Below are positions 1-64,000 of a stretch of DNA of 64,000 bases, one piece after another. A program made the translations under genes and the position numbers. The first letter of the stretch is position 1, and each line of letters opens with the position of its first letter. The notes beneath the pieces were generated by a model. That model searched no databases, was not told the DNA's origin, and saw only the letters and a list, made by a program, of their open reading frames with translations. Source of the DNA: Cyanobacteria bacterium P01_A01_bin.123 (GTDB lineage: Bacteria; Cyanobacteriota; Cyanobacteriia; Phormidesmidales; Phormidesmidaceae); contig JBCBZT010000033.1 of NCBI GenBank assembly GCA_039815185.1, positions 27,838-91,837 on the forward strand, in the 5' to 3' direction.

Positions 1-384
1 GGCAGATGAGATGTCGGTTTGGGGTAGATGCAGCCAAAACGACTTGAGATGGAGCGGTCTGGCCCCCGTTTTGGATGTCGTTGCGCAACTTAAAAAATAA
101 TGCTGGAATTTCTCTAGGCATTATTTATGCTTAATAATTCTCATACCGAATTTCTTTTTCAAGAAACGATATTAAATTCGATAAAAGACTTTATTATTCA
201 AGATAGTCTGAACAACTCTTTTTAAATTGACTTGATTGATAATGTTGAAACGTACAGAGCTTGATTGAAGCAGATTTCTTCTGTTAAATATAAAACAACC
301 TGAGTTTGGGATAAGGAATTTTGCTAAAGTTCCTACCACCAAGACGGCTGTAGCGTGTTCCTATGCTGATCCCAACTCACTTGA

Positions 385-3300
385 TTATGGATTAAATGGG
401 TAGTAAGCCTGACTTCGGACAATGCTGGATTCACCCAAATCAGTAGGCTGTATAGCATCCTCATCAGAACAGTCCCATTCAGCTTTTAATAGCCTTTCTA
501 CGCTAGAAACCGAGGGATCCCATTGGGTTGGTTGATTCGTCAAAGGCCGCGCAAGCAAAACAAGTGCCCTACCCAGAATAGGATCACCCGAACTATCGCC
601 ACGGACCCAGCCGTTTGCATCTTCTGGAAGATATGGATCAAAGCAGGGTGCATAGATTGCTTGTCCTGTGATTTTCCACCATCCGCTGGTTCCCACCCCC
701 TTATTCTGATTGTTGCTTCCTATGGGGAAAAAGTTAAAGTAGTCAAATTTATTGGGCGCAACAAAAGGTCCGCTACTCAACTCATAAACCGACCAAGCCT
801 CATAGTATCCTTCTTGGTTGCCACTGGCTTGTCTATGTGTTCCGCTGATATCGTGATAGTCGTATTCGTATATGACTTTTTGTATAATTGCCCCTTTATC
901 TGCGATGTTTCCTGTAACTCCAAATGTTCCAATGTCTCCTGCATTACCACAGTCATCTCTTGCTGTTGGCGCATGGTGATAACTCAGATTTAGGGTTACT
1001 CCTCCTCCTGATGGTTGCTTACAGCTATCATCTTCACGATCCGTGTCATCTTCTCTTCCACATGGATTCCGTTCCCCAGCCGTGGCAGCCGGATCGTCAG
1101 GAATGGCGGGAAGTGTGCCGCTTCCCCCCGTGGCCAGAGCGGGGCGAGACCGACGCCCCGCAGTTGGGGCCGGCACGGCTTGCTGGTCATTGGCGGCAGA
1201 AAAGAGCCAGCGTAAGAGACTTCTCGCATCAATGGCCGCGGCTTCCAGGGCGATCGGCGCAGTTTCTGGGGCGGCAGCGGCACCAGCGGCCGCATTCGCG
1301 GCATTCGTAGCGGCGGCACTGGCCGCATTGGCAGCAGCACTGGCACTACGGCTATCACTGCTCGTCAACGGGATTGAGAAGCCTCCCAGGTCTAGCTGCC
1401 AACAGTCGCCCCATTCTCTACGCAGTAGGTTCCAGCGCTCGCGGAAGAGGGTAAAGCGCCGGAAGAGCTGCACCATGAGCATAGCATCGAGGTCAAAGCT
1501 GAGATTGAGGCAGGGTTCGAGCACGGCCGTATTGTCGAGAACCAGCTCACCGTTAACGCACCCCACGGTCACTGTGTTGATGAGTTCGGCGTCTAGGACG
1601 CCGCGACCGGTGCCTTGTAGGCTACCTTCAACGCGGATGACTTCGAGGAGGCAGAGCCAATCAGCGGTTGCGCCAACCGTGCCCGTCAAGGTCAGTGAAC
1701 CCTGCAATCCTGCTTGGACATGCAATTCTGCCATCCCGGCATACACCCCGCTGAAGGGATCGACCGTCAGGCAGACATTGGCGAGCCACGCTGGCCCCAG
1801 GTCAGCGCCGACAGTGGCATTGAGCGACCCGCGAGCAAAGACGTTCAGCATGACGAAGCCCAAATAGGGAACTTCAATGGGCTGAGCATAGAGCCGAATG
1901 TTGCCGGTGGAGGTTCCGAAGCGATCGCTCACGGACTGCTGATCGAACAGGGGAATATCGGGCAGACAGAGTTGATAGGTTCTCGGGCTACTGAGTTCCT
2001 CGCTGTCATCGGGGCAGGGGCCAGTGCAGCCAGTCGGACTCGTGGAGCGATCGGCAAACAACATTGGTGTTGGATCATTGGGAGGCCCACCCCCGATCCA
2101 ACTCACTGCATTGGGGACACCGTGTCTACAAACGGCTTCAAAGTCGGCCCGTAAATGGCAAGGACCCCAGTCTTTTTCGTCTTTGGTCGCCGCACACCAG
2201 TCATAACCAGCATCGTGTCGGCGACAGCCTTCATGGGTAGGACAGACAGCGACGTCTTTGTAAATCCAGAATCGATGTTGTCCGCTGCCAATATCCTCAC
2301 AGACTGCGAGATCGCCAACTTGATCACACTTTGTACAATCTGGCCCACAGGCTCCACGACACTTTGAGCCCGATGCAATATCTGGGTCACGGGGATAGAT
2401 TTCCAGTGGTCCATCCAGGGATGGCTTGGGATGCCCAGTCCAATCTCCACCTTTTTGGGAAGGCATTAAGCCTAGCGAAAAGAAGGCATCGCAGAGCGGA
2501 CAATCGTCGCTGAACATTTCCCGCTGCAATTCCAGCGGCAGGGCATCAAACGGCACCACATTCAGGGCGGGCTCAGTCCAGCTAATGGCCGCACTAGCTC
2601 CGCGACTGCCGACATCAAGACTGACACTAAGGTTAGTAGAGACGGTGGCATCCCGGTGCCACTCCCAGAAGGGCCAGTATAGCGTACACAAACGTTGTCC
2701 CAGCAGGCTCAAGGCACCATACCCCGCCAATCCCAAATCGAGACCTAAGCCCAGATCTTCGTAGCGATTAGCGCGGAAGCTAAAGCCACTGAGGCCCGCC
2801 GATACCGACACCTCTAACGTGGTCGAAGAGGCCAGAATGCCGCGTCCAAATCCAGCTAAGCCCGCTTCGAGTCCGACCACGGGCACTTGAATCACCAGCG
2901 GCGGATCTGGCCATAGGATCAAGACACCGACTTCCCCATCGAGCCCGAGACGCAGTTCTCCACCGAGGCCGATGGCCGTCATCACCGTCATGCTGCCGCT
3001 GGCGCTCAAGCTCGCCGCGAACGGATCGATCACGATGCGGAGACCATTCAACGTACAAGGGCCGAGCTGTCCTGACAATTCGGGGATAATCCCAGCATGG
3101 AATCCCAAAGCCCCATACAGGGAGACGACCGAAGTCACGGGTAACACGCCCGCCAGGAAGGGAATGTCTCCCCCAATTTCGGGCAGGGTAAATTGAACCG
3201 GCAGGGTGGGACACACCGGCAAGGGCGGCACGTTGATGATCAGTCGGCTCCCTGAGAGGGTGACCACACCACCCAGAGCCGAGGCCAGATTAGTGGCGAC

Positions 3301-4350
3301 ATCCCAAATCTCACTGGCAATACCACTAATGGTGTCTGCGGCATCACTGATGAGTTCGGAGCCCGTGTCTAGAATGTCTTCGCCCACTTCGACAATATCG
3401 CTGAAGCTTGGCAAATCGGGGAGTTCCAGACGCTGGATGGGTCGATCAGCGCTGTCATCCGTAGGATAAAGAGATACTGTCGGTGCGGGTTGACTGGCGG
3501 TAACAGGAGGAGCGATCGCGGTTTCCTCACGTTCCTCCAAACTGCGCTGGATTTCCGCCATCTGGAGGCGACGACCCGCCTGACCCTGCTGTACGGTATG
3601 GGTCAACTCATGGGCGGTCAGGGCGTTCTTGCCGGGTGCTTTCCCTACCCCAAAGTAAATGTCGCGTCCGTGGGTAAAGGCCTGGGCTCCTAGCGCTCGG
3701 TTCATTTGTGCCGCATCGCGGCCCGTGTGCACGCGCACTGGACTCAGGTCCACACCAAAGTGTGGTTCCATAAAGGCACGGACATCTCTTGATAGGGGAC
3801 GACCCTGACTCTGGCTACGTTGCAATTGTTGCTCCAGGTTCAGCGAGGTCTGAGTAGGGCCATCACCCTGACGTTGCACGCGTTCTTCCTGCTCACAGGC
3901 TACACATTTTCGCTGTAGACCCAAGCGATTTCCCGGCAGTCCCCGCGCAGGCAGCGGCGTAATGGTGGCCGCCAGCGGTTTGAAGGGCGGCGCAGAACGA
4001 GTTGCCGTATCCGGCATCGATCTTTGGATCAGATCCTCGGATTCGCAGGTGGCACATTTTCGCTGCACCGATTCCGCATCCAGGGGCAGGGGTTGAATCC
4101 CGTTGCCGCTAGCGCGATTGTCGTCTGGCTGGGGTAGCGGCTCAGGCACCCTCATGACGGCGTTGGCGATCGCATCGGCTTCCTGTTCATAGGGGTCGCC
4201 AGGCTGGTTGACGGTGAGCTGCGGTTGGATGATAGGCGATCGCAGGGCTAACGGCGACACGAGCGATCGCGACGACTTGGTCGACGGGGTCAGCTCAGTG
4301 GGGGCATGGGTCGGCGCATGCCGTCGCTTGCGTTCGGCCAACTGCATCAT
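385..4350 (-). CDS. DUF4157 (eCIS core) domain protein, putative polymorphic effector/toxin
   Basis: QLTVNQPGDPYEQEADAIA leader, two QRKCxxC motifs, DUF4157 core (FMEPHFGVDLSPVRVHTG...AQAFTHGRDIYF...AHELTHTVQQ with HExxH), Cys-rich central module, compositionally distinct C-terminal tip; lies downstream of the eCIS ATPase. Confidence 0.9.
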   Translation of the reverse strand: MMQLAERKRRHAPTHAPTELTPSTKSSRSLVSPLALRSPIIQPQLTVNQPGDPYEQEADAIANAVMRVPEPLPQPDDNRASGNGIQPLPLDAESVQRKCATCESEDLIQRSMPDTATRSAPPFKPLAATITPLPARGLPGNRLGLQRKCVACEQEERVQRQGDGPTQTSLNLEQQLQRSQSQGRPLSRDVRAFMEPHFGVDLSPVRVHTGRDAAQMNRALGAQAFTHGRDIYFGVGKAPGKNALTAHELTHTVQQGQAGRRLQMAEIQRSLEEREETAIAPPVTASQPAPTVSLYPTDDSADRPIQRLELPDLPSFSDIVEVGEDILDTGSELISDAADTISGIASEIWDVATNLASALGGVVTLSGSRLIINVPPLPVCPTLPVQFTLPEIGGDIPFLAGVLPVTSVVSLYGALGFHAGIIPELSGQLGPCTLNGLRIVIDPFAASLSASGSMTVMTAIGLGGELRLGLDGEVGVLILWPDPPLVIQVPVVGLEAGLAGFGRGILASSTTLEVSVSAGLSGFSFRANRYEDLGLGLDLGLAGYGALSLLGQRLCTLYWPFWEWHRDATVSTNLSVSLDVGSRGASAAISWTEPALNVVPFDALPLELQREMFSDDCPLCDAFFSLGLMPSQKGGDWTGHPKPSLDGPLEIYPRDPDIASGSKCRGACGPDCTKCDQVGDLAVCEDIGSGQHRFWIYKDVAVCPTHEGCRRHDAGYDWCAATKDEKDWGPCHLRADFEAVCRHGVPNAVSWIGGGPPNDPTPMLFADRSTSPTGCTGPCPDDSEELSSPRTYQLCLPDIPLFDQQSVSDRFGTSTGNIRLYAQPIEVPYLGFVMLNVFARGSLNATVGADLGPAWLANVCLTVDPFSGVYAGMAELHVQAGLQGSLTLTGTVGATADWLCLLEVIRVEGSLQGTGRGVLDAELINTVTVGCVNGELVLDNTAVLEPCLNLSFDLDAMLMVQLFRRFTLFRERWNLLRREWGDCWQLDLGGFSIPLTSSDSRSASAAANAASAAATNAANAAAGAAAAPETAPIALEAAAIDARSLLRWLFSAANDQQAVPAPTAGRRSRPALATGGSGTLPAIPDDPAATAGERNPCGREDDTDREDDSCKQPSGGGVTLNLSYHHAPTARDDCGNAGDIGTFGVTGNIADKGAIIQKVIYEYDYHDISGTHRQASGNQEGYYEAWSVYELSSGPFVAPNKFDYFNFFPIGSNNQNKGVGTSGWWKITGQAIYAPCFDPYLPEDANGWVRGDSSGDPILGRALVLLARPLTNQPTQWDPSVSSVERLLKAEWDCSDEDAIQPTDLGESSIVRSQAYYPFNP

Positions 4351-4502
4351 TTATCTCGGCATTCCTGCATGCACTAAGACAGCTCGATCGCGGGGTGTGG
4401 GATTGTTGATCATTGGTGTTTTCGAGGTGGGGTTAGGGATGGGCCTGGGGCTTAGGGGGTTGAGATTGCCACCATTGTTGCCAGCGCTGCAGATAAACCG
4501 AT

Positions 4503-4748
4503 TCATCCGATGGTCGTTTGAGCTTGGGGGGCTGGGGTATTATGTACGACCTTGCTGGCGACTGCATCCGCCTCGCGCTCATATTTATCGCCGGGCTGAT
4601 TGACGGTGAGCTTAGGTTGAACGGCAGGCGATCGCATGGCCAACGGGGAGATGGTTGAGCGGGCGGATGTCGCCGTCGACGGTGAGCCCTGTGAATCGTC
4701 TCGGGTCGGCGGAAGCCGACGTCTAGTGCGTGCAACGGTTCGAGTCAT
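4503..4748 (-). pseudogene. Truncated DUF4157-type effector N-terminus (81 aa; remnant or small leader protein)
   Basis: SPLAMRSPAVQPKLTVNQPGDKYEREADAVA closely matches SPLALRSPIIQPQLTVNQPGDPYEQEADAIA of the next gene; starts 1 nt after the ATPase stop; ends before any DUF4157 core. Confidence 0.65.
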
Positions 4749-4749
4749 G

Positions 4750-6783
4750 TCAGTTCAACGGGGAAACCGCCCCCATCTTGGTATATTCGCGGCGGATGCT
4801 CTCAGCTAGAAAGGGATCGGATAGGTCCGTCTCCGCTTCGACTGCCAGTAAGGTGGCGTGCAACGCGGCATTGCGGATCTGCCCCCCCGTCAGTTGACAC
4901 CGGATGGCCGCCTGCCGGAGCAAGGTCGGGCTTACAGTATGGGTGGGGGGCAAATGGAGTTGCCAGAGCTGTTGGCGCTGCCCGGCATCGGGCGCATTGA
5001 AGTCGACCACCACATCAATGCGACGCTGAAAGGCACTGTCAATGCGATTGGGGGCATTAGAGGTAATTAAAATAATGCCTTCGTATTGTTCCAGCCGCTG
5101 GAGTAGATAGTTGGTCTCCATGTTGGCGTAGCGATCGTTGGAACTGCGTACATCGGTTCGTCCCGTGAGCAGCGAGTCACCCTCATCCAACAGCAGAATC
5201 ACGTCTTGCTCTTCAGCCCGCGCAAACAGGCGGCTTAAATTCCGTTCCGTTTCGCCGATGTATTTGCTGACGACGGTGGAGAGATCAACCCGGTAGAGAT
5301 CAAGGTTAAGTTCGGTGGCCACTAGGCGGGCTGCCAGCGTTTTACCCGTCCCGCTGGCACCGCCGAACAAGGCTCTCACCCCACGGCTGGTGCCCGCGAA
5401 CCCAGATCCTAAGTGGGTGAGCAACGTTTCTCGATAGCGGCAGCGGCGAATCAGGTTGGCTAACTCGGCTCGGGTTTTCTCGGTCACGATCAGGGCGTCC
5501 CAATCGTGGCGGGTGACGATCCGCGTGGCCAAATTTTCTAAGGTTTGCTGATTGAGGGCGCGGCAGGCTTCCTGCACATCGGCTAGTTCCACATGAGAAT
5601 GCTCATTGAGGGCAGCATAGGCTTGCGCGAGGCGTCCGGCGCGTTCAACGGTACCCAACGTGAGTAGATACTGCTGGCTGGCCTGGGTCACCACATCGCG
5701 AGTGCCGTTGAGGTGGGGACCCAGCACCTGAGTCCATTGTTGGTAGCGGGCGGTTTCATCGGGGGGCGGCAGCCATAGTGTAATACAACCTTCCACCTGA
5801 GGACCTTTCAAGCTGCCTTCCCGACTGAGCAAGATGCCCAACAGTCCACTGTACCCAGCAAGATCGGGGAGGTTTAGGGCTTCTCCTGGGGTGAGTTCGA
5901 GGTCGATGATCGGCATGGCCCGATGCGCGATCGCCAGCGCTCCCGTCAACCGACACAAAGCTGGTAGGGCTTTGGCCTCTGGTCGCTGCAAATGCAAAAT
6001 CCCACACTGGAGGGATTGGGCCACGGCGGCTAAGGCCCGCAACCGTCCGGTGCCTCGCATGCCCCGCAGAATGACGCCACGGGTGAGTTGGCGGTTAACC
6101 AAGTCCGGCAGCTTCGCTAGGCGCTCTAGTATCTCGGCAGGGAGGAGTCCCTGCAAATCGGCAAAGCGCTTGAGGGTGTGAGGGGGCTGGTAGGTGAGAT
6201 GGTCGGCGGGGCGATCGAGAATCGTCCCGCACAGAGCATCCCAAACCGGGGTGGGAATAGACAAGGCTTGCGCGGCGCGGGGGCGATCGCCCTGATGACG
6301 AGTAATGAACCCCCGACGTTCGAGGTCTTGCACCACCACCCAGGCCGGGGGTGGTTCGTTCACCGTGTTGAACCGCATCAGATCCTCTAATAGCCCGATG
6401 GTTAGGCGTTGCTCATCGGGAAAGGGATGCAGCGCACTATAGAGCGTGCCGAAGCGGGCATCCATCTCGACCAGGCCAGCCAACAGAAGCGTCTGGACGT
6501 GGGCCAGGGTGAGACCGGCCTGCCGCAGTCGCATGAGGGGGTAATCCTCTGCCTGGAGGGCCTGATCGTCTGCCTCTAGTTGAGCCTGGCAGGCGCGATC
6601 GACTTCGTTGAGCGACGTGGCGTCGGGAAATTGGGCGTTTAATGAGGGGAAATAGGCAGTCAAAAAGCGATACTCGTCCAGCACCGAATCCCCGCCTACA
6701 GCACGGAGGTACGCGGCACAGTGTCCAATGCTGTACCGGAGCCACTGCTGCATCTGAATCTGGGGGCTAGTGAATATCGTCAT
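4750..6783 (-). CDS. AAA+ ATPase of eCIS (Afp15/Pvc15-like)
   Basis: Walker A GASGTGKT, VDLSTVVSKYIGETERNL, Walker B LLLDEGD, SSNDRYANMETNYLLQRLE, IDSAFQRR. Confidence 0.93.
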   Translation of the reverse strand: MTIFTSPQIQMQQWLRYSIGHCAAYLRAVGGDSVLDEYRFLTAYFPSLNAQFPDATSLNEVDRACQAQLEADDQALQAEDYPLMRLRQAGLTLAHVQTLLLAGLVEMDARFGTLYSALHPFPDEQRLTIGLLEDLMRFNTVNEPPPAWVVVQDLERRGFITRHQGDRPRAAQALSIPTPVWDALCGTILDRPADHLTYQPPHTLKRFADLQGLLPAEILERLAKLPDLVNRQLTRGVILRGMRGTGRLRALAAVAQSLQCGILHLQRPEAKALPALCRLTGALAIAHRAMPIIDLELTPGEALNLPDLAGYSGLLGILLSREGSLKGPQVEGCITLWLPPPDETARYQQWTQVLGPHLNGTRDVVTQASQQYLLTLGTVERAGRLAQAYAALNEHSHVELADVQEACRALNQQTLENLATRIVTRHDWDALIVTEKTRAELANLIRRCRYRETLLTHLGSGFAGTSRGVRALFGGASGTGKTLAARLVATELNLDLYRVDLSTVVSKYIGETERNLSRLFARAEEQDVILLLDEGDSLLTGRTDVRSSNDRYANMETNYLLQRLEQYEGIILITSNAPNRIDSAFQRRIDVVVDFNAPDAGQRQQLWQLHLPPTHTVSPTLLRQAAIRCQLTGGQIRNAALHATLLAVEAETDLSDPFLAESIRREYTKMGAVSPLN

Positions 6784-6788
6784 GGCAG

Positions 6789-8399
6789 CTACTCATAGTG
6801 CAAGGCAATGACACGGGCGAGTTCTGGTACCCAGCCCGGATCCCGATCCAACCCGGCCAGACGGACATCCAGACGGATTTGGTCGAGGCTGAACACCACA
6901 TCTACATGGGTGCGGGTGAGGTAGAGGGTGGCGGGTTCCTGCAGGTAGTGGGCGATCGCGTCCGGATATTCCAACCGCTCGGTCAGATAGGGGCGGACTT
7001 GGGTGAGGATGTGCGCTTGCCATGGGCTCAACAGCGCCTCTGGTAACGGTTCGCCCGCGATGTCGGCCAGCGGCTCCCACACGGGGTCGAGGGGCACGTC
7101 GGGCAACAACGCTTGGGCCAGTGCCGCGACCTGGTGCCAGGGGGTGATCACCGCCGATCGCTCCGGCCAATCCAGATCCACTAACACGTTGACCAGATAC
7201 CAGAGTCCGCCGATCGCGGTCCCAATTCCCAGCTCACCCATCGCGATCGCCGTGTCTGAGAGAATCAACGGTGGGGCGATGGGGCGATCCGGGGCCGATT
7301 CTGGCGGACGGTCAGAGGACTCATCGGGCGGGATAGCAGATAACCCAGAGGAGGAGACGGCGGGGGGAGCGGCGGAGCGATCGCCCGATGACGAGGACAC
7401 TTCCCCTAGCGCTTCGCTATGGACGGAGACGATTTTGGGAATCCCTGGGGGCCAGGAATGGGGAGACGCAGCGGGGGATTCCTGGGACGAAACGGTCTCT
7501 GAGGCCGGTGTTACGACGGGACGGTCAGGAGCGACAGGGAGCTTCGTCGGGGGCGGAGCGTCAGCGGTTTCGGTGGGCATCGGGGACGCATCCGCTGCAG
7601 CGGCGGGCGATCGCGTCGCTGACACCAGGGTTGCGGTATTGGGGAGCGTCAGACAGACGGCCACGAGCGCCTGGGTAACCAGCGGCAGTGTCGCGATCGT
7701 CGACGGTTGGGGAATCCCCAGATGCGGGGTCAAGGCGGCGACCAGGGTCTGGTGGCGATCGGTGGGGGCCGCGCCTGGTGTTACCGGAATCGAGACCCCA
7801 TAGATCGGCAGCACCGTGTCGAGCAAATGTTCGGCTTGGGAGGCGGGTAGGGCTCCGAGCAACTGCACTGCTTCAACCGGATGCGACTGATAGAGCAGCC
7901 TGAGTGCCGCTGGCAGCCATTGGGGGTCTGCTTGCCACTGGTGAAATAGGGCCTCGCGGGCCATTCCGTGGGGATAGTGGCACAAGACGGCGTGCCACCA
8001 CCAACGATCGCCCGCCACGCCTTGGTAGACATCCCAAGAGAGGCACGCCAGCCATTCCGCCGGATCTTCAAACCAAACGCTCGCAGCATTGGCAGACACC
8101 GCGGCGATCGCGGGTCGTAGCGCCGTGCGCCAATGCTGATTGAGGGCAGCTTGAGTGGCCTGTTCCCAGGCGCGTAATCCCTGCCAGGTATTGGCTGCCA
8201 AGAGCTGGCCAGGGTCTGGATCAGCCAGGTGACGAATGATCAAAATCGCCTGAGGTGGCAGTCCTGGATAGACCGCAATGCGTTCGAGCGCCTTCCTGAC
8301 TCGGCGTTCCTGAATCTGACACTGGGAGGGCGTTGCTGACTCCGGCAGGGTGAGCCTGACCTGGTGGAGGGTGAGGGCATGGGAGACAGCGGGGCTCAT
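6789..8399 (-). CDS. Putative CIS tape measure protein (Afp14/Pvc14-like)
   Basis: Directly upstream of the ATPase; low-complexity Pro/Ser/Ala middle; C-terminal GGLWYLVN...VRLAGLDRDPGWVPEL motif typical of CIS tape-measure tails. Confidence 0.65.
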   Translation of the reverse strand: MSPAVSHALTLHQVRLTLPESATPSQCQIQERRVRKALERIAVYPGLPPQAILIIRHLADPDPGQLLAANTWQGLRAWEQATQAALNQHWRTALRPAIAAVSANAASVWFEDPAEWLACLSWDVYQGVAGDRWWWHAVLCHYPHGMAREALFHQWQADPQWLPAALRLLYQSHPVEAVQLLGALPASQAEHLLDTVLPIYGVSIPVTPGAAPTDRHQTLVAALTPHLGIPQPSTIATLPLVTQALVAVCLTLPNTATLVSATRSPAAAADASPMPTETADAPPPTKLPVAPDRPVVTPASETVSSQESPAASPHSWPPGIPKIVSVHSEALGEVSSSSGDRSAAPPAVSSSGLSAIPPDESSDRPPESAPDRPIAPPLILSDTAIAMGELGIGTAIGGLWYLVNVLVDLDWPERSAVITPWHQVAALAQALLPDVPLDPVWEPLADIAGEPLPEALLSPWQAHILTQVRPYLTERLEYPDAIAHYLQEPATLYLTRTHVDVVFSLDQIRLDVRLAGLDRDPGWVPELARVIALHYE

Positions 8400-8480
8400 A
8401 AGGGCTGTGCGGGTACTTTATTTCCCCGCACTGGAGACGGCGAGTGGGTAGCCGGGTGGCTGAGTGACTCCGGTTAGGAC

Positions 8481-8558
8481 GCGACTGCGAGCCACTTTGC
8501 TTGTGTAACAGGTATTCCAGCGTTACCCGGTGCATGAAGCAATCTGGCCAGCGCTATA
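8481..8558. repeat. Partial copy of the ~105-bp structured dispersed repeat (MITE-like)
   Basis: GCGACTGCGAGCCA...AAGCAATCTGGCCAGCGCTATA aligns with the copies at 9183 and 45321; the left end is missing. Confidence 0.7.
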
Positions 8559-9182
8559 TTTGGCTTTGAACGCAGGGGCAAACAAAATTTAGGGGAGGCG
8601 GCTAGGCACTCCCCATGCTCACAGATACGGGATTCGAACCCTTCCGATACACGCAACGCTAGAAAACGCATATGAAAACGAGGCAAACGTTAGACGCAGC
8701 TCGAAACCACAATTGTCTGAACCAGCAGAATACGCAACGACTAATACCAATAGAAGCATCTGCACTTTCTAAAGTATCAAGGCTGAATTCTTTTTGGCGT
8801 AATTGTTAACCAAGGTTAATGTTTTCCAGGCTTGAATGATTTGATTTGAAGGGAATTTAATGTTGGAATCTTTATATTCTTGTATGGTTTTTTGTCGGCG
8901 TCAAAATGATATCCCGTGATCGTGTGCATTATAGTGAATTTTGGGGTTTTAAAGTACTGTTATGATGGCCGTTAGTCTTGCCACTAACATCTACAAGCGA
9001 CACTTCAAAGATTGAGATCAGAGCCCTAGCTCAGTATGTCAAGAACTCGAGGTTCTTGGCTAATACTTCTAAGTTCCGTTGTCGATTCCCCTGAAAATCC
9101 TGGATTCTGTGCGGGTGTTCTAGAGAATCAAATCCTGGTTAAAATGACTATGTTTAGCCTTGGGAAGGCTTTCCCTAAGAGA

Positions 9183-9287
9183 TATAGCCGTAGCCACAAA
9201 GCTTTGTGCGCTACGGCGAGCCAGGTTGCCTGTAGACTCAGCGTCCCAGCGCTACTCGGTGCATTAAGTAATCTGGCCAGCGCTATA
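9183..9287. repeat. ~105-bp MITE-like/structured repeat with TATAGC...GCTATA ends
   Basis: Terminal inverted TATAGC/GCTATA, hairpin GCCGTAGC-CACAAAG/CTTTGTG-C-GCTACGGC, second hairpin GCCAGGTTGCCT/AAGTAATCTGGC; homologous to 45321-45424. Confidence 0.8.
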
Positions 9288-9441
9288 TATAGAAGATTTT
9301 GGAGATGATCACCCACAACGCGATCACCCGAACCAAAAATACGCTAAGACGAATTTTTGCCCCCAGACGTCCTGAATAGAATCAACCTAAAAAAGCGATT
9401 CCAAGAAAAGATTAAAATCCAAATGATAACCACCTTGGCTT

Positions 9442-11661
9442 CTACTCAATAAAGTTATTCTCCTGGAGAGCTGGAAAAATCGGATCACTTAAATTGGTAA
9501 TGTGAATTCCTTCCCGTGAGAATCCGCCAAACGAAGTTGCCGCAGCAAGATGATTTTGGCGGATCACCTGGCGGCGACCCAAGAAGCCAAAAATGCGAAT
9601 ACCATCAATCGGCGAGTTGGCTGTGCTCGTAAAACGACGTAGCGAGAGCACATTATTTTCGATCACAAAACTATTGCAATTGCCTACAAAGATGCCGTGA
9701 CGTTCTTTCACAATGCGCCCCGACACGTTGGGAAAGGCAATGTGCAGGGTATTGCCGAGGATGAGGAGTGTGCCAATGCGATCAGGCTCGCCCCGCGACG
9801 TTTCATGGTGACTTACCCCGACATGGATGCCCTGCAGCATATTTTGCAAACTGTTGTTCAATACCCGTACGTCTTCCGCGATCGCGCCGCCCACCACAAT
9901 GCCCTGGGCCGCTGGATTTTGGGGGTTCGGGGAGAGAATCTGGTTGTTGTCGACCTGGGTGTAGCGAGTGTTCACCAGCAAAATACCGATTTGGCGATCG
10001 CCCACCTCTAGATTGCAGCGCTGAATCCGTACGATACTGACAACGTTGCTCAGCTGATGTTGCTCGACCTGACGGGGAGATACGGTGATGCAAGCGGCGT
10101 TTTTTCGCGAGCTGCCGGTGCATTTCAGGGTGGTTTCTTCGACCGTGACTTGGGGGCAGTCGTAAAAGCTGAGGGTGCCCTGGAGTCGGGCATTTTGTGG
10201 AAAGCTGGCGGTGCTGTTTTCGGCATAGAGGTCTCGAACAATGACGCTCTGGCAATTTTCAACCCGTAGGGCGGCTTCAGCGTTGCTCGACAGCAAGCGA
10301 GTGCCAAAGCCGGATCCGGTGACTTTCACATGCCCTTTGTTTTGAATCAGGAGGGGGCGGGTAAGGGCATAATTGCCCGGCTGTAAGCAGATATGAATAT
10401 CTGCGACCCCGTTAGCAATTTGCGTCAGACTCGCTTCCCAGTTATCAGGATTGAGGGTGTAGGTGCAGGTGCCGCCGCCGGTTGTCCCAGAGAGACTCAG
10501 TCCCCGTCGCAGAAACACGACATAGGTCTCCTGGCCCGTGGCTGCCAGCACCGGGTAGACATCAACCGCATCGACGCCAGGCCGTATGGGGTCAAAGGCG
10601 AACGATCGCTGGAATACTGCTCGGAGCTGAGTCGGTTCTAGCGCCACGTGGCGCAGCTCGGTGTCAGCAAAAAAGGTGCTCAAGCTAAAGCCAGGAGTGG
10701 TGCCGATGCCAGTGGGCAAATAACCTGCTGCGGGCAAATAGTCAAACACTTGACTGGCGAGGATGCCAATGTCACCGCTGGCCCGCAGGTCAGCCAACTG
10801 TTGCTGAAACTGCCGCAGGAAAGCGCGGGCCTCAATCAGGCGACGGCGACCGACCAGGGCGGTATCGGCATTGAGCCAACTCTCATCCCCACCGTTGGGG
10901 AAGCACGGACGCCGGACGGCCCACATATCCACAAAGCGTACGGTCTGGGGCTGAAAGCGAAATACAGCAAGCGGTACGTCGCACTGGGTGAGGCGCTGAT
11001 CGGTTCGGAGCTGATCGATCAGGCCGTATGCCGTCGGGGCATGCACCGGATCGGGGGCAAAGCCGATGATCTGGTCAGTGCCCAAACAACGATGGGCCAA
11101 GCGACTGCGGGTGTTGGGGGCGCTTCCGGAGGGAACTACAAAGTCGTCATTGGTTAAGGGAATGAGCTTGAACTGCACCCCCACTTCCTCATAGCGATGG
11201 GTGCAGCCGGGACGATCGCCCTCCAGCCCGGAGTTGGGGGCCATCGTGGTGGAAAGGCGCGTTGCACTGGCGATCGCCAGCAGGTAGTAGCCGGTGGAGA
11301 CTTTGCCCGTTAGCTTCGTGGCTCCGGCGATGTCGCAGGGCACGAAGGGGGAGGTGGGATTGCCCAATGGCTCGGTCAACACCAGTTCAACGGTGGTGGT
11401 ACCCGGCAGCGATAAACCATCGCCTCGGGGATTGACGGCCAGTCCGGCGGTAATTTGCAGATCGCGTTGGCCGTTCACCGCGGTTACCGCTAAGCCGTGG
11501 ACAACCCCGGTGCCAACCGCCTGACCTAAATAGCGCGATCGCTTCAGTCCGGCGGCCTGCTCGTCCCGCAGGTCGGTGGCCGTGAGAATGCGCCCGTTAA
11601 AGAAATTGGGATGTTGTAGGCTGTCGACAAAAACGGCGTCTAAAAATTGATTATTCATCAC
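9442..11661 (-). CDS. eCIS tail-fibre/crown-like protein with C-terminal right-handed beta-helix (pectin lyase-like)
   Basis: N-terminal PNFFNGRILTATDLRDEQ...LGQAVGTGVVHGLAV baseplate-attachment motif; C-terminal HICLQPGNY and repeated GIxV/NN beta-helix turns. Confidence 0.75.
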   Translation of the reverse strand: MMNNQFLDAVFVDSLQHPNFFNGRILTATDLRDEQAAGLKRSRYLGQAVGTGVVHGLAVTAVNGQRDLQITAGLAVNPRGDGLSLPGTTTVELVLTEPLGNPTSPFVPCDIAGATKLTGKVSTGYYLLAIASATRLSTTMAPNSGLEGDRPGCTHRYEEVGVQFKLIPLTNDDFVVPSGSAPNTRSRLAHRCLGTDQIIGFAPDPVHAPTAYGLIDQLRTDQRLTQCDVPLAVFRFQPQTVRFVDMWAVRRPCFPNGGDESWLNADTALVGRRRLIEARAFLRQFQQQLADLRASGDIGILASQVFDYLPAAGYLPTGIGTTPGFSLSTFFADTELRHVALEPTQLRAVFQRSFAFDPIRPGVDAVDVYPVLAATGQETYVVFLRRGLSLSGTTGGGTCTYTLNPDNWEASLTQIANGVADIHICLQPGNYALTRPLLIQNKGHVKVTGSGFGTRLLSSNAEAALRVENCQSVIVRDLYAENSTASFPQNARLQGTLSFYDCPQVTVEETTLKCTGSSRKNAACITVSPRQVEQHQLSNVVSIVRIQRCNLEVGDRQIGILLVNTRYTQVDNNQILSPNPQNPAAQGIVVGGAIAEDVRVLNNSLQNMLQGIHVGVSHHETSRGEPDRIGTLLILGNTLHIAFPNVSGRIVKERHGIFVGNCNSFVIENNVLSLRRFTSTANSPIDGIRIFGFLGRRQVIRQNHLAAATSFGGFSREGIHITNLSDPIFPALQENNFIE

Positions 11662-13777
11662 GATCGCCTCCCCAGGTCAACTCAGCTATGAGCAAATAAA
11701 GCTGTCGATCCTCAGTATTGCCAGGGTCCCAGCGAGGCGACAGATATACCGCCAGATAATCGGGACTGTCGATGCCCTCTTCGCGAATCTCCTCGTTGAG
11801 GGTGAGTTCTAACGCCGGACTGCGCTGCAAATGAAACTCTTGCAATCGCATGAACGGCAGGGGTTCGTTTTCCGGGGGAGGTTCGCGAAATCTCTCCATG
11901 GTGAGCTGCGACGAGGCTCGGGGTGCCTCCCCAAATCGCAGCGACTGACGCCACCGCCAGAGCACCTGCCAGAGTACACCGCCTCCCGCCGCCGTGCAGT
12001 AGAGCCGCAAAAACGGCACCTGACCTGGCTCTACCGTGTTGGGACGCAATATGGAAAAGGCGGCGAGCCCCCCATTCTGCGGGAAAATCAGGGCCGGATA
12101 ACCGTTCACGGTACCGGGGCGAGCGGGGCGAAGATCGGGACTGATTTGTTCTGGGCGATCGGTGACCTCGCCGAAGAGCACCATATCGATGGGCCGCAGT
12201 ACGGTTCTGGCGGGGGGCGGGAGCGACGACGATTGGGGAATGACCACATCGAAGGCGATCGCCTCAGCGGTTCCGGCGGGATAGACCCCCCGGGGTCGAG
12301 TGGTGCTTTCAAAGGTGACGCTGCCGTTGGCTAAAGGCGGCGTGGCGGCGGGCGGCGGTGGTGGCATCACCACGTTAAAGGCTACGTTGGTCCCGTCCGG
12401 TAGGGGACTCACCGGGAACACGCCAACCGTATCATCCCCTTCCTGATAGCGGGCGCTGCCTTCGCCCAGCAGCGGATTCGGCACGACGACGTTAAAAGCC
12501 ACATTGGCCCCGTCTGGCAGAGGCTCGGCGGGATAGACCCCCGGCGCACTATCCCCCGCCTCATACTCAGCCGTGCCCTCCCCAAGGGCGATTTCGGTGC
12601 CGCCGTGGAGCAAGGTTTGCAACAGCAGTTCTTGCAGCAGGCGGGTGTGGAGCAGATACGGTCGCTTCAGGTGTTCAACAGTTAAAGTACTTTCGTCGAC
12701 GGTGCCCTCTGCCGTCAGGTCAAACTGCGCGATCGCTAATAACAGACAGTCATCCTCGGTGGTCTTGCAGGCTTGGGGCTGGCTGGCCCAATGCTGGAGC
12801 ACCGCTCGCCGCAGCACCGTCCCATCCTCGGGGGAGAGGGTGACCTCCGCCACCGCATCAATGGGGTCCTGACTGTTTTGCTCGATGTAGTCGTCCAGAG
12901 CGGTGGTAAAAAGGTCAATCTGCTCGGCCAAGAGCGTTTCGTCGCTCGGGGCAGTGGTGTCAATCGCAATTTTCTCCAGCAGAGCGAGCACCGGATTATG
13001 CAGCAAGTTCAGACTGGGACGGGTGTTGGTGACCCAATAGCGCAGCAGTTCCCGCAGAATGTCGCGAGCCTCAGCTTCGGGCAATTCGACAGACTCCAGG
13101 GTCGCCAACCGGGTCGGGTCATCCAGGCTATCCCGCAGAATTTGTACGGCGGCGGGCACATCAACCGCCCCCCCGGGCACCAGCTCAATCTTGGCCAAGA
13201 GATCACCAATCGCCCGCACCCAGTCTTCTTCATGTTGCCGCGGGGGCTGCGATCGCAACTGCAACTCAAACTCATCGCGAATACGGGTGTATTGGATGAC
13301 GCCGTTTTCGCCACTATCGGTGCGGCAGGGATTGCCCAAAATCGGTTGAGCACCCGTCTGGCAGGGGTAATAGCAGAGAGTGACGTAGACCCCCAGCGGA
13401 CTCCCTTCGCCATTTACAGGCATCAACGTGTCACGGTTCGCCGTTTCCTCACCCTCGGCCACGGCAGCACTGAGCCAGGTATTGAGTTGAGCACATTGCA
13501 GTGCATCAACCAGCACTTCCCGCCCCAGCGGATCGATGGCGAGGCCGCAGTCGACTTGAATTTCCAGGTCCTCGCTGGTGCCCTGGGTGGTGACATCCAG
13601 GCCCCAGACCGTGCCATAGCCATGGAGACTGCGATTATGCAACCGAGCTTTATGGAGGAAATAGAGTTGTTCTTGCTGGAAGTCTTTGACTCCCAAGACC
13701 TGCCCCAGCACGTAGTTCAAGCGCTCGTTGGCATGGAGTTCATCCAGGTCGGCACAAAGGTGAAAGGGTTGACTCAT
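11651..13777 (-). CDS. eCIS fibre/crown-like protein with internal repeats
   Basis: N-terminal RLNYVLGQVLGVKDFQQEQLY...HGYGTVWGLDV...GLAIDPLGREV motif shared with the adjacent gene; three ~35-38 aa repeats. Confidence 0.7.
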   Translation of the reverse strand: MSQPFHLCADLDELHANERLNYVLGQVLGVKDFQQEQLYFLHKARLHNRSLHGYGTVWGLDVTTQGTSEDLEIQVDCGLAIDPLGREVLVDALQCAQLNTWLSAAVAEGEETANRDTLMPVNGEGSPLGVYVTLCYYPCQTGAQPILGNPCRTDSGENGVIQYTRIRDEFELQLRSQPPRQHEEDWVRAIGDLLAKIELVPGGAVDVPAAVQILRDSLDDPTRLATLESVELPEAEARDILRELLRYWVTNTRPSLNLLHNPVLALLEKIAIDTTAPSDETLLAEQIDLFTTALDDYIEQNSQDPIDAVAEVTLSPEDGTVLRRAVLQHWASQPQACKTTEDDCLLLAIAQFDLTAEGTVDESTLTVEHLKRPYLLHTRLLQELLLQTLLHGGTEIALGEGTAEYEAGDSAPGVYPAEPLPDGANVAFNVVVPNPLLGEGSARYQEGDDTVGVFPVSPLPDGTNVAFNVVMPPPPPAATPPLANGSVTFESTTRPRGVYPAGTAEAIAFDVVIPQSSSLPPPARTVLRPIDMVLFGEVTDRPEQISPDLRPARPGTVNGYPALIFPQNGGLAAFSILRPNTVEPGQVPFLRLYCTAAGGGVLWQVLWRWRQSLRFGEAPRASSQLTMERFREPPPENEPLPFMRLQEFHLQRSPALELTLNEEIREEGIDSPDYLAVYLSPRWDPGNTEDRQLYLLIAELTWGGDRDE

Positions 13778-13829
13778 GGGGCATCTCCTGTTGGCAATTG
13801 GGTAAGGAAAGGAGGGGGGACACCGACCG

Positions 13830-16175
13830 CTAGCAGGCCAGCACGGTGCGATTGTTGAGGGTGTAGGGGAAGGCCGCCGCTAGCGTCGCCTCGGCTAAAG
13901 CCGATTGCCCCAACACAAAGGTTTCAAATTGGCCGCCCTGGCCCAAAACGGTATCCCACCCCAGGCGCACCTCGCCGACGCGGAAGAGTGCCCAGTACTG
14001 TTTGATGGTGAAGGCGGTATGGGCGGGTTTCTCCAGCTCGACAATGCGCCGGATGAGGGTTTCGGTCGCGCTGGTGAGCGGCGTGGGCAAGAGCACCGTA
14101 AAGCGGTGAGCCCGAGCCTTGGCGTCGGCCTGCACATTGGCGGTCAAGGTCAGTTCGGGGTCGGTGGGGTCCCCGGCGGCGACCCCCGGCCACGTGCGGG
14201 TCAAAAACTGCTCTACAATCCGGACGGTGGGACACAACTGGGCCACGTCATCCTGGAAGAGGCGGGGACCGAATTCGGGATAGAGGGTAAGCAAAATGGC
14301 CTGCAAGATTCCCACGGTCGTGCCCCGACGATGGAAGAAATAGGGAGCCTGGGCAATCAATAGCCGCCGCTGATACTCGCTCCACCCCGGTTCCAGAGCC
14401 AGACCAAACCAGTCCGCCAACCAGTCCAGGGCGTCGGTGGGCACTGTGCGCACATCGAACAAGGTTTGCGCTTGGGCAATCAACCCTTCTACGGTGGTGA
14501 AGATGCCCTCCGGATTGGCCAGGAACTGATCGAGAAACGTCTGGGACGCCAAATCCTGCTGGTAAACCGCGGGCAAATACTGGCGCAAATACGAAAATCG
14601 GGGGTAGTGCACCCGCAGCGATCGCACCAGGGGCGAACTGCGACCATTGCCGATCAGGGCCAGACGCAGTTGGAGATAGCGTCCCGGCAGTTGCTGAAAT
14701 AGCAGTTCCCAGGTGCCTGTATGGGGATCCTCCCGGTCTATCTCACTCCACAGGTTGCTATAGGGCACCTCAACGGCGGGACGGCGGTAGGGAGTCGGCT
14801 GTCGCTGCCAGGTGGCCCACTCCAGATCGGCGATTGTCTCTGCCGCCCGCGCCTCGATCTGCAGAGCCGTTTCCGGCGGTAGACAGGCATCGATACAGAG
14901 GCGATGCCACAAACAGCCGGGTTCCTTGCCATCCAGGGCTGCTAATGTCAGTGTGGCCTCGGTTTCGTAACGTTGGCGGGGTAATGCTTTAATGGGCAAC
15001 CAGCGATCACTCGCCTGCAAGTAATACGCTTCGCCCTCTGACCAGGTGGCCACGAAGGACACCGTATCCAGCTGCCGTAGAGGATAGTAGCGCCGCTCAA
15101 TGCGCAACTGCAGGGGCTCCAAGGATGCCAGCCGCAGACCATAGGCTTGATTGCCCGACTGATCCACCACAAACAGGGTGCCGGTGGCCAAGAACCGCCC
15201 CCGTAGATCGCGATCGGGCACGTAGGTCAGATCATAGCCGCGAATCTGGCCGAGATTCAGGTCATCGGCCTCCGCCTCCACCAGATTGCTGATCAGCAGC
15301 GTTAGCGATCGCGGATTTTGGCCCTCGCGATCGTAGTGCCAGAGGATGGCGGCGCCGCTATCGGGCTGATCGAGTAGCCAGAAAGAACCATCGGGTAGAG
15401 GAGCCAGGGCAATCGGGTTTGTGGTTTCAGTTAACAAAATGGCGCTGGGCAGGGTCGCCGATCGCGATCGACGCGGCGCGCCTGACTTGGGCTGGAACGG
15501 GGTAAACACCGCCGCCGTTCTGGGTTGCACCGGGAGGAGCCGGAGGCGCTGATCTAGCCGCCAAAGCTGACGATGTTGGCGATCGAGCACGAGTAAGCCG
15601 CCATCGGGCAACGCAGCGAGATCAAAAGGCGCAGCGGGTTCCCCCCCGGCGGCGGGCGGTAGGGGGAGCCGCAAATAAGCGTTGTCTAAGGCATAGAGGT
15701 CAAAGGCCAAGAGGCTGCCGGTACTGGGGGAGCCGACCACCAGATACCCTTCCCGCATCACCGCCAGACCTGCCAACCGTTCCTCACGCGTTGCAGAGGA
15801 TGGGGCCGCAGGACGGAACGGTCGCGAGGGGGATGAGTTCAGACACTCAGCCGCCGGTCGGGGAAAGAGCACTTCGGGGGCAGTGGCTTCAGCCCAGCGC
15901 GCGTGTATCTGGGTGCGGATCTCGTTCTCCTGCTCGATCACTTCGATCCAGTACCAATGGCCGTAGACGTCGCGATCGCTATCCCGCCGCTGCGTCGGAT
16001 CGAGAGCGATCGCCCCCGACTGTTGGAAGGTAAAGATTTCCGCCTGCAGTCGAATGCCCTCGCGGGCCTCGTCATATTCCCAGCGTCGACCCTGGCCGCG
16101 CTCTAGCAGGCTACGCTCCTCCCAGTCCGAGCGACCCAGGAACAGATGATAGCGGGTATCGTTAACGTCTCTCAT
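13830..16175 (-). CDS. Baseplate wedge/phage tail protein (P2 gpI-like C-terminal domain, beta-propeller-like N-terminus; Afp12-like position)
   Basis: YLRQYLPAVYQQD...FLDQFLA, LDWLADWFGL, FHRRGTTVGI, IVELEKPAHT motifs. Confidence 0.85.
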   Translation of the reverse strand: MRDVNDTRYHLFLGRSDWEERSLLERGQGRRWEYDEAREGIRLQAEIFTFQQSGAIALDPTQRRDSDRDVYGHWYWIEVIEQENEIRTQIHARWAEATAPEVLFPRPAAECLNSSPSRPFRPAAPSSATREERLAGLAVMREGYLVVGSPSTGSLLAFDLYALDNAYLRLPLPPAAGGEPAAPFDLAALPDGGLLVLDRQHRQLWRLDQRLRLLPVQPRTAAVFTPFQPKSGAPRRSRSATLPSAILLTETTNPIALAPLPDGSFWLLDQPDSGAAILWHYDREGQNPRSLTLLISNLVEAEADDLNLGQIRGYDLTYVPDRDLRGRFLATGTLFVVDQSGNQAYGLRLASLEPLQLRIERRYYPLRQLDTVSFVATWSEGEAYYLQASDRWLPIKALPRQRYETEATLTLAALDGKEPGCLWHRLCIDACLPPETALQIEARAAETIADLEWATWQRQPTPYRRPAVEVPYSNLWSEIDREDPHTGTWELLFQQLPGRYLQLRLALIGNGRSSPLVRSLRVHYPRFSYLRQYLPAVYQQDLASQTFLDQFLANPEGIFTTVEGLIAQAQTLFDVRTVPTDALDWLADWFGLALEPGWSEYQRRLLIAQAPYFFHRRGTTVGILQAILLTLYPEFGPRLFQDDVAQLCPTVRIVEQFLTRTWPGVAAGDPTDPELTLTANVQADAKARAHRFTVLLPTPLTSATETLIRRIVELEKPAHTAFTIKQYWALFRVGEVRLGWDTVLGQGGQFETFVLGQSALAEATLAAAFPYTLNNRTVLAC

Positions 16176-16178
16176 GGG

Positions 16179-18434
16179 TTAACACCGTTCAGGCAAAATA
16201 GGAATGGGCGTCCACTCAGCACCCGTGCTCACGGCTGGGGCATTGCGGAGCTGATCGAGGCGTACCGCCGGACCGCTGACCACCGATACCCCCGCCAGAC
16301 GGGGCAGCATCAAACCCGCCAGCGTCACGCGGGTAACGTTGTCGGTGGTGGTCGTACCGAGATATAGGGGCGCAGTTTCGTCCAGCAGTCGCACCCCGTC
16401 GACCCGCGTGACGATTGCCTCCAGTTCCCCCTGCAACACCGGGCCATTCAAGGGCCAGCCCGTGCCCTGTTGTCCGCCATAGAGGGGCGACAAAAAGCGG
16501 TAGAGCTCCTCCTTAACTGCTTCTCGCACGGGACCGGCGGCATAGCCCCCCAACAGGGTGATGCCTACAGAGATCCACACATCTACATAGTGAGGCCCGC
16601 GCACAAACAGCTCCGTGGTCACCAGTCGCCGGGGTTGGAGGTGATTGCACACCGCCTCCAGGAAGAATTGATCGGGCTGGGGATTAGTGTTGTTGGGGCT
16701 GGCGGGAATCACCATCACCGTCACGGCCCCTGGAATATCAGTCAGCACCGGATTGTCCGGGTCAAACAGACTGGGGTCAAACAGGGGCAAAATGGCCACC
16801 CGCCCCAAATCGATGCCGGGGGTTTGGTGGGTCACATCTGCAAAGTCGGTGATCGAGACGAGGCGATCGCGGTGCTGCACATAGCGCGAAACCCCCTTCT
16901 CCGCTGCCGTCGTATCTTGGGCATCATCGCCACCCCAGGTACGTAGGGGATTCGTTACCTTAAAGCCCGCGGGCAGTTCTGGGCTACGGGTAATGGCATT
17001 CACCCCCACATTTCCTTGACGGCCACCGCCATAGGCATAGCTGGCCACGATTAGCTGACGCGGTCGCGCTCCATGGGTGCCATCTCCAAAGGTGATCTGT
17101 CCTGATTCCGGATCGAGAGCAAAGACCTCAGAACGCAGTTCTGCCGACACCTCGTGAGTGATTTCGGACTGGTAGATAGGCAGGCGGGGATCGCTGACGG
17201 GCACCTCTGGATCGGCAGCGAGCAGGTCATCAATGGGCTGCCAGAGGGTGCCTCCCACCGTCAGATCTAAGGTGTCGGGCAACACCGGAGCGTGGGCCAG
17301 CTGAAACACCTGATCCGGTTCGCCAGTGCCGGTGCCCACCACCTCGCCCGTCACGATTACCCGCTGCTGTACTTGAGTGGCATTGATTCCCACCCAACTC
17401 AACCGGGCTTTCAGGGAGGTGGTTGTGGCCGTTTCACTCGTGGTATCTAACCGCAGGCGAATCCATGTCATGAGGCGATCGCTGAGGTTGGTATCCGCCA
17501 GCGACGGGGGATATTCGTCCGTGCCCTCCAGCCCTGGCTCTAGGGCAGCAAAGTTCCAACTGGTGAGTTGCACTTCCGTCCCCGGTAAATCAATCTCGAC
17601 CAGCCCTGGCGCATTGAGAAAGGCCCCTCGACTACGAGACACCAGCGGTCGATAGTTGGGGGTGGGATTGGTGGCGTCGGCAATTTCCCACTGCACAGGG
17701 GCGTGTTCTCCCGCCGCCCGCGTAATTTCGCCCTGGGCTAAGGTCACCCCGGTTTCGTCGAGGTGGGGCATGATGCCGAGGGTCAAGGTTTTTGGGGTCT
17801 CATCAGCTAACTGAGCCCGGGCCGCTTCCGGCGTCTCTCCCGGACGAGACAGCAGCGCGATCCACAGGCAACCATCCACGGTATCGGTCGCTAAATCCAG
17901 CACCGGCAGGGTGCCGTCGGGGCGGGGCGGCGGCATCGGTACCGTTTCATAAAAGGCAGGTACTCGGCTATCCCCCAGCAGGTCAGCATAGAGCTGACGA
18001 TACAGGGTGTCTTGCTCGTCACTGGGATCGATTGCCTGTTTATAAAATAGTTGTGCCGTGATTGGCAGCACCGTCAGTCCCTGGGTGGTGCGAAACCGCA
18101 CCTGTCCAGCCCGCACGTCCAGCCCTGCGGGAAAACTGCGACTGTCTAGAGGACCGCGATCGTTCGACACAGTGACAAACCCTTGAGCGGCAGCGGCAGG
18201 CACTAGGGGAATGCCCAGCAGTTGCAGAAACTTGAGCCGATTGCGCTCGGGAATCTGGTTAGCCCGATACAGGATGCTCTCGGTCATGAAGGCAAAGAGC
18301 TGAATCAGCGTGACCCCCGGATCGCTGTCGTTAAAGTTGGTCCACTCGGGGTTGTGAACCGGAATCCGGGCGATCGCATCCTGCAAAATATCGGTATAGT
18401 TGCGATCGTCGAGGGGGGGAATGTTGATGGGCAT
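16179..18434 (-). CDS. Baseplate J-like assembly protein (Afp11/Pvc11-like)
   Basis: LDDRNY..ARIPVHNPEWTNFNDSDPGVTLIQLFA, GTGEPDQVF, ITFGDGTHGARP, RDRLVSITDF, LQPRRLVTTEL. Confidence 0.93.
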   Translation of the reverse strand: MPINIPPLDDRNYTDILQDAIARIPVHNPEWTNFNDSDPGVTLIQLFAFMTESILYRANQIPERNRLKFLQLLGIPLVPAAAAQGFVTVSNDRGPLDSRSFPAGLDVRAGQVRFRTTQGLTVLPITAQLFYKQAIDPSDEQDTLYRQLYADLLGDSRVPAFYETVPMPPPRPDGTLPVLDLATDTVDGCLWIALLSRPGETPEAARAQLADETPKTLTLGIMPHLDETGVTLAQGEITRAAGEHAPVQWEIADATNPTPNYRPLVSRSRGAFLNAPGLVEIDLPGTEVQLTSWNFAALEPGLEGTDEYPPSLADTNLSDRLMTWIRLRLDTTSETATTTSLKARLSWVGINATQVQQRVIVTGEVVGTGTGEPDQVFQLAHAPVLPDTLDLTVGGTLWQPIDDLLAADPEVPVSDPRLPIYQSEITHEVSAELRSEVFALDPESGQITFGDGTHGARPRQLIVASYAYGGGRQGNVGVNAITRSPELPAGFKVTNPLRTWGGDDAQDTTAAEKGVSRYVQHRDRLVSITDFADVTHQTPGIDLGRVAILPLFDPSLFDPDNPVLTDIPGAVTVMVIPASPNNTNPQPDQFFLEAVCNHLQPRRLVTTELFVRGPHYVDVWISVGITLLGGYAAGPVREAVKEELYRFLSPLYGGQQGTGWPLNGPVLQGELEAIVTRVDGVRLLDETAPLYLGTTTTDNVTRVTLAGLMLPRLAGVSVVSGPAVRLDQLRNAPAVSTGAEWTPIPILPERC

Positions 18435-18446
18435 GATCGGTCTCCG

Positions 18447-18839
18447 TTAACCTCCCAAATTGACCGTAAGGGCGAGGCGCTCACCCGCTCCAGTGCTCAC
18501 CAACCCATAATCCAGGGTGATGATGACTTGCTGCGGATCCTGCGGATCCGCGTCGACCTGCACCTGCCGCAACCGGATGCGCGGTTCCCACAGACGCAGA
18601 GCGGTTTCCACCCGCTCTTGAATCAGGCGACGATTAGCCGTGGTATTAGGCTCGAACAAGAAGCGCCCCAGCCCAGCCCCAAAGGAGCGCAGCATCAACC
18701 GCTCACCGACTTCCGTTTGCAAGATGATTTGAATCGACTCGCGAATGTTTTGCGGGCCTTTCGACCAGGCCATGCGCCCGTCGCTGCCAATCCGAGGCGG
18801 AAAGGCAATACTGCGACCAAAAAGTTTGCCAGCGTCCAT
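18447..18839 (-). CDS. GPW/gp25-family baseplate protein (Afp9-like)
   Basis: GRSIAFP...IRESIQIILQTEVGERLMLRSFGAGL...LWEPRI. Confidence 0.95.
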   Translation of the reverse strand: MDAGKLFGRSIAFPPRIGSDGRMAWSKGPQNIRESIQIILQTEVGERLMLRSFGAGLGRFLFEPNTTANRRLIQERVETALRLWEPRIRLRQVQVDADPQDPQQVIITLDYGLVSTGAGERLALTVNLGG

Positions 18840-18842
18840 TCG

Positions 18843-20849
18843 CTAATTCTCCTTGGCTTTTAAGCCGGGGATGGGCAGACAGAAAATCAGATACGGCACC
18901 CATTTGAAGATGATGTCCAGCAGCAGCACGAAGATAATCAGCAAGATCAAGGCACAGATAGTGATGATGGGAATGGATAGGGTGCAAATCTTGCCAATGT
19001 CGATACCGCTGCTGTCGCACTTGGCCCCACTGGTATTGAGCTTTTTGTTGAAGGGCCAGGGCAGCACGGATAACACCAGGTCGCCAAAGGTCAGCGATCG
19101 CGCCTTTTCGATCTGACAGCTGAGGGAATCGGAAATCACGAACGAAGTATTTTTGGCGAATTTGCGCAAGCCCGCCGGGGACGTATCCACAGGCATAGGA
19201 ATGCGGATAGGTCGTGCCGGGGCATCGGGGTCGAAGTAGGACGCCATTTGGAATCGCTGGGTGGGTTCGCTGACGACCGCCGGATGCAGACTGGGCGGAC
19301 AGTGGGGGCGCTCAAAGACACAACGAATCACAAACCCGTTGTTGGCCACATCCGAGGTTTTGGCCGAGAACGAAATGGCTTGGGCCAGGGGCGTCTGAGG
19401 AATGGGGCGCGTGGCGGTTGCGGCTTCGGCAGCCAGGGCCAACCGGATCAAACCCGGAGCCGTCAGTTCCCGCGTATCGGGGTCGTGGGTGTCGTCGAGG
19501 GCATCCAGTTCGGCACGCAATCCCCGCCCGCAGAGCAAAAACACCGACTCGGGCCAGTCTTGGGCCGAGGGGATGTTGGTCGAGTCGTAGGCAACGGTGG
19601 TTTGTTCAAGGTACCCGCGTTTTTCCTCCGCATCCCGCAAGGCTCGTGTCAGCCGGATGGACGTCACCCCAGGAGCGGCCTGCTGACCCACCAGCAATTC
19701 GTAATAATCGTTGAGCCCCCCCAGCTCAAACTCGGTTTCATCCGCGGGGCGAAAGCGGATGTCGTCCAGCGCGTTGTAAAGATTCCGCTGGGCCGAGGGT
19801 AGGGAACTGACAGTAACCTCACCGTTGATCACCCGCCACAGCTGGGGCAGATAGGTCTGCAGGAAGCTGGCAAAATCTAGCAGCACGTACCAGCTACTGA
19901 GTTGTAGCTGATCTCGTTGCGCGATGACGGTTTGCTGTAACGCCTGCCGATCGCCGTCATCCCCGTCCGCGTTGATGTCGTTGAAGCTCGTTTGAACCGT
20001 TCGCGTAAACGGCCCCAGTTCCCGCCCCGGAGGAGCTGCACTATTGGTGGGATCTTCGCCCACAGGACGCCGCAATTCTCGCCAGGGAGCGGCCACATCC
20101 AAATTGAAGAGGGTGACCAGCTGATCGAGTCGATCCTCTAGGCTGTTGGCGGCGGTCGCCGTCGCGTCGGCCTCGGGGACGGATTGGCGGGGCGCATTTA
20201 GCAACCGTTCCCGTTCCCCCACAGGAACCAACCCGGCAAAGCTGCGGCGACGATAGTCCCCGGCCTCGCTGTAGGTGACGGGAAACATGGGGAATGTGGC
20301 TTCGCCAGGGAGCAACTGCTTGTCGATATCGCCCACGGGCTGCCAGCGATCGCCTACCAAGGCATGTTCCTTTACCTGATTGTCGGCAGCATCCTCCAGA
20401 TAGCGGCGCAGCACAAAGGACACCTGCTCATCGTTGTTGGTCTTGAGAGTGCGATCGGGCAGCCCCGGCACGCGACACACCAGGTTAGCGGTGACCAGGT
20501 AGTACCGTTCGTGGGCGGGCTGGTAGAGCCTTAGTGGCTCACTGTCTGACTCAGCCGTCTCAGTGGCGGCGGCTGGGAAAGCCGAGGGGAGCGGCGGCAG
20601 GGGGGGGATGGGAGCGGGCTGACGCCAGGTTTCCGGCTGCACCTGCCATTCTCCCAACCGTTCAGGAGCTTGGGTCGCCACCGTCAGAAAATCGTCCATA
20701 AAGTTGTCGCTTGTGAATCGCAACAGGGCCGGACGCAGCAGGGTGGCATTATCCGTGGGCTCGGCAAAGCGCCATAGGGGAGCCGCCGTGCGCCACTGCA
20801 CAGGATGATCGGGGGTTAACGCCGGACGGGTACGGGGGAGGACTACCAT
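18843..20849 (-). CDS. Uncharacterised eCIS protein with C-terminal transmembrane segment
   Basis: 668 aa; overlaps the gp5 stop by 7 nt; C-terminal ICTLSIPIITICALILLIIFVLLLDIIFKWVPYLIFCLP is strongly hydrophobic. Confidence 0.85.
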   Translation of the reverse strand: MVVLPRTRPALTPDHPVQWRTAAPLWRFAEPTDNATLLRPALLRFTSDNFMDDFLTVATQAPERLGEWQVQPETWRQPAPIPPLPPLPSAFPAAATETAESDSEPLRLYQPAHERYYLVTANLVCRVPGLPDRTLKTNNDEQVSFVLRRYLEDAADNQVKEHALVGDRWQPVGDIDKQLLPGEATFPMFPVTYSEAGDYRRRSFAGLVPVGERERLLNAPRQSVPEADATATAANSLEDRLDQLVTLFNLDVAAPWRELRRPVGEDPTNSAAPPGRELGPFTRTVQTSFNDINADGDDGDRQALQQTVIAQRDQLQLSSWYVLLDFASFLQTYLPQLWRVINGEVTVSSLPSAQRNLYNALDDIRFRPADETEFELGGLNDYYELLVGQQAAPGVTSIRLTRALRDAEEKRGYLEQTTVAYDSTNIPSAQDWPESVFLLCGRGLRAELDALDDTHDPDTRELTAPGLIRLALAAEAATATRPIPQTPLAQAISFSAKTSDVANNGFVIRCVFERPHCPPSLHPAVVSEPTQRFQMASYFDPDAPARPIRIPMPVDTSPAGLRKFAKNTSFVISDSLSCQIEKARSLTFGDLVLSVLPWPFNKKLNTSGAKCDSSGIDIGKICTLSIPIITICALILLIIFVLLLDIIFKWVPYLIFCLPIPGLKAKEN

Positions 20850-21553
20850 ATGTTTCCAGCTCCTGGGGTATAGGTGGCACTGACGGTGGTGTTGGTGATA
20901 TTTGTGTCGGACTTGACCACGCCGCTGAATTTGCTCATCCCGGCATTGACGGACACCAGGCTGGCGTTGACCTCCATCGTGGTGGTGTTGATGGTGACTT
21001 TGCTGCCGTTGCTCACGGTGATGCCGCTGGCGTCGAGGGTGACCTGATTGCCGTTGCTGTCAGTCATGTCAATGGTGGCGGGGGAGTCGGCACAGACGAC
21101 TTTTTGGCCGCCAGGGGTTTCGACGATGAACTGCACGCCACCGTCGGTGTCGTCAAAGGTGACTCGAATGCCGCTGCGGGAGGTGATGGAGCGGACATTG
21201 TTGTTATCGTCCATAGATTCGGGTGGCGTATCGACGCCGTTCCATACCGACCCGACGACAATGGGCGACCAGGGGCAGCCGCCTTCAAAGGCCAAAATAA
21301 CCTCGTCATCGGGTTCGGGAATCAACCAGGTGCCGCGATCGCCCCCGGCCATTAGCGTGGCCACCCGCGCCCAAATTTCAAAGGGGTCGCCATCGGGATC
21401 CGTCGTCCAAGGAAGCCGCACGCGCACCCGCCCCTGTCCATCGGGATCTTGCACATCGGTCACGAGCCCGACATAGACGCCGTAGTAGGGTCCCCCGGTG
21501 CCGCTGATGGGGGGCGGGGGCATCCAGTTGTGAAGGGGAGGACTGCTAACCAT
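20843..21553 (-). CDS. Phage baseplate assembly protein V / gp5 OB-fold spike (VgrG C-terminal half)
   Basis: GVYVGLVTDVQDPDGQGRVRVRLPW, WARV, PEPDDEVILAFEGG, beta-spike repeats. Confidence 0.93.
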   Translation of the reverse strand: MVSSPPLHNWMPPPPISGTGGPYYGVYVGLVTDVQDPDGQGRVRVRLPWTTDPDGDPFEIWARVATLMAGGDRGTWLIPEPDDEVILAFEGGCPWSPIVVGSVWNGVDTPPESMDDNNNVRSITSRSGIRVTFDDTDGGVQFIVETPGGQKVVCADSPATIDMTDSNGNQVTLDASGITVSNGSKVTINTTTMEVNASLVSVNAGMSKFSGVVKSDTNITNTTVSATYTPGAGNIW

Positions 21554-21562
21554 TTCACGCTC

Positions 21563-22660
21563 CTATGCCCCTAAACCGGGACGCTCAACGACAAACTCGG
21601 TGAGGTAACCACCCCCGGGCTGACGACTAAAACTGTGGTGGACTTCGCTGACGGTGTAGAGACCACTAAAGAGCGGCCCCAAGCCCTGCAACTCAATCGC
21701 CCGCCCTACCCGAATGCGCGCATCCCCACGGGCTTTACCCGTACCCACCACAAACCGACGCGCCTGTGCCCGAAAACTGGCCTCCGCGATCGCCTGGGTT
21801 TCCGTGGCCGTCAACGGCATCTGTTGGGCAATGCGATCGGGGCGATCGCCAAAGGCCCCACTGACAATGCTGGCCGCACTGGTCAATCCCGCTAACTCAT
21901 TGCTCAGGAGGCTGTCATCAGCTTCGTGCTCCAGCCGTTCTTTAGCCTGCACATCCCAGCCACTCACCACCACTTGGGTGTACTGATCCGCCGTATCGGC
22001 GATGACGCTAAATTCCAGCAGGCCCCGATTCAAGGCCAAGATCAGCTGCTCATCAGATTGCTGTCGCGCCTGTCGCCCCTGTACATGCAAGGTGTTTCCA
22101 TCAATCCAAATTTCGGCGGCCAAGCGTCGCGCCCGCAATCGCAGAAAGGCCAGATCACTCTGGTTTAGCTGGGCAATCACCGCCAGACGGGGCGGTTCCG
22201 TCAGGTCAATGTCCGGCTGCAATCCATGGTCGTTAGCAAGCTGCTCAAACACCTCGCCATCAGTCACATCTTCAAAGGTTCGCGTACGCCGGATTTGCCG
22301 TAATGCCTGGGCAGCATCCTCCGCCAGCACCACGATCTGCGGCGGTTCCCCCGCCAAAAATTGACCCTCTAAGGCTGTAATGCATCCCTTAAACGCTTCG
22401 ATGCCTTCATCCCCAGCCCCTAGAGTGACGCGGATCTCCTTGCCAAAGTCGAGCAGATCGCGATCGAAGTACAGATAATCGAGACCGTTGCCGCGATCGC
22501 CCCAGTTCGTAAATCGCGCTTCACAGTGATACAGCCCCTCAATGGTTTCCGCCACCGTGAGTGATACCAGCGCCGGAGTCAAGCGCGGTTGAGGCTCGCC
22601 ATCAAGGGTGAAAGCGGCTTCAGCGGGAACGATACCAGGGGGAACTCCGAGTTCGATCAT
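21563..22660 (-). CDS. Phage late control D / gp27-like hub (VgrG N-terminal half)
   Basis: FKGCITALE, RRTRTF, QLNQSDLAFLRLRARR, VSGWD, GLGPLFSGLYTVSEVHH. Confidence 0.92.
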   Translation of the reverse strand: MIELGVPPGIVPAEAAFTLDGEPQPRLTPALVSLTVAETIEGLYHCEARFTNWGDRGNGLDYLYFDRDLLDFGKEIRVTLGAGDEGIEAFKGCITALEGQFLAGEPPQIVVLAEDAAQALRQIRRTRTFEDVTDGEVFEQLANDHGLQPDIDLTEPPRLAVIAQLNQSDLAFLRLRARRLAAEIWIDGNTLHVQGRQARQQSDEQLILALNRGLLEFSVIADTADQYTQVVVSGWDVQAKERLEHEADDSLLSNELAGLTSAASIVSGAFGDRPDRIAQQMPLTATETQAIAEASFRAQARRFVVGTGKARGDARIRVGRAIELQGLGPLFSGLYTVSEVHHSFSRQPGGGYLTEFVVERPGLGA

Positions 22661-22669
22661 GGGAGGGGG

Positions 22670-22706
22670 GTAAAGGGTAGAAGGGAAAAGGCAGAAGGCA
22701 GAAGGA
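22670..22706. repeat. Short tandem heptamer repeats (STRR-like, AGGCAGA family)
   Basis: GGTAAAG GGTAGAA GGGAAAA GGCAGAA GGCAGAA; similar degenerate heptamers at ~27620-27660. Confidence 0.55.
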
Positions 22707-22814
22707 AATTCGTAGGATGTATTCGCGCAGCAACGCGACCAAAAGCAATGTGGAAGTTCTGCTGCCCTGGCTCCGCTAGGGCACCGAATTAGGGCGGCTC
22801 TGCCGCCAATCGCC

Positions 22815-22982
22815 CTAACGCGCGTGGACGCGCAGTTGCCGAGACATCAGCTTACGGGTAACCCAGTAAATATCCCGAGGCGTCGGGCCAGGGGGCGGCA
22901 GGTTCACCGGGTCGCTATTGCGGATTTCCTGACGACTCGGCGGGGGGGCAATGACTTCGATTTCGTTGATGATGATAGGCAT
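22815..22982 (-). CDS. Small eCIS protein (55 aa), DUF5908/Afp6-like; absent from the ORF track
   Basis: Translated by hand: MPIIINEIEVIAPPPSRQEIRNSDPVNLPPPGPTPRDIYWVTRKLMSRQLRVHAR; MPIxIxE start typical of the small gene between tube/LysM and spike genes. Confidence 0.75.
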   Translation of the reverse strand: MPIIINEIEVIAPPPSRQEIRNSDPVNLPPPGPTPRDIYWVTRKLMSRQLRVHAR

Positions 22983-23189
22983 GGCTTATCCGGGTTTGGG
23001 AGAACAAGGAGGAGGTTGGGAGAATTCGGAATTCGGAATTTGTCCGTAGGGTATGTTTGGCGGAGCTAACGCACCGCATCGAAATGCTGGCAAATGCCCC
23101 AGGAGATCTCTGGGAGGATGGGTGGGGGTCGGCAAGGTGAACAGGGCGCGATCGCATCCCAATCAATCGACAACATTCTCACGGTAGGA

Positions 23190-24050
23190 TTAACCATTGA
23201 GACGACCTCCGGCTTGCAGATTGGTGCGCACTCCCCCGATCGCCACTCCCGCACTCGCGCTTGCACTCGCGCTCGTTCCGACCGAAGTTTTGGCCTTCAC
23301 ATTCAAATTTAGGAGAGTACCGGGAGCGATATGGCGAGGATTTTCAATGCCATTGGCGGCGGCGACAGCCTTCCAATCCGCCTTGATGCCTGCATTGGCG
23401 ACCAGGCCCTGCAGGTTGGCTCCCTGGATGGCCGAGGTGAGAGGCGTGGTGCCAGCTTGGCCAGTGCCGTCGCCCGTTTTGGGTGGTGGGGTGGCTTGGG
23501 GACTCTTCCCAAACTTAAAGTGAATCCCTGGCTGACTCAGGTTAATCGTGACGGTGGCCCGCAGGGGGCGTCCGTCTTCCGACCACAGCTCCAGGGTTTC
23601 ATCCATGGACACAACAATGCCGTCAAAGACAAACGTGCCCCACTGGAATCGAATGCCCGGAACCCGATAGCGCTGTTGTTCCTCAGACTGACCGCCTGAT
23701 CCAGAGCCCGATTCGGCGGCTTGATCGGTGGTGCTGCCATCGTTTTTTTGGGGAATAGCGTTAATGAAATAGGCAACTTCCTGGGTGGTTTTGCGCACGT
23801 CTTGGGTATTTTGAGCCCCTTCTCCGGAGACATCAAAGATCAACTCCACCGTTAATTTGGAGTCCCCTTTGCCCACCGACTGAATGGAGGAGCCATTGTT
23901 GCCCCCATTCGTCTGCACCTGGTTAGAGTAGGACACCTTCAACGAAGCGGGATTGAACTGCACCGTCATCCGCGGTTTGCTCGCCACCTCTGGGTCTTCT
24001 CCCTCGGGCCAGCGAATAATTTCAAACAGCTTGGCTTTTTCTAAGGTCAT
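23190..24050 (-). CDS. CIS tube initiator/LysM-type protein (Afp7/Pvc7-like)
   Basis: VQFNPASL, FQWGTFVFDG, DGRPLRATVTINL, degenerate LysM WKAVAAANGIENPRHIAPGTLL. Confidence 0.88.
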   Translation of the reverse strand: MTLEKAKLFEIIRWPEGEDPEVASKPRMTVQFNPASLKVSYSNQVQTNGGNNGSSIQSVGKGDSKLTVELIFDVSGEGAQNTQDVRKTTQEVAYFINAIPQKNDGSTTDQAAESGSGSGGQSEEQQRYRVPGIRFQWGTFVFDGIVVSMDETLELWSEDGRPLRATVTINLSQPGIHFKFGKSPQATPPPKTGDGTGQAGTTPLTSAIQGANLQGLVANAGIKADWKAVAAANGIENPRHIAPGTLLNLNVKAKTSVGTSASASASAGVAIGGVRTNLQAGGRLNG

Positions 24051-24065
24051 GGTGACGGCTTCCCA

Positions 24066-24590
24066 TTACGACAATCCGATGCTGGCCTGGGCGCTAACCC
24101 CCACACTGGCCTGCACGTTTAAGCCCAATTGCGGGCTATCAAAGTCCACTTCCATCGCGGCATAGACGAGTTGCAGTTCTTCGATCGCAATCCCCCCTTC
24201 CTTCGCATTTAACGTCGGCACCCGCAGCTTGATCGGCAGGCAATCCTTCAACTTGAAGGTGATTTGCTTTTGTTGGGCCCCATCCAGCATCACCACGCGG
24301 CCTTGGCCCCGCAGTCCCCGTTGCTCGGTCTTCATCACCTCGGTGAACCATTTCCACAGACCAAAGTCTTTGCTCATGCCCCGCTTCAGTGTCAGTTGAC
24401 TGTAGGACACGGGGCCCGCTAGGTGAATTTGTTCGTTGTTCAACCCGCCCTGATGGAAGGTTTTCGGCTCCATGGTCATTTCCAGCCCATCACAGTCCTG
24501 GAAAGCCGCCTGGCAAAGTTCATCAGCAATCCCATCGACGCTGATCTCCACTAGGAAATTGAAGGTCGTGAACACGCGACTAGCTACCAA
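24066..24590 (-). CDS. Tail tube protein 2 (T4 gp19-like, Afp5-like)
   Basis: FNFLVEI, AFQDCDGLEM, YSQLTLKRGM, LWKWF, IAIEELQL. Confidence 0.93.
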   Translation of the reverse strand: MVASRVFTTFNFLVEISVDGIADELCQAAFQDCDGLEMTMEPKTFHQGGLNNEQIHLAGPVSYSQLTLKRGMSKDFGLWKWFTEVMKTEQRGLRGQGRVVMLDGAQQKQITFKLKDCLPIKLRVPTLNAKEGGIAIEELQLVYAAMEVDFDSPQLGLNVQASVGVSAQASIGLS

Positions 24591-27114
24591 GGGTCTGGAC
24601 CTCCTGTATGGTCAACTGATCCGTTTCCTGCTGCACCAGGCGGACGGTGATAAACGTGAGCGGCTGGGCGGGGGCCACCCGCAGCTCCACAATGAGTTGT
24701 CCTTGCTCAATGGTGACGGGGGTATTGAGTGTCCCATCCAACACCACTTGAAAGGCCTCGGTCGGCGACCGACCGGCAAAGGCTCCCCGATCAAACAATC
24801 GGCCTAGCAGCCGCTCGAAGCGTTGCTGAATACGGCGGCGAAACGCGGCACTGTGGGGAGCGAAGACATAGGTGCGCCCCTCCTGCAGGGCCAAGCGTCG
24901 GAGCAAAATAAATAAGCGGCGCACATTGAGGTCTTCGAACTCGGGGCCTAGGCTTTGGGTATAGCTGCCCCAGGCCACAAAGCCTCTCGCGGTCTGCCGA
25001 ATGGGATTAATGCCCGTGCTGTATAGGGTTTGCTCATCCCGTAGGGCAAAGGTGGGCACGGTGGCCAGGATATCTTGCAGCCGCTCATTGGCAGGGGCAA
25101 TCCAGGCTCCTTGGGTGAGACTGAGGGCGGCCATCACACCGGTATTGGCCCCCGTCGGTTCGGTGTGAATGAGGTCGCTCGAGTCGTCGCGACTAATCAA
25201 CCAGGGATGGTAAAAGGCGAGATAGCTGTCGGTGGTCTCGCCATCGCGCCGCACCTGACTGAGGAACTGCTGCTGGTAGTGCAGGACTTCTGGTAATCGG
25301 TAATGTTTAGGCAACCCCAACACCGCCACCCGATCGCCCAACGCGGCGGCCATTCTCGCGATCGCTCGCTGCACTTCCAGTAGTCCCGTCTCGTCGTATT
25401 CGAGGGCGGAGAGAAGCTGCCACTGTTCTGTTGGGGTGGGTGGCAGGGGCGGTAGCAGGGACGGACTGTCCGTTTCAGGGGGCGGCACGCAGGGAATGAA
25501 CGGTCCCGATTTGGCACAGGGATCCGGTCGTTCTGGCCCGTCATCCGGCGATTCGGGTGTGACGCTGACCACCGGCGTGAGTCGCCAGCCGGGATGGGCC
25601 ACATCGGGGAGCGCTACCAGACTGATCTCCTCCAGCGTAATCAGGCTATGAATCCCGATCAGGGATTGGCCCTGCAGGTAGAGACGATCGCTGGCTTCAT
25701 TCAGCAGCGATCGCTGCCCGGTATACCGTAAATAACTATCCAGAAACAGCTCCGGAAGGAAGATGGCCCAGTGGCTTCCAGTCAGCGCCCCCAGGTCATC
25801 ATCCATTGTAGGCACCAGGCCGTCCCGCACCAGCGGGTCGCCGGGAGGAATCTGGGGCGATCGGGCTGCCGTCATCCGATCCAACCCCAGGGGCAGAATA
25901 GTTGTTCCCGTTTCCAGGGCCATGGCTAGGGGAAACCGGGGGGTGGTGACTTCCTGCCAAAGGGTTGCTGCGGGATGACGGCGGGTGACATCCCGTGGCC
26001 CAAAGCGCGGGGCCAGCAACGCCGGATCGGTGGGCAAGTAGCCGATAAAGCGGGGATGGGGAGCTGCGCCCGCCAGGTTTAATAGAGTAAACCGGGAATT
26101 ATCTTCAGCTTCGTCTGTGCTCTGGACTGTGAGCGCCAGCTGAATTTGCTGCAAGCGCTCCAGGGTGAGCGGTCCCGTCGCCAGATCTGCCCCCACGGCC
26201 CACACACTGGCGATGTCCAATTCCTGACCGAGAGCAACCTCATCGACCAACAGCCAGAGCGTTTGGTTTGCCGTCTCCAGTCGGAGCCAGGCCCCCGCTT
26301 GGATGGCCAGCGGATCGGTAAGCCGCAACAGAGCCTGCTCTACTACGGTGTCATCCTCATCAGGAGCCCCCTTCAGCGTGGCCGTCGTGAAAGTCGGCCC
26401 GGTCTCAGAGGTTGCGGATACGAGATGAACCGTACCGGTCAGTGGCAGTTGAGTCACCGACAACCGATGGAACCAGTGCAAGACATCGGGGGGCACGGTC
26501 ACGGTGCCCGCAATCGCTCCTATAGTTGGCGGCAATGTGGTATAAGCCCGGTGGCGGCGATCGCTGAAGTCGAGCTGCAGGATGTCTCCCGGCTGCAAGG
26601 ACTGATTTTGGGGCAAATTCACCAGAGTCAGCTCAGGGTTGTCTCCCGGCCCGACAATCAGGGGCTCAAACCCCAGTGCCTTGACAAGCGGTTCCACTCG
26701 GGTGATGAGTCTATCGGCCCAACTGCCGGGACAGCGGGCCTGAGCGACAACGGCGTCATAGCGACCGTTGGGCATAGTTTGTAACAGTCCCGCTAGGGGG
26801 AAAATCGTGGTAGTTGCCACGGGATTGGCGACGCGCACAATCCAGCAACGACGGCCCCCTTGGGCAAAAAACGCCTTAACTGCTGGCGCCAAACACGCCG
26901 TTTGCCACAGTCCCGCCTCACTATCCCAAGCCAAACGATAGAAGCCCCCGAAAATGTTGACAAAATCGGGATAGCTCTCAACCACGACCGGCACCTGCAC
27001 CGGTCCCCGCTGGGCAAACCCTACGAAGGCAGCCACATCCATTCGGGGCAGATCCACCGTCGTCGGTGTCTCGACCCGAAAGGCCATTCCTGGAAATCGG
27101 CGGGCGGTTTGCAT
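24580..27114 (-). CDS. Tail sheath protein 2
   Basis: Likely start MQTARRFPG at 27114 after GAGG; PRMDVAAFVGFAQRGP N-terminus; WIAPANE, GINPIR, LNVRRLFILLRR sheath C-terminus. Confidence 0.9.
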   Translation of the reverse strand: MQTARRFPGMAFRVETPTTVDLPRMDVAAFVGFAQRGPVQVPVVVESYPDFVNIFGGFYRLAWDSEAGLWQTACLAPAVKAFFAQGGRRCWIVRVANPVATTTIFPLAGLLQTMPNGRYDAVVAQARCPGSWADRLITRVEPLVKALGFEPLIVGPGDNPELTLVNLPQNQSLQPGDILQLDFSDRRHRAYTTLPPTIGAIAGTVTVPPDVLHWFHRLSVTQLPLTGTVHLVSATSETGPTFTTATLKGAPDEDDTVVEQALLRLTDPLAIQAGAWLRLETANQTLWLLVDEVALGQELDIASVWAVGADLATGPLTLERLQQIQLALTVQSTDEAEDNSRFTLLNLAGAAPHPRFIGYLPTDPALLAPRFGPRDVTRRHPAATLWQEVTTPRFPLAMALETGTTILPLGLDRMTAARSPQIPPGDPLVRDGLVPTMDDDLGALTGSHWAIFLPELFLDSYLRYTGQRSLLNEASDRLYLQGQSLIGIHSLITLEEISLVALPDVAHPGWRLTPVVSVTPESPDDGPERPDPCAKSGPFIPCVPPPETDSPSLLPPLPPTPTEQWQLLSALEYDETGLLEVQRAIARMAAALGDRVAVLGLPKHYRLPEVLHYQQQFLSQVRRDGETTDSYLAFYHPWLISRDDSSDLIHTEPTGANTGVMAALSLTQGAWIAPANERLQDILATVPTFALRDEQTLYSTGINPIRQTARGFVAWGSYTQSLGPEFEDLNVRRLFILLRRLALQEGRTYVFAPHSAAFRRRIQQRFERLLGRLFDRGAFAGRSPTEAFQVVLDGTLNTPVTIEQGQLIVELRVAPAQPLTFITVRLVQQETDQLTIQEVQTLGS

Positions 27115-27124
27115 AGCCTCTTCC

Positions 27125-27571
27125 TTACTCGAACTGGATATCTTCGACGGACAGTCCCAATTCCTCGATCGCCACATCCGTTCCCTTGCCATTCAAAGAC
27201 GGGCCAGTGTACTTCATCGGCTGAGCACCGAAGAGTTTCCAGGTCAGCGCGATCGCGCTGAGATCTTCGGTTTGCAGCTCAATCGTGATATCCCGGCGGG
27301 CGTCGACCCCACTGCGGACTTCATCGAGCCATTCGGTTAAATCCAGTGCCCCTAAGACACCCCGCTTGAGGGAAATGTCAGTGGCCTTGTAGATGCCCGG
27401 AATTTTGATCGGGGCATTGCGGACATCATTGCCCGCTCGATATTCCTGCATGGTGATTTCGACCCCCAGGCCAGTCACCTCCTGGAAGCCTGCCTTGGGG
27501 CCATCGGAACCACCCCCCAAGTCCACCAGGAAGCGGAAAGCACCATAGGGGCGATCGCGCTCAGTAGCCAT
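27125..27571 (-). CDS. Major tail tube protein (T4 gp19-like, Afp1-like)
   Basis: PYGAFRFLVDL, GFQEVTGL, EYRAGN, KIPG, ISLKRGV, VAIEELGL. Confidence 0.95.
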   Translation of the reverse strand: MATERDRPYGAFRFLVDLGGGSDGPKAGFQEVTGLGVEITMQEYRAGNDVRNAPIKIPGIYKATDISLKRGVLGALDLTEWLDEVRSGVDARRDITIELQTEDLSAIALTWKLFGAQPMKYTGPSLNGKGTDVAIEELGLSVEDIQFE

Positions 27572-27699
27572 AACACAGTCTCCTTACAGTCAATTCATGA
27601 ATAGGATTTGACAGTCTAAAAAGGCAGAAGACAGAGGTCGGAAGTCGGAGGTCGGAAGCTAAAATCCAAAATTCCACTCCCACACCCACTCCCCTATCC

Positions 27700-30357
27700 T
27701 TAACGTCGGTCAGCAGTCCACTGCCCAATGCGGAAGATGACAAACTCTGCCGGATACAGCGGGGCCACACCAATCAGGCAAATCAGTCGACCATTGTCGA
27801 GGTCGTTTTGGGTCATGGTGCTGCGATCGCAGCGGACGAAAAACGCCTCCTCGACTTTGGTGCCGGCGAGATGCCCTTCTTTCCACTCATTTGCTAAGAA
27901 ACTCTCGATAGTGCGGCGAATATTGGCCCACAGGCGTTCGCCATTGGGTTCAAACACCGCCCACTGCGTCGAGTGATCGATGGAGGCTTCCAGGAAGGCA
28001 AAGTAGCGCCGAATATTCAGATACTTCCACTCCGGATCGGAGCTGATGGTACGGGCGCCCCACACCCGAATACCGCGCCCTTCAAAAAAGCGAATGCAGT
28101 TAATACCGAGGGGATTCAGCACATCCTGCTGCGCCTTATTGATCAGCACTTCTATCCCAATAGCATTGCGCACCACCTCATTCGCGGGCGCTTTGTGAAC
28201 CCCAATTTCCACATCGTTGCGGGCATAGATCCCTGCCATGAAGCCACTGGGGGGAAGGCTCAGATCCTGATTGGTAATCGGGTCGTTAATGATCACCCAG
28301 GGATAGTAGAGGGCGGCACGGGTCGTATCCAGCAAGGCCCGATATTCCCGCACCCCGGATAGCGCGAGGTTATCGGGACTATCCAGCGCCGCCACCCGAT
28401 AGCGCATCCGTTCACAGTGGTTGATCAGATGTTGACTAATGGCCACGATTTGGCTTTCGCGAGTACCCCAGTTATAGGAATAGCCGGGAGCCGCCACGAT
28501 CGCGATTTCTTCCAGATCTTCGAGGGACTTCAGACCACTCTTGGTCGGCGAGCTGTCATCTCCTCGGCCCTCATAGCTCGACGGTGGCGGCGGGTTGCCA
28601 TCATTGCCCCCCGCTAAAACATAGGAGCTGGTGTGAGACAGCAGCAGGACAGTATCGTCATCTTCGGAGGTGGGCCAATCAGCCAATCCCAGCAGGTTGG
28701 CGGCCAACTGCACATTTGTCACGGTACTGCCGCTGCGATTCTGGAGCATGATAGGCGTCTCCAGTTCCTGAATCCGATTGGCAATATCTATGCCAAAGAC
28801 CTGAGTTGCACTATCTCGCAGTCGCTCTGGCAAGTCCGATATCGTGAGACCTTCCCAGAGCAGAGGTTGGGCAAACTTGCCGGGCGGCATCACCTCGACG
28901 GTGAGGGTGAGGGGGATGACGCGATCGCTGCCCGGTACCAGGCTACTCAGGGGCAGTTCGCTGCCGGTCGTGGGGGTGAAGCTCCAGGTGCCCGCGTCTC
29001 GAGCAGCACTGTAGATGAGAGGCGGGCTACCACCGGGGCGCGCAATCACCACCAAATCACCATGGCGGAGCTGAACGACGGGACCGCTGGCCCCCATCAT
29101 GAGCACATTAGCCCCCAGCCGTCCCGTGACGAGAATCGTGGCATTCCCCGCTACTCCTGGAAAACGCGCCACCCAATCACTGTCGGCGGCCGCGATCGCC
29201 AGCAGGCGCTCAATAGTGGCCCGTTCGGCAGCATCACGAATGGGGATAATCACGTTGCCGGACTCCGTGACCACCTCAGTGGATTCAGTCCGTAAGTCTG
29301 TGATCGCAGTAACGGCATCTGTGACCGTCGTGGGGTCAGTGCTGGAAATCGCCCCCAGGGCATCCAGAACCAGGGCTGACGGGGCCGTGGTCGGATCGCC
29401 GGGCGTCAAATCGGCGGCTACCGTGGTGACCCCCGTCGCGGCTACCACTGCCCCATTCCCCAACGACTCCAGGTTTGCCAAATCGGAGGTTTCGGTATCT
29501 AAATCAGCTGTTTCTCCGTCGTCTACGCCATCCCCATAGGCCGCGCCGACGTTGACTTGGGCGGTGGCGGCATCATCCAGGGCCGTGGCGATCGCGACCC
29601 ACTCGGTTTCCGCCGTCGTCACGATCGGTTCCCACGTGGTCCAAGCGGTATCCAAGGCATCTAGAGCGGCGGTTTCGGCAGGTGTTGCCCCGGTTCCGAG
29701 CAGGGGGGTGATCCAGCTATCGATTTGATCATGGATATTTGGGTCGGTGCCCACTTCGTAGTCATAGTCAAGCACGAGGGGATCGGCGGCAGCGAGCACG
29801 GCCACCACCGCAGTGATCGCGGGCTGCACCTGTCCCACAGCATAATTAAGCACCGTTAGGGCATTGGCCCGGGCCTGTTGCAGATTGGTAATAGCGGTTC
29901 CTAAGGCCGCGAGCACAGTATTGGTGGCGGTTCTTGCCTGGTCATCCACCGCTCTAATAATCGGCACCGGAGCGGGAAGAGCGGCAATCCCACGTCCTTG
30001 CCGCTCTTCCCGGAGTTGCCGTTCTTCCTCAGTTTCATCTGGGGGACCATCGGGTAAGTCTGGCGAGGCATAGGCCCGCGCAATGTACAGGCGCGAACCA
30101 CCATTGTCAAAGAAGTTGCGCACCGCATGGGCCAAATAGTTGGGCGTGGTAGAACTATCCAGGTATGCCAGCGGATCGAGTCCGCCATAAATGCGCTCAA
30201 ACTGACTGAAACTGGTCATCAGCTCGGGCTCGCCATCCAACGGACCGTAGCGAGTGGCTCCCACAAATCCAGTGGTACTGGTGCCAACCCCCTCAATGGA
30301 TTTTGAGCGGAAGCTGGTTTCTTCGACATAAACACCGGGAGCAAGATATTCCGGCAT
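27700..30357 (-). CDS. Major tail sheath protein with large helical insertion
   Basis: MPEYLAPGVYVEE start; AALYYPW, GVHKAPANE, GINCIRFF, VWGARTI, WAVFEPN, PAEFVIFRIGQ. Confidence 0.96.
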   Translation of the reverse strand: MPEYLAPGVYVEETSFRSKSIEGVGTSTTGFVGATRYGPLDGEPELMTSFSQFERIYGGLDPLAYLDSSTTPNYLAHAVRNFFDNGGSRLYIARAYASPDLPDGPPDETEEERQLREERQGRGIAALPAPVPIIRAVDDQARTATNTVLAALGTAITNLQQARANALTVLNYAVGQVQPAITAVVAVLAAADPLVLDYDYEVGTDPNIHDQIDSWITPLLGTGATPAETAALDALDTAWTTWEPIVTTAETEWVAIATALDDAATAQVNVGAAYGDGVDDGETADLDTETSDLANLESLGNGAVVAATGVTTVAADLTPGDPTTAPSALVLDALGAISSTDPTTVTDAVTAITDLRTESTEVVTESGNVIIPIRDAAERATIERLLAIAAADSDWVARFPGVAGNATILVTGRLGANVLMMGASGPVVQLRHGDLVVIARPGGSPPLIYSAARDAGTWSFTPTTGSELPLSSLVPGSDRVIPLTLTVEVMPPGKFAQPLLWEGLTISDLPERLRDSATQVFGIDIANRIQELETPIMLQNRSGSTVTNVQLAANLLGLADWPTSEDDDTVLLLSHTSSYVLAGGNDGNPPPPSSYEGRGDDSSPTKSGLKSLEDLEEIAIVAAPGYSYNWGTRESQIVAISQHLINHCERMRYRVAALDSPDNLALSGVREYRALLDTTRAALYYPWVIINDPITNQDLSLPPSGFMAGIYARNDVEIGVHKAPANEVVRNAIGIEVLINKAQQDVLNPLGINCIRFFEGRGIRVWGARTISSDPEWKYLNIRRYFAFLEASIDHSTQWAVFEPNGERLWANIRRTIESFLANEWKEGHLAGTKVEEAFFVRCDRSTMTQNDLDNGRLICLIGVAPLYPAEFVIFRIGQWTADRR

Positions 30358-30420
30358 GGGCTACTCTCCTTGTGCGACAGTGATGGAGTTCTGGGGGGGG
30401 GTGACACCCTGGGCAAACCG

Positions 30421-31359
30421 CTAGGTTTGCCCAATTCGCAGAACCGATTCCAGCTCTGCATCTGGCCCTGGCCCCAGGGCCGTTCGCAAAATTAGGGGCT
30501 CACCAAACCGCAGCGGCAGGGTTAAGGTGGCCTGGGACTGCAGCGCGGGCGGATCGTTCGTTGTCCAAACCGTACCGATCGCGGCAGCGGGTTGCGCGAG
30601 CAACGCTTCTAAATTCGGCACTGGGCTGCCCGGCAAGCGAGCGGGGTTGAGGCTATACCGCACGGTGATCGCCAAAGTGAATTCCTGCTGACTCAAGGGC
30701 GGATAGGGAGTCCCCGCTGTCACGGGCTCAGGCACGGCAGGATAGGGCACTGGCAGCGCCAAAATCCCCTGCGCGTCGGCCAGGCCGTAGTGGTCGAAGG
30801 TGGCATCGGGCGGTGAGTCCGCTGACTGCACACGCACCAAGGCATGGGCTGCTGGCGTGGTGCCTTCCCCGAGAACCAACTGCGCCCGAATCATGGCCCG
30901 TCCCGGAGGTACCGGACGCATTGGGCTAGACCAGAGTTGAATCCCTAGAGCCTTGTCAGGATCCAAGTTGGGTTGCAGCAGGGGAATGCTCAGCCACTCC
31001 CCCTGACCCTTAAACACACCGCGAAAGGGCGATCGCGCCACGAAAGAAACTGGCAAGTAGCGCGATCGCCGATCCACCATATCGATAACAACCAATTGCT
31101 CCGGCGGCAGCGTATCCCAGAGTTCAGGAGTATCCGCTGCCAGGGTTTCGCTATCGGTTAGGCCAAAGAAGGCGATCGTGCCACTGGGAGTACTTTGCCC
31201 GGCAACCGATTTGCCGAGGCGTTGCGTGCGATCGGTACTCAGGCGCTGCACCGTCACTTGCAAACCATCTGCCACAATGTCATGGGTTAGTCGATCCCAA
31301 AAACGCACCCCCAACAGGGTTCGAGTTTGATGGCGTTCTAGCGAAATGAGTTTCATCAT
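30421..31359 (-). CDS. eCIS accessory protein (carboxypeptidase regulatory-like beta-sandwich; possible cap partner)
   Basis: Between DUF4255 and sheath, overlaps the DUF4255 stop by 4 nt; LGVRFWD and YGLADAQG motifs. Confidence 0.65.
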   Translation of the reverse strand: MMKLISLERHQTRTLLGVRFWDRLTHDIVADGLQVTVQRLSTDRTQRLGKSVAGQSTPSGTIAFFGLTDSETLAADTPELWDTLPPEQLVVIDMVDRRSRYLPVSFVARSPFRGVFKGQGEWLSIPLLQPNLDPDKALGIQLWSSPMRPVPPGRAMIRAQLVLGEGTTPAAHALVRVQSADSPPDATFDHYGLADAQGILALPVPYPAVPEPVTAGTPYPPLSQQEFTLAITVRYSLNPARLPGSPVPNLEALLAQPAAAIGTVWTTNDPPALQSQATLTLPLRFGEPLILRTALGPGPDAELESVLRIGQT

Positions 31360-32000
31360 CGGGCAACCTCCAAGCGCTGCATATCAGCCGTGCGCACTTG
31401 GACGGGCTCACTCGTGCCCCGGATTTGCCGAGACGCCAGCAGCAAGTTCCGCACCAAGTAAGGAATCGTAATCTGGTAATGTAGTTCTCCGTTACCTAGC
31501 GTGTCCCATAATTGCAAAAGCTCTTCGCCATTCATCTCACTCAGCACTAACTCAACCGCTTCCGACTCGTCAAAAATGGGGGTACTGCTATTGATATTGA
31601 GCACCGAGGCGGGAATCAGAGGGTAATCCTCCAAGGTCCGCATCACCCAACCAACCAAGCGGTTTTGGGTACTGGCGCTCTCGCCCCAAATGGTGATCAA
31701 TAGATACAAATCCAATGGCAAGCTGGCATAATGCCGTCGCCCGTCCGGCAACAAGGCCCCGCTGGGGGTTCGATGAGAGAGGTTAGGCAAGGCCCGATAC
31801 AAAAACACGGAGGCCCCCGAACTAATGCGACCACTGGCATTGCCATTAGAATTGGGATTTGCAAAGTCCGTCGGCTGATAGACCGCAAACGTAGGATTGA
31901 TTTCATCAAACCCCAACTCAACAAGTTGCTCCGCCATCGCCGCTTGCAAAATATGCACAATGGCGGAGCACACTGCATGCACAGCATCAGTGGTAGCCAT
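31356..32000 (-). CDS. DUF4255 / Afp16-Pvc16-like cap protein
   Basis: SVFLYR, LPLDLYLLITIW, LVGWVMRTLEDYP, LLQLWDTL; first gene of the eCIS operon. Confidence 0.9.
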   Translation of the reverse strand: MATTDAVHAVCSAIVHILQAAMAEQLVELGFDEINPTFAVYQPTDFANPNSNGNASGRISSGASVFLYRALPNLSHRTPSGALLPDGRRHYASLPLDLYLLITIWGESASTQNRLVGWVMRTLEDYPLIPASVLNINSSTPIFDESEAVELVLSEMNGEELLQLWDTLGNGELHYQITIPYLVRNLLLASRQIRGTSEPVQVRTADMQRLEVAR

Positions 32001-32455
32001 AATTAACCTTAGGCAATAAGCTCATCGAAATCCAAATCTCCTCAGAAGAAGAATCGCAATCAACTATGCAAAAACACTGGAAACCACCAGCTACCCAAAG
32101 CAGCCCTATAAGACTCAATTGAAAATCAATAGCAAATCAACTTTATTTCCTGATAAACCCTAATATCAGGAAAATTCATTGCTCTTATGTTCCAGAGCTA
32201 CCTTAGGCAAAAGATCTAAGGAAGAGGAAGTCGTGAGCATTGCTATGAGCTGCCAAATACAGAAGCAGAAAATCTACGGACAAAGGAGTGTATTTTGAAC
32301 AGATATAGCCTATCGCTTTCTACGCAGTCTTAATGACCCTAACTGCGCAACACAAGAAGGAGTGTAAGCGTTTTACTTTGATCTGCTATGACGAGTGGAG
32401 CTTTCCCTTTGAGTATCAATTCTAAAGGGGGCGAACAAGGATGAATTACTGAATT

Positions 32456-32495
32456 TACAATCTGTATCCATTCCTACAATCTGTATCCATTCCTA
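32456..32495. repeat. Perfect 19-bp tandem duplication upstream of the eCIS operon
   Basis: TACAATCTGTATCCATTCC x2. Confidence 0.85.
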
Positions 32496-32597
32496 TAGAA
32501 TCCATTTGGGGGATTTTGTTGCAAAAACAGGACTTAGATCGTTTGATGGGAGGGCTGATCGCATCTCCCCCCAATGTCTACTTCACCCCCCTTCAAG

Positions 32598-32825
32598 TGA
32601 AAGTGTCAGATCTGAGTCGCCAAAATAGAGTGCTGGTAGGATAGAGGATACCTTTAAGCCTTGCTCTGTATACCTTCTATGGATTGCCCTCACTGTCAAT
32701 CGACCCGCATTTCGGTTCTACAACGTCAGACCAGCTTGGGCTATGCCATGTTTCAGTGTAAGGTGCATCGGCGAACCTACAATGAGCGTACGGGCCACCC
32801 TTTCAATTTTATTGAAGTCCCAACA
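32598..32825 (+). mobile_element. Truncated IS (IS6-like transposase with N-terminal Zn ribbon), 5' fragment
   Basis: ATG at 32679: MDCPHCQSTRISVLQRQTSLGYAMFQCKVHRRTYNERTGHPFNFIEVPT, cut by the following IS6. Confidence 0.75.
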
Positions 32826-33666
32826 GGTTCTGTCGCAAAAATAATTGGGTGGAGAGCTTAGAGGGTATAGTGTTTCAGCTCATCCCTTCGCCCTAAGTTC
32901 ATGCCCAAACCGTCCCCGTTCAAATGAAAGCACTATCAAGCTGAAATTATCCTGCTCAATGTGCATTGGTATTGCCACTATCCGTTGAGTTATCGGCAAC
33001 TCGAAGAGATGATGCAGACGCGGGGCTTAACAGTTGACCACAGCACGATCCATCGTTGGGTGTTGCAATATGGTCGTGAGTTGAATCGGCGTTGTCGCCG
33101 TCATCTTCAACCCACGAATGACTCATGGCGGGTGGATGAAACGTACATTGAAGTCAAAGGTGAATGGAAATATCTCTACCGAGCGGTGGATTCCAGTGGT
33201 CAAACCCTGGACTTTATGCTCAGTGCCAAACGCGATGCTAAAGCAGCCAAGCGGTTTCTCAAGAAGGTTCTCAACGCTTCGCATACGAAAACTCCCCGTG
33301 TGATCAATGTCGATAAACATGCCGCTTATCCGGCTGCAGTCCGAGAACTCAAAGCGGAGCAAGCCCTGCCTCTGGCCACCAAGCTGCGACCCAGCAAATA
33401 CCTTAATAATCTTGTGGAGCAAGACCATCGCAACATCAAACGCTTGGTCAAGCCGGGATTGGGCTTTGGCTCATTCCAGACCGCTTGGCGGACGCTCCAA
33501 GGTTATGAGGCGATGGCTATGATCCGCAAAGGTCAGATCCAAGCTGTCGAGCGTAACGATATCACAGGACAGATCTCTTTCATCCATCACCTCTTTGGTC
33601 TAACAGCGTAATAGGTAAAACATATGATGGCGTTGTTATAGCCTTGCCGCTCTTTGCGACAGAACC
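32826..33666 (+). mobile_element. IS6-family insertion sequence (841 bp)
   Basis: Perfect 14-bp terminal inverted repeats GGTTCTGTCGCAAA (32826-32839) / TTTGCGACAGAACC (33653-33666); no target duplication visible. Confidence 0.93.
32901..33611 (+). pseudogene. IS6 transposase with a nonsense codon at position 9
   Basis: MPKPSPFK*KHYQAEII (TGA at 32925 where FKW is expected); DDE motifs WRVDETY, INVDK, NNLVEQDH. Confidence 0.85.
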
Positions 33667-33670
33667 CTAT

Positions 33671-36400
33671 TTATAACCAGTTACCGACCAAAATTAATGG
33701 TGCCCAATTACCGGGATTAGCATTTGGCTGGATAGCAGCAATCTGAGCCGCTTGAAGTGCTTGGGCTTTGTTAAGCTCAGAATTCTTCAAACCTTCATAG
33801 AAAGTACTGATAATTTCGGCGGTAGTGGCATCGTCAATGAGCCATAGAGATGCGATCGCGCTTCTGGCTCCAGCGCGAATAGCGACGCCTGCTAACCCTA
33901 GGGTTGAGCGATCATCGCCCACACCTGTTTCACAGGCCGTTAAGGTGATTAGCTCAATTGGACCAGTGTTCGACGAGTTTTCTCGAATCAACGCTTCCAA
34001 TGCGCCAAAGGTAAGCCTTTCCCCTTCACCTGTCACAATGAAAGTGTTATCAGGATCAGCACTAAATTGGCCATGGGTAGCAATGTGCAAGATGGGATAG
34101 CTGTTTCCGGCTAACGCCGTGGCCAAATTGTTACGGGTGAATGCTTCATTGAGCAGCGGTTGTGGACTGCCAGAAAATGTCCCACTGACCTGTGCAACTT
34201 CGTTTGGGACATTGGGTAAAGGATCATAGCAACGGTTACCCACTTGCTCACAAACACGCTCACTAAGACCAACGGTTAGCACGCTTAAGCCTTCTGGATT
34301 TAAGGGTTTAGGATCGGTCAGCGTTAAGGATGGGGTAGTTGCGATCGCGAATTTTTCGATCAGATATTGATTGCCATCCCACAGGGCTGCCATGGGAATG
34401 CTGCGGAGAATACCATCTTGGATAAAGACAAGGGTGTCAACTTGAGCGTTTTGTAGTTCTATCTCAAAGGGTTTAATGATCCACTGGTAGAGCTGTTTGG
34501 CAAAGTTGTTGTCGTAGGTTAGGTCGTAGGACTTTTCTAAACCCTCAAGGTATTGGTTAACGGTTTGTCTCAAAATTTCGTTGTCCGTCTCAATCCACGC
34601 CAGCTCTGGGGAAGCATCTGGCAAGTTTAGGATCAAGGCTGTTCTTTTATCAAAGATAATGGAACTAATGACGGCAGAGGTGCTGTTTTGATTCACTAAA
34701 CCCACTACCCGCTCTTGCTGGAGCGGACTAAGTAGACAGTCATCTCCAAAATAGTTTTGCAGTTCGGCCAATTTGAGCGCATCAGCCGTATTCAGAACGC
34801 CATCTAAACTCTCAAGCAAAACATCTTGGGAATCTGTAGTCGTTTCATCAAATTGCTTGAGCACTGTCGTCTCTTCCACCAACTGGAGTTGGAGTTTGAT
34901 CATCGTGCGATAAAGCGGTTCAACTGAGTCGCGAAAGTCAAATTGTAGATCCTGGGCCGCCGTCAAAATATCGTCACGAATGGTCTCTAGTGTTTTAATA
35001 GCTTGGTTGTAGGTTTCTAGCGCTTTGGTGAGCTCTCCTTGGGTTTCATAAATCCGCCCTGCTTGCCATTGCCAGAGATACTCACTATCGGCAGAGGTTA
35101 AGGCTTCACTAGCTTGCCACTCAGCCTTTTGAGAGAGATCAAGGGCGCGAGCCAAGAAGGTCTCTCCACGACACTCATCGAGATGGCCAAGCTGCCCAGT
35201 TGCGAAAGACTGGGCCCGAAAGTCGTTGATATTAACCGCAATGTCCTGTGCCTTTTCTAGCCAGGTTTGGACTTGGACTTCACTACCGGCAATAAAGCAA
35301 CTAAAGGGCGCTAGGTCTTGCTGGTAAGACTTAGCCAAGGCGATCGCAGCATAAGCCGTTTCGCGGGATTCAGGAACTTGCAGCAGCAGTTGGCTCAGTC
35401 GCTGCTGGGTCGGTGCCAAATTTGAACCAGAAACTCCTCTGCGGTAAAGCTTCAGTAGGTTGAGGTGAGTGCGGATCTCACCGACTAAATCGTTGTGGTG
35501 TTGAGCCAGTGTGAGTGCCTCGTTTAGGTGGGCGATCGCGGTTTGAAATTGCCCATCCCCCTCTGCTCGAAAGCTTTGTGCAGAACGGCTAAAAGTCAAA
35601 TTTTCGGCAGACTCTGCCCGTTGATAATTAACCAAGGCTCTTCTGCCATAGGTGTTACCCAGGCTATTCAACATGGGAATTTGGTAAGTCGCTAGAGCAG
35701 GATCTTGTCTAGCCAGATATAACCCTTCAGAGAGGACAGTCAGGGCCACCTCATAATCTCCTTTGAGACGATAGGCATCGCCTAAACTGCCAAGGGCTGC
35801 CACTTCACCTTCTAAATCTTGAGCTGCAACTGCAATGGGGTAAGCACCATCTACAGTGCAGTTTTGGATAATCGCTTCAAGGGTAATGATTTCAGCTTCG
35901 ACATCAGAATCAAGGGGCAGACAGAGTAGGGCAATGGCGCGTCGATATTGCCCCAGGTTGGTATAAATTTGGGCCTGTTCAGTTTGGATGCGTCCCGCTC
36001 TAGCGAGCATGGCGAGCTCGTGGTAAATATCGGCTGCATTGTTTAAGTAAGACAGCGCTGTCTCTGTCTGCCCCAATTGTTGATGAGCTTTGGCCAAATT
36101 AGTTTGAATAATCGCGGCTTGTTCAGAATTTCTGTCGCCATCAGAATAGGCAGCTAAGGCGTTTTGCCAACACGCTATGGCAGCTCGATAGTGCCCCTCG
36201 TCGTAAGCATCAACACCACCTTGTACAAGTTCAGCCGACATTGATGTCTGTGCAACTGCACACACAGAATCGGTTGGTGATGCCTGGGTTGGTAATGCCT
36301 GGGAAGGCAGACGATTTAACCCGAGGGTAAGGAGCAGACTAACGACAAAGCAAGCTGTAAGGAGCAAGCATCGAGTAGATCGCCACCAAAGCGTTTGCAT
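33671..36400 (-). CDS. Exported TPR + CHAT (caspase-like) domain protein
   Basis: N-terminal signal/TM segment, TPR helices, intact LHIATHG and LTACETG catalytic motifs, SLWLIDD, WAPLILVGNWL end. Confidence 0.93.
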   Translation of the reverse strand: MQTLWWRSTRCLLLTACFVVSLLLTLGLNRLPSQALPTQASPTDSVCAVAQTSMSAELVQGGVDAYDEGHYRAAIACWQNALAAYSDGDRNSEQAAIIQTNLAKAHQQLGQTETALSYLNNAADIYHELAMLARAGRIQTEQAQIYTNLGQYRRAIALLCLPLDSDVEAEIITLEAIIQNCTVDGAYPIAVAAQDLEGEVAALGSLGDAYRLKGDYEVALTVLSEGLYLARQDPALATYQIPMLNSLGNTYGRRALVNYQRAESAENLTFSRSAQSFRAEGDGQFQTAIAHLNEALTLAQHHNDLVGEIRTHLNLLKLYRRGVSGSNLAPTQQRLSQLLLQVPESRETAYAAIALAKSYQQDLAPFSCFIAGSEVQVQTWLEKAQDIAVNINDFRAQSFATGQLGHLDECRGETFLARALDLSQKAEWQASEALTSADSEYLWQWQAGRIYETQGELTKALETYNQAIKTLETIRDDILTAAQDLQFDFRDSVEPLYRTMIKLQLQLVEETTVLKQFDETTTDSQDVLLESLDGVLNTADALKLAELQNYFGDDCLLSPLQQERVVGLVNQNSTSAVISSIIFDKRTALILNLPDASPELAWIETDNEILRQTVNQYLEGLEKSYDLTYDNNFAKQLYQWIIKPFEIELQNAQVDTLVFIQDGILRSIPMAALWDGNQYLIEKFAIATTPSLTLTDPKPLNPEGLSVLTVGLSERVCEQVGNRCYDPLPNVPNEVAQVSGTFSGSPQPLLNEAFTRNNLATALAGNSYPILHIATHGQFSADPDNTFIVTGEGERLTFGALEALIRENSSNTGPIELITLTACETGVGDDRSTLGLAGVAIRAGARSAIASLWLIDDATTAEIISTFYEGLKNSELNKAQALQAAQIAAIQPNANPGNWAPLILVGNWL

Positions 36401-36546
36401 CGAAATATTACCCGGTGAGGAAGTTGGCAGATTTTCAGCAGAAATACCGATATAAAAATAGACAGGTTTTACAATCGAAACTGCTCATCAGCGTACCAAA
36501 CGGATCTTGAGCACAGGCAATAGTTTTCAGTTTTGTAAAGGTTGTA

Positions 36547-39500
36547 ATGCATCCCTATAAAACTGGGGCGTTGGGGTTTAGTTACACTGCGCTATCAAAG
36601 CAAGGAGAGAGTCTCATGAGCTGTCCTCGGTGTACGCATTGGCTACAGGTGGGGTTGGTGTTGCTCACAAGCAGCTTCGCTAGTGTGGCCCATGGGGCAG
36701 TGATTGATACGTTTGGTGAGCAAGATCTAGCGGGTGAAACCGTCGAGACGCTAGTAATACCATTGGCGACCAATGAAGTGTCTCCAACGTCACCCGTAGA
36801 TGGTGCAACTAACAGCACATCTATCGAACAGGTCATTCCCTTACCTAATCAACTATCAGGGGAGACAGAAGTTGATCCTGTTGAACCGAACGCTCAAGGA
36901 TCTACTGAGGGCAATGGAGTTGAGGACAGGGCAGATTTGTCACCAGCTTCCCCTTCTACACCTCAAGATGAGGTGGATATGCAATCTGAGGACATAGGGG
37001 AAGATGGCCTTCCAGATGGGGCGCTGCCAAGAATGCAAGTATTTGAACCTACCGCTAACTATGAACCAGTAACTATTATCGATGGAACCAATTTTCCAGA
37101 TGGCGCATTGCCAAGGTCGCGGGTGTTTGAGCCTGCCATGGATAGGATAACTGCCCTTGACATTGAAGATGAGGTGTTAATTGCCCAGATTACGCCGGAT
37201 GACACGCTAGGGGATGAAAGGTCTGTTCTAACACCTGAAGTCGAGGTGCGAGGATTGCCTGCAGATTTGGTTGAGGGGGGTGCAGCGCGGGAGAGCAACT
37301 TATTTCACAGCTTTTTAGAGTTCAATGTGGATGCTGGTCAGCGAGTTTACTTTGCCAATCCCGTCGCGATTAGTCGCATTTTTAGTCGAATTACGGGGGG
37401 CAATCCATCAAATATTGACGGACTTTTGGGAGTTGATGGCGCTGCCAGTTTGTATTTGCTGAATCCGAATGGGGTCATGTTTGGGCCAGAGGCGAGTTTA
37501 GATATTGCAGGCTCGTTTGTGGTGAGTACAGCTGAGGGGTTTGGCTTTGAGAATGGCAGTGAGTTTAATGCGGTTGCACCGGGGGATGGATCGCTGTTGA
37601 CGGTGAGCGTACCGTTGGGGTTACAGGTGGGACCTGCACCGAGGGATGACTCAGTGATTGCCAGTCAGGGAACTCTTGCAGCTGGGCAAGATTTGATGCT
37701 GTTTGCCGATGAAGTGCATTTGCAGGGGCAGATTTTTGCGGGTGGAAATCTAACGCTATATGGTGCCGATACAGTTCTGGCCCGCGACAGTGTAGATACC
37801 CCCTTTATCGCCTTTGCAGGTGAAGACTTGCTGGTACAGGGAAATAAGCGGGTTGATATTGTCGTCCTGAGTCATCCAGAGAGTGGGTTATTCTCTGGTG
37901 GAGATATGGTGCTGCGGTCTGCAAACCGGGTGAATGGAGATGCCCACTACTGGAGTGGCGGCAATTTTCAAATCGAAGCGTTAAGTGGAAATTTAGGAGA
38001 ACTATATAGTCCTATCGATCCTATTATTCGTTCTTTTGGCAATGTTAGCTTTGAAAGTTATGAAGGCACTTCATTACATATATTAGCTGGCGGGTCAGTT
38101 AGCATTACCTCTGTAGAAATCACCGATTCAGATCCAGGCATTTTGAACATTGACTTTTTAAGAGAGAATATTTTGCTTTCAGATGGTCAAACACAAGTCA
38201 ACGTTGATGGAGGTGCTCGCCCGACGCTTGATATTCGGGCAGGCGTAAGCACTAATGCGATTGGCTTTGAAGCAATGTTTCCAACCGGCTTTGATTTCCT
38301 TCGCGATAGATTCCCCGAAGGATTTCCCCAGAGCCAAGGTCTTCCTGTAAGAGCAGACATAACTATTGCCAACGCTGCGATAATTCCAGCTAATGGGCAA
38401 ATTCTATTGACAAATCAATATCAACCTAATCCATCTCAAGACGGAAACATTAACATATCGGGCGGAATTGGCCATAACGTTAACTTAGATCCTAATGGCT
38501 TCGGGACAGCCAGTCCTGACTCAGGAATATTTATTGACTCACGCGGCAATGTTCAGGTAGGAACCACAGATTTCTTTACTCGAATAACAACAGCTGCAAA
38601 TGGAGAAGTTGGTGACATTACCATACTCGCCAATGGAATTTTTAATCTGCTAGATACGGAGATGCTTTCTGCACTCGTTGACACCGGAACAGCCGGAGAT
38701 ATAACTGTGAGAGCAAATGAGATTGACATCATTAACACTCGTGGTATCTCAGCACAAGGAAGCTTGGGTGACTCTGGCAATATCTCATTTGAATCCGAAG
38801 ATATCTTTACTTTTAGAAATGGTGCCATATCAACTGCGGCATCTCTATTCTCCAACGGTAATGGTGGAGACATAACCATATTAGGCAGTGAAATTTATAT
38901 TGGAGGGGTACTTGATGGAATAAGTCAACCAGTCAGCATATCATCAAGCATTTTTGGAGATTCTCAAGCAACTGCAGGTGACATTTTAATCGGCGATGAA
39001 AATACAACAGTAGTGGACATCTCTGTTACAGGAATAAATGCAGGCTTCACACCTTCTGATGACGTAAAGACTCAATTGCCAGGGATTGGAGGGAGTATTT
39101 CTATCCGTGCAGATAATGTGTTCATTAGCTCATCTACGATTAATACAGATACTGGAGGTGTTGATGGTCAACCAGGAGAACCGGGAAATATTTTACTTCA
39201 AGGTCTCGAATCAATCGTTTTAGAAGACAATGGATCATTTGGTCTCCAATCTCAGACATTCTTTGACATCTCTGCATCAACAACCGGTACGTCTAACGCA
39301 GGTTCAATTACTGTCGACGCTCCTTTGGTAATTGTAGATAACACTACAATTGGAACGCTGAGCGATCCGGTTTTATTTGATGCATCAAGTCAACCGGGAG
39401 ACGGGGGTATCGTTAGAATTCTCGCTAGTGAGCTGCAAGTTATTAATGAATCAGAAATAAGCGCTTCAACGCGTGGTTCTGGAAACGCTGGCTCCGTGAT

Positions 39501-40365
39501 TATCGAAGATGCAGATATTGTTCGATTTGATAATAGCTTTGCATCAACGGAAGTCGGTTCAGAAGCTTCAGGAGACGGCGGTGTTGTGAGGGTTTCTGCT
39601 CGTCTTGTTGAATTGGTTAATGGTTCTGAAATCCGTGCAACCTCAACCGGGCAAGGCAACGCTGGAAATGTCATCCTTAGCATTGATGAAACCTTACGAG
39701 CTGTCGATGGCAGTGTGCTGACCAACGCTGAAAACACTTCAGGTGGCGCAATTGATATCTCAGCCAGTGTTATTCGCTTGCTTGGCGATAGCGATATCAC
39801 CACTTTTGTGAACGATGGTGATGGCGGTGGCGGTAGCATTACCATTAGATCTGATTCCGTCATCGCCTTTGACGACAGCGATATCCTGGCTTTTTCGATA
39901 GATGGGCGTGGCGGCAACATTACCATTGAAGCGCCCTATTTCTTTGGCGATAGCTTTGAGCCTGCACCACCGAACACAGATCCCCGCACGCTAGATAACA
40001 ATGATCGCGTTGATGTAAACGCCAGTGGTGCCGTCAATGGTGTGATCGATATTCCCGATGTCTCTCTCATCCAAAACAACCTATCTGAACTCGCCGACAC
40101 GTTGGTGGATCCAAACACGCTTACTGCCGGTAGCTGCATTGCCCGCACTGATCAAAGCGACGGCTACTTCATCACCACGGGCACTGACGGCCTCCCTCTC
40201 CGCCCCAATGATGCCGCCGCTTCCCAATTTCCTGCCGTCGCAGTCCAACCCATCCCTAGTACAGATAACCCCCTCGTCTGGCAACCCGACGCCCCTATCA
40301 TCGAACCCACTGGAGTCTATCAACTCGAAGATGGACGCATTGTGTTGAGTCGAGGGTGTTCGTAG
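36547..40365 (+). CDS. Filamentous haemagglutinin-family TpsA exoprotein 1 (start may be 36616)
   Basis: NLFHSFLEFNV, YFANP, SRITGGNPSNIDG, LLNPNGVMFG TPS domain; beta-helix repeats; C-terminal SCIAR...DGRIVLSRGCS tail. Confidence 0.92.
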   Translation: MHPYKTGALGFSYTALSKQGESLMSCPRCTHWLQVGLVLLTSSFASVAHGAVIDTFGEQDLAGETVETLVIPLATNEVSPTSPVDGATNSTSIEQVIPLPNQLSGETEVDPVEPNAQGSTEGNGVEDRADLSPASPSTPQDEVDMQSEDIGEDGLPDGALPRMQVFEPTANYEPVTIIDGTNFPDGALPRSRVFEPAMDRITALDIEDEVLIAQITPDDTLGDERSVLTPEVEVRGLPADLVEGGAARESNLFHSFLEFNVDAGQRVYFANPVAISRIFSRITGGNPSNIDGLLGVDGAASLYLLNPNGVMFGPEASLDIAGSFVVSTAEGFGFENGSEFNAVAPGDGSLLTVSVPLGLQVGPAPRDDSVIASQGTLAAGQDLMLFADEVHLQGQIFAGGNLTLYGADTVLARDSVDTPFIAFAGEDLLVQGNKRVDIVVLSHPESGLFSGGDMVLRSANRVNGDAHYWSGGNFQIEALSGNLGELYSPIDPIIRSFGNVSFESYEGTSLHILAGGSVSITSVEITDSDPGILNIDFLRENILLSDGQTQVNVDGGARPTLDIRAGVSTNAIGFEAMFPTGFDFLRDRFPEGFPQSQGLPVRADITIANAAIIPANGQILLTNQYQPNPSQDGNINISGGIGHNVNLDPNGFGTASPDSGIFIDSRGNVQVGTTDFFTRITTAANGEVGDITILANGIFNLLDTEMLSALVDTGTAGDITVRANEIDIINTRGISAQGSLGDSGNISFESEDIFTFRNGAISTAASLFSNGNGGDITILGSEIYIGGVLDGISQPVSISSSIFGDSQATAGDILIGDENTTVVDISVTGINAGFTPSDDVKTQLPGIGGSISIRADNVFISSSTINTDTGGVDGQPGEPGNILLQGLESIVLEDNGSFGLQSQTFFDISASTTGTSNAGSITVDAPLVIVDNTTIGTLSDPVLFDASSQPGDGGIVRILASELQVINESEISASTRGSGNAGSVIIEDADIVRFDNSFASTEVGSEASGDGGVVRVSARLVELVNGSEIRATSTGQGNAGNVILSIDETLRAVDGSVLTNAENTSGGAIDISASVIRLLGDSDITTFVNDGDGGGGSITIRSDSVIAFDDSDILAFSIDGRGGNITIEAPYFFGDSFEPAPPNTDPRTLDNNDRVDVNASGAVNGVIDIPDVSLIQNNLSELADTLVDPNTLTAGSCIARTDQSDGYFITTGTDGLPLRPNDAAASQFPAVAVQPIPSTDNPLVWQPDAPIIEPTGVYQLEDGRIVLSRGCS

Positions 40366-40413
40366 TCCTACTCAACGCATTCCAGAAAAAATTAGCAGAT
40401 TGTCATTAGCCAA

Positions 40414-40446
40414 ACTGATCCTGCTCATGGGGTCAGTCCATTTTTG
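40414..40446 (+). terminator. Probable intrinsic terminator
   Basis: ACTGATCC/GGGTCAGT stem followed by a T-tract, after tpsA1. Confidence 0.45.
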
Positions 40447-40627
40447 TTTGACTATGAATCAGGGACACAGCAACCTGATTGCAGTTTTCTGTCAGTGGGA
40501 TTTCTGATAGGGACATTTATCGTTCTGAAAGCAGTCAGTAAGTTTACAGAGACTGTAAATGCACTAGATTAATCGGGCTTGTAATCTATTTATTATCAAG
40601 CCCAAAAGGTTCTAAGAGAGCAGAGAA

Positions 40628-40867
40628 ATGAGCAGCAAGAAGAGGCGAATTCAGCGCCAAACTGCCAATGCGAAAATTGGCAGCATCACCCAAGTCGGCA
40701 GAGATTTCACCAATGCCAAACATATTCAGGTTGAAGTGTGGATTTCTGTTGTCTTTATTACCATCCTTGCAATCTCTGCAGCTACTTTAATTCGGCTAAA
40801 AGGAGAGTTTTTCCCGGAAATAGAAATTCAAACAAATTCGGAAGAAATCAGCACTGACTCAATTTGA
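40628..40867 (+). CDS. Small membrane protein with QVGRD motif
   Basis: 79 aa; basic N-terminus, ITQVGRDF, one hydrophobic helix; N-terminus resembles that of the next gene. Confidence 0.65.
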   Translation: MSSKKRRIQRQTANAKIGSITQVGRDFTNAKHIQVEVWISVVFITILAISAATLIRLKGEFFPEIEIQTNSEEISTDSI

Positions 40868-40930
40868 AGCTTAGCCTTTGGAGTTCTGGCATTCAGACAC
40901 CCGATTGAGCACGCTTTTGGAGACTGTGAA

Positions 40931-41503
40931 ATGAGCCCTAAAAAGAAGCATGAAGTCGATACAATCATCTCTCAAGATGGTACTGCCCAGAAAAAGCTAG
41001 TTCAAGTCGGACGCGATTACGTTCGCTATTTGCAAATACAGTTAAGTTCCGGCAACTGGAAAATGATCCTTGCTAACTTTCTGGCTTTAGCCTTAGTGGG
41101 CCACGGCATCACAAATAGCATTCACTCATTTCTACTTGCAAGTATTAAAATTCAAGTTGGAAGTCAACTCTGTTCTGCTGAAATTAATCGGCTCAGTCTC
41201 GAAATTGCTCAAGCAGTTGCTCGTGAGAGCGAAGCACTCTCTGATGAAGAAGTTAAAACCATTAACGCAATTCATAGCGCCCAACCACTGGGATTTAACA
41301 GTCCGCCAGATTCAATCGCTAAAGATCGGCTCATCCTTGAACTTATAGAACTGGTAGAACATCTCTCAGAGTTGACTAAGTTAATAGTTGATGAAGCCAG
41401 AATCTCAATTGAGGAAAAGAATCATAATCGCAATGAATCAGTTGAGCCTTTAAATGAAAATGGTGAAGATGCTCAAGCACTGGGTGTAGTGCTTACAGAT
41501 TGA
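40931..41503 (+). CDS. Hypothetical membrane protein with QVGRD motif
   Basis: 190 aa; LVQVGRDY followed by a hydrophobic segment and a helical C-terminus. Confidence 0.7.
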   Translation: MSPKKKHEVDTIISQDGTAQKKLVQVGRDYVRYLQIQLSSGNWKMILANFLALALVGHGITNSIHSFLLASIKIQVGSQLCSAEINRLSLEIAQAVARESEALSDEEVKTINAIHSAQPLGFNSPPDSIAKDRLILELIELVEHLSELTKLIVDEARISIEEKNHNRNESVEPLNENGEDAQALGVVLTD

Positions 41504-41719
41504 TCTAGACAAAGCTTTCTGAAAAGGAATAGTTATAAAAGCGCGATCGTCTTCCTGGTGAAATAGCATATCGCGTTGAGTCTCTGTGTGGCGCGAGTAA
41601 TACCAATAAACACCATGCCTACCCAGCATATTTTCAATCAATCTAATGATGATTTTTGCTTGGGAAACTTGATCGCTAAAAAGCAACCTGAAAAATAATT
41701 GACAAATCGGAGAACCAAA

Positions 41720-44700
41720 ATGAAAACACTCACAGGTATCGATTCAAATCAACTAGATGTAACCGAATCTGAAATGCTTAATGCGTTTAATGTCCAACCC
41801 AAAATCATTCTTGGCCCCGACGATCGCACAAAGGTTAGTGACACAACTATTTATCCTTGGAGCAGCATTGGAAAAATCACCATGCAGTTCCCAGATGGGA
41901 AACAATATCGTGGCTCTGGTGCAATGATTAGTCCCTATCATTTTCTAACAGCAGGGCACAATATCTATGATTCTGATAAAGGCGGATTCTACGAGGGCGC
42001 TACGGTTGCCCTAGGTCAAGAGGGTGATACGAAGTATTTTGGGGAAGCCGTCGTCACACGTTACCTTACCTCTCAAAAGTATGTTGATGATGAAAATCCT
42101 GGTTACGACTGGGCAATTCTGACCCTGGACCGACGCATTGGAAATTTTACAGGCTGGATGGGTACCCATGCAGCTAAAGGATCTTTTCTAAAAAATCTAG
42201 ACGTGATAACGGCGGGATATCCCGCCGATAAATTTAATGATATGTATCAGGCTTTGGGTCAAATTCAGAAAGTAGAGAAACGACAGATTTTTTATCAAGA
42301 CACGCTAGATACCAATGGCGGTCAAAGTGGAAGTCCTGTTTGGTACTACAAGGATGGTGAACCTAAAATTGTCGGCGTTCATGCTTATGGAGGCGTGAAA
42401 GATGGTAATTTTAATGCGGCTACTCGGATCCGGGGTTATCACATTGACTGGTTTAATAAACTGTTAGAAGACAAACCTGGCGAGGATCAAGATTTTGTTG
42501 ATATCATACCCGTTGATAGATCTGACTTAGTAGATTACGATGAGTGGTTTGATACTGATTTTTCGTATATTTCTACTACTAACGTTACAGCTGGCGACCC
42601 ATTTAAGGTCAGGTCTGTAGTTCGCAATAACGGAACGGCTACTGCCAACAACTTTGTTGTTTCTTTCTTTGCTTCAACTGATGCAACCATTAGCCCCTTT
42701 GACAATCATATCGGTGACGTAACGGTTCCATCGCTTAATCCATTCGATTGGTCTGATGCAGTCTGGTCAGGTGCATTTCCTCGTATGCAGGAAGGGGAAT
42801 ATTACATTGGCTGGCTGATTGATTCATTAAACACTCAAGAAGAATTTATCGAGGATAACAACACAGGTATACTGCCTTCTAAACTGGTTGTTAACCCCAA
42901 AGATGAAGAAGTCTTTGGCGGGGCTGGTGACGACACGATTTATGGGTGGGGAGGTGATGACAAGCTATACGGGCTTGCAGGCAATGACTTGCTCGATGGG
43001 GGCATAGGCGATGATTTTCTCGATGGGGGCATAGGTGCTGACACCTTAATCGGGGGTGCAGGAAATGATATCTATCGCATTGATGATGTGCGTGATGTTG
43101 TTATCGAAAAAGCAAATGACGGGCATGATCTTGTCGAAGCCAATCTTACCTACAGGCTGGGAGAGAACTTAGAAGATCTGACCCTCATAGGAACTGACCC
43201 AATTGATGGTTTTGGTAACAGTCTCAATAATCAACTTATTGGCAACGATGGAGACAACCATTTAGAGGGCCAAGATGGTAATGATGAAGTTTACGGCGGG
43301 GCAGGTGACGATAACCTCAGTGGCGGCACGGGAAACGACACCTTACATGGCGACGAAGGCAGTGACCACCTGCATGGAGATGCTGGTAATGATGTCCTTA
43401 TAGGTGGCGCAGGGAACGATACTGTCTACTATGAAGGCTCCCCTGGCAATGTCATCGTCAATTTGAGCAAAGGTGAAGCCATTGATGGCTATGGCACAGC
43501 CGACACCATTAGCGAAGTTGAAAACATTATCGGTTCCGATTTGGGTAACGATACCCTGATTGGCGATGAAAACAACAACCGTCTTTGGGGTGAAGCCGGG
43601 GATGATCATCTAATGGGTAAAGCCGGAGATGACTACCTTAACGGTGGCCCCGGAAACAACATTTTGGATGGTGGAGCAGGTTTTGACAGAGCTTCCTATG
43701 CCGATGTTGCTGGCAAAGTCCTGGTCAATATGACGACCGGAATTAACTCAGGGTCTGCCGGTGGCGATACATTCATCAGCATCGAGGGGATTGAAGGGAC
43801 TGAGTATAACGATCGTATGGTTGGGGACGAACTCGATAACTGGCTCGGTGGTTTAGGCGGCCATGATGCCCTCGATGGACGTGGTGGAGATGACACCCTC
43901 AATGGGGGTGAAGGCCGCGATCGCCTCACAGGGGATGCAGGCAACGACAACCTCAACGGAGATGCGGATGACGACAGCCTTGATGGCGGCGAGGGTAGTG
44001 ATACCCTATCGGGTGGCACTGGGAACGACATCTTAGATGGTGGTGACCAAGCAGATGAACTGTTTGGTGATGCCGGGGATGATTTGCTAGAAGGGGGCGC
44101 AGGCAACGATCTGCTTGATGGCGGTGCCGGGGATGACATTGCCTATGGCGCTGCAGGCAATGATGACCTGTTCGGTGGCGAAGGAGAAGACTATCTCGAA
44201 GGCGGTGAAGGTAACGACACTATTTCAGGCGATGATGGTGCTGATATTTTAGATGGATATGTTGGTCAAGATGACCTCGACGGGGGTGCAGGCGATGACA
44301 TCCTCAATGGCGGTGACGGCAATGACACCCTAGCTAGCGGTACGGGTAGCGATCTATTGACTGGTGGTGGTGGCAAAGACACCTTCATCATCCGACCAGG
44401 CGATGGAACAAACACCATCACAGACTTTGACGGCATTGGTACCGGATCCAAGCCTGATACAACAACCCTAGCCGAAGCTGATATCCTTCAGTTTGAAGGT
44501 GAGGGGATGACCGCTCACAACATGTTGCTTACCCAAATCGGAGAAGACTTGCTCATTTCCTTCGAGGGCATGAGTGACACGCAAGTCATCTTGCAAAACT
44601 TCGCCCTTGAAAATCTAGACAACATTGCCTCTGGCCCTGGAACTACGAGTGACAAAGGCAATATTTTATTCTTACCTACAGCCCCAGAAAATAACGCGAA

Positions 44701-45262
44701 TCAATTTGAAGATGTGTTTGATGTTTTCAATGCAGATTGGGAAAAGGACTCAATACTCCATCGCAATAGTGTTACTTTCTTAAATGATTTAGACAATGAT
44801 ACGAATGGATTAGACGACTCAGATGACGTCATCAATGGTTTGGGTGGCGATGACAAGCTTGATGGCTTGAGTGGTGATGATTTACTACGGGGTGGTGATG
44901 GCAATGACCTCCTTGTAGGTGGATACGGTGACGATCTGCTCCACGGCAATGCTGGGGCTGACACCTTCGCTTTCCAATCGGTGAAACAAGGCGTAGATAT
45001 TATTGCTGATTTCAATTCGGCACAAGGCGATACTATTCAAATTTCGGCACAAGGCTTCGATGGAGAGCTTCAATTAGGGGTTCTAGATGCTAGCTACTTT
45101 GCATTAGGGGTTGCTGGTGATGATAACGATCGATTCATCTACAATCAGGCGACAGGAACACTTTCCTACGATGCAGATGGGACAGGTTCGTTAGGTGCGG
45201 TTAATTTTGCCAAATTGGCACCAGGCACTAGCCTCAATTACACCGATCTCGTTATTGCCTAA
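41720..45262 (+). CDS. Trypsin-like (V8/glutamyl endopeptidase-type) serine protease with CARDB-like domain and RTX Ca-binding repeats
   Basis: IILGPDDR, LTAGH, YDWAIL, TNGGQSGSP triad motifs; many GGxGxDxL nonapeptides; RTX-type C-terminus. Confidence 0.92.
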   Translation: MKTLTGIDSNQLDVTESEMLNAFNVQPKIILGPDDRTKVSDTTIYPWSSIGKITMQFPDGKQYRGSGAMISPYHFLTAGHNIYDSDKGGFYEGATVALGQEGDTKYFGEAVVTRYLTSQKYVDDENPGYDWAILTLDRRIGNFTGWMGTHAAKGSFLKNLDVITAGYPADKFNDMYQALGQIQKVEKRQIFYQDTLDTNGGQSGSPVWYYKDGEPKIVGVHAYGGVKDGNFNAATRIRGYHIDWFNKLLEDKPGEDQDFVDIIPVDRSDLVDYDEWFDTDFSYISTTNVTAGDPFKVRSVVRNNGTATANNFVVSFFASTDATISPFDNHIGDVTVPSLNPFDWSDAVWSGAFPRMQEGEYYIGWLIDSLNTQEEFIEDNNTGILPSKLVVNPKDEEVFGGAGDDTIYGWGGDDKLYGLAGNDLLDGGIGDDFLDGGIGADTLIGGAGNDIYRIDDVRDVVIEKANDGHDLVEANLTYRLGENLEDLTLIGTDPIDGFGNSLNNQLIGNDGDNHLEGQDGNDEVYGGAGDDNLSGGTGNDTLHGDEGSDHLHGDAGNDVLIGGAGNDTVYYEGSPGNVIVNLSKGEAIDGYGTADTISEVENIIGSDLGNDTLIGDENNNRLWGEAGDDHLMGKAGDDYLNGGPGNNILDGGAGFDRASYADVAGKVLVNMTTGINSGSAGGDTFISIEGIEGTEYNDRMVGDELDNWLGGLGGHDALDGRGGDDTLNGGEGRDRLTGDAGNDNLNGDADDDSLDGGEGSDTLSGGTGNDILDGGDQADELFGDAGDDLLEGGAGNDLLDGGAGDDIAYGAAGNDDLFGGEGEDYLEGGEGNDTISGDDGADILDGYVGQDDLDGGAGDDILNGGDGNDTLASGTGSDLLTGGGGKDTFIIRPGDGTNTITDFDGIGTGSKPDTTTLAEADILQFEGEGMTAHNMLLTQIGEDLLISFEGMSDTQVILQNFALENLDNIASGPGTTSDKGNILFLPTAPENNANQFEDVFDVFNADWEKDSILHRNSVTFLNDLDNDTNGLDDSDDVINGLGGDDKLDGLSGDDLLRGGDGNDLLVGGYGDDLLHGNAGADTFAFQSVKQGVDIIADFNSAQGDTIQISAQGFDGELQLGVLDASYFALGVAGDDNDRFIYNQATGTLSYDADGTGSLGAVNFAKLAPGTSLNYTDLVIA

Positions 45263-45320
45263 ACCAGGCTGCATGGGCAGGGTCAGATCCTAAAATTGGC
45301 ATTGCATCTCCCTGCCCCTT

Positions 45321-45424
45321 TATAGCAGTAGTCACAAAGTTTTCTGCGCGACTGCGAGCCAGATTACTTGTAAACAGCAACTTTAACGATATTCAGTACA
45401 TTAAGCAATCTAGTCAACGCTATA
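45321..45424. repeat. ~104-bp MITE-like/structured repeat (third copy)
   Basis: TATAGCAGTAGTCACAAAG...GCGACTGCGAGCCAGATTACTTG...AAGCAATCTAGTCAACGCTATA, homologous to 9183-9287. Confidence 0.8.
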
Positions 45425-45495
45425 AATTCTGCGGATCGAATTTTCAAAGAGCCTTAACTCACTATCTTCCATTTTCATGAGGAGAATCAAACATT

Positions 45496-46074
45496 ATGGA
45501 AATAAGAGGTCATTTCTCAGAATTTCCGCTTCCTGAATTACTTCAGTTCCTAGAGCGGCTGAAGACAACCGGATGTTTGTTGTTGCATATCTCTTCTAAT
45601 CACTATGTGGAGCTCCAACCCCAGTGTTACGTAGTCTGGCTAGATCAAGGGAATATTGTTTCGACACATCGTAAGAGCCATCAACAAGATGTCTATACAC
45701 TCGCTGTACAGAAGGAATGGGTGAGTCCATTTGTGGCTAAAAAACTGAAAGCGCGATCGCCCCAAGGTATTGCAGCTGGACTGTATTTAGAATCGCAAGG
45801 AATTTTGAGTTTTGAACAGCTCCGATTACTATTCTTCAGTGAAGTTGTGCATCGTGTTGAGTCCTTGTGTGATGTCCGCAATGCCACATTTGAATTTCGA
45901 ACAACTGTTGCCCTACCTATGAATGAAATGACGGGATTTAGAATTCCTGCTACTAAGTTGGCAGCATATGGCATACAAGGATGCCATATAAATCAGTTCA
46001 GAGGAGCTTCAAAAAGTCGCAACAGACAGCCATACCCAGAAAAGGCTTCCTACGTACTAAAAGGATTTGCGTGA
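45496..46074 (+). CDS. DUF4388/PATAN-type domain protein
   Basis: MEIRGHFSEFPLPELLQFLERLKTTGCL...VWLDQGNIV signature. Confidence 0.85.
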   Translation: MEIRGHFSEFPLPELLQFLERLKTTGCLLLHISSNHYVELQPQCYVVWLDQGNIVSTHRKSHQQDVYTLAVQKEWVSPFVAKKLKARSPQGIAAGLYLESQGILSFEQLRLLFFSEVVHRVESLCDVRNATFEFRTTVALPMNEMTGFRIPATKLAAYGIQGCHINQFRGASKSRNRQPYPEKASYVLKGFA

Positions 46075-46141
46075 ATCATCACTCAAAAACTTCGCTAAGC
46101 TTAGTTGCGATTTCAGGACATTAAAGCATCTCTCAAAAACT

Positions 46142-47917
46142 ATGCATTCAATCTACAGACTACTAGGTTGGGTTGGGTTGAGTCTGATATCCCTTTATGC
46201 ATGGCGACCCGCGATCGCTCGGCAATCCCCTGACCCTCCTCCCGATCCAGTTGAGGAAACCTTACCTAGCCCAGAAGATCCACTCCCCACGCCAGAACCG
46301 CCACCCCCAGAACCGCCACAAATCTTCATTCCAGATGATGCAACGCCCCCGGTAGACTCTGAACCTGCAGATCCGGTACTCGAAAGTACTAACTTTACGG
46401 TTGAACGCATTCATGTACTCGGCAGCACAGTGCTCCAAAATGAAATTACTGACCTGGCAAACAATTTTTTAACAGAAGCCACACCACTAATAGAACAACC
46501 CAATGCTCCTATCCAGAGATATGAAGTAACGCTGGCGGAATTGTTAGATTTGCGATCGCAGATTACAGCCCTTTACATTGAAAAGGGGTACATTACCTCT
46601 GGCGCTTTTTTACCCAATAACCAAGACTTAAGTAGCGGTGTTGTCTACATTCAAGTAGTAGAAGGGACGTTAGAAACGATTCAAATCAATGGATTGAATC
46701 ACCTGAGAGAATACTATGTGCGCGATCGCATTAATATTGCTATCTCAGCTCCCTTGAATGTGAGGCAACTGGAAGAAGGGTTACGGTTATTGCAGATTGA
46801 TCCGTTGCTCGATCGGGTTAATGCTGAATTAACAGCGGGTAGCGGCCCGGGTCGAAATATCTTAGTTTTAGATTTAACAGAAGCTAATCCCTACTTTATT
46901 AACTTGGCGGTCAGCAACAATCGATCGACGAGCATTGGCTCCAGTCAAATTTCACCCACCATTGCTAATCAAAATGTATTAGGCTTGGGCGATCGCTTGA
47001 GTGTCCGGTATGACTATACTGAGGGCCTGGATCTTTATTCCTTGGGCTATTCGGTGCCAGTCAACGCGTTAGATGGTACCCTCTCAGCCCAATTTGAGCG
47101 GGGTGAAAGCCGCATTGTTGATCCTCGCTTCCTAGACGCAGGTATTCGCAGCGAAACGCAAACGCTATCGTTTAATTTTCGGCAACCCCTAACGCGCTCG
47201 CTATCTTCTGAAGTGGCCCTGGGGTTGGGTTTTGACTTACGGGAAAGTCGCAGCTTTATTTTGGAGAATATTCCGTTCTCCTTTTCCCTTGGCCCAGAAG
47301 ATGGGGTGTCTCGGGTTAGTGCCATCCGATTTTCCCAGGAGTGGCTCAACCGGGATATTGATACGGTGCTGGCGGCGCGATCGCAATTTAGCCTTGGCAT
47401 TGATGCCTTTGGGGCCACCGTTAATGACACGGGAACCGATGGTCGGTTTTTCTCTTGGATTGGCCAGTTCCAGTGGGTACAGCAATTTGCCCCAGGTACG
47501 CTACTGCTGGCGCGGGTTAATACGCAACTGACGCCTGATTCTTTATTGCCCTTAGAGCGGTTTAGTTTGGGTGGGGTTTCAACGGTTAGGGGATATGCTC
47601 AAAATGAACTGGTAACCGATAATGCAGTAACCAGTTCTATTGAGGTGCGGTTTCCCATATCAGGCGACCCAAATACTTTACAACTTGCCCCCTTTATCGA
47701 TTTTGGGACGGGTTGGAATAACCGCACACCCAATCCAGAGGTTTCGACACTGTTAGGGATTGGGACGGGGTTGCAATGGCGACCAGCTTCGGGGGTTAAT
47801 TTGCGTTTGGATTATGGTATCCCCCTGATTTCCACATCTTCAAATGGAACGTCCTTACAGGAAAATGGCTTTTATTTCTCTATCAATTTGCAACCCTTAG
47901 AACCTTTTGAGCGATAA
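46142..47917 (+). CDS. ShlB/FhaC/HecB family TpsB outer-membrane transporter
   Basis: Signal peptide from MHSIYR; POTRA (ITALYIEKGYITSGA, VVEG); LGGVSTVRGY L6 motif; C-terminal barrel strands. Confidence 0.94.
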   Translation: MHSIYRLLGWVGLSLISLYAWRPAIARQSPDPPPDPVEETLPSPEDPLPTPEPPPPEPPQIFIPDDATPPVDSEPADPVLESTNFTVERIHVLGSTVLQNEITDLANNFLTEATPLIEQPNAPIQRYEVTLAELLDLRSQITALYIEKGYITSGAFLPNNQDLSSGVVYIQVVEGTLETIQINGLNHLREYYVRDRINIAISAPLNVRQLEEGLRLLQIDPLLDRVNAELTAGSGPGRNILVLDLTEANPYFINLAVSNNRSTSIGSSQISPTIANQNVLGLGDRLSVRYDYTEGLDLYSLGYSVPVNALDGTLSAQFERGESRIVDPRFLDAGIRSETQTLSFNFRQPLTRSLSSEVALGLGFDLRESRSFILENIPFSFSLGPEDGVSRVSAIRFSQEWLNRDIDTVLAARSQFSLGIDAFGATVNDTGTDGRFFSWIGQFQWVQQFAPGTLLLARVNTQLTPDSLLPLERFSLGGVSTVRGYAQNELVTDNAVTSSIEVRFPISGDPNTLQLAPFIDFGTGWNNRTPNPEVSTLLGIGTGLQWRPASGVNLRLDYGIPLISTSSNGTSLQENGFYFSINLQPLEPFER

Positions 47918-48086
47918 GCGTGATTGTGAAGTTTACAGTTTTCTGCAGTTTCATCTGAAGATTAGCGCATTTATTTTGGCCATGATTCCTCTAGCTACGA
48001 CGCTCCATCCCAGATATAGTGACATCAACTTGCCGTAGCAGTCCCTACGACTCAGGCAACAAAACGATCCGCTCAGGGTAACTTGC

Positions 48087-50009
48087 ATGGGAAGGAAATC
48101 CTACGTTAACGCGGCTTGGCAACGGCTACAGAACCCTTTCAGCAATTGGCGGGTTAGCATTTTGCCCGGACTGACCTTAACGGGTTTAGTGATTGGGGTG
48201 CGTCTTTTGGGACTATTCCAATCCGTTGAATTGAAGACCTTGGATCTGTTTCTAAGATTGCGTCCTGCTGAGCCCACTGATGAGCGAGTGCTGATTGTGG
48301 CTATCAATGAAGCTGACATCCAAAACATCGGTACCTATCCGATCCCGGATGAGACTTTGGCAGCCCTTTTGAAGCAGCTTGATCAGTACCAGCCGCGGGC
48401 GGTTGGCATTGATATCTTTCGGGATTTGCCAGTAGAGCCAGGACATCAAATTTTTGTAGAGACATTGGCAGCTTTGCCCTACGTTTTTGGCGTTGAGTTC
48501 TTAGAAACTGAAATCGCACCTCCGCCTTCTCTTCCTGATGAACGGGTTGGATTTGTTGATTTCTTATTAGACCAGGATGGACTAGTTCGTCGGAGTCTTC
48601 TCGGTCGTCCTGATGCTTCTGGTGAGTATCGATTTTCTCTAACCATTCGTGTAGTAGAGGAATATTTAAGGCATGAGCAAATTTCTCTAGACAATGGGAT
48701 TCGGGATCCCAGTGCGATGCGGTTTGGAGAAACAGAGTTAACCCCTTTCTCCTCAAACACGGGAGGCTATGTCAGAACTGATGCTAACGCCCAGCAAATC
48801 TTACTGAATTTTCGGAGTGGGTCGGAACCGTTTCGAGTTGTTTCCCTCAAAGAGGTCTTGAAAGGAACTGTTGAACCCAGTTGGATTCAAAATAGCGTTA
48901 TTTTAATTGGTATTACTTCTCTGTCTCAGAAGGACATTGTAGGTTCCGCAGCGCTAGCGGGTAGAAATCCTGGTCAAGTTTATGGTGTTGAGATGCAAGC
49001 CCATGCAGTGAGCCAGATTCTCAGCGCAGTTATGGAGGATCGCTCGCTCCTAAGAGCATTACCTGATGCAGGTGAATACCTTTGGATTTTGGTGTGTGGG
49101 GCAGCAGGTATATTTTTAGTCGGGTTTGTGTCTACACCCTCCCGGCATTTATTTTTGATTTTGGGGTCAGGCTTGGGCCTGGTGGCAATTGTTTATGCTG
49201 TTCTAATGGGCGGTTGGTGGATTCCAGTTGTGCCGCCTTTGGTAGCCTTTTTGCTGAATGGGCTGGTATTGCCAGGATTTTTGCTGTACGACCAAATCCT
49301 GCGATCGCGCATCGAAGAAGGACAAAGAGTCATCCGGTATACCTATGATGCAATGCATAATGGCCCTTTGCAGACGCTGGCTCTGGTTCTGCGAGACGTT
49401 GACGACAATAATCAAGATGTTAGTGGTACTCAGGTCGCTCCTCGGTTGCATAAGCTTAATCAAGAGATTCGTTCCCTATACGACACCCTAGAGCAAGAGC
49501 TTGAACCTCAAAACAATCAGCTGCATTTAGATAGTGGCGGGCCAATTTTAGAATTAGAAATTCCCCTCCACGAATTGCTTTATCAGGTCTATGCCCAAAC
49601 CCTAGAACGCGATTTTCCAAACTTTCAATCGATTCGAGTTCAAATCGTCAAGTTTGAACCGATGCAAGCAGATGATTTAAGTATGGATGAAAAGCGATAT
49701 CTCTGCCGATTCTTGGAAGAGGTTCTCTGTAATGTGGGTCGATATGCTGACGGTGTAACACGGCTGAAAGTTACATGCTTGTCAACAGAATACGAAAATT
49801 TAATTATGGTTGAAGATAATGGGAAATGTTCTCAAAATCAGTATGGATTTAACGTTGACAAGCCAGAGGGCGGGAGAGGCACTCGGCAAGCGAAGCAACT
49901 TGCTAAGTATCTAAAAGGCCAGTTCAGGCGATTTACTGTGTCTCCCCATGGCACTTGTTGCGAATTACGATGGCCTATTTACCAGCCACGCCATTGGTGG
50001 TTATGGTGA
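48087..50009 (+). CDS. CHASE2 sensor with HisKA_3-like histidine kinase
   Basis: IVAINEADI, PRAVGIDIFRD, GVEMQAHAVSQIL, three TM helices, H-box YDAMHNGPLQ, VEDNG, GGRG. Confidence 0.9.
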   Translation: MGRKSYVNAAWQRLQNPFSNWRVSILPGLTLTGLVIGVRLLGLFQSVELKTLDLFLRLRPAEPTDERVLIVAINEADIQNIGTYPIPDETLAALLKQLDQYQPRAVGIDIFRDLPVEPGHQIFVETLAALPYVFGVEFLETEIAPPPSLPDERVGFVDFLLDQDGLVRRSLLGRPDASGEYRFSLTIRVVEEYLRHEQISLDNGIRDPSAMRFGETELTPFSSNTGGYVRTDANAQQILLNFRSGSEPFRVVSLKEVLKGTVEPSWIQNSVILIGITSLSQKDIVGSAALAGRNPGQVYGVEMQAHAVSQILSAVMEDRSLLRALPDAGEYLWILVCGAAGIFLVGFVSTPSRHLFLILGSGLGLVAIVYAVLMGGWWIPVVPPLVAFLLNGLVLPGFLLYDQILRSRIEEGQRVIRYTYDAMHNGPLQTLALVLRDVDDNNQDVSGTQVAPRLHKLNQEIRSLYDTLEQELEPQNNQLHLDSGGPILELEIPLHELLYQVYAQTLERDFPNFQSIRVQIVKFEPMQADDLSMDEKRYLCRFLEEVLCNVGRYADGVTRLKVTCLSTEYENLIMVEDNGKCSQNQYGFNVDKPEGGRGTRQAKQLAKYLKGQFRRFTVSPHGTCCELRWPIYQPRHWWLW

Positions 50010-50061
50010 TTTTGCTCACCAGTTTGCAAGTTTTACTATAAGCTTTAAAGGAGCTAGGAAT

Positions 50062-50775
50062 ATGATACTAACTAAATTGAAAATGTTGCAGACCCGGTGT
50101 GCAACCTCAATCGGCACAAGCATTATTTTGATAGGTATTACAACTCCAGGTCTTGCATACACCCCCCCGAACGATGTTGAACCACCTCGTGGACCGGCAA
50201 TTCCGGGTGGGCGACGCGGTGGATGTGACGATCTAACAGAAATTGACTTGATGGCGTTGGCTCCCCAGCAGCAGGCTGGCCAAACGATTTCTACTCGCCC
50301 CACGTTGACCTGGTTTGTGCCAGATGAAACGGCTTATCCCCTGCGGCTCCAAATCTACAAGCACAATGGCAGCAGCTGGGAAGATGTGGTTGAAGATTTA
50401 GACATCGGCCCTAGTCAGCAAGGATTCATGAGCTATACGCTGCCTGCAAACCTTGAATTAGAAGTGGGAGGCTGGTATCGCTGGCATGTGGTGTTGATTT
50501 GCAATCCCGATCGCCGATCTAGCGATCAGGTTACAGGAGCTGAATTTGAGGTAGTAAGGCAACCTGCGGGGTTAGGGGCTGTGCAGGGCGATCGCGTTCA
50601 GCAAGCCAGTCAATATGCAGCAGCAGGATTGTGGTACAACGCCATGGCAATCCTCTCGAATGCGTCTCTCACAGTGGCAGAACAAAGCTATCGCCGTGAG
50701 CTATTAACTGAACTAGCAGAGTTTGAAGGGCCTGGGGTGAGTGAGCAACTAAGGTTGATCGCTGAATTTGAGTGA
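50062..50775 (+). CDS. DUF928 domain protein (exported)
   Basis: Start MILTKL after AAGGAG; signal peptide; GGRRGGC, TISTRPTLTWFVP, YAAAGLWYNA. Confidence 0.9.
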   Translation: MILTKLKMLQTRCATSIGTSIILIGITTPGLAYTPPNDVEPPRGPAIPGGRRGGCDDLTEIDLMALAPQQQAGQTISTRPTLTWFVPDETAYPLRLQIYKHNGSSWEDVVEDLDIGPSQQGFMSYTLPANLELEVGGWYRWHVVLICNPDRRSSDQVTGAEFEVVRQPAGLGAVQGDRVQQASQYAAAGLWYNAMAILSNASLTVAEQSYRRELLTELAEFEGPGVSEQLRLIAEFE

Positions 50776-50776
50776 G

Positions 50777-53700
50777 CTATTCACACGTCCGACTTAACAC
50801 AATTCGACCATCGGCCACAGTATAGGCCCCATCTGGTTCTACGATGGGGTCGCCGATTTGCCAGGTGGGAGGCTGAGCCGTCTCAGTCGGGATTGTCTGC
50901 ACTGTCGTGGCTGGAAAGTTAGAGGCCGCAGCATCGTCAGGGCGCAGGGGCAAGCCGTCTGTGCCCGTCACGACAAATGCACCTTCGGTAGTGTTACTAC
51001 GAGCAATGCAGCTTGTGGAGATTAGGTCTTCAGGATTGATAAACCCGTCTTCGAGAGTATCTAATCCTTGGCTAGGGTCGGCGATAAGTGAATTCAGATT
51101 GACAGTGCCTGAACGTCCAAACTGAGAATCAGCGCTCAAATCGCTGGAGCTATTTGCTCTCAACTGAGCAGTCGATAAACCATTTTGTTCGGTGAGGCCA
51201 TAGATACCAATAGCATCAATATCAATTCGCCCACCATCGCCACTGACTGCATTAACAATAATGTCGCTATTTTCATTGGGGATGGTGATGACAAAATTGG
51301 TGTCAATGTCAATGTTGCCACCTCCAGCACTGAACGCAGCATCTGACACGATGGCGCTATTATTACGCAAGATCAAGCCACCCACGTTTTGAACAAAAAT
51401 GTTGCCTGCTGCGCCACCAGTACCTAATGTGTTGGTGCGCAGTGTAGAGTTGTTTAGAGTAACTAGGCGTGTATTAGCAATCGTAATATTACCGCCATCG
51501 GCACTGCCATTGGCATCACTGACAATCTCAACATTGTCCAGGGTTAATTCGCCTGGACTACTGAGAAATGCATTACCCGATTGCCCAAGTCCTGTTAAGT
51601 CAATATCAATAGTTCTATTCGGATCCAAGAAATTGTTTGGATCGGGGTCAGGAATAGTGATTTGACCACTAGCAATCAAACGAGTATTTTCAACAACTAA
51701 GCTATCGTCTCCATAAATTTGTACTGAGCCAGAGGGACCTCCCTCTGAAAGGGTAAATATGTCTAGTCCCGAAATTATGTCTCTAGCACGTAGAACAACG
51801 TTTCCACCTGCACCTGATTCTCCTAGACTGACGGCGAACAAGCGAGACGTAGTATTTTGGATAATCGGGGCATTTAAGGATATATCACCAGCTACACCAG
51901 CATTTCCCAGAGCAGATATAGAAGATGAATTTAGATCCGAACTTATAAGAGATATATTACCAGCATCGGAATTAAAAGATATGTCACCACCTGCACCAGA
52001 ATCAATGGGATCAAAACGTGCAGAAGATGTTGAATCGAAATCCGAGCCTACGAAATTTAAAGCGCCTCTATTCGTAGAAAAAAGTATATCACCGGCTGCT
52101 CGTGCATCTACAGATCCACGACTTGACGAGTTAGATCGAAAACTAGCAAGGAAAGTATTAACATTACCCTCATTAGTAGAAAATGAAATATCGCCACCTG
52201 CCCATTCATTAACAAAGTTAATCGAAAAAGAACCTGTATCTGGATCTGTCCTTGAATCGACACCAGAGGAAAAAGAAGAGTTTCTAATAGAAATATCCCC
52301 TGAATTGGTCACAAATGAGATACTTCCTGGGTTAGGGGCAACTCGAGAGATGCCAAAAAAATTAGTTGAGATATTTCCAGTATTTGTGCTTAAAAATACA
52401 CTTCCCGAACCAATCCTTATATCACTTTCAAATCTTACTGTTCTAGAAGAGGATGTGGATATAGTGTACGGGAGAGGTGAGTAAGTGATATCTCCTGACT
52501 GAGAGCTCATGAAAATGTCTCCCCCTACAGCCCCAAGTTGATGATCCCCTTCAGTAATTAATTCTTGGATTCCAACAATAACATCCCCACGCCCATGAAC
52601 TCGGATATCTCCACCGTTGCCATTGATAGAAGGAACAGTACTAATGACAGAATATACATCCGTCATTCCATTAATGGAAATCGTTCCCGATGATGTGTTT
52701 GGCATAAATTGGTTAGTCAGCAACACTAACCCTGATGCTTGAGTAATCCTGATATCTCCATTGACTGTGATATCTGCACCGCCCGAGTTAGAAGTTGTCG
52801 TTAGCTGAGCAGGTGGTGTCAACAACGGGTTATTTACAAGGCTAGGAGAAGGTAACAAAACAGTGTTGATATGCGAGGATGTCCCACTCGTATTCGGCAC
52901 CAACCCACCCAGGCTGCTCCAGTCTATACCAGCCCGCACATCTAAGGTTGCTTGGCTGCTGCCATCAATAATAATCGGCACACTTATGGGTTCTACAGTA
53001 CGGACAGTACCATCGGCGTTGTAGGTAGCTCTATACTCCGTCAGTTCAAAACTTGCTAAATCTGATATGGGATTTACACTGTTGTATCGGGTGTTATTGC
53101 TAGGGTTTATAGTGGTTTCAACTGGGCCCGTGCTGTTAATTGTGATACTACCCAAGGTCACACTTCCCCCCGCCAGGATGTGCAACGATGCACCCGTGTA
53201 GTTACTAAAACTCACGTCTCCACCCGCCAAGATGATGGGATCTGTTGGGCTCAGCATGGCTTGCAGATCTCCACTGAGTTGTTCAATCCTCCAATTACCA
53301 TTGGCATAGAAATGCGCATCTCCAATAATCGATGCATCTGATCGCAGCACCAAATCCCTGCCTGAAAACAAGCCGCTTTCTGGATGGTTTAACGCAAAAA
53401 TATCCACCAATTGGTTGCCCTGAACGGTCAGGTTGCCGCCTGCCTCGGCCACAAATGCCTCTGTGGCCGTATCCCGCACGGTCACGGTATCCGTTGCCAA
53501 CAGGGTCAAATCTTGCCCTGCGAGCAACTGCCCTTGCAGTTGCAAATTCTGTGCCGCTAACGCTAAGTTTCCACCAGTTACTAGCCGTGCCTCACTGGTG
53601 ATGTCGCCCGATGAACCCGTCAAATAATTTTCAAACATCGCATCAGGCCGTACAGTCAGCAAACTACTGTTCTGGGACTCCACCGCACTAAACACCCCAT

Positions 53701-54163
53701 CTCCCAACGGAATCGCTTCTGCCGTTGTGGCATAGAATGACCCGTTAACATCCAGCGAGGCATGCTCGCCAAACACAATGCCATTGGGATTTGCCAAAAA
53801 CAGATCTGCATCACCCAACACCCCCAAACGTCCCAAAATCTCAGACGGATTCCCCCCCGTCACCCGAGACAAAATCGTGTCAATGCCAGTCGGGTTCGCA
53901 AAATAGACTTGCTGATCTTCCCCAACATTGAACTCTAAAAAACTATGGAACAAATTTGCACCCCGCGTTGCTCCCCCCTCAATCTGTTGCGTCACCGTAT
54001 CAATATCGGTGACTACCGAACCCTCTGCACTCAACGTGTCATCTGGCACCACCAGACTGTCTGCAACAGCCGGGTAAGCAGTTGACAAGATAGATAGACT
54101 GGCAACAACTTGCCCTAAACGTGAAACCCACAAGATAGGCTGGTGATGGGTGTGGCTTAGCAT
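50777..54163 (-). CDS. Filamentous haemagglutinin-family TpsA exoprotein 2
   Basis: GANLFHSFLEFNV, YFANP, LANPNGIVFG; C-terminal SCIAR...DGRIVLSRTCE tail paralogous to TpsA1. Confidence 0.93.
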   Translation of the reverse strand: MLSHTHHQPILWVSRLGQVVASLSILSTAYPAVADSLVVPDDTLSAEGSVVTDIDTVTQQIEGGATRGANLFHSFLEFNVGEDQQVYFANPTGIDTILSRVTGGNPSEILGRLGVLGDADLFLANPNGIVFGEHASLDVNGSFYATTAEAIPLGDGVFSAVESQNSSLLTVRPDAMFENYLTGSSGDITSEARLVTGGNLALAAQNLQLQGQLLAGQDLTLLATDTVTVRDTATEAFVAEAGGNLTVQGNQLVDIFALNHPESGLFSGRDLVLRSDASIIGDAHFYANGNWRIEQLSGDLQAMLSPTDPIILAGGDVSFSNYTGASLHILAGGSVTLGSITINSTGPVETTINPSNNTRYNSVNPISDLASFELTEYRATYNADGTVRTVEPISVPIIIDGSSQATLDVRAGIDWSSLGGLVPNTSGTSSHINTVLLPSPSLVNNPLLTPPAQLTTTSNSGGADITVNGDIRITQASGLVLLTNQFMPNTSSGTISINGMTDVYSVISTVPSINGNGGDIRVHGRGDVIVGIQELITEGDHQLGAVGGDIFMSSQSGDITYSPLPYTISTSSSRTVRFESDIRIGSGSVFLSTNTGNISTNFFGISRVAPNPGSISFVTNSGDISIRNSSFSSGVDSRTDPDTGSFSINFVNEWAGGDISFSTNEGNVNTFLASFRSNSSSRGSVDARAAGDILFSTNRGALNFVGSDFDSTSSARFDPIDSGAGGDISFNSDAGNISLISSDLNSSSISALGNAGVAGDISLNAPIIQNTTSRLFAVSLGESGAGGNVVLRARDIISGLDIFTLSEGGPSGSVQIYGDDSLVVENTRLIASGQITIPDPDPNNFLDPNRTIDIDLTGLGQSGNAFLSSPGELTLDNVEIVSDANGSADGGNITIANTRLVTLNNSTLRTNTLGTGGAAGNIFVQNVGGLILRNNSAIVSDAAFSAGGGNIDIDTNFVITIPNENSDIIVNAVSGDGGRIDIDAIGIYGLTEQNGLSTAQLRANSSSDLSADSQFGRSGTVNLNSLIADPSQGLDTLEDGFINPEDLISTSCIARSNTTEGAFVVTGTDGLPLRPDDAAASNFPATTVQTIPTETAQPPTWQIGDPIVEPDGAYTVADGRIVLSRTCE

Positions 54164-54278
54164 AATGTCAGATGCCTCAATATTGAGGGCTATAGGCTCA
54201 ACAAAAGTCCCAGCAGTAATAGCCCAAAATTACCACTGGGTTCATAAGGCAGTTGGTTTGGTTTAAAAAACGCAGACA

Positions 54279-56459
54279 TCATTCAGGCACATACCGCACC
54301 TCCAAGCTATAGCGTCCGCGATCATAAACGCTATAAGCAGTTGCCTGAATCCGATACGTTCCCGTTTGATTTAGCGGGATATTAATGGCAGAGTCGTAGT
54401 TGCCATCGGGCCGATCGTCATTGGTTGCAACCAGATCACCATTCGGCCCAAATAGGTATAGGTAGGGGTCAAAATCTTCACTTGCCATCATGATACTGAT
54501 GGTTTTCCCGGCCTGCCCCTCAAATGTGTGTTCGTGATAGCGTGTTCCGCTGCGTGCCAGCACAGGCGAATTACGTCCTAGCGTATCTTCTACATCAACC
54601 AGAGGGCGGCGTAAATTATCCCGCTCGATGCGAATACTATCTAAGGTATTGTTGGCTTTGCTAATAATAGGAGATGCTGCTGCCTGAAAATAGGGTGTGG
54701 TAACTTGTCTTGCATGATTGATGGCTGCTTGCCACTGCCCTCTATCCAAGGCCGCTTGGGCTTTTTGCAATAGGTCTTGATTGCTTGCCAGTTCTGCTTT
54801 CCACTGGGGCAGTTCGCGCTGGGCAGAGGCGTAGGCTGCCGCCGTGTCGGGGATCGCGTTGACAAACGCGATCGCAGTATCGATGTCTCCATCGTTTTGA
54901 TACTTCTCTTCAGCCAGCTCTAGAATTCGATATGACCACTGACTGATTAACGTTTGCGCTTCGCTGTAGTTTGGCGCTTGCAAGGTGATCTCAGTAGCGG
55001 TGTTAATCGCGGCAACATAGCGCCCCTCTCCCGCTAATTTTAAAGCTAACTGCTGCCGACATCGACTAAGCAGTTCCATTGCCAGAGTAGATTGTTTAGT
55101 ATCAGATCCAGGAAAGTCTCCACCAGCTTCAATACAGGCTTCATAGTCTTCGTCATCCTCCAGAGTTTGAATCTGTTGCAAAACAGTCGCTTGCTCATGA
55201 CCCATTTGACAAGCTTCAGCCAATGCTTCACCTTGGGCAGTCAAATTTTGGTTCATGGTTGGCAGTGCTTTGGCTTCTGCCATGCATTCTTCATAGCGTT
55301 CGATGTCATAGAGTTCTTGGAGGTCTGCCAATGCTTGCCGATGCTCTTGAACAGATTTAGCGTGAACCAAATAGCTAATACTGCTGAGGACACTGACTAC
55401 CGCCGCGATCACCCCCACCGTGACCAAACGTTTTGTCCGGGGAGAGCCTGAATTTCCAGATGCTCCAACAGCAGTGGCAACCTCGGTAGATTTAGACGAC
55501 GCAGGAGTTATACGCTGCTGATTTGGAGGGGGTTTTGATGAGCCATGGATTGAGGGATCGTCTGCATCTAGAGGCTGGGATGGACGCGTATCCTTGGTAT
55601 CAACAGTCGATTGTTTATGATCATCGACGGCGGGCTGGGCATCTGTAATAAGGGATTGGATATCAGCCAGGGCATCAGTTGCCGTTTGGTAGCGATGTTT
55701 GAAATATTGGCGCACCATTTTGGTTAAGATACTTGCCAAGCGATCGCTCACCTCAGCCTGATCTCGCCAAATGAGTTCGCCATTATCATCCTCGCGGAGT
55801 TGTCTGGGTAACAGTCCGGTTAAAGCTTGAATTGCTACCATGCCCAAGGCATAGATATCACTGCTAAAATGCGGCTTGCCATTTGCCTGTTCAGCAGGCA
55901 TATAGCCTGGTGTACCTATTATTACAGCCACACTGGTTTGACCCGAAAGCTTAGGTTGCTTAACCTGAATTTGCTTCACTGCACCAAAGTCAATTAAGAC
56001 AAGCTTGCCATCCTGACAACGTCGAATAATATTGGCAGGCTTAATGTCTCTGTGAATTACGTTGTGATTATGAACAAACGCTAGCAATGGCAACATCTCT
56101 TGAAGGAATCGCATAGCCTGAGACTCTGACCATCTTTGGCCAATCGCGATCTCATAATCAAGATCAATCCCATCAACAAATTCTTGCACTAGATAGAATT
56201 CGGTTTCCTCCTCAAAATAGGATTGCAAACAAGGAATTTGATTATGGGATCCTAATTCTTCTAGCGCTTTAGCTTCTGCTTCAAAGAGTTGCCTATTTCT
56301 TGCCAATAAATTAAATCCATCCCTTGTAGGCTCTAATTGCTTAACCACACACTTCAAGTCATTAGCCTGTATATCTTCAGCTAGATAGGTTTGAGACATG
56401 TTGCTTGAGCCAAGTTTCTCAAGCAAGCGATAACGATTTGCCAGTAGGTCAGTAGTCAT
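54279..56459 (-). CDS. Membrane Ser/Thr protein kinase with C-terminal PPC-like domain
   Basis: CVVKQL, HRDIKPAN, IDFG, GTPGY, SDIYALG; TM helix; C-terminal FDPYLYLFGPNG...NDD...GTYRI PPC motif. Confidence 0.93.
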   Translation of the reverse strand: MTTDLLANRYRLLEKLGSSNMSQTYLAEDIQANDLKCVVKQLEPTRDGFNLLARNRQLFEAEAKALEELGSHNQIPCLQSYFEEETEFYLVQEFVDGIDLDYEIAIGQRWSESQAMRFLQEMLPLLAFVHNHNVIHRDIKPANIIRRCQDGKLVLIDFGAVKQIQVKQPKLSGQTSVAVIIGTPGYMPAEQANGKPHFSSDIYALGMVAIQALTGLLPRQLREDDNGELIWRDQAEVSDRLASILTKMVRQYFKHRYQTATDALADIQSLITDAQPAVDDHKQSTVDTKDTRPSQPLDADDPSIHGSSKPPPNQQRITPASSKSTEVATAVGASGNSGSPRTKRLVTVGVIAAVVSVLSSISYLVHAKSVQEHRQALADLQELYDIERYEECMAEAKALPTMNQNLTAQGEALAEACQMGHEQATVLQQIQTLEDDEDYEACIEAGGDFPGSDTKQSTLAMELLSRCRQQLALKLAGEGRYVAAINTATEITLQAPNYSEAQTLISQWSYRILELAEEKYQNDGDIDTAIAFVNAIPDTAAAYASAQRELPQWKAELASNQDLLQKAQAALDRGQWQAAINHARQVTTPYFQAAASPIISKANNTLDSIRIERDNLRRPLVDVEDTLGRNSPVLARSGTRYHEHTFEGQAGKTISIMMASEDFDPYLYLFGPNGDLVATNDDRPDGNYDSAINIPLNQTGTYRIQATAYSVYDRGRYSLEVRYVPE

Positions 56460-57059
56460 AGGTATGCCCTCTCAAAAGTTAAAGCAATTTATTGTCGTTA
56501 TGAATCACTAAAATGTGTCCAAGAATACTTTAAAAAGATGACAATATTGGTTGATCACTTTAATGATTTATAGCCACCAATTTCTCATGATTCGGAAGGA
56601 ATTTAATTCTGAATAGAAACTCACTATAATCCGCAAAGCTGTCAAGATTCAACATGCTCAGAAATATCTCGACTAGAACCCAAAGCGCTATTTTAGAAAA
56701 AATATTCCTCCAGCATATGTTCATGTTTCTGAACCCCTAACTGCAGATTAAGTTATTCTCATTCAGCTTGGCATGAAATTTAATATAATCCTTAAAAAGC
56801 TGTCTTTCACCTTCAATTAATGCCATCTTTATTGCCGCAAAAACCAATCTGTTAGCAGAATTAAGAAGCTGGTATTGCATAAACCTGCAATCCCCCTTCA
56901 GCTGAATTGAGTAAAACGATATTAAGAAGTCTTTTAAGGTGGTATCAAAAGGCTTCGGAAAGTGGTTTATTGGCCAGCCTGTCAATAGGCTTGCACTTTT
57001 CTGCAACCTGACAGACATAAAGCTGCCAGGGACCTGTCTATAACCAACCAGCTTGACTG

Positions 57060-57782
57060 ATGAAAGAGGCGCTATCCTTAGGGGCAGTAACGAGGTGGAG
57101 CTGTGGATTGACTATTCATCCCCTAGATAATGTTGAGTTATTGCGTTGGTGGCACCAATATCAGGTGCAGATGCTAAGCCAAGAAGCAGACACGATCCGC
57201 AACGGACTGCTTCAGGATGTGTTTGCCGCTCGCCGCCGCCTAGAACTGATCTGTCAATCTCACGGTGATGACTCCGATCTGGGCTGCAAGTCTTGTTTGA
57301 CGGAGCTTGAGCAAATCTATAGTTCGCTTGAAAAATTGAGCGATCGCCTAGTTTCTCCTTACTTACAGTCTGCTTTACCGCTAGCACTGCAACATGCGGT
57401 TGACCCCTGGCAATCAAAGTTCAATCTAGATATGACATTTCCCCAAACCTGGTTTGCAGAATCGGCTGAGCTAACCCAGCTTTTAATTGCTCTTATTGAT
57501 ACGTTTTTCCATAGCCTCATGACCTTCTCGATGCAACCATACTGCTGTAATATCCAACTAAAACATCAAGGCAATTCAAAAGAGCTTACCTTTTTTGTCC
57601 GTTATACTGACTGGCCATCACCGTTGCCTGATATGTCTAAGTTTCCAAAATCTTTGACTTACATGCTTGAGACGTTTCAAGTTTTAACTCAAGGAGAATA
57701 TACCCAAGTTTCTCAACCCCATGAGCTAGGTTGGATGTTGCACTGGGAACATCAAGAGATTAGCAATCAAGATACCCTTTAG
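57060..57782 (+). CDS. Degenerate histidine-kinase-like protein (pseudo-HisKA_3)
   Basis: EADTIRNGLLQD resembles an H-box lacking His; LPLALQH; directly upstream of the response regulator. Confidence 0.6.
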   Translation: MKEALSLGAVTRWSCGLTIHPLDNVELLRWWHQYQVQMLSQEADTIRNGLLQDVFAARRRLELICQSHGDDSDLGCKSCLTELEQIYSSLEKLSDRLVSPYLQSALPLALQHAVDPWQSKFNLDMTFPQTWFAESAELTQLLIALIDTFFHSLMTFSMQPYCCNIQLKHQGNSKELTFFVRYTDWPSPLPDMSKFPKSLTYMLETFQVLTQGEYTQVSQPHELGWMLHWEHQEISNQDTL

Positions 57783-57801
57783 TCCCTTTAATTTAAGATC
57801 T

Positions 57802-58464
57802 ATGACTTCTACATCATCCCATCAGAAATTACTCGTGGTTGACGATCACGAAGCCGTATTGGGTGGTACTATCAGCGTGCTATCACAAGAGTACGTTGAC
57901 GCTGATATTAGAACAGCTACAACAGCCCAAGATGCGTATGACCAACTGTCTGCGGATCTGCCAGATTTATTAGTTATGGATTTATCAATTCCAGAGATAC
58001 CAGAAGCACCTTCTCAGGTTGAAACTGGAATTCAGTTGCTGCGTGATTTGATGAAGACATACCCAGAACTCAATATAGTTGTGCAGAGCGCCCATGTGCG
58101 TTCTCTCGTACGAATTAAACCCATGATTGATATCCATCAGGCTGGATTTACCATTGTCGATAAAAGCTTGCCCATGAAAGAGATGCTGATAAAAGTAGAC
58201 TGGGCCTTGAAGGGTCTGATATACACACCACGGGATATGCGCACAGGTTTAGAAGTCAGGCCCGAATGGTTAGAAGTCCTCCAACTTGCGTTTAGAGAGG
58301 GTTTGCAAGATAAGGCGATCGCCGAGAAAATGAGCATCTCAGAGCGCACCGTACGGCACTACTGGACTAAGGTTCAAGATGCCCTAGGTGTGTATCCCAA
58401 TGCAGGGAAAAATATCCGCATTCAAACCGAAATTCGTTCCCGCGAAGAGGGACTTATTGATTAA
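57802..58464 (+). CDS. NarL/LuxR-family response regulator
   Basis: LVVDDHE, DLLVMDL receiver; C-terminal HTH GLQDKAIAEKMSISERTVRHY. Confidence 0.93.
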   Translation: MTSTSSHQKLLVVDDHEAVLGGTISVLSQEYVDADIRTATTAQDAYDQLSADLPDLLVMDLSIPEIPEAPSQVETGIQLLRDLMKTYPELNIVVQSAHVRSLVRIKPMIDIHQAGFTIVDKSLPMKEMLIKVDWALKGLIYTPRDMRTGLEVRPEWLEVLQLAFREGLQDKAIAEKMSISERTVRHYWTKVQDALGVYPNAGKNIRIQTEIRSREEGLID

Positions 58465-58505
58465 TGGTTGTGACTGAAACACACGATATAAAAATACTAC
58501 AAGCA

Positions 58506-58798
58506 GTTCTGTCGCAAAAAGAATTAGGCAATGATCTGAGCTAACGCTCAAGCTATCCTTGTTGAGCGCATCTAAGGAAACTGTCAGGAATGAGTAGCCA
58601 AAATCGGGTGGGAGCCATTCTACAGGTAGGCTAGAGGTTCCTTCAGGCATCGCCTGTCGATTTCCTATGGATTGTCCCCACTGCCACTCGCCCCAAGTTT
58701 CGGTTCTGCAACGGAAAACCAGCCTGGACTATCCCATGTTTCGGTGTAAAGCCTATCGTCGTACCTTCAATGAGCGCACGGTCACGCCTTTTAATTTT
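58506..58798 (+). mobile_element. Orphan IS6 inverted repeat plus second truncated Zn-ribbon IS6-like fragment
   Basis: GTTCTGTCGCAAAA at 58506 matches the IR at 32826; ATG 58667 MDCPHCHSPQVSVLQRKTSLDYPMFRCKAYRRTFNERTVTPFNF is paralogous to the 32679 fragment and is cut by IS701. Confidence 0.75.
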
Positions 58799-59844
58799 CA
58801 GGAGTTACGCAGTTGAGATGAAGATGAGTTAGAAGAGGAGAATGAATCCTCCGAAATACCAAGCGATCGACTACATCAACTTTCTGATTGCCAGTCAGCG
58901 AGCCTACAGTTGCTGTGAAGCCGAACGGGTTCACCCGGCGAGCGACAAGCCCCTAGCGCATGATGCCATCAACCGATTGCTACACCGTCATGAGCCGAGT
59001 TCAGAAGCGTTATGGCAGGAAGCAGCAGGCTATGTAGGGCTAACTCAAGGCATTTTGGTCATTGATGACACGGTGCTGGACAAACTCTACGCTCAGCGCA
59101 TGGACCTGGTCACTCGTCAGTGGTCGGGCAAGCATAAGCGCGTGGTCAAAGGCATCAACCTCACGACGTTGCTGTGGAGCGATGGGGATAAACACATCCC
59201 CTGCGACTATCGACTGTATGAGAAGGCCATGGATGGAGCGACCAAGAACGACCATTTCTGGGCCATGCTGACGACGGGCTCAGGAGCGGGGCTTTCGACC
59301 GGAGTGCGTGGCCTTTGATAGTTGGTTCAGTGGGCTCGCCAATTTTAAGCTGATCGCCCGCTATGGCTGGCGCTGGTTGACGCGACTAAAGTGCAATCGG
59401 CTAGTGAATCCTGAGCGCAGCGGCAATCAAGCCATCAGCGAGATTGATATCGGGGCTCAAGGTCGAATTGTGCATCTCAAAGGCTACGGCATGATCCGAG
59501 TGTTCAAGATCGTTGCCCTAGACGGCGACATTGATTACTGGGCCACCAATGACCTGGAGATGAGTGAATGGCAGCGCCTCAAGTGGGCTGACTTTGAGTG
59601 GTCGATTGAGGAGTACCATCGCGGTCTGAAACAGTGTTGCGGGGTCGAAAAAGCCCAGGTGCGCTCCTCACGGGCACAGCGTAATCACATTGGCTTTGCC
59701 ATTCGAGCCTTTCTGCGCCTGGAGATGCATTGGTTCAACTCCGGCATCAGTTGGTATGAGGCCAAACTCAGCATCGTTCGCAACGCTGTGCGCTCTTATT
59801 TGGCCGCTCCTACGATTGCTCTGTTGCCAACTGCGTAAGTCCTG
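58799..59844 (+). mobile_element. IS701-family insertion sequence (1046 bp)
   Basis: 17-bp IRs CAGGAGTTACGCAGTTG / CAACTGCGTAAGTCCTG (1 mismatch). Confidence 0.9.
58842..59838 (+). pseudogene. IS701 transposase, frameshifted
   Basis: DDE motifs VIDDT, FDSWF, IEEYHRGLKQ are split between two frames; removing one G at 59276-59278 restores MLTTAQERGFRPECVAFDSW. Confidence 0.85.
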
Positions 59845-60015
59845 ATCTTTGAAGCTGTGGGCATGGTGCGCCAGGAGATCAAGCACTCCAACTTCCTACA
59901 GTTCCTTCTCAACCCTTCCGAAAAACATCAACTCGGCGACCTTTTCCTCAAAAAGCTCCTCATCAGGCATGGGCTTGAGCAAACTTCTTGCATCATTTGC
60001 GGAAAGTTAAGTTGA
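59845..60015 (+). pseudogene. PD-(D/E)XK nuclease family fragment
   Basis: Hand translation IFEAVGMVRQEIKHSNFLQFLLNPSEKHQLGDLFLKKLL, beginning exactly at the IS701 right end. Confidence 0.65.
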
Positions 60016-60349
60016 CAGTTCCCTATAAAACAGCCTGGTGCCGCGCTCAAATTGCTCTGGGGAGCATCTCCTCATCGGAGCACTCGTTTGCTCCCGATTC
60101 GCGATCGCTGCGGGAACGAAAATAGGCCAGTTCGGTCGCTCTGTAAAACAGCTCTACAACGCTCATGGGCTGATAAACGCGATCGCAATATTGACCCTCA
60201 AGAAAACAAGGCGATCGCGCTAGAGATGCCTACAAAACAAACGGGAATCGCGCTCAGGCAAAGGTACAGGCGATCGCGTTCTCAATCATTAGGGCTGTGA
60301 AGGCGATCGCGCTATGACTGAGTGAATTTTCCATGGCTTCTCGCTCAGG

Positions 60350-60446
60350 TCACTCTTCGCTCTGGGCTAACCAGGTTTCTAAATCACTCAGCTCGGTGAG
60401 GTCAAAGATTGCTTCTCCCAGTGTCTCTAAGGTCTCTAAGGAGAGT
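60350..60446 (-). pseudogene. DUF4351/Rpn-type C-terminal fragment
   Basis: Hand translation LSLETLETLGEAIFDLTELSDLETWLAQSEE*. Confidence 0.6.
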
Positions 60447-60484
60447 TAATTGCATCTGTTTTTCTGGAAGGGTAGCGGCTTTGC

Positions 60485-60535
60485 GCGACAATATTGTCGT
60501 TTGTTAGAAATAAAATCAAACGACAATATTGTCGC
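60485..60535. promoter_or_regulatory. Nested palindromes (putative operator or recombination site)
   Basis: CGACAATATTGTCG palindrome twice, within 19-bp inverted arms with a 13-bp spacer. Confidence 0.55.
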
Positions 60536-60639
60536 ATCCAGTGTTGAGCATCAAAAAAGAAAATCTGCTTAGCGACAATTTCCGTAAAAGTTTTGCGAAA
60601 GCCTGTAGCTGTTAATCGACTTTGCTTAAAAACAAAGAG

Positions 60640-60671
60640 TGGACATTTTTATACTACATATGTAGTATAAA
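60640..60671 (+). promoter_or_regulatory. Sigma70-type promoter overlapped by a TGTAGTAT palindromic operator (TrcR-like)
   Basis: TGGACA-17nt-TAGTAT; perfect 24-bp palindrome TTTATACTACATATGTAGTATAAA at 60648-60671. Confidence 0.75.
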
Positions 60672-60686
60672 TACAGGCTTACTGAA

Positions 60687-60920
60687 TTGACAGATCAAAC
60701 TTCGATGCTTTTCACCTATCCATTGAACTCAACCAGCGCGCTGTCGGGCATTCTCCTGCAAGGGATGGGCCAGATAGAGGGTGGTTTTGTATTGAGAGCG
60801 CAGAGTCAATTTAACCATCAATCCACGATCGCCAAACGGAATTATGGCATTGATCTGTGGCTGAACCCCGAACAATATCAGCTAAGCGGGAGGTGCAGGG
60901 CAACCCTGTCACCGACATAG
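60687..60920 (+). CDS. Putative attenuator leader peptide (ATG start may be 60705)
   Basis: Open frame between promoter and terminator; its 3' end contains the anti-terminator AGCGGGAGGTG. Confidence 0.5.
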   Translation: MTDQTSMLFTYPLNSTSALSGILLQGMGQIEGGFVLRAQSQFNHQSTIAKRNYGIDLWLNPEQYQLSGRCRATLSPT

Positions 60921-60942
60921 AGACCAGTGTTTTAACGGTTCT

Positions 60943-60984
60943 CACCCCCCGCTCCTGAAGGTCAGAAGCGGGGGGTGTTTTTTT
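60943..60984 (+). terminator. Intrinsic terminator/attenuator upstream of the HNH gene
   Basis: CACCCCCCGCT-C-CTGA/TCAG-A-AGCGGGGGGTG stem followed by TTTTTTT. Confidence 0.85.
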
Positions 60985-60996
60985 GAGGAAAGAGCA

Positions 60997-61524
60997 ATGC
61001 GAATACAACTAAGCAACCCAGAACCCTCAATATTCCGCCATTGGGTAGTGGTGTTTTCTAAAAACTATCTGCCCCTCACACGGATTTCGCTCAAGCGGGC
61101 GATCGCACTGCTGGTAACCGACCGGGCCGAATCACTGGAGTTGGGTGCGACTCAGTGCTGGGAAGTGCTATCGCCCAATCGGATACTACAGGTTTCAGAA
61201 CACATTCGCCTGACGGGTAACCACGGCGAACGGCAATGGAAAGTGCCCCCTGTCAGCCGCCGCGAAGTGTTTCGACGCGACCAGCACCAGTGTCAATACT
61301 GCGGCAGCAAAAAGCGACTCACGATTGACCACGTCATCCCCCGCTCCAAAGGGGGTACTCATACCTGGGACAACGTCGTGACGGCTTGCGATCGCTGCAA
61401 TTCATCAAAAGGCGATCGCTTGCTCCCGATGCGCAATTTAATGCTTATGGCCAAACCCAAGGCCCCGATGCATCCCGTCATGGCCTTTGCTGAGCAGTTT
61501 TGGATCGAACATCCCCCTGGCTAA
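60997..61524 (+). CDS. HNH endonuclease (type found next to cyanobacterial tRNA arrays)
   Basis: RREVFRRDQHQCQYCG...TIDHVIPRSKGG...WDNVVTACDRCNSSKG. Confidence 0.93.
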   Translation: MRIQLSNPEPSIFRHWVVVFSKNYLPLTRISLKRAIALLVTDRAESLELGATQCWEVLSPNRILQVSEHIRLTGNHGERQWKVPPVSRREVFRRDQHQCQYCGSKKRLTIDHVIPRSKGGTHTWDNVVTACDRCNSSKGDRLLPMRNLMLMAKPKAPMHPVMAFAEQFWIEHPPG

Positions 61525-61549
61525 CTCATCCACAAAGGAGGACAAGCCC

Positions 61550-61936
61550 ATGTTGAAGCTAAATTACACCGACCTTGGACTCTATATGGAGTGCGTCATG
61601 ACCTCCCCCGAACTGCTCATTGCCCAGCATGTTGCCTTGGCAATGCGGTTGGCTCAGCCCCTGCATGTTGAACCGGGCCACGCGAGCTTTTTGCTCTCTG
61701 CCCAAATTGCTGAGCTGCAGAAGCTCGAAAACGTACTACAAGAAAGGGGTATTCGTAATACAAACATCTGGCCCGTGGACGATCGCTTTGTCGAAATCAA
61801 CCTCAGCGGTAGCTGAATTGCAGATAGCCATGAAGCCCACGAAGGGATGTTTGTTACCGCTTTAGGCGATCGCGCCGAAGCCCTTATCTATCAGTTATGG
61901 CGGCTGAGTGAAACCCCAGTTTTCGCCTGGACATAG
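61550..61936 (+). pseudogene. alr0857-family protein with internal TGA
   Basis: MLKLNYTD...EINLSGS*IADSHEAHEGMFVTALGDRAEALIYQLW; the frame continues with family-like sequence after TGA 61814-61816. Confidence 0.75.
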
Positions 61937-62024
61937 CCAGCTAAGCCCGGCCTGGGTAAAGCAAATCAGCGTTCTGCATGGGCCTTACCCAGACCGAGCT
62001 GCCCAAAAAAGATGAAATCCACTC

Positions 62025-62060
62025 TTGACAATTGTAGTATATATAATACAATTGTAGTAT
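62025..62060 (+). promoter_or_regulatory. tRNA-array promoter with two ACAATTGTAGTAT direct repeats (TrcR-like operator)
   Basis: TTGACA (62025)-16nt-TACAAT; repeats at 62028-62040 and 62048-62060. Confidence 0.8.
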
Positions 62061-62102
62061 CAACGGTCAACGCCTTCCTAAAGGTGAATACCTGCTCTCT
62101 CA

Positions 62103-62114
62103 GAACCTTGAAAA
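62103..62114 (+). promoter_or_regulatory. boxA antitermination element
   Basis: GAACCTTGAAAA, the cyanobacterial rrn-type boxA, just upstream of the first tRNA. Confidence 0.7.
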
Positions 62115-62132
62115 GTGAATACTGCCACCTTT

Positions 62133-62208
62133 GGGGATGTAGCTTAGTCCGGCTCAAAGCAGTCGCCTGTCCAGCGAAAGATCGTGGGTTCAAATCCCAT
62201 CATCCCCG
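62133..62208 (+). tRNA. trnD: tRNA-Asp(GTC)
   Basis: GGGGATG/CATCCCC acceptor, loop CTGTCCA, G73. Confidence 0.85.
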
Positions 62209-62211
62209 TAT

Positions 62212-62404
62212 AGCGGTGTAGCTCAGGAGGTAGAGCGCCAGCAAACGTTGACTCGCTGGAGGATAGCCCCCCAGGTACCATCAGAACACGTAAGGGGCAG
62301 CCGGAACGCCGAATTTGCAGTGCACCTGACGTTGCAGTGATGACGTTGGGGAAGCGCGTTTTAAGGCACCGGATTACTCACGGGTTCAAGTCCCGTCACC
62401 GCTA
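62212..62404 (+). ncRNA. 193-nt tRNA-like RNA with a very large structured insertion
   Basis: AGCGGTG/CACCGCT acceptor, canonical D arm TAGCTCAGGAGGTAGAGC, T arm ACGGGTTCAAGTCCCGT; ~140 nt of hairpins between them. Confidence 0.75.
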
Positions 62405-62409
62405 TTGAT

Positions 62410-62486
62410 AGCCTCGTGGACGAGCAGATAAGTCGCTGTGATTCTCAGTCATAGAGAAGCGGGTGCAACTCCCGTCGGGGTTTCCA
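62410..62486 (+). tRNA. trnE: tRNA-Glu(CTC), atypical
   Basis: AGCCTCG/CGGGGTT acceptor, loop TTCTCAG, T-loop TGCAACT, encoded CCA. Confidence 0.7.
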
Positions 62487-62490
62487 CATT

Positions 62491-62564
62491 GAGGATGTAG
62501 CTCAGATGGAAAGAGCGCCTGTTTCCGAGGCAGGAAGCCACAGGTTCAAATCCTGTCATCCTCG
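62491..62564 (+). tRNA. trnR: tRNA-Arg(CCG)
   Basis: GAGGATG/CATCCTC, CCTGT-TTCCGAG-GCAGG. Confidence 0.78.
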
Positions 62565-62569
62565 TTCGT

Positions 62570-62652
62570 GGGGACGCAACTGGAGTTGACTGCTCCGAAA
62601 CCCACAAATGGACGGTTGCAGGACTGGGGTTCAATCCTCCACGTCTCCACCA
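62570..62652 (+). ncRNA. Mini-tmRNA-like RNA: tRNA-like domain only
   Basis: GGGGACG/CGTCTCC-A-CCA with G3.U70, stemless D-loop CAACTGGAGTTGAC, short P2-like hairpin, GGAC junction, T arm TGGGG-TTCAATC-CTCCA. Confidence 0.75.
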
Positions 62653-62655
62653 AAT

Positions 62656-62756
62656 CTCCAGGTAGCCAAGGGGAAAGGCGTCGGTCTGCAAAACCGACCA
62701 TCGTGGGTACTCTGCGAGAAGCCGCTTCGCGTCTACAATTCCCACCCTGGAGTCCA
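62656..62756 (+). tRNA. trnC: tRNA-Cys(GCA) interrupted in the T-loop by a ~27-nt small repeat (probable pseudogene)
   Basis: CTCCAGG/CCTGGAG-T-CCA, TCGGT-CTGCAAA-ACCGA; insertion ACTCTGCGAGAAGCCGCTTCGCGTCTA at ~62709-62735. Confidence 0.8.
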
Positions 62757-62757
62757 C

Positions 62758-62832
62758 TGCAGCGTAGCTTAACGGCAGAGCCGCGGCCTCATAAGCCGAC
62801 AGATGTGGGTTCAATTCCCACCGCTGCGACCA
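62758..62832 (+). tRNA. trnM: tRNA-Met(CAT) (Met/fMet/Ile2 not resolved)
   Basis: TGCAGCG/CGCTGCG-A-CCA, loop CTCATAA. Confidence 0.82.
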
Positions 62833-62835
62833 CCT

Positions 62836-62907
62836 GCACAGATGGTGTAACGGTTAGCACAAGGGCCTCCAAAGTCTTTTGTCCGGGTTCGAATCCTGGT
62901 CTGTGCG
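62836..62907 (+). tRNA. trnW: tRNA-Trp(CCA)
   Basis: GCACAGA/TCTGTGC-G, loop CTCCAAA. Confidence 0.85.
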
Positions 62908-62936
62908 TTTCTACGTCCGCGTCGTAGAAATTTCCT

Positions 62937-63013
62937 GGTGCCGTAGGCAAATCGGTAAAGCCGTCGATCTTTCAAGTCGATGTTTGCGGGTTCAACTCCC
63001 GTCGGCACTGCCA
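62937..63013 (+). tRNA. trnE: tRNA-Glu(TTC)
   Basis: GGTGCCG/CGGCACT-G-CCA, TCGAT-CTTTCAA-GTCGA. Confidence 0.85.
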
Positions 63014-63016
63014 ATT

Positions 63017-63099
63017 GGGTAGGTATGCAAATGGCTGAAGCAGGCTGCTTGTAAACCAGTCGTCCCTGACCACTGGGGGTTCGAGTCCCTCCCTACCCA
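63017..63099 (+). tRNA. trnY: tRNA-Tyr(GTA)
   Basis: GGGTAGG/CCTACCC-A, loop TTGTAAA, long variable arm; one C-C mismatch in the anticodon stem. Confidence 0.82.
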
Positions 63100-63113
63100 C
63101 TTGATCAAGTCTT

Positions 63114-63194
63114 GGAGAGTAAACCGATCAGGCGATTGGCGCTGTTTGCTAAACAGATGGATGAACAATTGTGGTTCGAGTCCACTGCTCTCCG
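63114..63194 (+). tRNA. trnS: tRNA-Ser(GCT), 8/4 fold with 6-bp D stem
   Basis: GGAGAGTA/TGCTCTCC-G, CCGATC/GATTGG D stem, loop TTGCTAA, GTGG/CCAC T stem. Confidence 0.8.
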
Positions 63195-63200
63195 CCTGAT

Positions 63201-63277
63201 GAGAACGTGGTGTAACTGGAAAACATCTCGGTCTACGAAACCGAAGATTGAAGGTTCAAGCCCTTCCGTTCTCGCCA
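63201..63277 (+). tRNA. trnR: tRNA-Arg(ACG)
   Basis: GAGAACG/CGTTCTC-G-CCA, TCGGT-CTACGAA-ACCGA. Confidence 0.88.
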
Positions 63278-63282
63278 TTGAT

Positions 63283-63368
63283 GGAGGATACCGCTGAATG
63301 GTCGGCAACTGGTCTTGAAAACCAGGGTAGTTCTTGGGCTAGGGGTTCGATTCCTCTATCCTCCGCCA
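63283..63368 (+). tRNA. trnS: tRNA-Ser(TGA)
   Basis: GGAGGAT/ATCCTCC-G-CCA, CTGGT-CTTGAAA-ACCAG, variable arm. Confidence 0.85.
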
Positions 63369-63371
63369 AAT

Positions 63372-63468
63372 GGGAAGTTGGTGAAGCTGGTGCTCACGTG
63401 CCTTTGTTGGCGCTGCCTGTCCGAAGGACATAGCAGGTGAGAAGACGGTTCGATTCCGTCACTTCCCA
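63372..63468 (+). pseudogene. Pseudo-tRNA with a small repeat inserted in the anticodon loop (possibly Phe-derived)
   Basis: GGGAAGT/ACTTCCC-A, intact D and T arms; anticodon region contains TTGGCGCTGCCTGTCCGAAGGACA. Confidence 0.72.
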
Positions 63469-63473
63469 TACGT

Positions 63474-63548
63474 TGCCCCATAGCTCAATGGTGGAGCTGG
63501 CGGCTGTTAACCGCACGGTTGTAGGTTCGAATCCTACTGGGGCAGCCA
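63474..63548 (+). tRNA. trnN: tRNA-Asn(GTT)
   Basis: TGCCCCA/TGGGGCA-G-CCA, loop CTGTTAA. Confidence 0.88.
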
Positions 63549-63553
63549 TTCAT

Positions 63554-63630
63554 TGCCGAGTGGACAACCTGGAAAGTCGCTGTGACTCTGAATCACGGAG
63601 ATGCTGGTTCAATTCCAGCCTCGGCATCCA
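63554..63630 (+). tRNA. trnQ: tRNA-Gln(CTG)
   Basis: TGCCGAG/CTCGGCA-T-CCA, loop CTCTGAA. Confidence 0.85.
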
Positions 63631-63637
63631 TCTTTAT

Positions 63638-63711
63638 TGGGAAGTACGCAAATCGGGAAAGCGACCTGACTTTGAATCAGGTGTTTGAGGGTTCGATTCC
63701 TTCCTTCCCAG
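63638..63711 (+). tRNA. trnQ: tRNA-Gln(TTG)
   Basis: TGGGAAG/CTTCCCA-G, CCTGA-CTTTGAA-TCAGG. Confidence 0.87.
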
Positions 63712-63763
63712 TCGGGGGCGTGGGTGTTGCTTATTGGAGCAATCGCCCTATCCTCCTGTTCAT

Positions 63764-63841
63764 ACTCCTGTAGCCCAACTGGCAGAGGCGACTATTTCAA
63801 ACACAGTTCACGTGTGGGTTCAACTCCCACCAGGAGTACCA
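63764..63841 (+). tRNA. trnL: tRNA-Leu(CAA), short variable arm
   Basis: ACTCCTG/CAGGAGT-A-CCA, loop TTCAAAC. Confidence 0.78.
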
Positions 63842-63846
63842 AGCAA

Positions 63847-63921
63847 ACTCCTGTAGCCCAACTGGCAGAGGCGGCTGTCTTAGAAACAGTCCATGTGTGG
63901 GTTCGACTCCCACCAGGAGTA
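63847..63921 (+). tRNA. trnL: tRNA-Leu(TAG), short variable arm
   Basis: ACTCCTG/CAGGAGT-A, GCTGT-CTTAGAA-ACAGT. Confidence 0.82.
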
Positions 63922-63926
63922 CTTAT

Positions 63927-63999
63927 CGGGATGTAAGTCAGTGGTCAGACGGCTTGTTTTGGGGACAAGCAGCCGTAGGTTCGAATCCTACCATCCCGA
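63927..63999 (+). tRNA. trnP: tRNA-Pro(TGG)
   Basis: CGGGATG/CATCCCG-A, CTTGT-TTTGGGG-ACAAG. Confidence 0.88.
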
Positions 64000-64000
64000 C

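What the first reader, a model, noticed from the sequence alone, without database searches (positions are those of the whole stretch)
62212..62404. 193-nt tRNA-mimic RNA with intact acceptor, D and T arms and a multi-hairpin insert
Seen: canonical elbow elements. In place of a normal anticodon arm there is CCAGC-(12-nt loop)-GCTGG, then ~120 nt forming GCCCC/GGGGC, CCGG..GCC/GGC.CCGG, TGCAGTG/CGTTGCA and further stems. It is too short for a typical self-splicing intron and unlike the small repeats in neighbouring tRNAs. Inference: an unnamed structured ncRNA cut out by RNase P/Z through its tRNA-like frame, possibly a decoy for ribotoxins or a scaffold for repair factors.
Basis: partly seen in the sequence, partly recalled or inferred. 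Interest (0 to 1): 0.72.

Follow-up and report, generated by a model that had tools for sequence, protein, structure and literature searches.

The report
Unannotated tRNA-Arg-like structured RNA family
This 193-base gene encodes a folded RNA shaped like an arginine tRNA that cannot read codons and carries a conserved extra domain; the same unannotated RNA recurs in cyanobacterial spare-tRNA operons and many large phages, often beside RNA-repair genes, and its job is unknown.

Summary
Window 62212-62404 (+) is a real, conserved RNA gene. It has a full tRNA frame (acceptor, D and T arms), an anticodon-position arm with a 12-nt loop that keeps ACG, and a ~115-nt module where the variable loop should be. 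ARAGORN and Rfam 15 do not name it.

It is single-copy in its genome. It sits second (tRNA-Asp, element, tRNA-Glu-CUC) in a known cyanobacterial "L-array" tRNA operon. Homologues occur in 6 of 172 related genomes, one distant cyanobacterium, metagenomes, 24 IMG/VR contigs and 27 Streptomyces phage records, always inside a tRNA frame and never annotated as RNA.

A covariance model scores the window copy 57 bits (E 1.6e-11). On 38 members, 32 of 38 modelled pairs covary (0 of 500 shuffles reach the score). Two core blocks are invariant.

The phage loop (AAA+ACGGA) matches the tRNA-Arg(ACG) loop (CU+ACGGA) of the same phages, so the family derives from tRNA-Arg. Metatranscriptome contigs carry the insert unspliced.

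Linked genes include RtcB (cyanobacteria), Ro60, YrlA-like RNAs and RNA ligase (phages).

Most likely it is a non-decoding tRNA-Arg mimic, processed like a tRNA and acting in tRNA damage and repair. Function is inferred, not shown.

The parts
60997..61524 (+). HNH endonuclease gene upstream of the tRNA array (context)
   Evidence: Pfam HNH, E 2.3e-17. An HNH gene upstream of L-arrays is reported in PMC8421152 (passages read).
62028..62060 (+). Promoter region with two exact 13-nt direct repeats (62028-62040 and 62048-62060)
   Evidence: the repeat finder family D11. Direct repeats over the -10 box regulate L-arrays according to PMC8421152. I did not compare these repeats with that paper's 9-nt consensus.
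62132..62209 (+). tRNA-Asp(GTC), first gene of the array and 5' neighbour of the element
   Evidence: ARAGORN; Rfam tRNA, 61 bits.
62212..62404 (+). The element: a 193-nt tRNA-Arg-derived tRNA-like RNA
   Evidence: Frame finder. R1: 57.3 bits, E 1.6e-11, model positions 1-153. Single copy in its genome.
62212..62218 (+). Acceptor stem, 5' strand. It pairs with 62397-62403; the discriminator A is at 62404.
   Evidence: All 7 acceptor pairs change on both sides across the family.
62221..62236 (+). D arm (GCTC-AGGAGGTA-GAGC)
   Evidence: helix 2, 98% of cells paired.
62238..62259 (+). Arm at the anticodon position: CCAGC / 12-nt loop / GCTGG. ACG lies at 62245-62247; there is no U33-type U before it.
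   Evidence: The stem covaries (helix 3, all 5 pairs change on both sides). ACG is kept in at least 33 of 38 members.
62266..62298 (+). Lineage-specific hairpin GCCCC...GGGGC with a variable loop
   Evidence: CG to UA change in one relative. The distant cyanobacterial copy has CCCCG/CGGGG. The hairpin is absent from short phage-type members.
62301..62310 (+). P1 outer stem of the module, 5' strand. It pairs with 62365-62372.
   Evidence: Helix 4: all 6 pairs change on both sides, 94.5% paired.
62315..62326 (+). Conserved core, 5' block (TTGCAG-TGCACC)
   Evidence: Invariant columns in A2. Used as a search pattern.
62327..62348 (+). Variable central hairpin (P3) between the two core blocks
   Evidence: Its length ranges from 20 to over 100 nt across members. 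Helix 8 covaries.
62349..62360 (+). Conserved core, 3' block (GGGAAGCGCGTT)
   Evidence: Invariant in 23 of 23 sequences in A2. The four core pairs are invariant in 38 of 38.
62365..62372 (+). P1 outer stem, 3' strand
62380..62396 (+). T arm (ACGGG-TTCAAGT-CCCGT)
   Evidence: helix 9, 100% paired, 4 of 5 pairs covary.
62397..62404 (+). Acceptor stem 3' strand plus discriminator A. No CCA is encoded.
   Evidence: The discriminator is A in 34, G in 3 and T in 1 of 38 members.
62410..62486 (+). tRNA-Glu(CTC), 3' neighbour of the element
   Evidence: ARAGORN. The same Asp-element-Glu(CTC) order is seen in relatives and in three Streptomyces phages.

Best explanation
**What it is.** The locus is a gene for a stable, non-decoding tRNA mimic. 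It belongs to a widespread, unannotated RNA family that arose from tRNA-Arg(ACG).

**Shown**
- It has a complete cloverleaf frame.
- The anticodon-position loop is enlarged (8-13 nt). It keeps ACG (ACGGA in phages) but has lost the U before the anticodon.
- A module replaces the variable loop: a covarying outer stem, two invariant sequence blocks and a variable central hairpin.
- The gene sits among tRNA genes in horizontally spread tRNA arrays of cyanobacteria and large phages.
- It is frequently linked to RNA-repair and RNA quality-control genes.

**Inferred**
- It is transcribed with the array from the stress-inducible promoter.
- It is released by RNase P and RNase Z (and/or exonucleases) through its acceptor/T-arm frame, with the module retained.
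- It then acts in trans as a tRNA-Arg look-alike. A factor that handles tRNA-Arg or damaged tRNAs would bind it rather than use it. Candidates are an anticodon-directed nuclease, ArgRS, TadA or a repair enzyme.
- The invariant module would clamp or present the Arg-type loop and supply a protein-binding surface.
- The net effect would be to protect or help restore the tRNA pool during translational stress or phage-host conflict.

**My odds.** About 0.85 that the identity and processing part is right, and about 0.3 for the decoy/competitor mechanism specifically. The confidence figure given is for the statement as a whole.
For: **Reality and structure**
- Coordinates and stems.
- Full-length homologues at 86-88% identity in 6 of 172 other genomes of the family.
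- One divergent copy in another cyanobacterial family, with compensatory changes in three stems.
- 9 metagenome loci and 1 viral locus by a two-block pattern.
- 23 more viral loci.
- 27 Streptomyces phage records.
- All 46 sources given to R1 returned a full-frame match. One was cut by a contig end.
- On 38 distinct members: 95.7% of cells paired against 71.8% in shuffles; 32 of 38 pairs change on both sides; covariation 0.542 against 0.160 (0 of 500 shuffles reach it); slid controls 0.06-0.11.

**Not a decoder**
- Loop of 8-13 nt with no U before ACG.
- ARAGORN does not call it.

**tRNA-Arg origin**
- The phage loop AAA+ACGGA compares with CU/UU+ACGGA in the tRNA-Arg(ACG) genes of the same phages. 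Acceptor stems are also alike.
- One member has GCG, which is still an Arg anticodon.
- Position 20 is A in 20 of 38; the discriminator is A or G in 37 of 38.
- Four of the five best-scoring ordinary tRNAs under R1 are tRNA-Arg; the fifth, third in rank, was not identified.
- A tRNA-Arg gene is the closest same-locus tRNA in 6 of 7 cases with a clean frame and an Arg gene present.
- tRNA-Arg is the immediate tRNA neighbour in 8 lineages.

**Insert retained**
- RNA-library contigs of relatives in 4 runs from 3 studies run through the insert.
- No joint removes the insert alone.

**Context**
- HNH gene upstream plus a repeat-bearing promoter, matching a published stress-induced L-array.
- RtcB after the array on the same strand in 3 of 3 related genomes checked.
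- Element, then tRNA-Met, then RtcB in one metagenome contig.
- Ro60 (TROVE) in 9 of 15 element-bearing phage records, against 356 of 50,697 phage records overall.
- By position (contig coordinates of TROVE matches; ORF ends not measured in three), a Ro60 ORF lies downstream on the same strand in 4 contigs.
- YrlA-like RNA within 3 kb in 5 of 21 loci scanned.
- T4-type RNA ligase, a kinase-like AAA_33 domain, PTH2 and HAD_SAK_1 nearby.
Against: - No experiment or read-level data show the RNA's ends, abundance or partners. The laid runs are assembled contigs of relatives, which may include DNA and say nothing about level.
- A simple decoy would not need roughly 100 nt with 23 invariant bases.
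- The cyanobacterial copies lack A20 (T in 10 of 38). They share only ACG with their own tRNA-Arg(ACG) loop.
- In the window's own assembly the array runs off the contig. RtcB lies on another contig with no array beside it.
- Ro60 is absent from 5 of 5 cyanobacteria checked.
- 5 of 5 further Ro60-encoding phages lack the element.
- The repair-gene association may simply reflect tRNA-rich large phages and shared ancestry of the arrays.
- The proposed loop-to-module pairing (ACG with CGT) is not statistically supported: 892 of 5000 permutations reach the observed value.
Confidence: 0.4

Rival explanations
1. It is a Y-RNA-like adaptor. The tRNA-like half recruits tRNA-handling enzymes, and the invariant module is the docking site for an RNA quality-control or repair protein (Ro60 in phages; RtcB or another partner in cyanobacteria). 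This would resemble YrlA tethering Ro60 to effectors.
For: - In 4 viral contigs (L059, L061, L072, L075) a Ro60 ORF lies downstream of the element on the same strand; in L072 the called ORF overlaps the element's 3' end.
- A YrlA-like RNA lies upstream in 3 of those 4 contigs.
- 9 of 15 element-bearing phage records encode TROVE, against 0.7% of all phage records.
- In phage Jay2Jay, Ro60 occupies the Asp...Glu(CTC) interval that holds the element elsewhere.
- RtcB follows the cyanobacterial arrays.
- Bacterial Y RNAs contain tRNA-like domains and more types are expected (PMC4201824, passages read).
Against: - The element's ends form an acceptor stem, not the terminal Ro60-binding helix.
- The Rfam YrlA model does not match it: only a 25-bit partial hit across a gene junction.
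- The YrlA consensus terminal helix printed is not visible in the module.
- 0 of 5 cyanobacteria have TROVE, yet their core blocks are identical to the phage ones.
- 0 of 5 other Ro60-encoding phages have the element.
Confidence: 0.2
2. It is a chargeable tRNA-Arg variant. ArgRS arginylates it through C35, G36, A20 and A/G73. The Arg-RNA then serves outside normal decoding, as an arginine donor, a sensor of charging, or a recoding tRNA with an expanded loop.
For: - ACG is kept in at least 33 of 38 members, and one GCG variant is still an Arg anticodon.
- A20 in 20 of 38; discriminator A or G in 37 of 38.
- Acceptor stems vary freely. That fits a synthetase that reads the anticodon. The ArgRS identity rules are recalled knowledge, not tested here.
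- Some members encode CCA.
Against: - No U33, and loops of 8-13 nt.
- Cyanobacterial members have T20.
- A ~100-nt domain at the variable position may not fit the ribosome.
- Two members have lost the C or G of ACG.
- No arginyl-transferase-type gene turned up among the 112 viral-locus neighbouring ORFs scanned, or among the ORFs scanned.
Confidence: 0.1
3. It is a tRNA scaffold carrying a ligand-sensing or catalytic RNA domain (aptamer or ribozyme). The domain's state gates recognition of the tRNA-like part, or produces cleaved ends that feed RtcB.
For: - 23 invariant nucleotides sit in an internal-loop-rich helix flanked by covarying stems, as in riboswitch and ribozyme cores.
- There is a possible pairing between the loop and the module (individual cases of 7-8 bp).
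- RtcB linkage.
Against: - No Rfam riboswitch or ribozyme family matches at E up to 10.
- No cleavage site or ligand can be named.
- The loop-module pairing is not significant.
Confidence: 0.08
4. It is a tRNA gene interrupted by an intron or mobile insertion. The insert would be removed (for example by cleavage plus RtcB ligation) to give a working tRNA. Alternatively it is simply a decaying pseudogene.
For: - RtcB is a tRNA-splicing ligase in other domains of life and is linked to the arrays.
- Small insertions do hit tRNAs in these arrays: T-loop inserts in L037, L041 and L042, and in the neighbouring tRNA-Cys.
Against: - Removing the module would still leave an 8-13-nt loop without U33.
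- The module is single-copy in its genome. It was never found outside this frame: 46 of 46 sources.
- It is more conserved than the frame.
- Conservation runs from cyanobacteria to Streptomyces phages with covariation.
- RNA-library contigs keep the insert.
- No group I intron match.
Confidence: 0.05

Closest known systems
YrlA-type bacterial and phage Y RNAs (Rfam RF02553; Chen et al. 2014, PMC4201824)
   Same: - Non-coding RNA with D- and T-arm tRNA mimicry.
- Encoded near Ro60 and RtcB-type repair genes and in actinophage tRNA regions.
- YrlA is reported there as a substrate of tRNA enzymes.
- YrlA-like genes lie within 3 kb of this element in 5 of 21 loci.
   Different: - In YrlA the 5' and 3' ends form the Ro60-binding helix where the anticodon stem would be, and the acceptor is a closed hairpin.
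- Here the ends form the acceptor stem, an anticodon-type arm is kept, and the extra domain sits in the variable region.
- There is no sequence or model match.
- The element is present in cyanobacteria without Ro60.
Phage T4 stable RNAs species 1 and 2 (rnaC, rnaD)
   Same: - Small stable RNAs encoded in a phage tRNA cluster directly after tRNA-Arg.
- rnaC ends in a T-arm and acceptor-like 3' part.
- Neither has an assigned function in the record.
- Their release by tRNA-processing enzymes is recalled knowledge, not checked here.
   Different: - No homology: R1 gives rnaC 14.6 bits, rnaD gives nothing, and the invariant blocks are absent.
- T4's RNAs are not full cloverleaves with a variable-region module.
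tRNA-Arg(ACG)
   Same: - Cloverleaf frame and an ACG(GA) loop segment.
- A20 in many members and an A/G discriminator.
- Similar acceptor stems to the tRNA-Arg genes of the same phages, and genomic adjacency.
   Different: - Loop of 8-13 nt without U33.
- A 70-190-nt structured module in place of a 5-nt variable loop.
- Not called by ARAGORN.
Cyanobacterial long tRNA arrays (L-arrays, trn operon of Anabaena PCC 7120; PMC8421152)
   Same: - The element is a fixed component (second gene) of such an array.
- The array shows the upstream HNH gene, promoter direct repeats and RtcB linkage.
   Different: - The paper's text has no occurrence of 'tRNA-like'.
- No match to the element in the plasmid collection.
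- Only 7 of 173 genomes of this family, counting the window's own genome, carry the element.

Membership tests
Canonical decoding tRNA (tRNA-Arg) | Acceptor, D and T arms with cloverleaf spacing | tested here: met
   (helices 1, 2 and 9 are 98-100% paired and covary).
Canonical decoding tRNA (tRNA-Arg) | 7-nt anticodon loop with U33 before the anticodon | tested here: not met
   The window copy has a 12-nt loop, AAACGTTGACTC. Family loops are 8-13 nt, with A's before ACG.
Canonical decoding tRNA (tRNA-Arg) | Recognised by tRNA gene finders or the Rfam tRNA model | tested here: not met
   ARAGORN makes no call. There is no Rfam tRNA hit on the window copy at E up to 10. Three relatives reach 37.8-38.9 bits only by treating the module as an insertion.
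Canonical decoding tRNA (tRNA-Arg) | Arg identity nucleotides (C35, G36, A20, A/G73; rule recalled, not from a call) | tested here: inconclusive
   ACG in at least 33 of 38. A20 in 20 of 38, but the window copy has T20. A/G73 in 37 of 38. Charging was not testable.
Y RNA / YrlA (RF02553) | Terminal helix formed by the 5' and 3' ends that carries the Ro60-binding motif | tested here: not met
   The ends form a 7-bp acceptor stem. The YrlA model gives only a 25-bit partial hit across the Asp/element junction. The consensus helix printed is not seen in the module.
Y RNA / YrlA (RF02553) | Encoded next to a Ro60 (TROVE) gene | tested here: inconclusive
   A Ro60 ORF lies downstream on the same strand in 4 of 15 phage records, and TROVE is present in 9 of 15. 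There is no TROVE in the window's genome or 4 other cyanobacteria.
Y RNA / YrlA (RF02553) | Binds Ro60 | not testable with these tools
   Needs immunoprecipitation or a binding assay.
tmRNA | tRNA-Ala-like domain (G3:U70) without an anticodon arm, plus a tag reading frame and pseudoknots | tested here: not met
   ARAGORN makes no tmRNA call. The window copy has C3-G70, read. An anticodon-type arm is present. No reading frame is conserved between this copy and its close relatives, by inspection.
Group I intron in a tRNA gene | Intron in the anticodon loop with a P1-P9 core matching the Rfam group I model | tested here: not met
   No Intron_gpI hit at E up to 10. The insert lies after the anticodon-type arm and is about 115 nt. 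RNA-library contigs retain it.
T4 species 1/2 RNAs | Sequence and structure homology to rnaC or rnaD | tested here: not met
   R1 gives rnaC 14.6 bits and rnaD nothing.
L-array (trn operon) component | Lies inside a long same-strand tRNA array with an HNH gene upstream and promoter direct repeats | tested here: met
   16 tRNA genes in 62132-64000. HNH gene. 13-nt repeat present twice. Related arrays hold 15-24 called tRNAs.
L-array (trn operon) component | Induced by translational stress | not testable with these tools
   Shown only for Anabaena PCC 7120, in PMC8421152.

The most novel reading that the evidence does not exclude
The family is a new class of tRNA-scaffolded riboregulator. An arginine-tRNA body carries a built-in codon-like strand (CGT in the invariant block) that can pair with its own ACG loop. 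The invariant module would then switch the RNA between a "free-anticodon" state, readable or chargeable by ArgRS or cleavable by an Arg-specific nuclease, and a "codon-bound" state. The RNA would thereby sense tRNA-Arg damage or arginine charging and signal to the Ro60/RtcB repair machinery. In effect it would be a trans-acting, tRNA-shaped sensor shared by phages and cyanobacterial stress operons.
Probability: 0.1. Interest if true: 0.9.

Novelty: new variant of a known kind. Interest (0 to 1): 0.72.

Why it matters
- Phage tRNA clusters and bacterial spare-tRNA arrays are now read as weapons and shields in conflicts over tRNA integrity. A conserved extra RNA in these clusters points to an unrecognised player in tRNA damage, repair or quality control.
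- This RNA has 23 invariant bases and an Arg-type loop that cannot decode.
- It is shared between cyanobacterial operons and Streptomyces and other large phages.
- The family gives a concrete, testable object: about 150-230 nt, easy to transcribe, present in culturable SEA-PHAGES isolates, and found in arrays related to one already shown to respond to translation inhibitors.
- It also fixes an annotation gap. In 27 phage records the locus is blank or called as small hypothetical proteins.
- It adds a third architecture of tRNA mimic next to YrlA and tmRNA.

Tried and rejected
**Loop-to-module pseudoknot.** I tested whether the loop ACG and its flanks pair with the CGT and flanks that follow the 3' core block.
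- An unanchored longest-helix test was uninformative: self mean 5.8, cross mean 6.0.
- The first anchored test failed on alignment register.
- The corrected anchored test gave a mean of 5.08 against 4.98, with 892 of 5000 permutations as high.
- The pairing is therefore kept only as an idea. Individual 7-8-bp cases are L065, L068, L076, L081 and the distant cyanobacterial copy.

**RNA evidence.**
- The run search found only small shares, at most 0.10 of the sampled words.
- Laying 4 runs gave contigs of relatives, no read ends and no expression level.
- One contig ends in adapter sequence 3 nt before the element's 3' end. I do not count this as evidence.
- The single joint (62218 to 62393, with 6 other letters between) looks like an array that lacks the element, not splicing.

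**Searches that found nothing.**
- Plasmid collection: no match.
- Isolate-phage blastn with two divergent viral members: no match.
- Earlier findings by place and by sequence: nothing.

**RtcB beside the array in the window's own genome.** Not shown. The contig ends inside the array, and RtcB on contig 14 has no array next to it.

**Ro60 as an obligate partner.** Rejected.
- 0 of 5 cyanobacteria have TROVE.
- 0 of 5 further Ro60-encoding phages have the element.

**T4 rnaC/rnaD as homologues.** Rejected.

**Frame-versus-neighbour-tRNA comparison.** It is noisy because many "frames" cut from the model alignment still held insert columns. Arg was top in only 9 of 37 overall.

**Dropped without examination.** Six of the 13 genome-contig hits to the 19-mer lie in Bacillus, Noviherbaspirillum, Gammaproteobacteria, Methanoregulaceae, Lewinellaceae and Bacteroidota. 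I took them for chance matches to a 19-mer in a very large collection. I did not examine them or give them to the model.

**Literature.**
- Four full-text searches found no description of this RNA.
- The catalogue of 10,006 viral candidate RNAs (PMC10690425) could contain it.
- Four supplementary files of that paper (three spreadsheets and a Word file) held none of the six IMG/VR sample numbers I tried.
- Its zipped alignments could not be searched.
Full report
**1. What is at 62212-62404**

The stretch reads as a cloverleaf:
- a 7-bp acceptor stem plus discriminator A
- a D arm
- an arm at the anticodon position, CCAGC / 12-nt loop / GCTGG
- about 115 nt of extra sequence
- a standard T arm

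RNAfold keeps this frame in the minimum-free-energy structure. The energy is not unusual (z = -1.30). ARAGORN tRNAs between 62132 and 64000 but not this one. Rfam 15 gives no match over it, either at gathering thresholds or at E up to 10. The only overlap is a 25-bit partial YrlA hit across the preceding gene junction.

It is not kept in relatives. The other listed stems are real.

**2. Context in the window**

- The element is the second gene of a same-strand tRNA array: tRNA-Asp(GTC), element, tRNA-Glu(CTC), tRNA-Arg(CCG), and so on.
- The array follows an HNH endonuclease gene.
- It also follows a promoter-like region with two exact 13-nt direct repeats.
- This matches the "L-array" or trn operon described for cyanobacteria. 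That description includes an HNH gene upstream, direct repeats over the promoter, induction by translation inhibitors and co-regulation with rtcB (PMC8421152, passages read).
- That paper's text does not contain the term "tRNA-like".
- The window's contig ends inside the array.
- In three related genomes RtcB lies on the same strand about 6 kb after the element. In one of them NADAR and DUF6847 genes lie between the array and RtcB.
- In the window's own genome RtcB sits on another contig with no array beside it.

**3. Conservation**

| Collection searched | Result |
|---|---|
| Window's own genome | Single copy by BLAST and by covariance model |
| Other genomes of the same family | Full-length copies at 86-88% identity in 6 of 172; always between tRNA-Asp and tRNA-Glu(CTC); named Leptolyngbya, Nodosilinea, Halomicronema |
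| 400 other genomes sampled across the phylum | One more copy, in another family, cut by a contig end |
| Metagenome contigs (two-block pattern) | 9 loci |
| Viral contigs (two-block pattern) | 1 locus |
| Viral contigs (phage-type pattern) | 23 loci |
| Isolate phages (blastn) | 27 records, all Streptomyces phages |
| Plasmid collection | No match |

The copy in the other cyanobacterial family has compensatory changes in the anticodon-type stem, the first hairpin and the outer stem of the module. One metagenome contig carries HNH, then the element, then tRNA-Met, then RtcB.

In the Streptomyces phage records the locus is unannotated or covered by small hypothetical CDSs. In LuckySocke, GiJojo and Alone3 the order is tRNA-Asp(gtc), element, tRNA-Glu(ctc), tRNA-Glu(ttc). 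This is the same order as in the cyanobacterial arrays.

**4. Structure and covariation**

I built a covariance model, R1, from 10 short phage-type members with a hand-drawn structure. The window sequence was not among them.
- R1 finds every member in the 46 sources searched.
- The window copy scores 57.3 bits, E 1.6e-11.
- Ordinary tRNAs stay at or below 38 bits. A few damaged or truncated members overlap that range.

Results on the model-guided alignment of 38 distinct members:

| Measure | Observed | Control |
|---|---|---|
| Cells paired | 95.7% | 71.8% in shuffles |
| Pairs changing on both sides | 32 of 38 | - |
| Covariation score | 0.542 | 0.160 in shuffles; 0 of 500 reach it |
| Covariation score with partners slid | - | 0.06-0.11 |

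The alignment was fitted to the model, so these numbers lean towards it. However, duplex predictions made without the model show the same outer stem with many different sequences.

The family consists of:
- acceptor, D and T arms
- an anticodon-type arm with a 4-5-bp covarying stem
- an optional hairpin
- P1, a covarying outer stem
- two invariant blocks, TTGCRG(N0-2)GCACC and GGGAAGCGCGTT, whose four modelled pairs never vary
- a central hairpin or branched domain of 20 to over 100 nt
- sometimes a 3' hairpin

**5. Relation to tRNA-Arg**

- In phage and metagenome members the loop is A-rich and ends in ACGGA. The tRNA-Arg(ACG) genes of the same phages have CU or UU followed by ACGGA. Their acceptor stems resemble those of the element.
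- ACG is present in at least 33 of 38 members. One has GCG, and two have lost the C or G.
- Position 20 is A in 20, T in 10 (the cyanobacterial lineage and one viral copy) and C in 7 of 38.
- The discriminator is A in 34, G in 3 and T in 1 of 38.
- Four of the five best-scoring ordinary tRNAs under R1 are tRNA-Arg; the third-ranked was not identified (one search read).
- In the 7 loci with a clean frame and an Arg gene present, Arg is the nearest tRNA in 6. Over all 37 comparisons it is nearest in only 9.
- A tRNA-Arg gene is the immediate tRNA neighbour in Kela-type, Quantum-type, L059, L060, L068, L070, L075 and L076.
- The cyanobacterial copies share only ACG with their own tRNA-Arg(ACG), whose loop is CTACGAA.

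I conclude that the family descends from tRNA-Arg(ACG). It can no longer decode, because the loop has 8-13 nt and lacks the U before the anticodon.

**6. Is the insert removed?**

- Contigs from four metatranscriptome runs (three studies) that match relatives at 85% or better run straight through the module.
- The only joint skips nearly the whole element and has six foreign letters in it. It is best read as an array that lacks the element.
- These are assembled contigs that may include DNA, so they show presence, not expression.
- Removing the module would not restore a normal anticodon loop in any case.

**7. Neighbouring genes in phages**

Pfam scans of ORFs around 17 viral loci gave these families:
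- Ro60 (vWA_Ro60 plus TROVE), in an ORF whose called range overlaps the element's 3' end in L072
- T4-type RNA ligase plus a kinase-like AAA_33 domain (L064, L066)
- PTH2
- an HAD domain of "Swiss Army Knife" RNA-repair proteins
- HNH

Whole-record searches found TROVE in 9 of 15 element-bearing phage records. Among records that are complete or at least 90% complete, the figure is 7 of 10 (plus for L072). By comparison, 356 of 50,697 phage records have a Ro60 homologue.

In L059, L061, L075 and L072 the TROVE match lies in an ORF downstream of the element on the same strand. I worked this out from the contig coordinates; ORF ends were not measured, except that in L072 the ORF called overlaps the element's 3' end. 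My first ORF pass had kept antisense ORFs there.

Sub-threshold but full-length YrlA-like matches (38-59 bits, E 2e-5 to 7e-11) lie within 3 kb of the element in 5 of 21 loci scanned. In phage Jay2Jay, Ro60 occupies the interval between tRNA-Asp and tRNA-Glu(ctc).

Evidence against an obligate link:
- 0 of 5 cyanobacteria have TROVE.
- Five further Ro60-encoding phages lack the element. They are Bxz1, Jay2Jay, Atu_ph07, Sixama and Pumpernickel, and their best hits are tRNA-level at or below 38.7 bits.
- Only 1 of 5 phages checked has RtcB.
- Lineage sharing and the general gene content of tRNA-rich phages confound all of these counts.

**8. Comparison with known RNAs**

- **YrlA Y RNAs.** They share tRNA mimicry and neighbourhood but have a different topology and no model match.
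- **T4 rnaC and rnaD.** They follow tRNA-Arg in T4's tRNA cluster. They are the closest functional analogy, as stable RNAs with no assigned function in the record, riding in a phage tRNA cluster. They are not homologous.
- **tmRNA and group I introns.** Both are excluded.
- **Literature.** Four searches found no description of this RNA. A 2023 catalogue of 10,006 viral candidate RNAs (PMC10690425; abstract and passages read) could include it. Four supplementary files (three spreadsheets and a Word file) did not hold the six sample numbers I tried, and its zipped alignments were not searchable.
- **Earlier notes of this scan.** One describes an analogous phage family built on a tRNA-Leu upper half. 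Another describes tiny hairpin inserts in cyanobacterial L-array tRNAs. Both fit the picture, but I did not test them as such.

**9. Verdict**

This is a new, widely distributed family of tRNA-Arg-derived tRNA mimics carrying an invariant structured module.

Processing through the tRNA frame and a trans-acting role in tRNA damage and repair are inferences from anatomy and neighbourhood. I favour a decoy or competitor mechanism at about 0.3. The Y-RNA-like adaptor (0.2), the chargeable Arg-RNA (0.1) and the sensor or ribozyme (0.08) are live rivals. An intron or pseudogene (0.05) is unlikely.

Noticed in passing
window 62570-62652 (+): An 83-nt mini tmRNA-like gene. It has only the tRNA-like ends (G3:U70 acceptor, T arm, encoded ACCA) and nothing in between. 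The Rfam tmRNA model scores it 43.8 bits over positions 1-374, just under the gathering score of 47. It is conserved at 84-95% identity at the same place in the array in 5 of 5 related genomes.
   Followed up: partly
window 62656-62757 (+); also L037, L041 and L042 copies of the element: A tRNA-Cys(GCA)-like gene whose T loop is split by an insert of about 30 nt (read). ARAGORN misses it, and Rfam tRNA gives only a 22.4-bit partial hit. Inserts of similar size, sharing a short motif, split the T loop of the element itself in three metagenome copies. BLAST finds no second copy of the window insert in its own genome.
   Followed up: partly
window 63372-63467 (+): Another tRNA-like stretch with a long extra arm in the gap between tRNA-Ser(TGA) and tRNA-Asn. 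ARAGORN does not call it. The Rfam tRNA-Sec model gives 25.4 bits, E 0.035.
   Followed up: no
window 62028-62060 (+): Two exact 13-nt direct repeats, partly palindromic, over the likely promoter of the array. They are probably the operator type described for L-arrays. I did not compare them with the published consensus.
   Followed up: no
L052 about 2280-2440, L055 and L058 (Streptomyces phages LuckySocke, GiJojo, Alone3): A conserved stretch of about 90 nt lies between tRNA-Asp and the element. It is partly annotated as a small hypothetical CDS and looks like a further structured RNA.
   Followed up: no
L072 3248-3386 (-), L073 1112-1242 (+), L061 2431-2540 (+), L059 4278-4397 (-), L039 1461-1577 (-), L088 5380-5478 (+): Full-length YrlA-like matches lie inside phage tRNA clusters. 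They score below Rfam's gathering score (38-59 bits against 69). They are probably divergent Y RNAs that the curated threshold misses.
   Followed up: partly
L043 1356-1495 and 1636-1778 (-): Two tRNA matches of 140-143 nt (Rfam tRNA 61.7 and 39.5 bits). These are tRNAs carrying inserts of about 70 nt, on the same metagenome contig as a member of the family.
   Followed up: no
G572 contig 1, 48997-51030 (-) (the record behind L078): The phage RtcB match is split into two pieces inside one 761-aa open frame. This suggests an intein or other insertion in the ligase gene.
   Followed up: no
L086 (Streptomyces phage Jay2Jay) and L088 (Gordonia phage Sixama): Ro60 genes sit inside or at the edge of the tRNA clusters. 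In Jay2Jay the order is Asp, Asp, Ro60, Glu(ctc), Glu(ttc). In Sixama it is Ro60, Asn, tmRNA, Arg(acg), Gln, YrlA-like.
   Followed up: partly

Follow-up and report, generated by a model that had tools for sequence, protein, structure and literature searches.

Trans-translation is usually drawn as the work of one RNA with two jobs, that of a tRNA and that of an mRNA, and a few tmRNAs pared down to their tRNA-like domain (TLD) are already in print. Hudson, Lau and Williams (2014; PMC4131195) list a 'Mycobacterium phage DS6A (TLD only)' tmRNA, and for E. coli an inhibition of the endogenous tmRNA by a DS6A-like TLD-only RNA has been reported (Mao et al., 2009, as cited in PMC4131195 and PMC11915505); with reference to that work, the 2014 authors describe a similar molecule, chargeable or not, as a strong inhibitor of tmRNA, perhaps through titration of SmpB (PMC4131195). 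Together with DS6A, the CDS-less tmRNAs listed in the 2025 tmRNA database paper are those from mitochondria of jakobids and others and from two plastid genes of Mallomonadaceae (PMC11915505). The organellar forms consist of the tRNA-like part alone, are kept together with SmpB and are thought still to help with incomplete mRNAs (PMC11915505). Synthetic counterparts have also been made by joining the two ends of tmRNA through a small loop, as in the T. thermophilus TLD with a UUCG loop (PDB 2CZJ). Such TLD fragments stand in for an entire tRNA and bind SmpB, and in vitro SmpB plus a TLD fragment carried out a template-free synthesis of polyalanine (Shimizu and Ueda, 2006, as cited in PMC3929946).

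As for their genomic setting, tmRNA genes occur in the tRNA arrays of mycobacteria and mycobacteriophages, which also carry Pth, RF-1 and HNH endonucleases (Morgado and Vicente, 2018; PMC5966550). The tmRNAs of those arrays are full-length and belong to another phylum, and no tag-less form is mentioned in the available portions of that paper or of other tRNA-array surveys, where tmRNA genes are mentioned for mycobacterial and mycobacteriophage arrays. Here we describe a gene for a TLD-only tmRNA in a cyanobacterial tRNA array, found in a stretch of DNA of 64,000 nt (hereafter, the window), and its relatives in other cyanobacteria. We designate it mini-tmRNA.

Structure of the 83-nt Gene

The gene is on the forward strand of the window and is composed of the following elements:

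62570..62652, + strand: whole mini-tmRNA gene, 83 nt including the encoded CCA (end-to-end match to RF00023; 91.4 bits with our own model R1)
62570..62576, + strand: 5′ strand of the acceptor stem, GGGGACG, 7 bp, with G3 at 62572 (pairs with 62642-62648)
62577..62590, + strand: stemless D region CAACTGGAGTT, then GAC at 62588-62590 (aligns to the tmRNA consensus cuGGaUUCGAC)
62591..62620, + strand: closing hairpin, TGCTCCG, loop AAACCCACAAATGGA, CGGTTGCA (helix 2 of the covariation count)
62598-62612, + strand: hairpin loop AAACCCACAAATGGA, 15 nt (near-invariant in the mini-tmRNA family)
62621..62624, + strand: GGAC junction preceding the T arm (aligns to the tmRNA consensus GGAC)
62625..62641, + strand: T arm, TGGGG, loop TTCAATC, CTCCA (helix 3 of the covariation count)
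62642-62648, + strand: 3′ strand of the acceptor stem, CGTCTCC, with the equivalent of U70 at 62646 (pairs with 62570-62576)
62649..62652, + strand: discriminator A (62649) and CCA (62650-62652), read from the sequence

Every detail of the anatomy that had been proposed for these 83 nt, from the acceptor stem with G3.U70 and A73 and the terminal CCA to the stemless D region, the hairpin, the GGAC and the T arm, was confirmed on reading the sequence. The G at 62572 faces a T at 62646, which gives the G3:U70 pair of the acceptor stem, and the gene contains neither a D stem nor an anticodon arm. Canonical tmRNA (ssrA, RF00023) shares the G3:U70 pair, A73, CCA, the deformed D arm, the GAC...GGAC elements and the T arm, whereas its pseudoknots, resume codon and tag reading frame have no equivalent in the mini form: 314 positions of RF00023 are replaced by 22 nt, with loss of the mRNA-like domain (resume codon and tag frame), pseudoknots PK1-PK4 are absent, and a 30-nt hairpin alone separates the two halves of the TLD. 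The window copy is free of stop codons in all frames between the start of the hairpin and the discriminator base, and a tag reading frame was rejected on this ground; stops are also absent in 39 of 47 distinct relatives, the other eight having a single, non-conserved one. As originally predicted, and judging from its sequence, the 83-nt gene is a stand-alone tRNA-like domain of tmRNA without a message, aligned end to end with the tmRNA model.

Assignment to the tmRNA Class

Positions 1-374 of RF00023 match exactly 62570-62652, with 43.8 bits (E = 1.2e-15) in a search of 1.9 kb and 35.2 bits (E = 2.7e-13) on a stretch of 103 nt. The score of the window gene (43.8 bits) is below the gathering score of the family, which is 47; one of its relatives reaches 52.2 bits with the same model. 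Overlapping matches by models of the same clan, to which the tRNA model belongs, had lower scores than RF00023 and were dropped in both searches, the families concerned not being named. A comparison of tmRNA and tRNA covariance models, which had been proposed as a check, came out in favor of tmRNA in this sense, though under the gathering score. ARAGORN called 16 tRNAs over the window and neither a tRNA nor a tmRNA at 62570-62652. Additionally, our own model R1, built from the relatives described below, gave 91.4 bits for the window copy and only 27.1 bits for a true array tRNA-Ala. We consider that the RF00023 match is not due to chance, because the model built from relatives gives this high score to the window copy and because the helices covary. 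A tRNA-Ala was rejected given the lack of an ARAGORN call, the clan matches below the tmRNA model and the R1 scores (27.1 vs. 91.4 bits), and the claim that the gene is not a decayed tRNA-Ala stood up likewise, the helices showing covariation.

A permuted tmRNA gene was also rejected: both halves of the TLD are in the standard order, and RF04321, the model for permuted two-piece tmRNAs, covers the 3′ half only and with 25.4 bits against a gathering score of 47. The model for mitochondrial tmRNA, RF02544, produced no match on the window gene at E-values up to 10. Folding of the single sequence by MFE gave a z of -1.05 and did not recover the T arm; from a plain MAFFT alignment, RNAalifold recovered, unaided, part of the acceptor stem, the hairpin and the T arm. 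With regard to annotation, ARAGORN misses the mini-tmRNA gene, and most copies score slightly below the Rfam threshold for tmRNA.

A Cyanobacterial Family With Covarying Helices

Blast comparisons with the 83 nt revealed homologues in 7 of 100 related genomes. A 19-letter pattern taken from the hairpin loop was then scanned over 185,579 species genomes and retrieved 115 loci, with about 35 chance matches expected from the information content of the pattern (our own arithmetic). An alignment (A1) and the covariance model R1 were built from 39 distinct intact sequences, corresponding to 63 copies that passed an acceptor-stem filter; neither included any copy with a T-loop insert, a truncation or a mis-picked stem. 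R1 produced 96 matches of at least 51 bits in 98 sources, all of them cyanobacterial where the record was named and from many genera, and 86 of these matches fall among the 115 pattern loci. The expectation that conserved homologues would exist in other arrays was therefore borne out by Blast, by the pattern and by R1. Another 28 of the 115 pattern loci were set aside as chance matches by the title of the record, which is non-cyanobacterial; they reached at most 24.4 bits with R1 and are about as many as chance would give for such a pattern. One further locus, L101, is a 5′-truncated remnant (28.9 bits). Two weak R1 matches in other cyanobacteria, of 36.4 bits in genome G145 and 34.2 bits in genome G200, turned out to come from the TLD of full tmRNA genes in permuted order and were discarded. 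In an even sample of the phylum the mini-tmRNA gene was found in 2 of 150 other genomes, and it is present in 2 of 27 and 1 of 29 of the other families represented in the two genome samples. The family is sporadic, as expected for the cargo of mobile arrays.

Covariation was counted on the 75 best R1 matches (E up to 1e-21), which represent 47 distinct sequences; the count did not extend to the 21 weaker rows, most of them copies with inserts or truncations. Paired cells amounted to 94.5%, as compared to 84.8% in shuffled alignments and 36-55% when the partners were slid, and the covariation score observed was reached by none of 500 shuffles. Changes on both sides occur in 11 of the 20 base pairs and are compensatory in all three helices, including four of the eight pairs in the hairpin (helix 2) and three of the five in the T arm (helix 3), in which 98.3% of the cells are paired. 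Sequence variation is distributed unevenly along the acceptor stem: G1:C72, G3:U70 and A73 are invariant in the 47 distinct sequences, whereas pairs 4-7 covary, taking from two to five pair types. The GG of the D region (62582-62583) is likewise invariant (47/47), and CCA is encoded in 38 of the 40 copies of the array type defined below. Invariant identity elements next to drifting pairs 4-7 are the pattern expected of selection for recognition by AlaRS, unlike that of a decaying tRNA-Ala or a simple spacer, and selection would have acted on charging and not on mere shape, because G1:C72, G3:U70 and A73 stay fixed while those pairs vary. From these comparisons, we consider that the family represents a real, selected gene for a tag-less mini-tmRNA, i.e., a tmRNA tRNA-like domain closed by a short hairpin.

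The two junctions are conserved to different degrees. In GGAC, the second G is found in 44 and the A in 45 of the 47 distinct sequences; for GAC the figures are lower, 32 for the G and 25 for the A. Because many array copies have CAC where the window copy has GAC, members of the family may not all share the same SmpB-binding junction. An insert of 24 nt, or similar, is present in the T-loop of 21 of 95 copies; it should wreck the elbow unless it is removed, and suggests that the gene is often dispensable.

Comparison With DS6A and Other TLD-only tmRNAs

The DS6A gene corresponds to an unannotated locus of 83 nt (JN698994.1, 28478-28560) that matches RF00023 end to end with 34.7 bits and scores 47.9 bits with the cyanobacterial model R1. 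It consists of an acceptor stem, a stemless D region, CGAC, a hairpin whose loop starts with CGAAAACC, a T arm and ACUA. Like the window gene, it spans about 80 nt, has the two halves in the standard order joined by a short hairpin, and lacks a coding part. However, it is a phage gene placed among protein genes, whereas the window gene is borne by the host or by a plasmid, inside a long tRNA array behind TrcR-type boxes; it coexists with a full tmRNA in the same genome, and the loop AAACCNACAAAYGGA is specific to the cyanobacterial family. A phage origin of this family was rejected, as Blast comparisons against 50,697 phage records retrieved only two irrelevant matches of 26 nt. Seven viral contigs contain the loop pattern; none of them carries a mini-tmRNA gene, and none scored beyond the 21 nt seeded.

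The organellar forms, mostly permuted, replace the full tmRNA, whereas the cyanobacterial mini form is an extra gene beside it; the synthetic TLDs are laboratory constructs, and the mini-tmRNA differs from them in being the product of a natural, conserved gene, in its longer hairpin and in the conservation of its 15-nt loop. PMC11915505 counts nine 'Standard, no CDS' sequences, one of which could be cyanobacterial, and its available portions name no cyanobacterial form. Likewise, tmRNA, ssrA and SmpB are not mentioned in the two papers on the Anabaena trn operon (PMC8421152, PMC10272220), and our search found no published report of a mini-tmRNA or TLD-only tmRNA in cyanobacterial arrays. The original description of the gene as undescribed has to be narrowed accordingly: the kind, a TLD-only tmRNA, is known from DS6A, mitochondria and two plastids but barely studied, while the cyanobacterial family and its setting appear to be unreported.

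The tRNA Array and its Promoter

The mini-tmRNA gene lies in a long run of tRNA genes with these features:

60997..61524, + strand: HNH endonuclease gene just upstream of the array (Pfam HNH, E = 2.3e-17)
62025..62052, + strand: predicted array promoter, TTGACA, 16 nt, TACAAT (promoter scan, 11 of 12 matches)
62033-62040 and 62053-62060, + strand: two TGTAGTAT boxes, putative TrcR sites (read from the sequence)
62132..64000, + strand: tRNA array, with 16 tRNAs called by ARAGORN plus uncalled tRNA-like genes (ends at the contig end)
62490..62565, + strand: tRNA-Arg(CCG), 4 nt before the mini-tmRNA gene (ARAGORN)
62656..62756, + strand: tRNA-Cys(GCA), 3 nt after the CCA, with a 28-nt T-loop insert (by comparison with the intact copies in L011 and L026)

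According to ARAGORN, the array tRNAs are all in the same strand and separated by a few nucleotides. The sequence of the boxes is that of the site protected by TrcR at the promoter of the Anabaena trn operon (PMC10272220). This operon is normally silent and is induced when translation is impaired or by translation inhibitors (PMC8421152). An HNH endonuclease gene is found upstream of the trn operon in PCC 7120 as well, and the HNH endonuclease all8564 is in the table of the TrcR regulon (PMC10272220). The original prediction of a place in a translation-stress operon thus agrees with the two boxes of TrcR/trn regulon type at the putative promoter, and the array of the window is, by these sequence features, a cyanobacterial long tRNA array (L-array or trn operon type) with TrcR-type boxes. 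A search of sequencing runs for the window produced a single sediment run (share 0.05), probably of DNA, and no RNA run. The genome of the host contains one full-length tmRNA (120.2 bits), one SmpB gene, an RqcH-type NFACT gene and a single copy of the mini-tmRNA gene. The mini form is an addition and not a replacement, because the five other carriers tested also hold a full tmRNA and one SmpB gene each.

Three Forms in Different Genomic Settings

We sorted 95 copies by short sequence motifs, a rough sorting that resulted in three forms. The array type comprises 40 copies, including that from the window, located inside long arrays. Their neighbors recur: tRNA-Arg(CCG) is 2-4 nt upstream in 21 copies and tRNA-Glu(CUC) is the last called upstream gene in 16, while downstream there is a tRNA-Cys(GCA) in 26 and tRNA-Met is the next called gene in nine, the window included. 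The exact TGTAGTAT sequence occurs in the upstream flank fetched for 30 of these copies; the remaining 10 have short flanks. The operon-head type is formed by 44 copies, mostly from Nostoc, in which the mini-tmRNA comes first after a promoter that has TGTAGTAT boxes; these are within 200 nt in 37 of the copies, and 42 of the 44 have no tRNA gene upstream.

The Nostoc-array type, with 11 copies lacking an encoded CCA, is placed between tRNA-Glu(UUC) and tRNA-Tyr. One of these copies (L133:1882-1962; NC_003273.1, complement of 51739..51819) is in plasmid pCC7120delta of Nostoc/Anabaena PCC 7120, where it takes up the greater part of the 123 nt that separate two ARAGORN-called genes of the trn operon. 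This copy can be tested directly, as mutants, inducing conditions, acid-gel assays of aminoacylation and the repressor TrcR are in hand. The mini-tmRNA is notable as a TLD-only tmRNA that is encoded by the host, conserved, associated to a defined stress regulon by its putative TrcR boxes and present in a tractable model organism.

Proposed Function

In tmRNAs, the G-U third pair is a fully conserved determinant for AlaRS and the deformed D arm is a contact for SmpB (PMC3985003), and the TLD with SmpB goes into the empty A site together with EF-Tu, where the nascent chain is passed to it (PMC3929946). The mini-tmRNA probably changes how stalled ribosomes are rescued. We lean slightly towards an RNA that is charged with alanine and, in dependence on SmpB, enters stalled ribosomes without offering a template for the tag, diverting rescue from tagging. 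The array, mini-tmRNA included, would be transcribed from the TrcR-type promoter when translation is impaired, and the mini-tmRNA would be excised like the neighboring tRNAs, from which it is separated by spacers of 4 nt (5′) and 3 nt (3′). AlaRS would charge it with alanine through G3:U70 and A73, SmpB would bind where the D region is deformed and at the GAC/GGAC junction, and EF-Tu would bring the RNA to ribosomes that have stalled on broken mRNAs and whose A site is empty. There it would accept the nascent chain while providing neither a resume codon nor a stop codon; because it lacks both, tagging could not be completed. The net effect would be a rescue diverted from proteolysis tagging, whether by competition with the full tmRNA, by addition of a single alanine or by repeated rounds adding several alanines. 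Untagged or alanine-extended chains would therefore need another release route and could then be freed by drop-off or hydrolysis.

A wider and more tentative proposal, possible rather than probable, is that many cyanobacteria have a host-encoded, stress-switched second mode of ribosome rescue. On poisoning of translation, relief of the repression by TrcR would flood the cell with tag-less mini-tmRNA that, together with SmpB, would take charge of stalled ribosomes and put tag-less release or template-free alanine tailing in the place of proteolysis tagging, the hairpin loop making a dedicated contact with SmpB or the ribosome that is absent from the full tmRNA. The polyalanine reaction, observed to date in vitro only, would then have a natural equivalent. 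A conserved bacterial gene limited to the tRNA job, next to a full tmRNA and in an operon that responds to impaired translation, would mean that cells under stress tune the fate of unfinished proteins between tagging and mere release.

The same RNA could also act as a plain sponge, binding SmpB and possibly AlaRS or EF-Tu away from the ribosome and so lowering trans-translation under global translation stress, in a manner for which neither charging nor entry into the ribosome matters. Such a sponge is consistent with the inhibition of tmRNA reported for DS6A (PMC4131195) and with the single SmpB gene found per genome in the six carriers tested; we nevertheless find it unlikely, because it needs no G3:U70, A73 or CCA and yet the first two are invariant in the 47 distinct sequences and the third is encoded in 38 of 40 array copies, with neighboring pairs drifting with compensation. 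A role altogether outside of the ribosome, as an alanine donor for a transferase, a mark for the processing of the precursor or a decoy for tRNA or tmRNA nucleases, would be in line with the non-canonical roles that the authors of the trn operon work leave open for operonic tRNAs (PMC8421152), with the discussion of tRNA arrays as anti-defense devices (PMC12803027), and, above all, with the near-invariant 15-nt loop, which suggests some partner outside those of the rescue model. However, the conserved build is of tmRNA type (no D stem, GAC/GGAC, a tmRNA model scoring above the clan matches), a punctuation mark or a decoy would need no AlaRS identity, the adjoining genes are tRNAs and an HNH endonuclease with no candidate transferase among them, and a search of the genome brought out no RNA with conspicuous complementarity to the loop, all of which makes us think of this role as quite improbable.

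Lastly, the absence of an ARAGORN call and the Rfam score below the gathering score might be those of a functionless remnant, either of a tRNA-Ala or of a tmRNA gene with an internal deletion; many relatives do have T-loop inserts or 5′ truncations, and L-arrays hold pseudogenes, which are 3 of 26 genes in Anabaena (PMC8421152). Decay is nonetheless very hard to reconcile with 96 copies of at least 51 bits over many cyanobacterial genera, with compensatory changes in all three helices around invariant identity elements, or with the fixed slot that is kept in the array, and we give it hardly any weight. The reading as an alanine-charged, SmpB-dependent RNA that diverts rescue from tagging is then the one we prefer, and it leaves the strongly conserved 15-nt loop unexplained.

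The Hairpin Loop

Conservation within the family is highest in the loop AAACCNACAAAYGGA, although the invariance of the loop is partly built in, because the family was gathered largely through a pattern derived from this loop. Its first letters, CGAAAC, align with the unpaired cGA..a that follows helix 2a in the tmRNA consensus, and DS6A has CGAAAACC at the corresponding position of its loop; from these two likenesses, the loop may be a relic of tmRNA helix 2. In the search for a partner in trans, the 8.09-Mb genome contained 17 sites with up to two mismatches to the complement of the loop, as compared to about 15 expected. One of these sites is the opposite strand of the mini-tmRNA gene. Within the 15-nt loop itself, RNAalifold pairs a CC with a GG.

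Genomic setting of the mini-tmRNA and its relatives

The mini-tmRNA, a TLD-only tmRNA gene without a tag region, has a copy in the TrcR-regulated tRNA array (trn operon) of Nostoc/Anabaena PCC 7120, scoring 97.8 bits with R1, the covariance model built from mini-tmRNA relatives:

L133:1882–1962 (NC_003273.1 51739..51819), complement in NC_003273.1: mini-tmRNA copy of the trn operon

The copy occupies a 123-nt gap flanked by tRNA-Glu(UUC) and tRNA-Tyr; neither tmRNA nor ssrA nor SmpB is mentioned in the two papers searched on this operon, PMC8421152 and PMC10272220. The Anabaena operon adjoins a TrcR-regulated HNH gene, with which the HNH gene of the window is syntenic, and the transposase fragment farther upstream suggests a mobile setting:

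58842–59318, + strand: DDE transposase fragment
60997–61524, + strand: HNH endonuclease gene, immediately upstream of the tRNA array

The Nostoc locus L062:1474–1870 and around 40 others resembling it (e.g., L040, L055, L059, and L109) are small operons of one layout, in which a promoter with TrcR-type TGTAGTAT boxes precedes the mini-tmRNA and then a composite of ~250 nt. The outer part of this composite is tRNA-like (GGGTCTG and a D arm, then a T arm and CAGATCC-A), with G3:U70 as in the mini-tmRNA, and encloses a good tRNA (56.9 bits at L062:1678–1749) whose anticodon varies among species. ARAGORN's next tRNA call downstream bears the amber-reading anticodon CUA at 19 of the 44 loci; at others the anticodon is CUU, AGU, UCU, UUU, UGA or GAA.

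One relative in genome G042 (contig C35, 21742–21824) reaches 52.2 bits with the Rfam tmRNA model RF00023, exceeding its gathering score of 47 bits; some family members will thus appear in Rfam-based annotation as a second "tmRNA", with most others overlooked.

Uncalled tRNA and tRNA-like genes, and T-loop inserts, in the window array

Three further array genes are not called by ARAGORN:

62212–62409, + strand: uncalled tRNA-like gene, acceptor AGCGGTG/CACCGCT
62656–62756, + strand: tRNA-Cys(GCA), neighbour of the mini-tmRNA, identified by comparison with intact relatives
63372–63467, + strand: second uncalled tRNA-like gene, acceptor GGGAAGT/ACTTCCC

The first, between tRNA-Asp and tRNA-Glu(CUC), has normal D and T arms, with ~125 nt replacing the anticodon arm, and was neither called by ARAGORN nor matched to any Rfam family. 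The gene at 63372–63467 has a long extra arm and matches only tRNA-Sec, weakly (RF01852; 25.4 bits against a gathering score of 47).

ARAGORN misses the tRNA-Cys(GCA) because a 28-nt hairpin-forming insert interrupts its T loop (GTGGGT|ACTCTGCGAGAAGCCGCTTCGCGTCTAC|AATTCCCAC), where uninterrupted relatives read GTGGGTTCGATTCCCAC. Inserts of 24 nt (ACCCTNCGGGAAGGCAAAGCCTAC) or similar occur at the same T-loop site in 21 of 95 mini-tmRNA copies from other genomes, and one of 45 nt in locus L137. The insert may be a tiny mobile element preferring T loops, or an RNA-level insert; similar units also occur on contigs C15, C43, and C101 of the window's genome.
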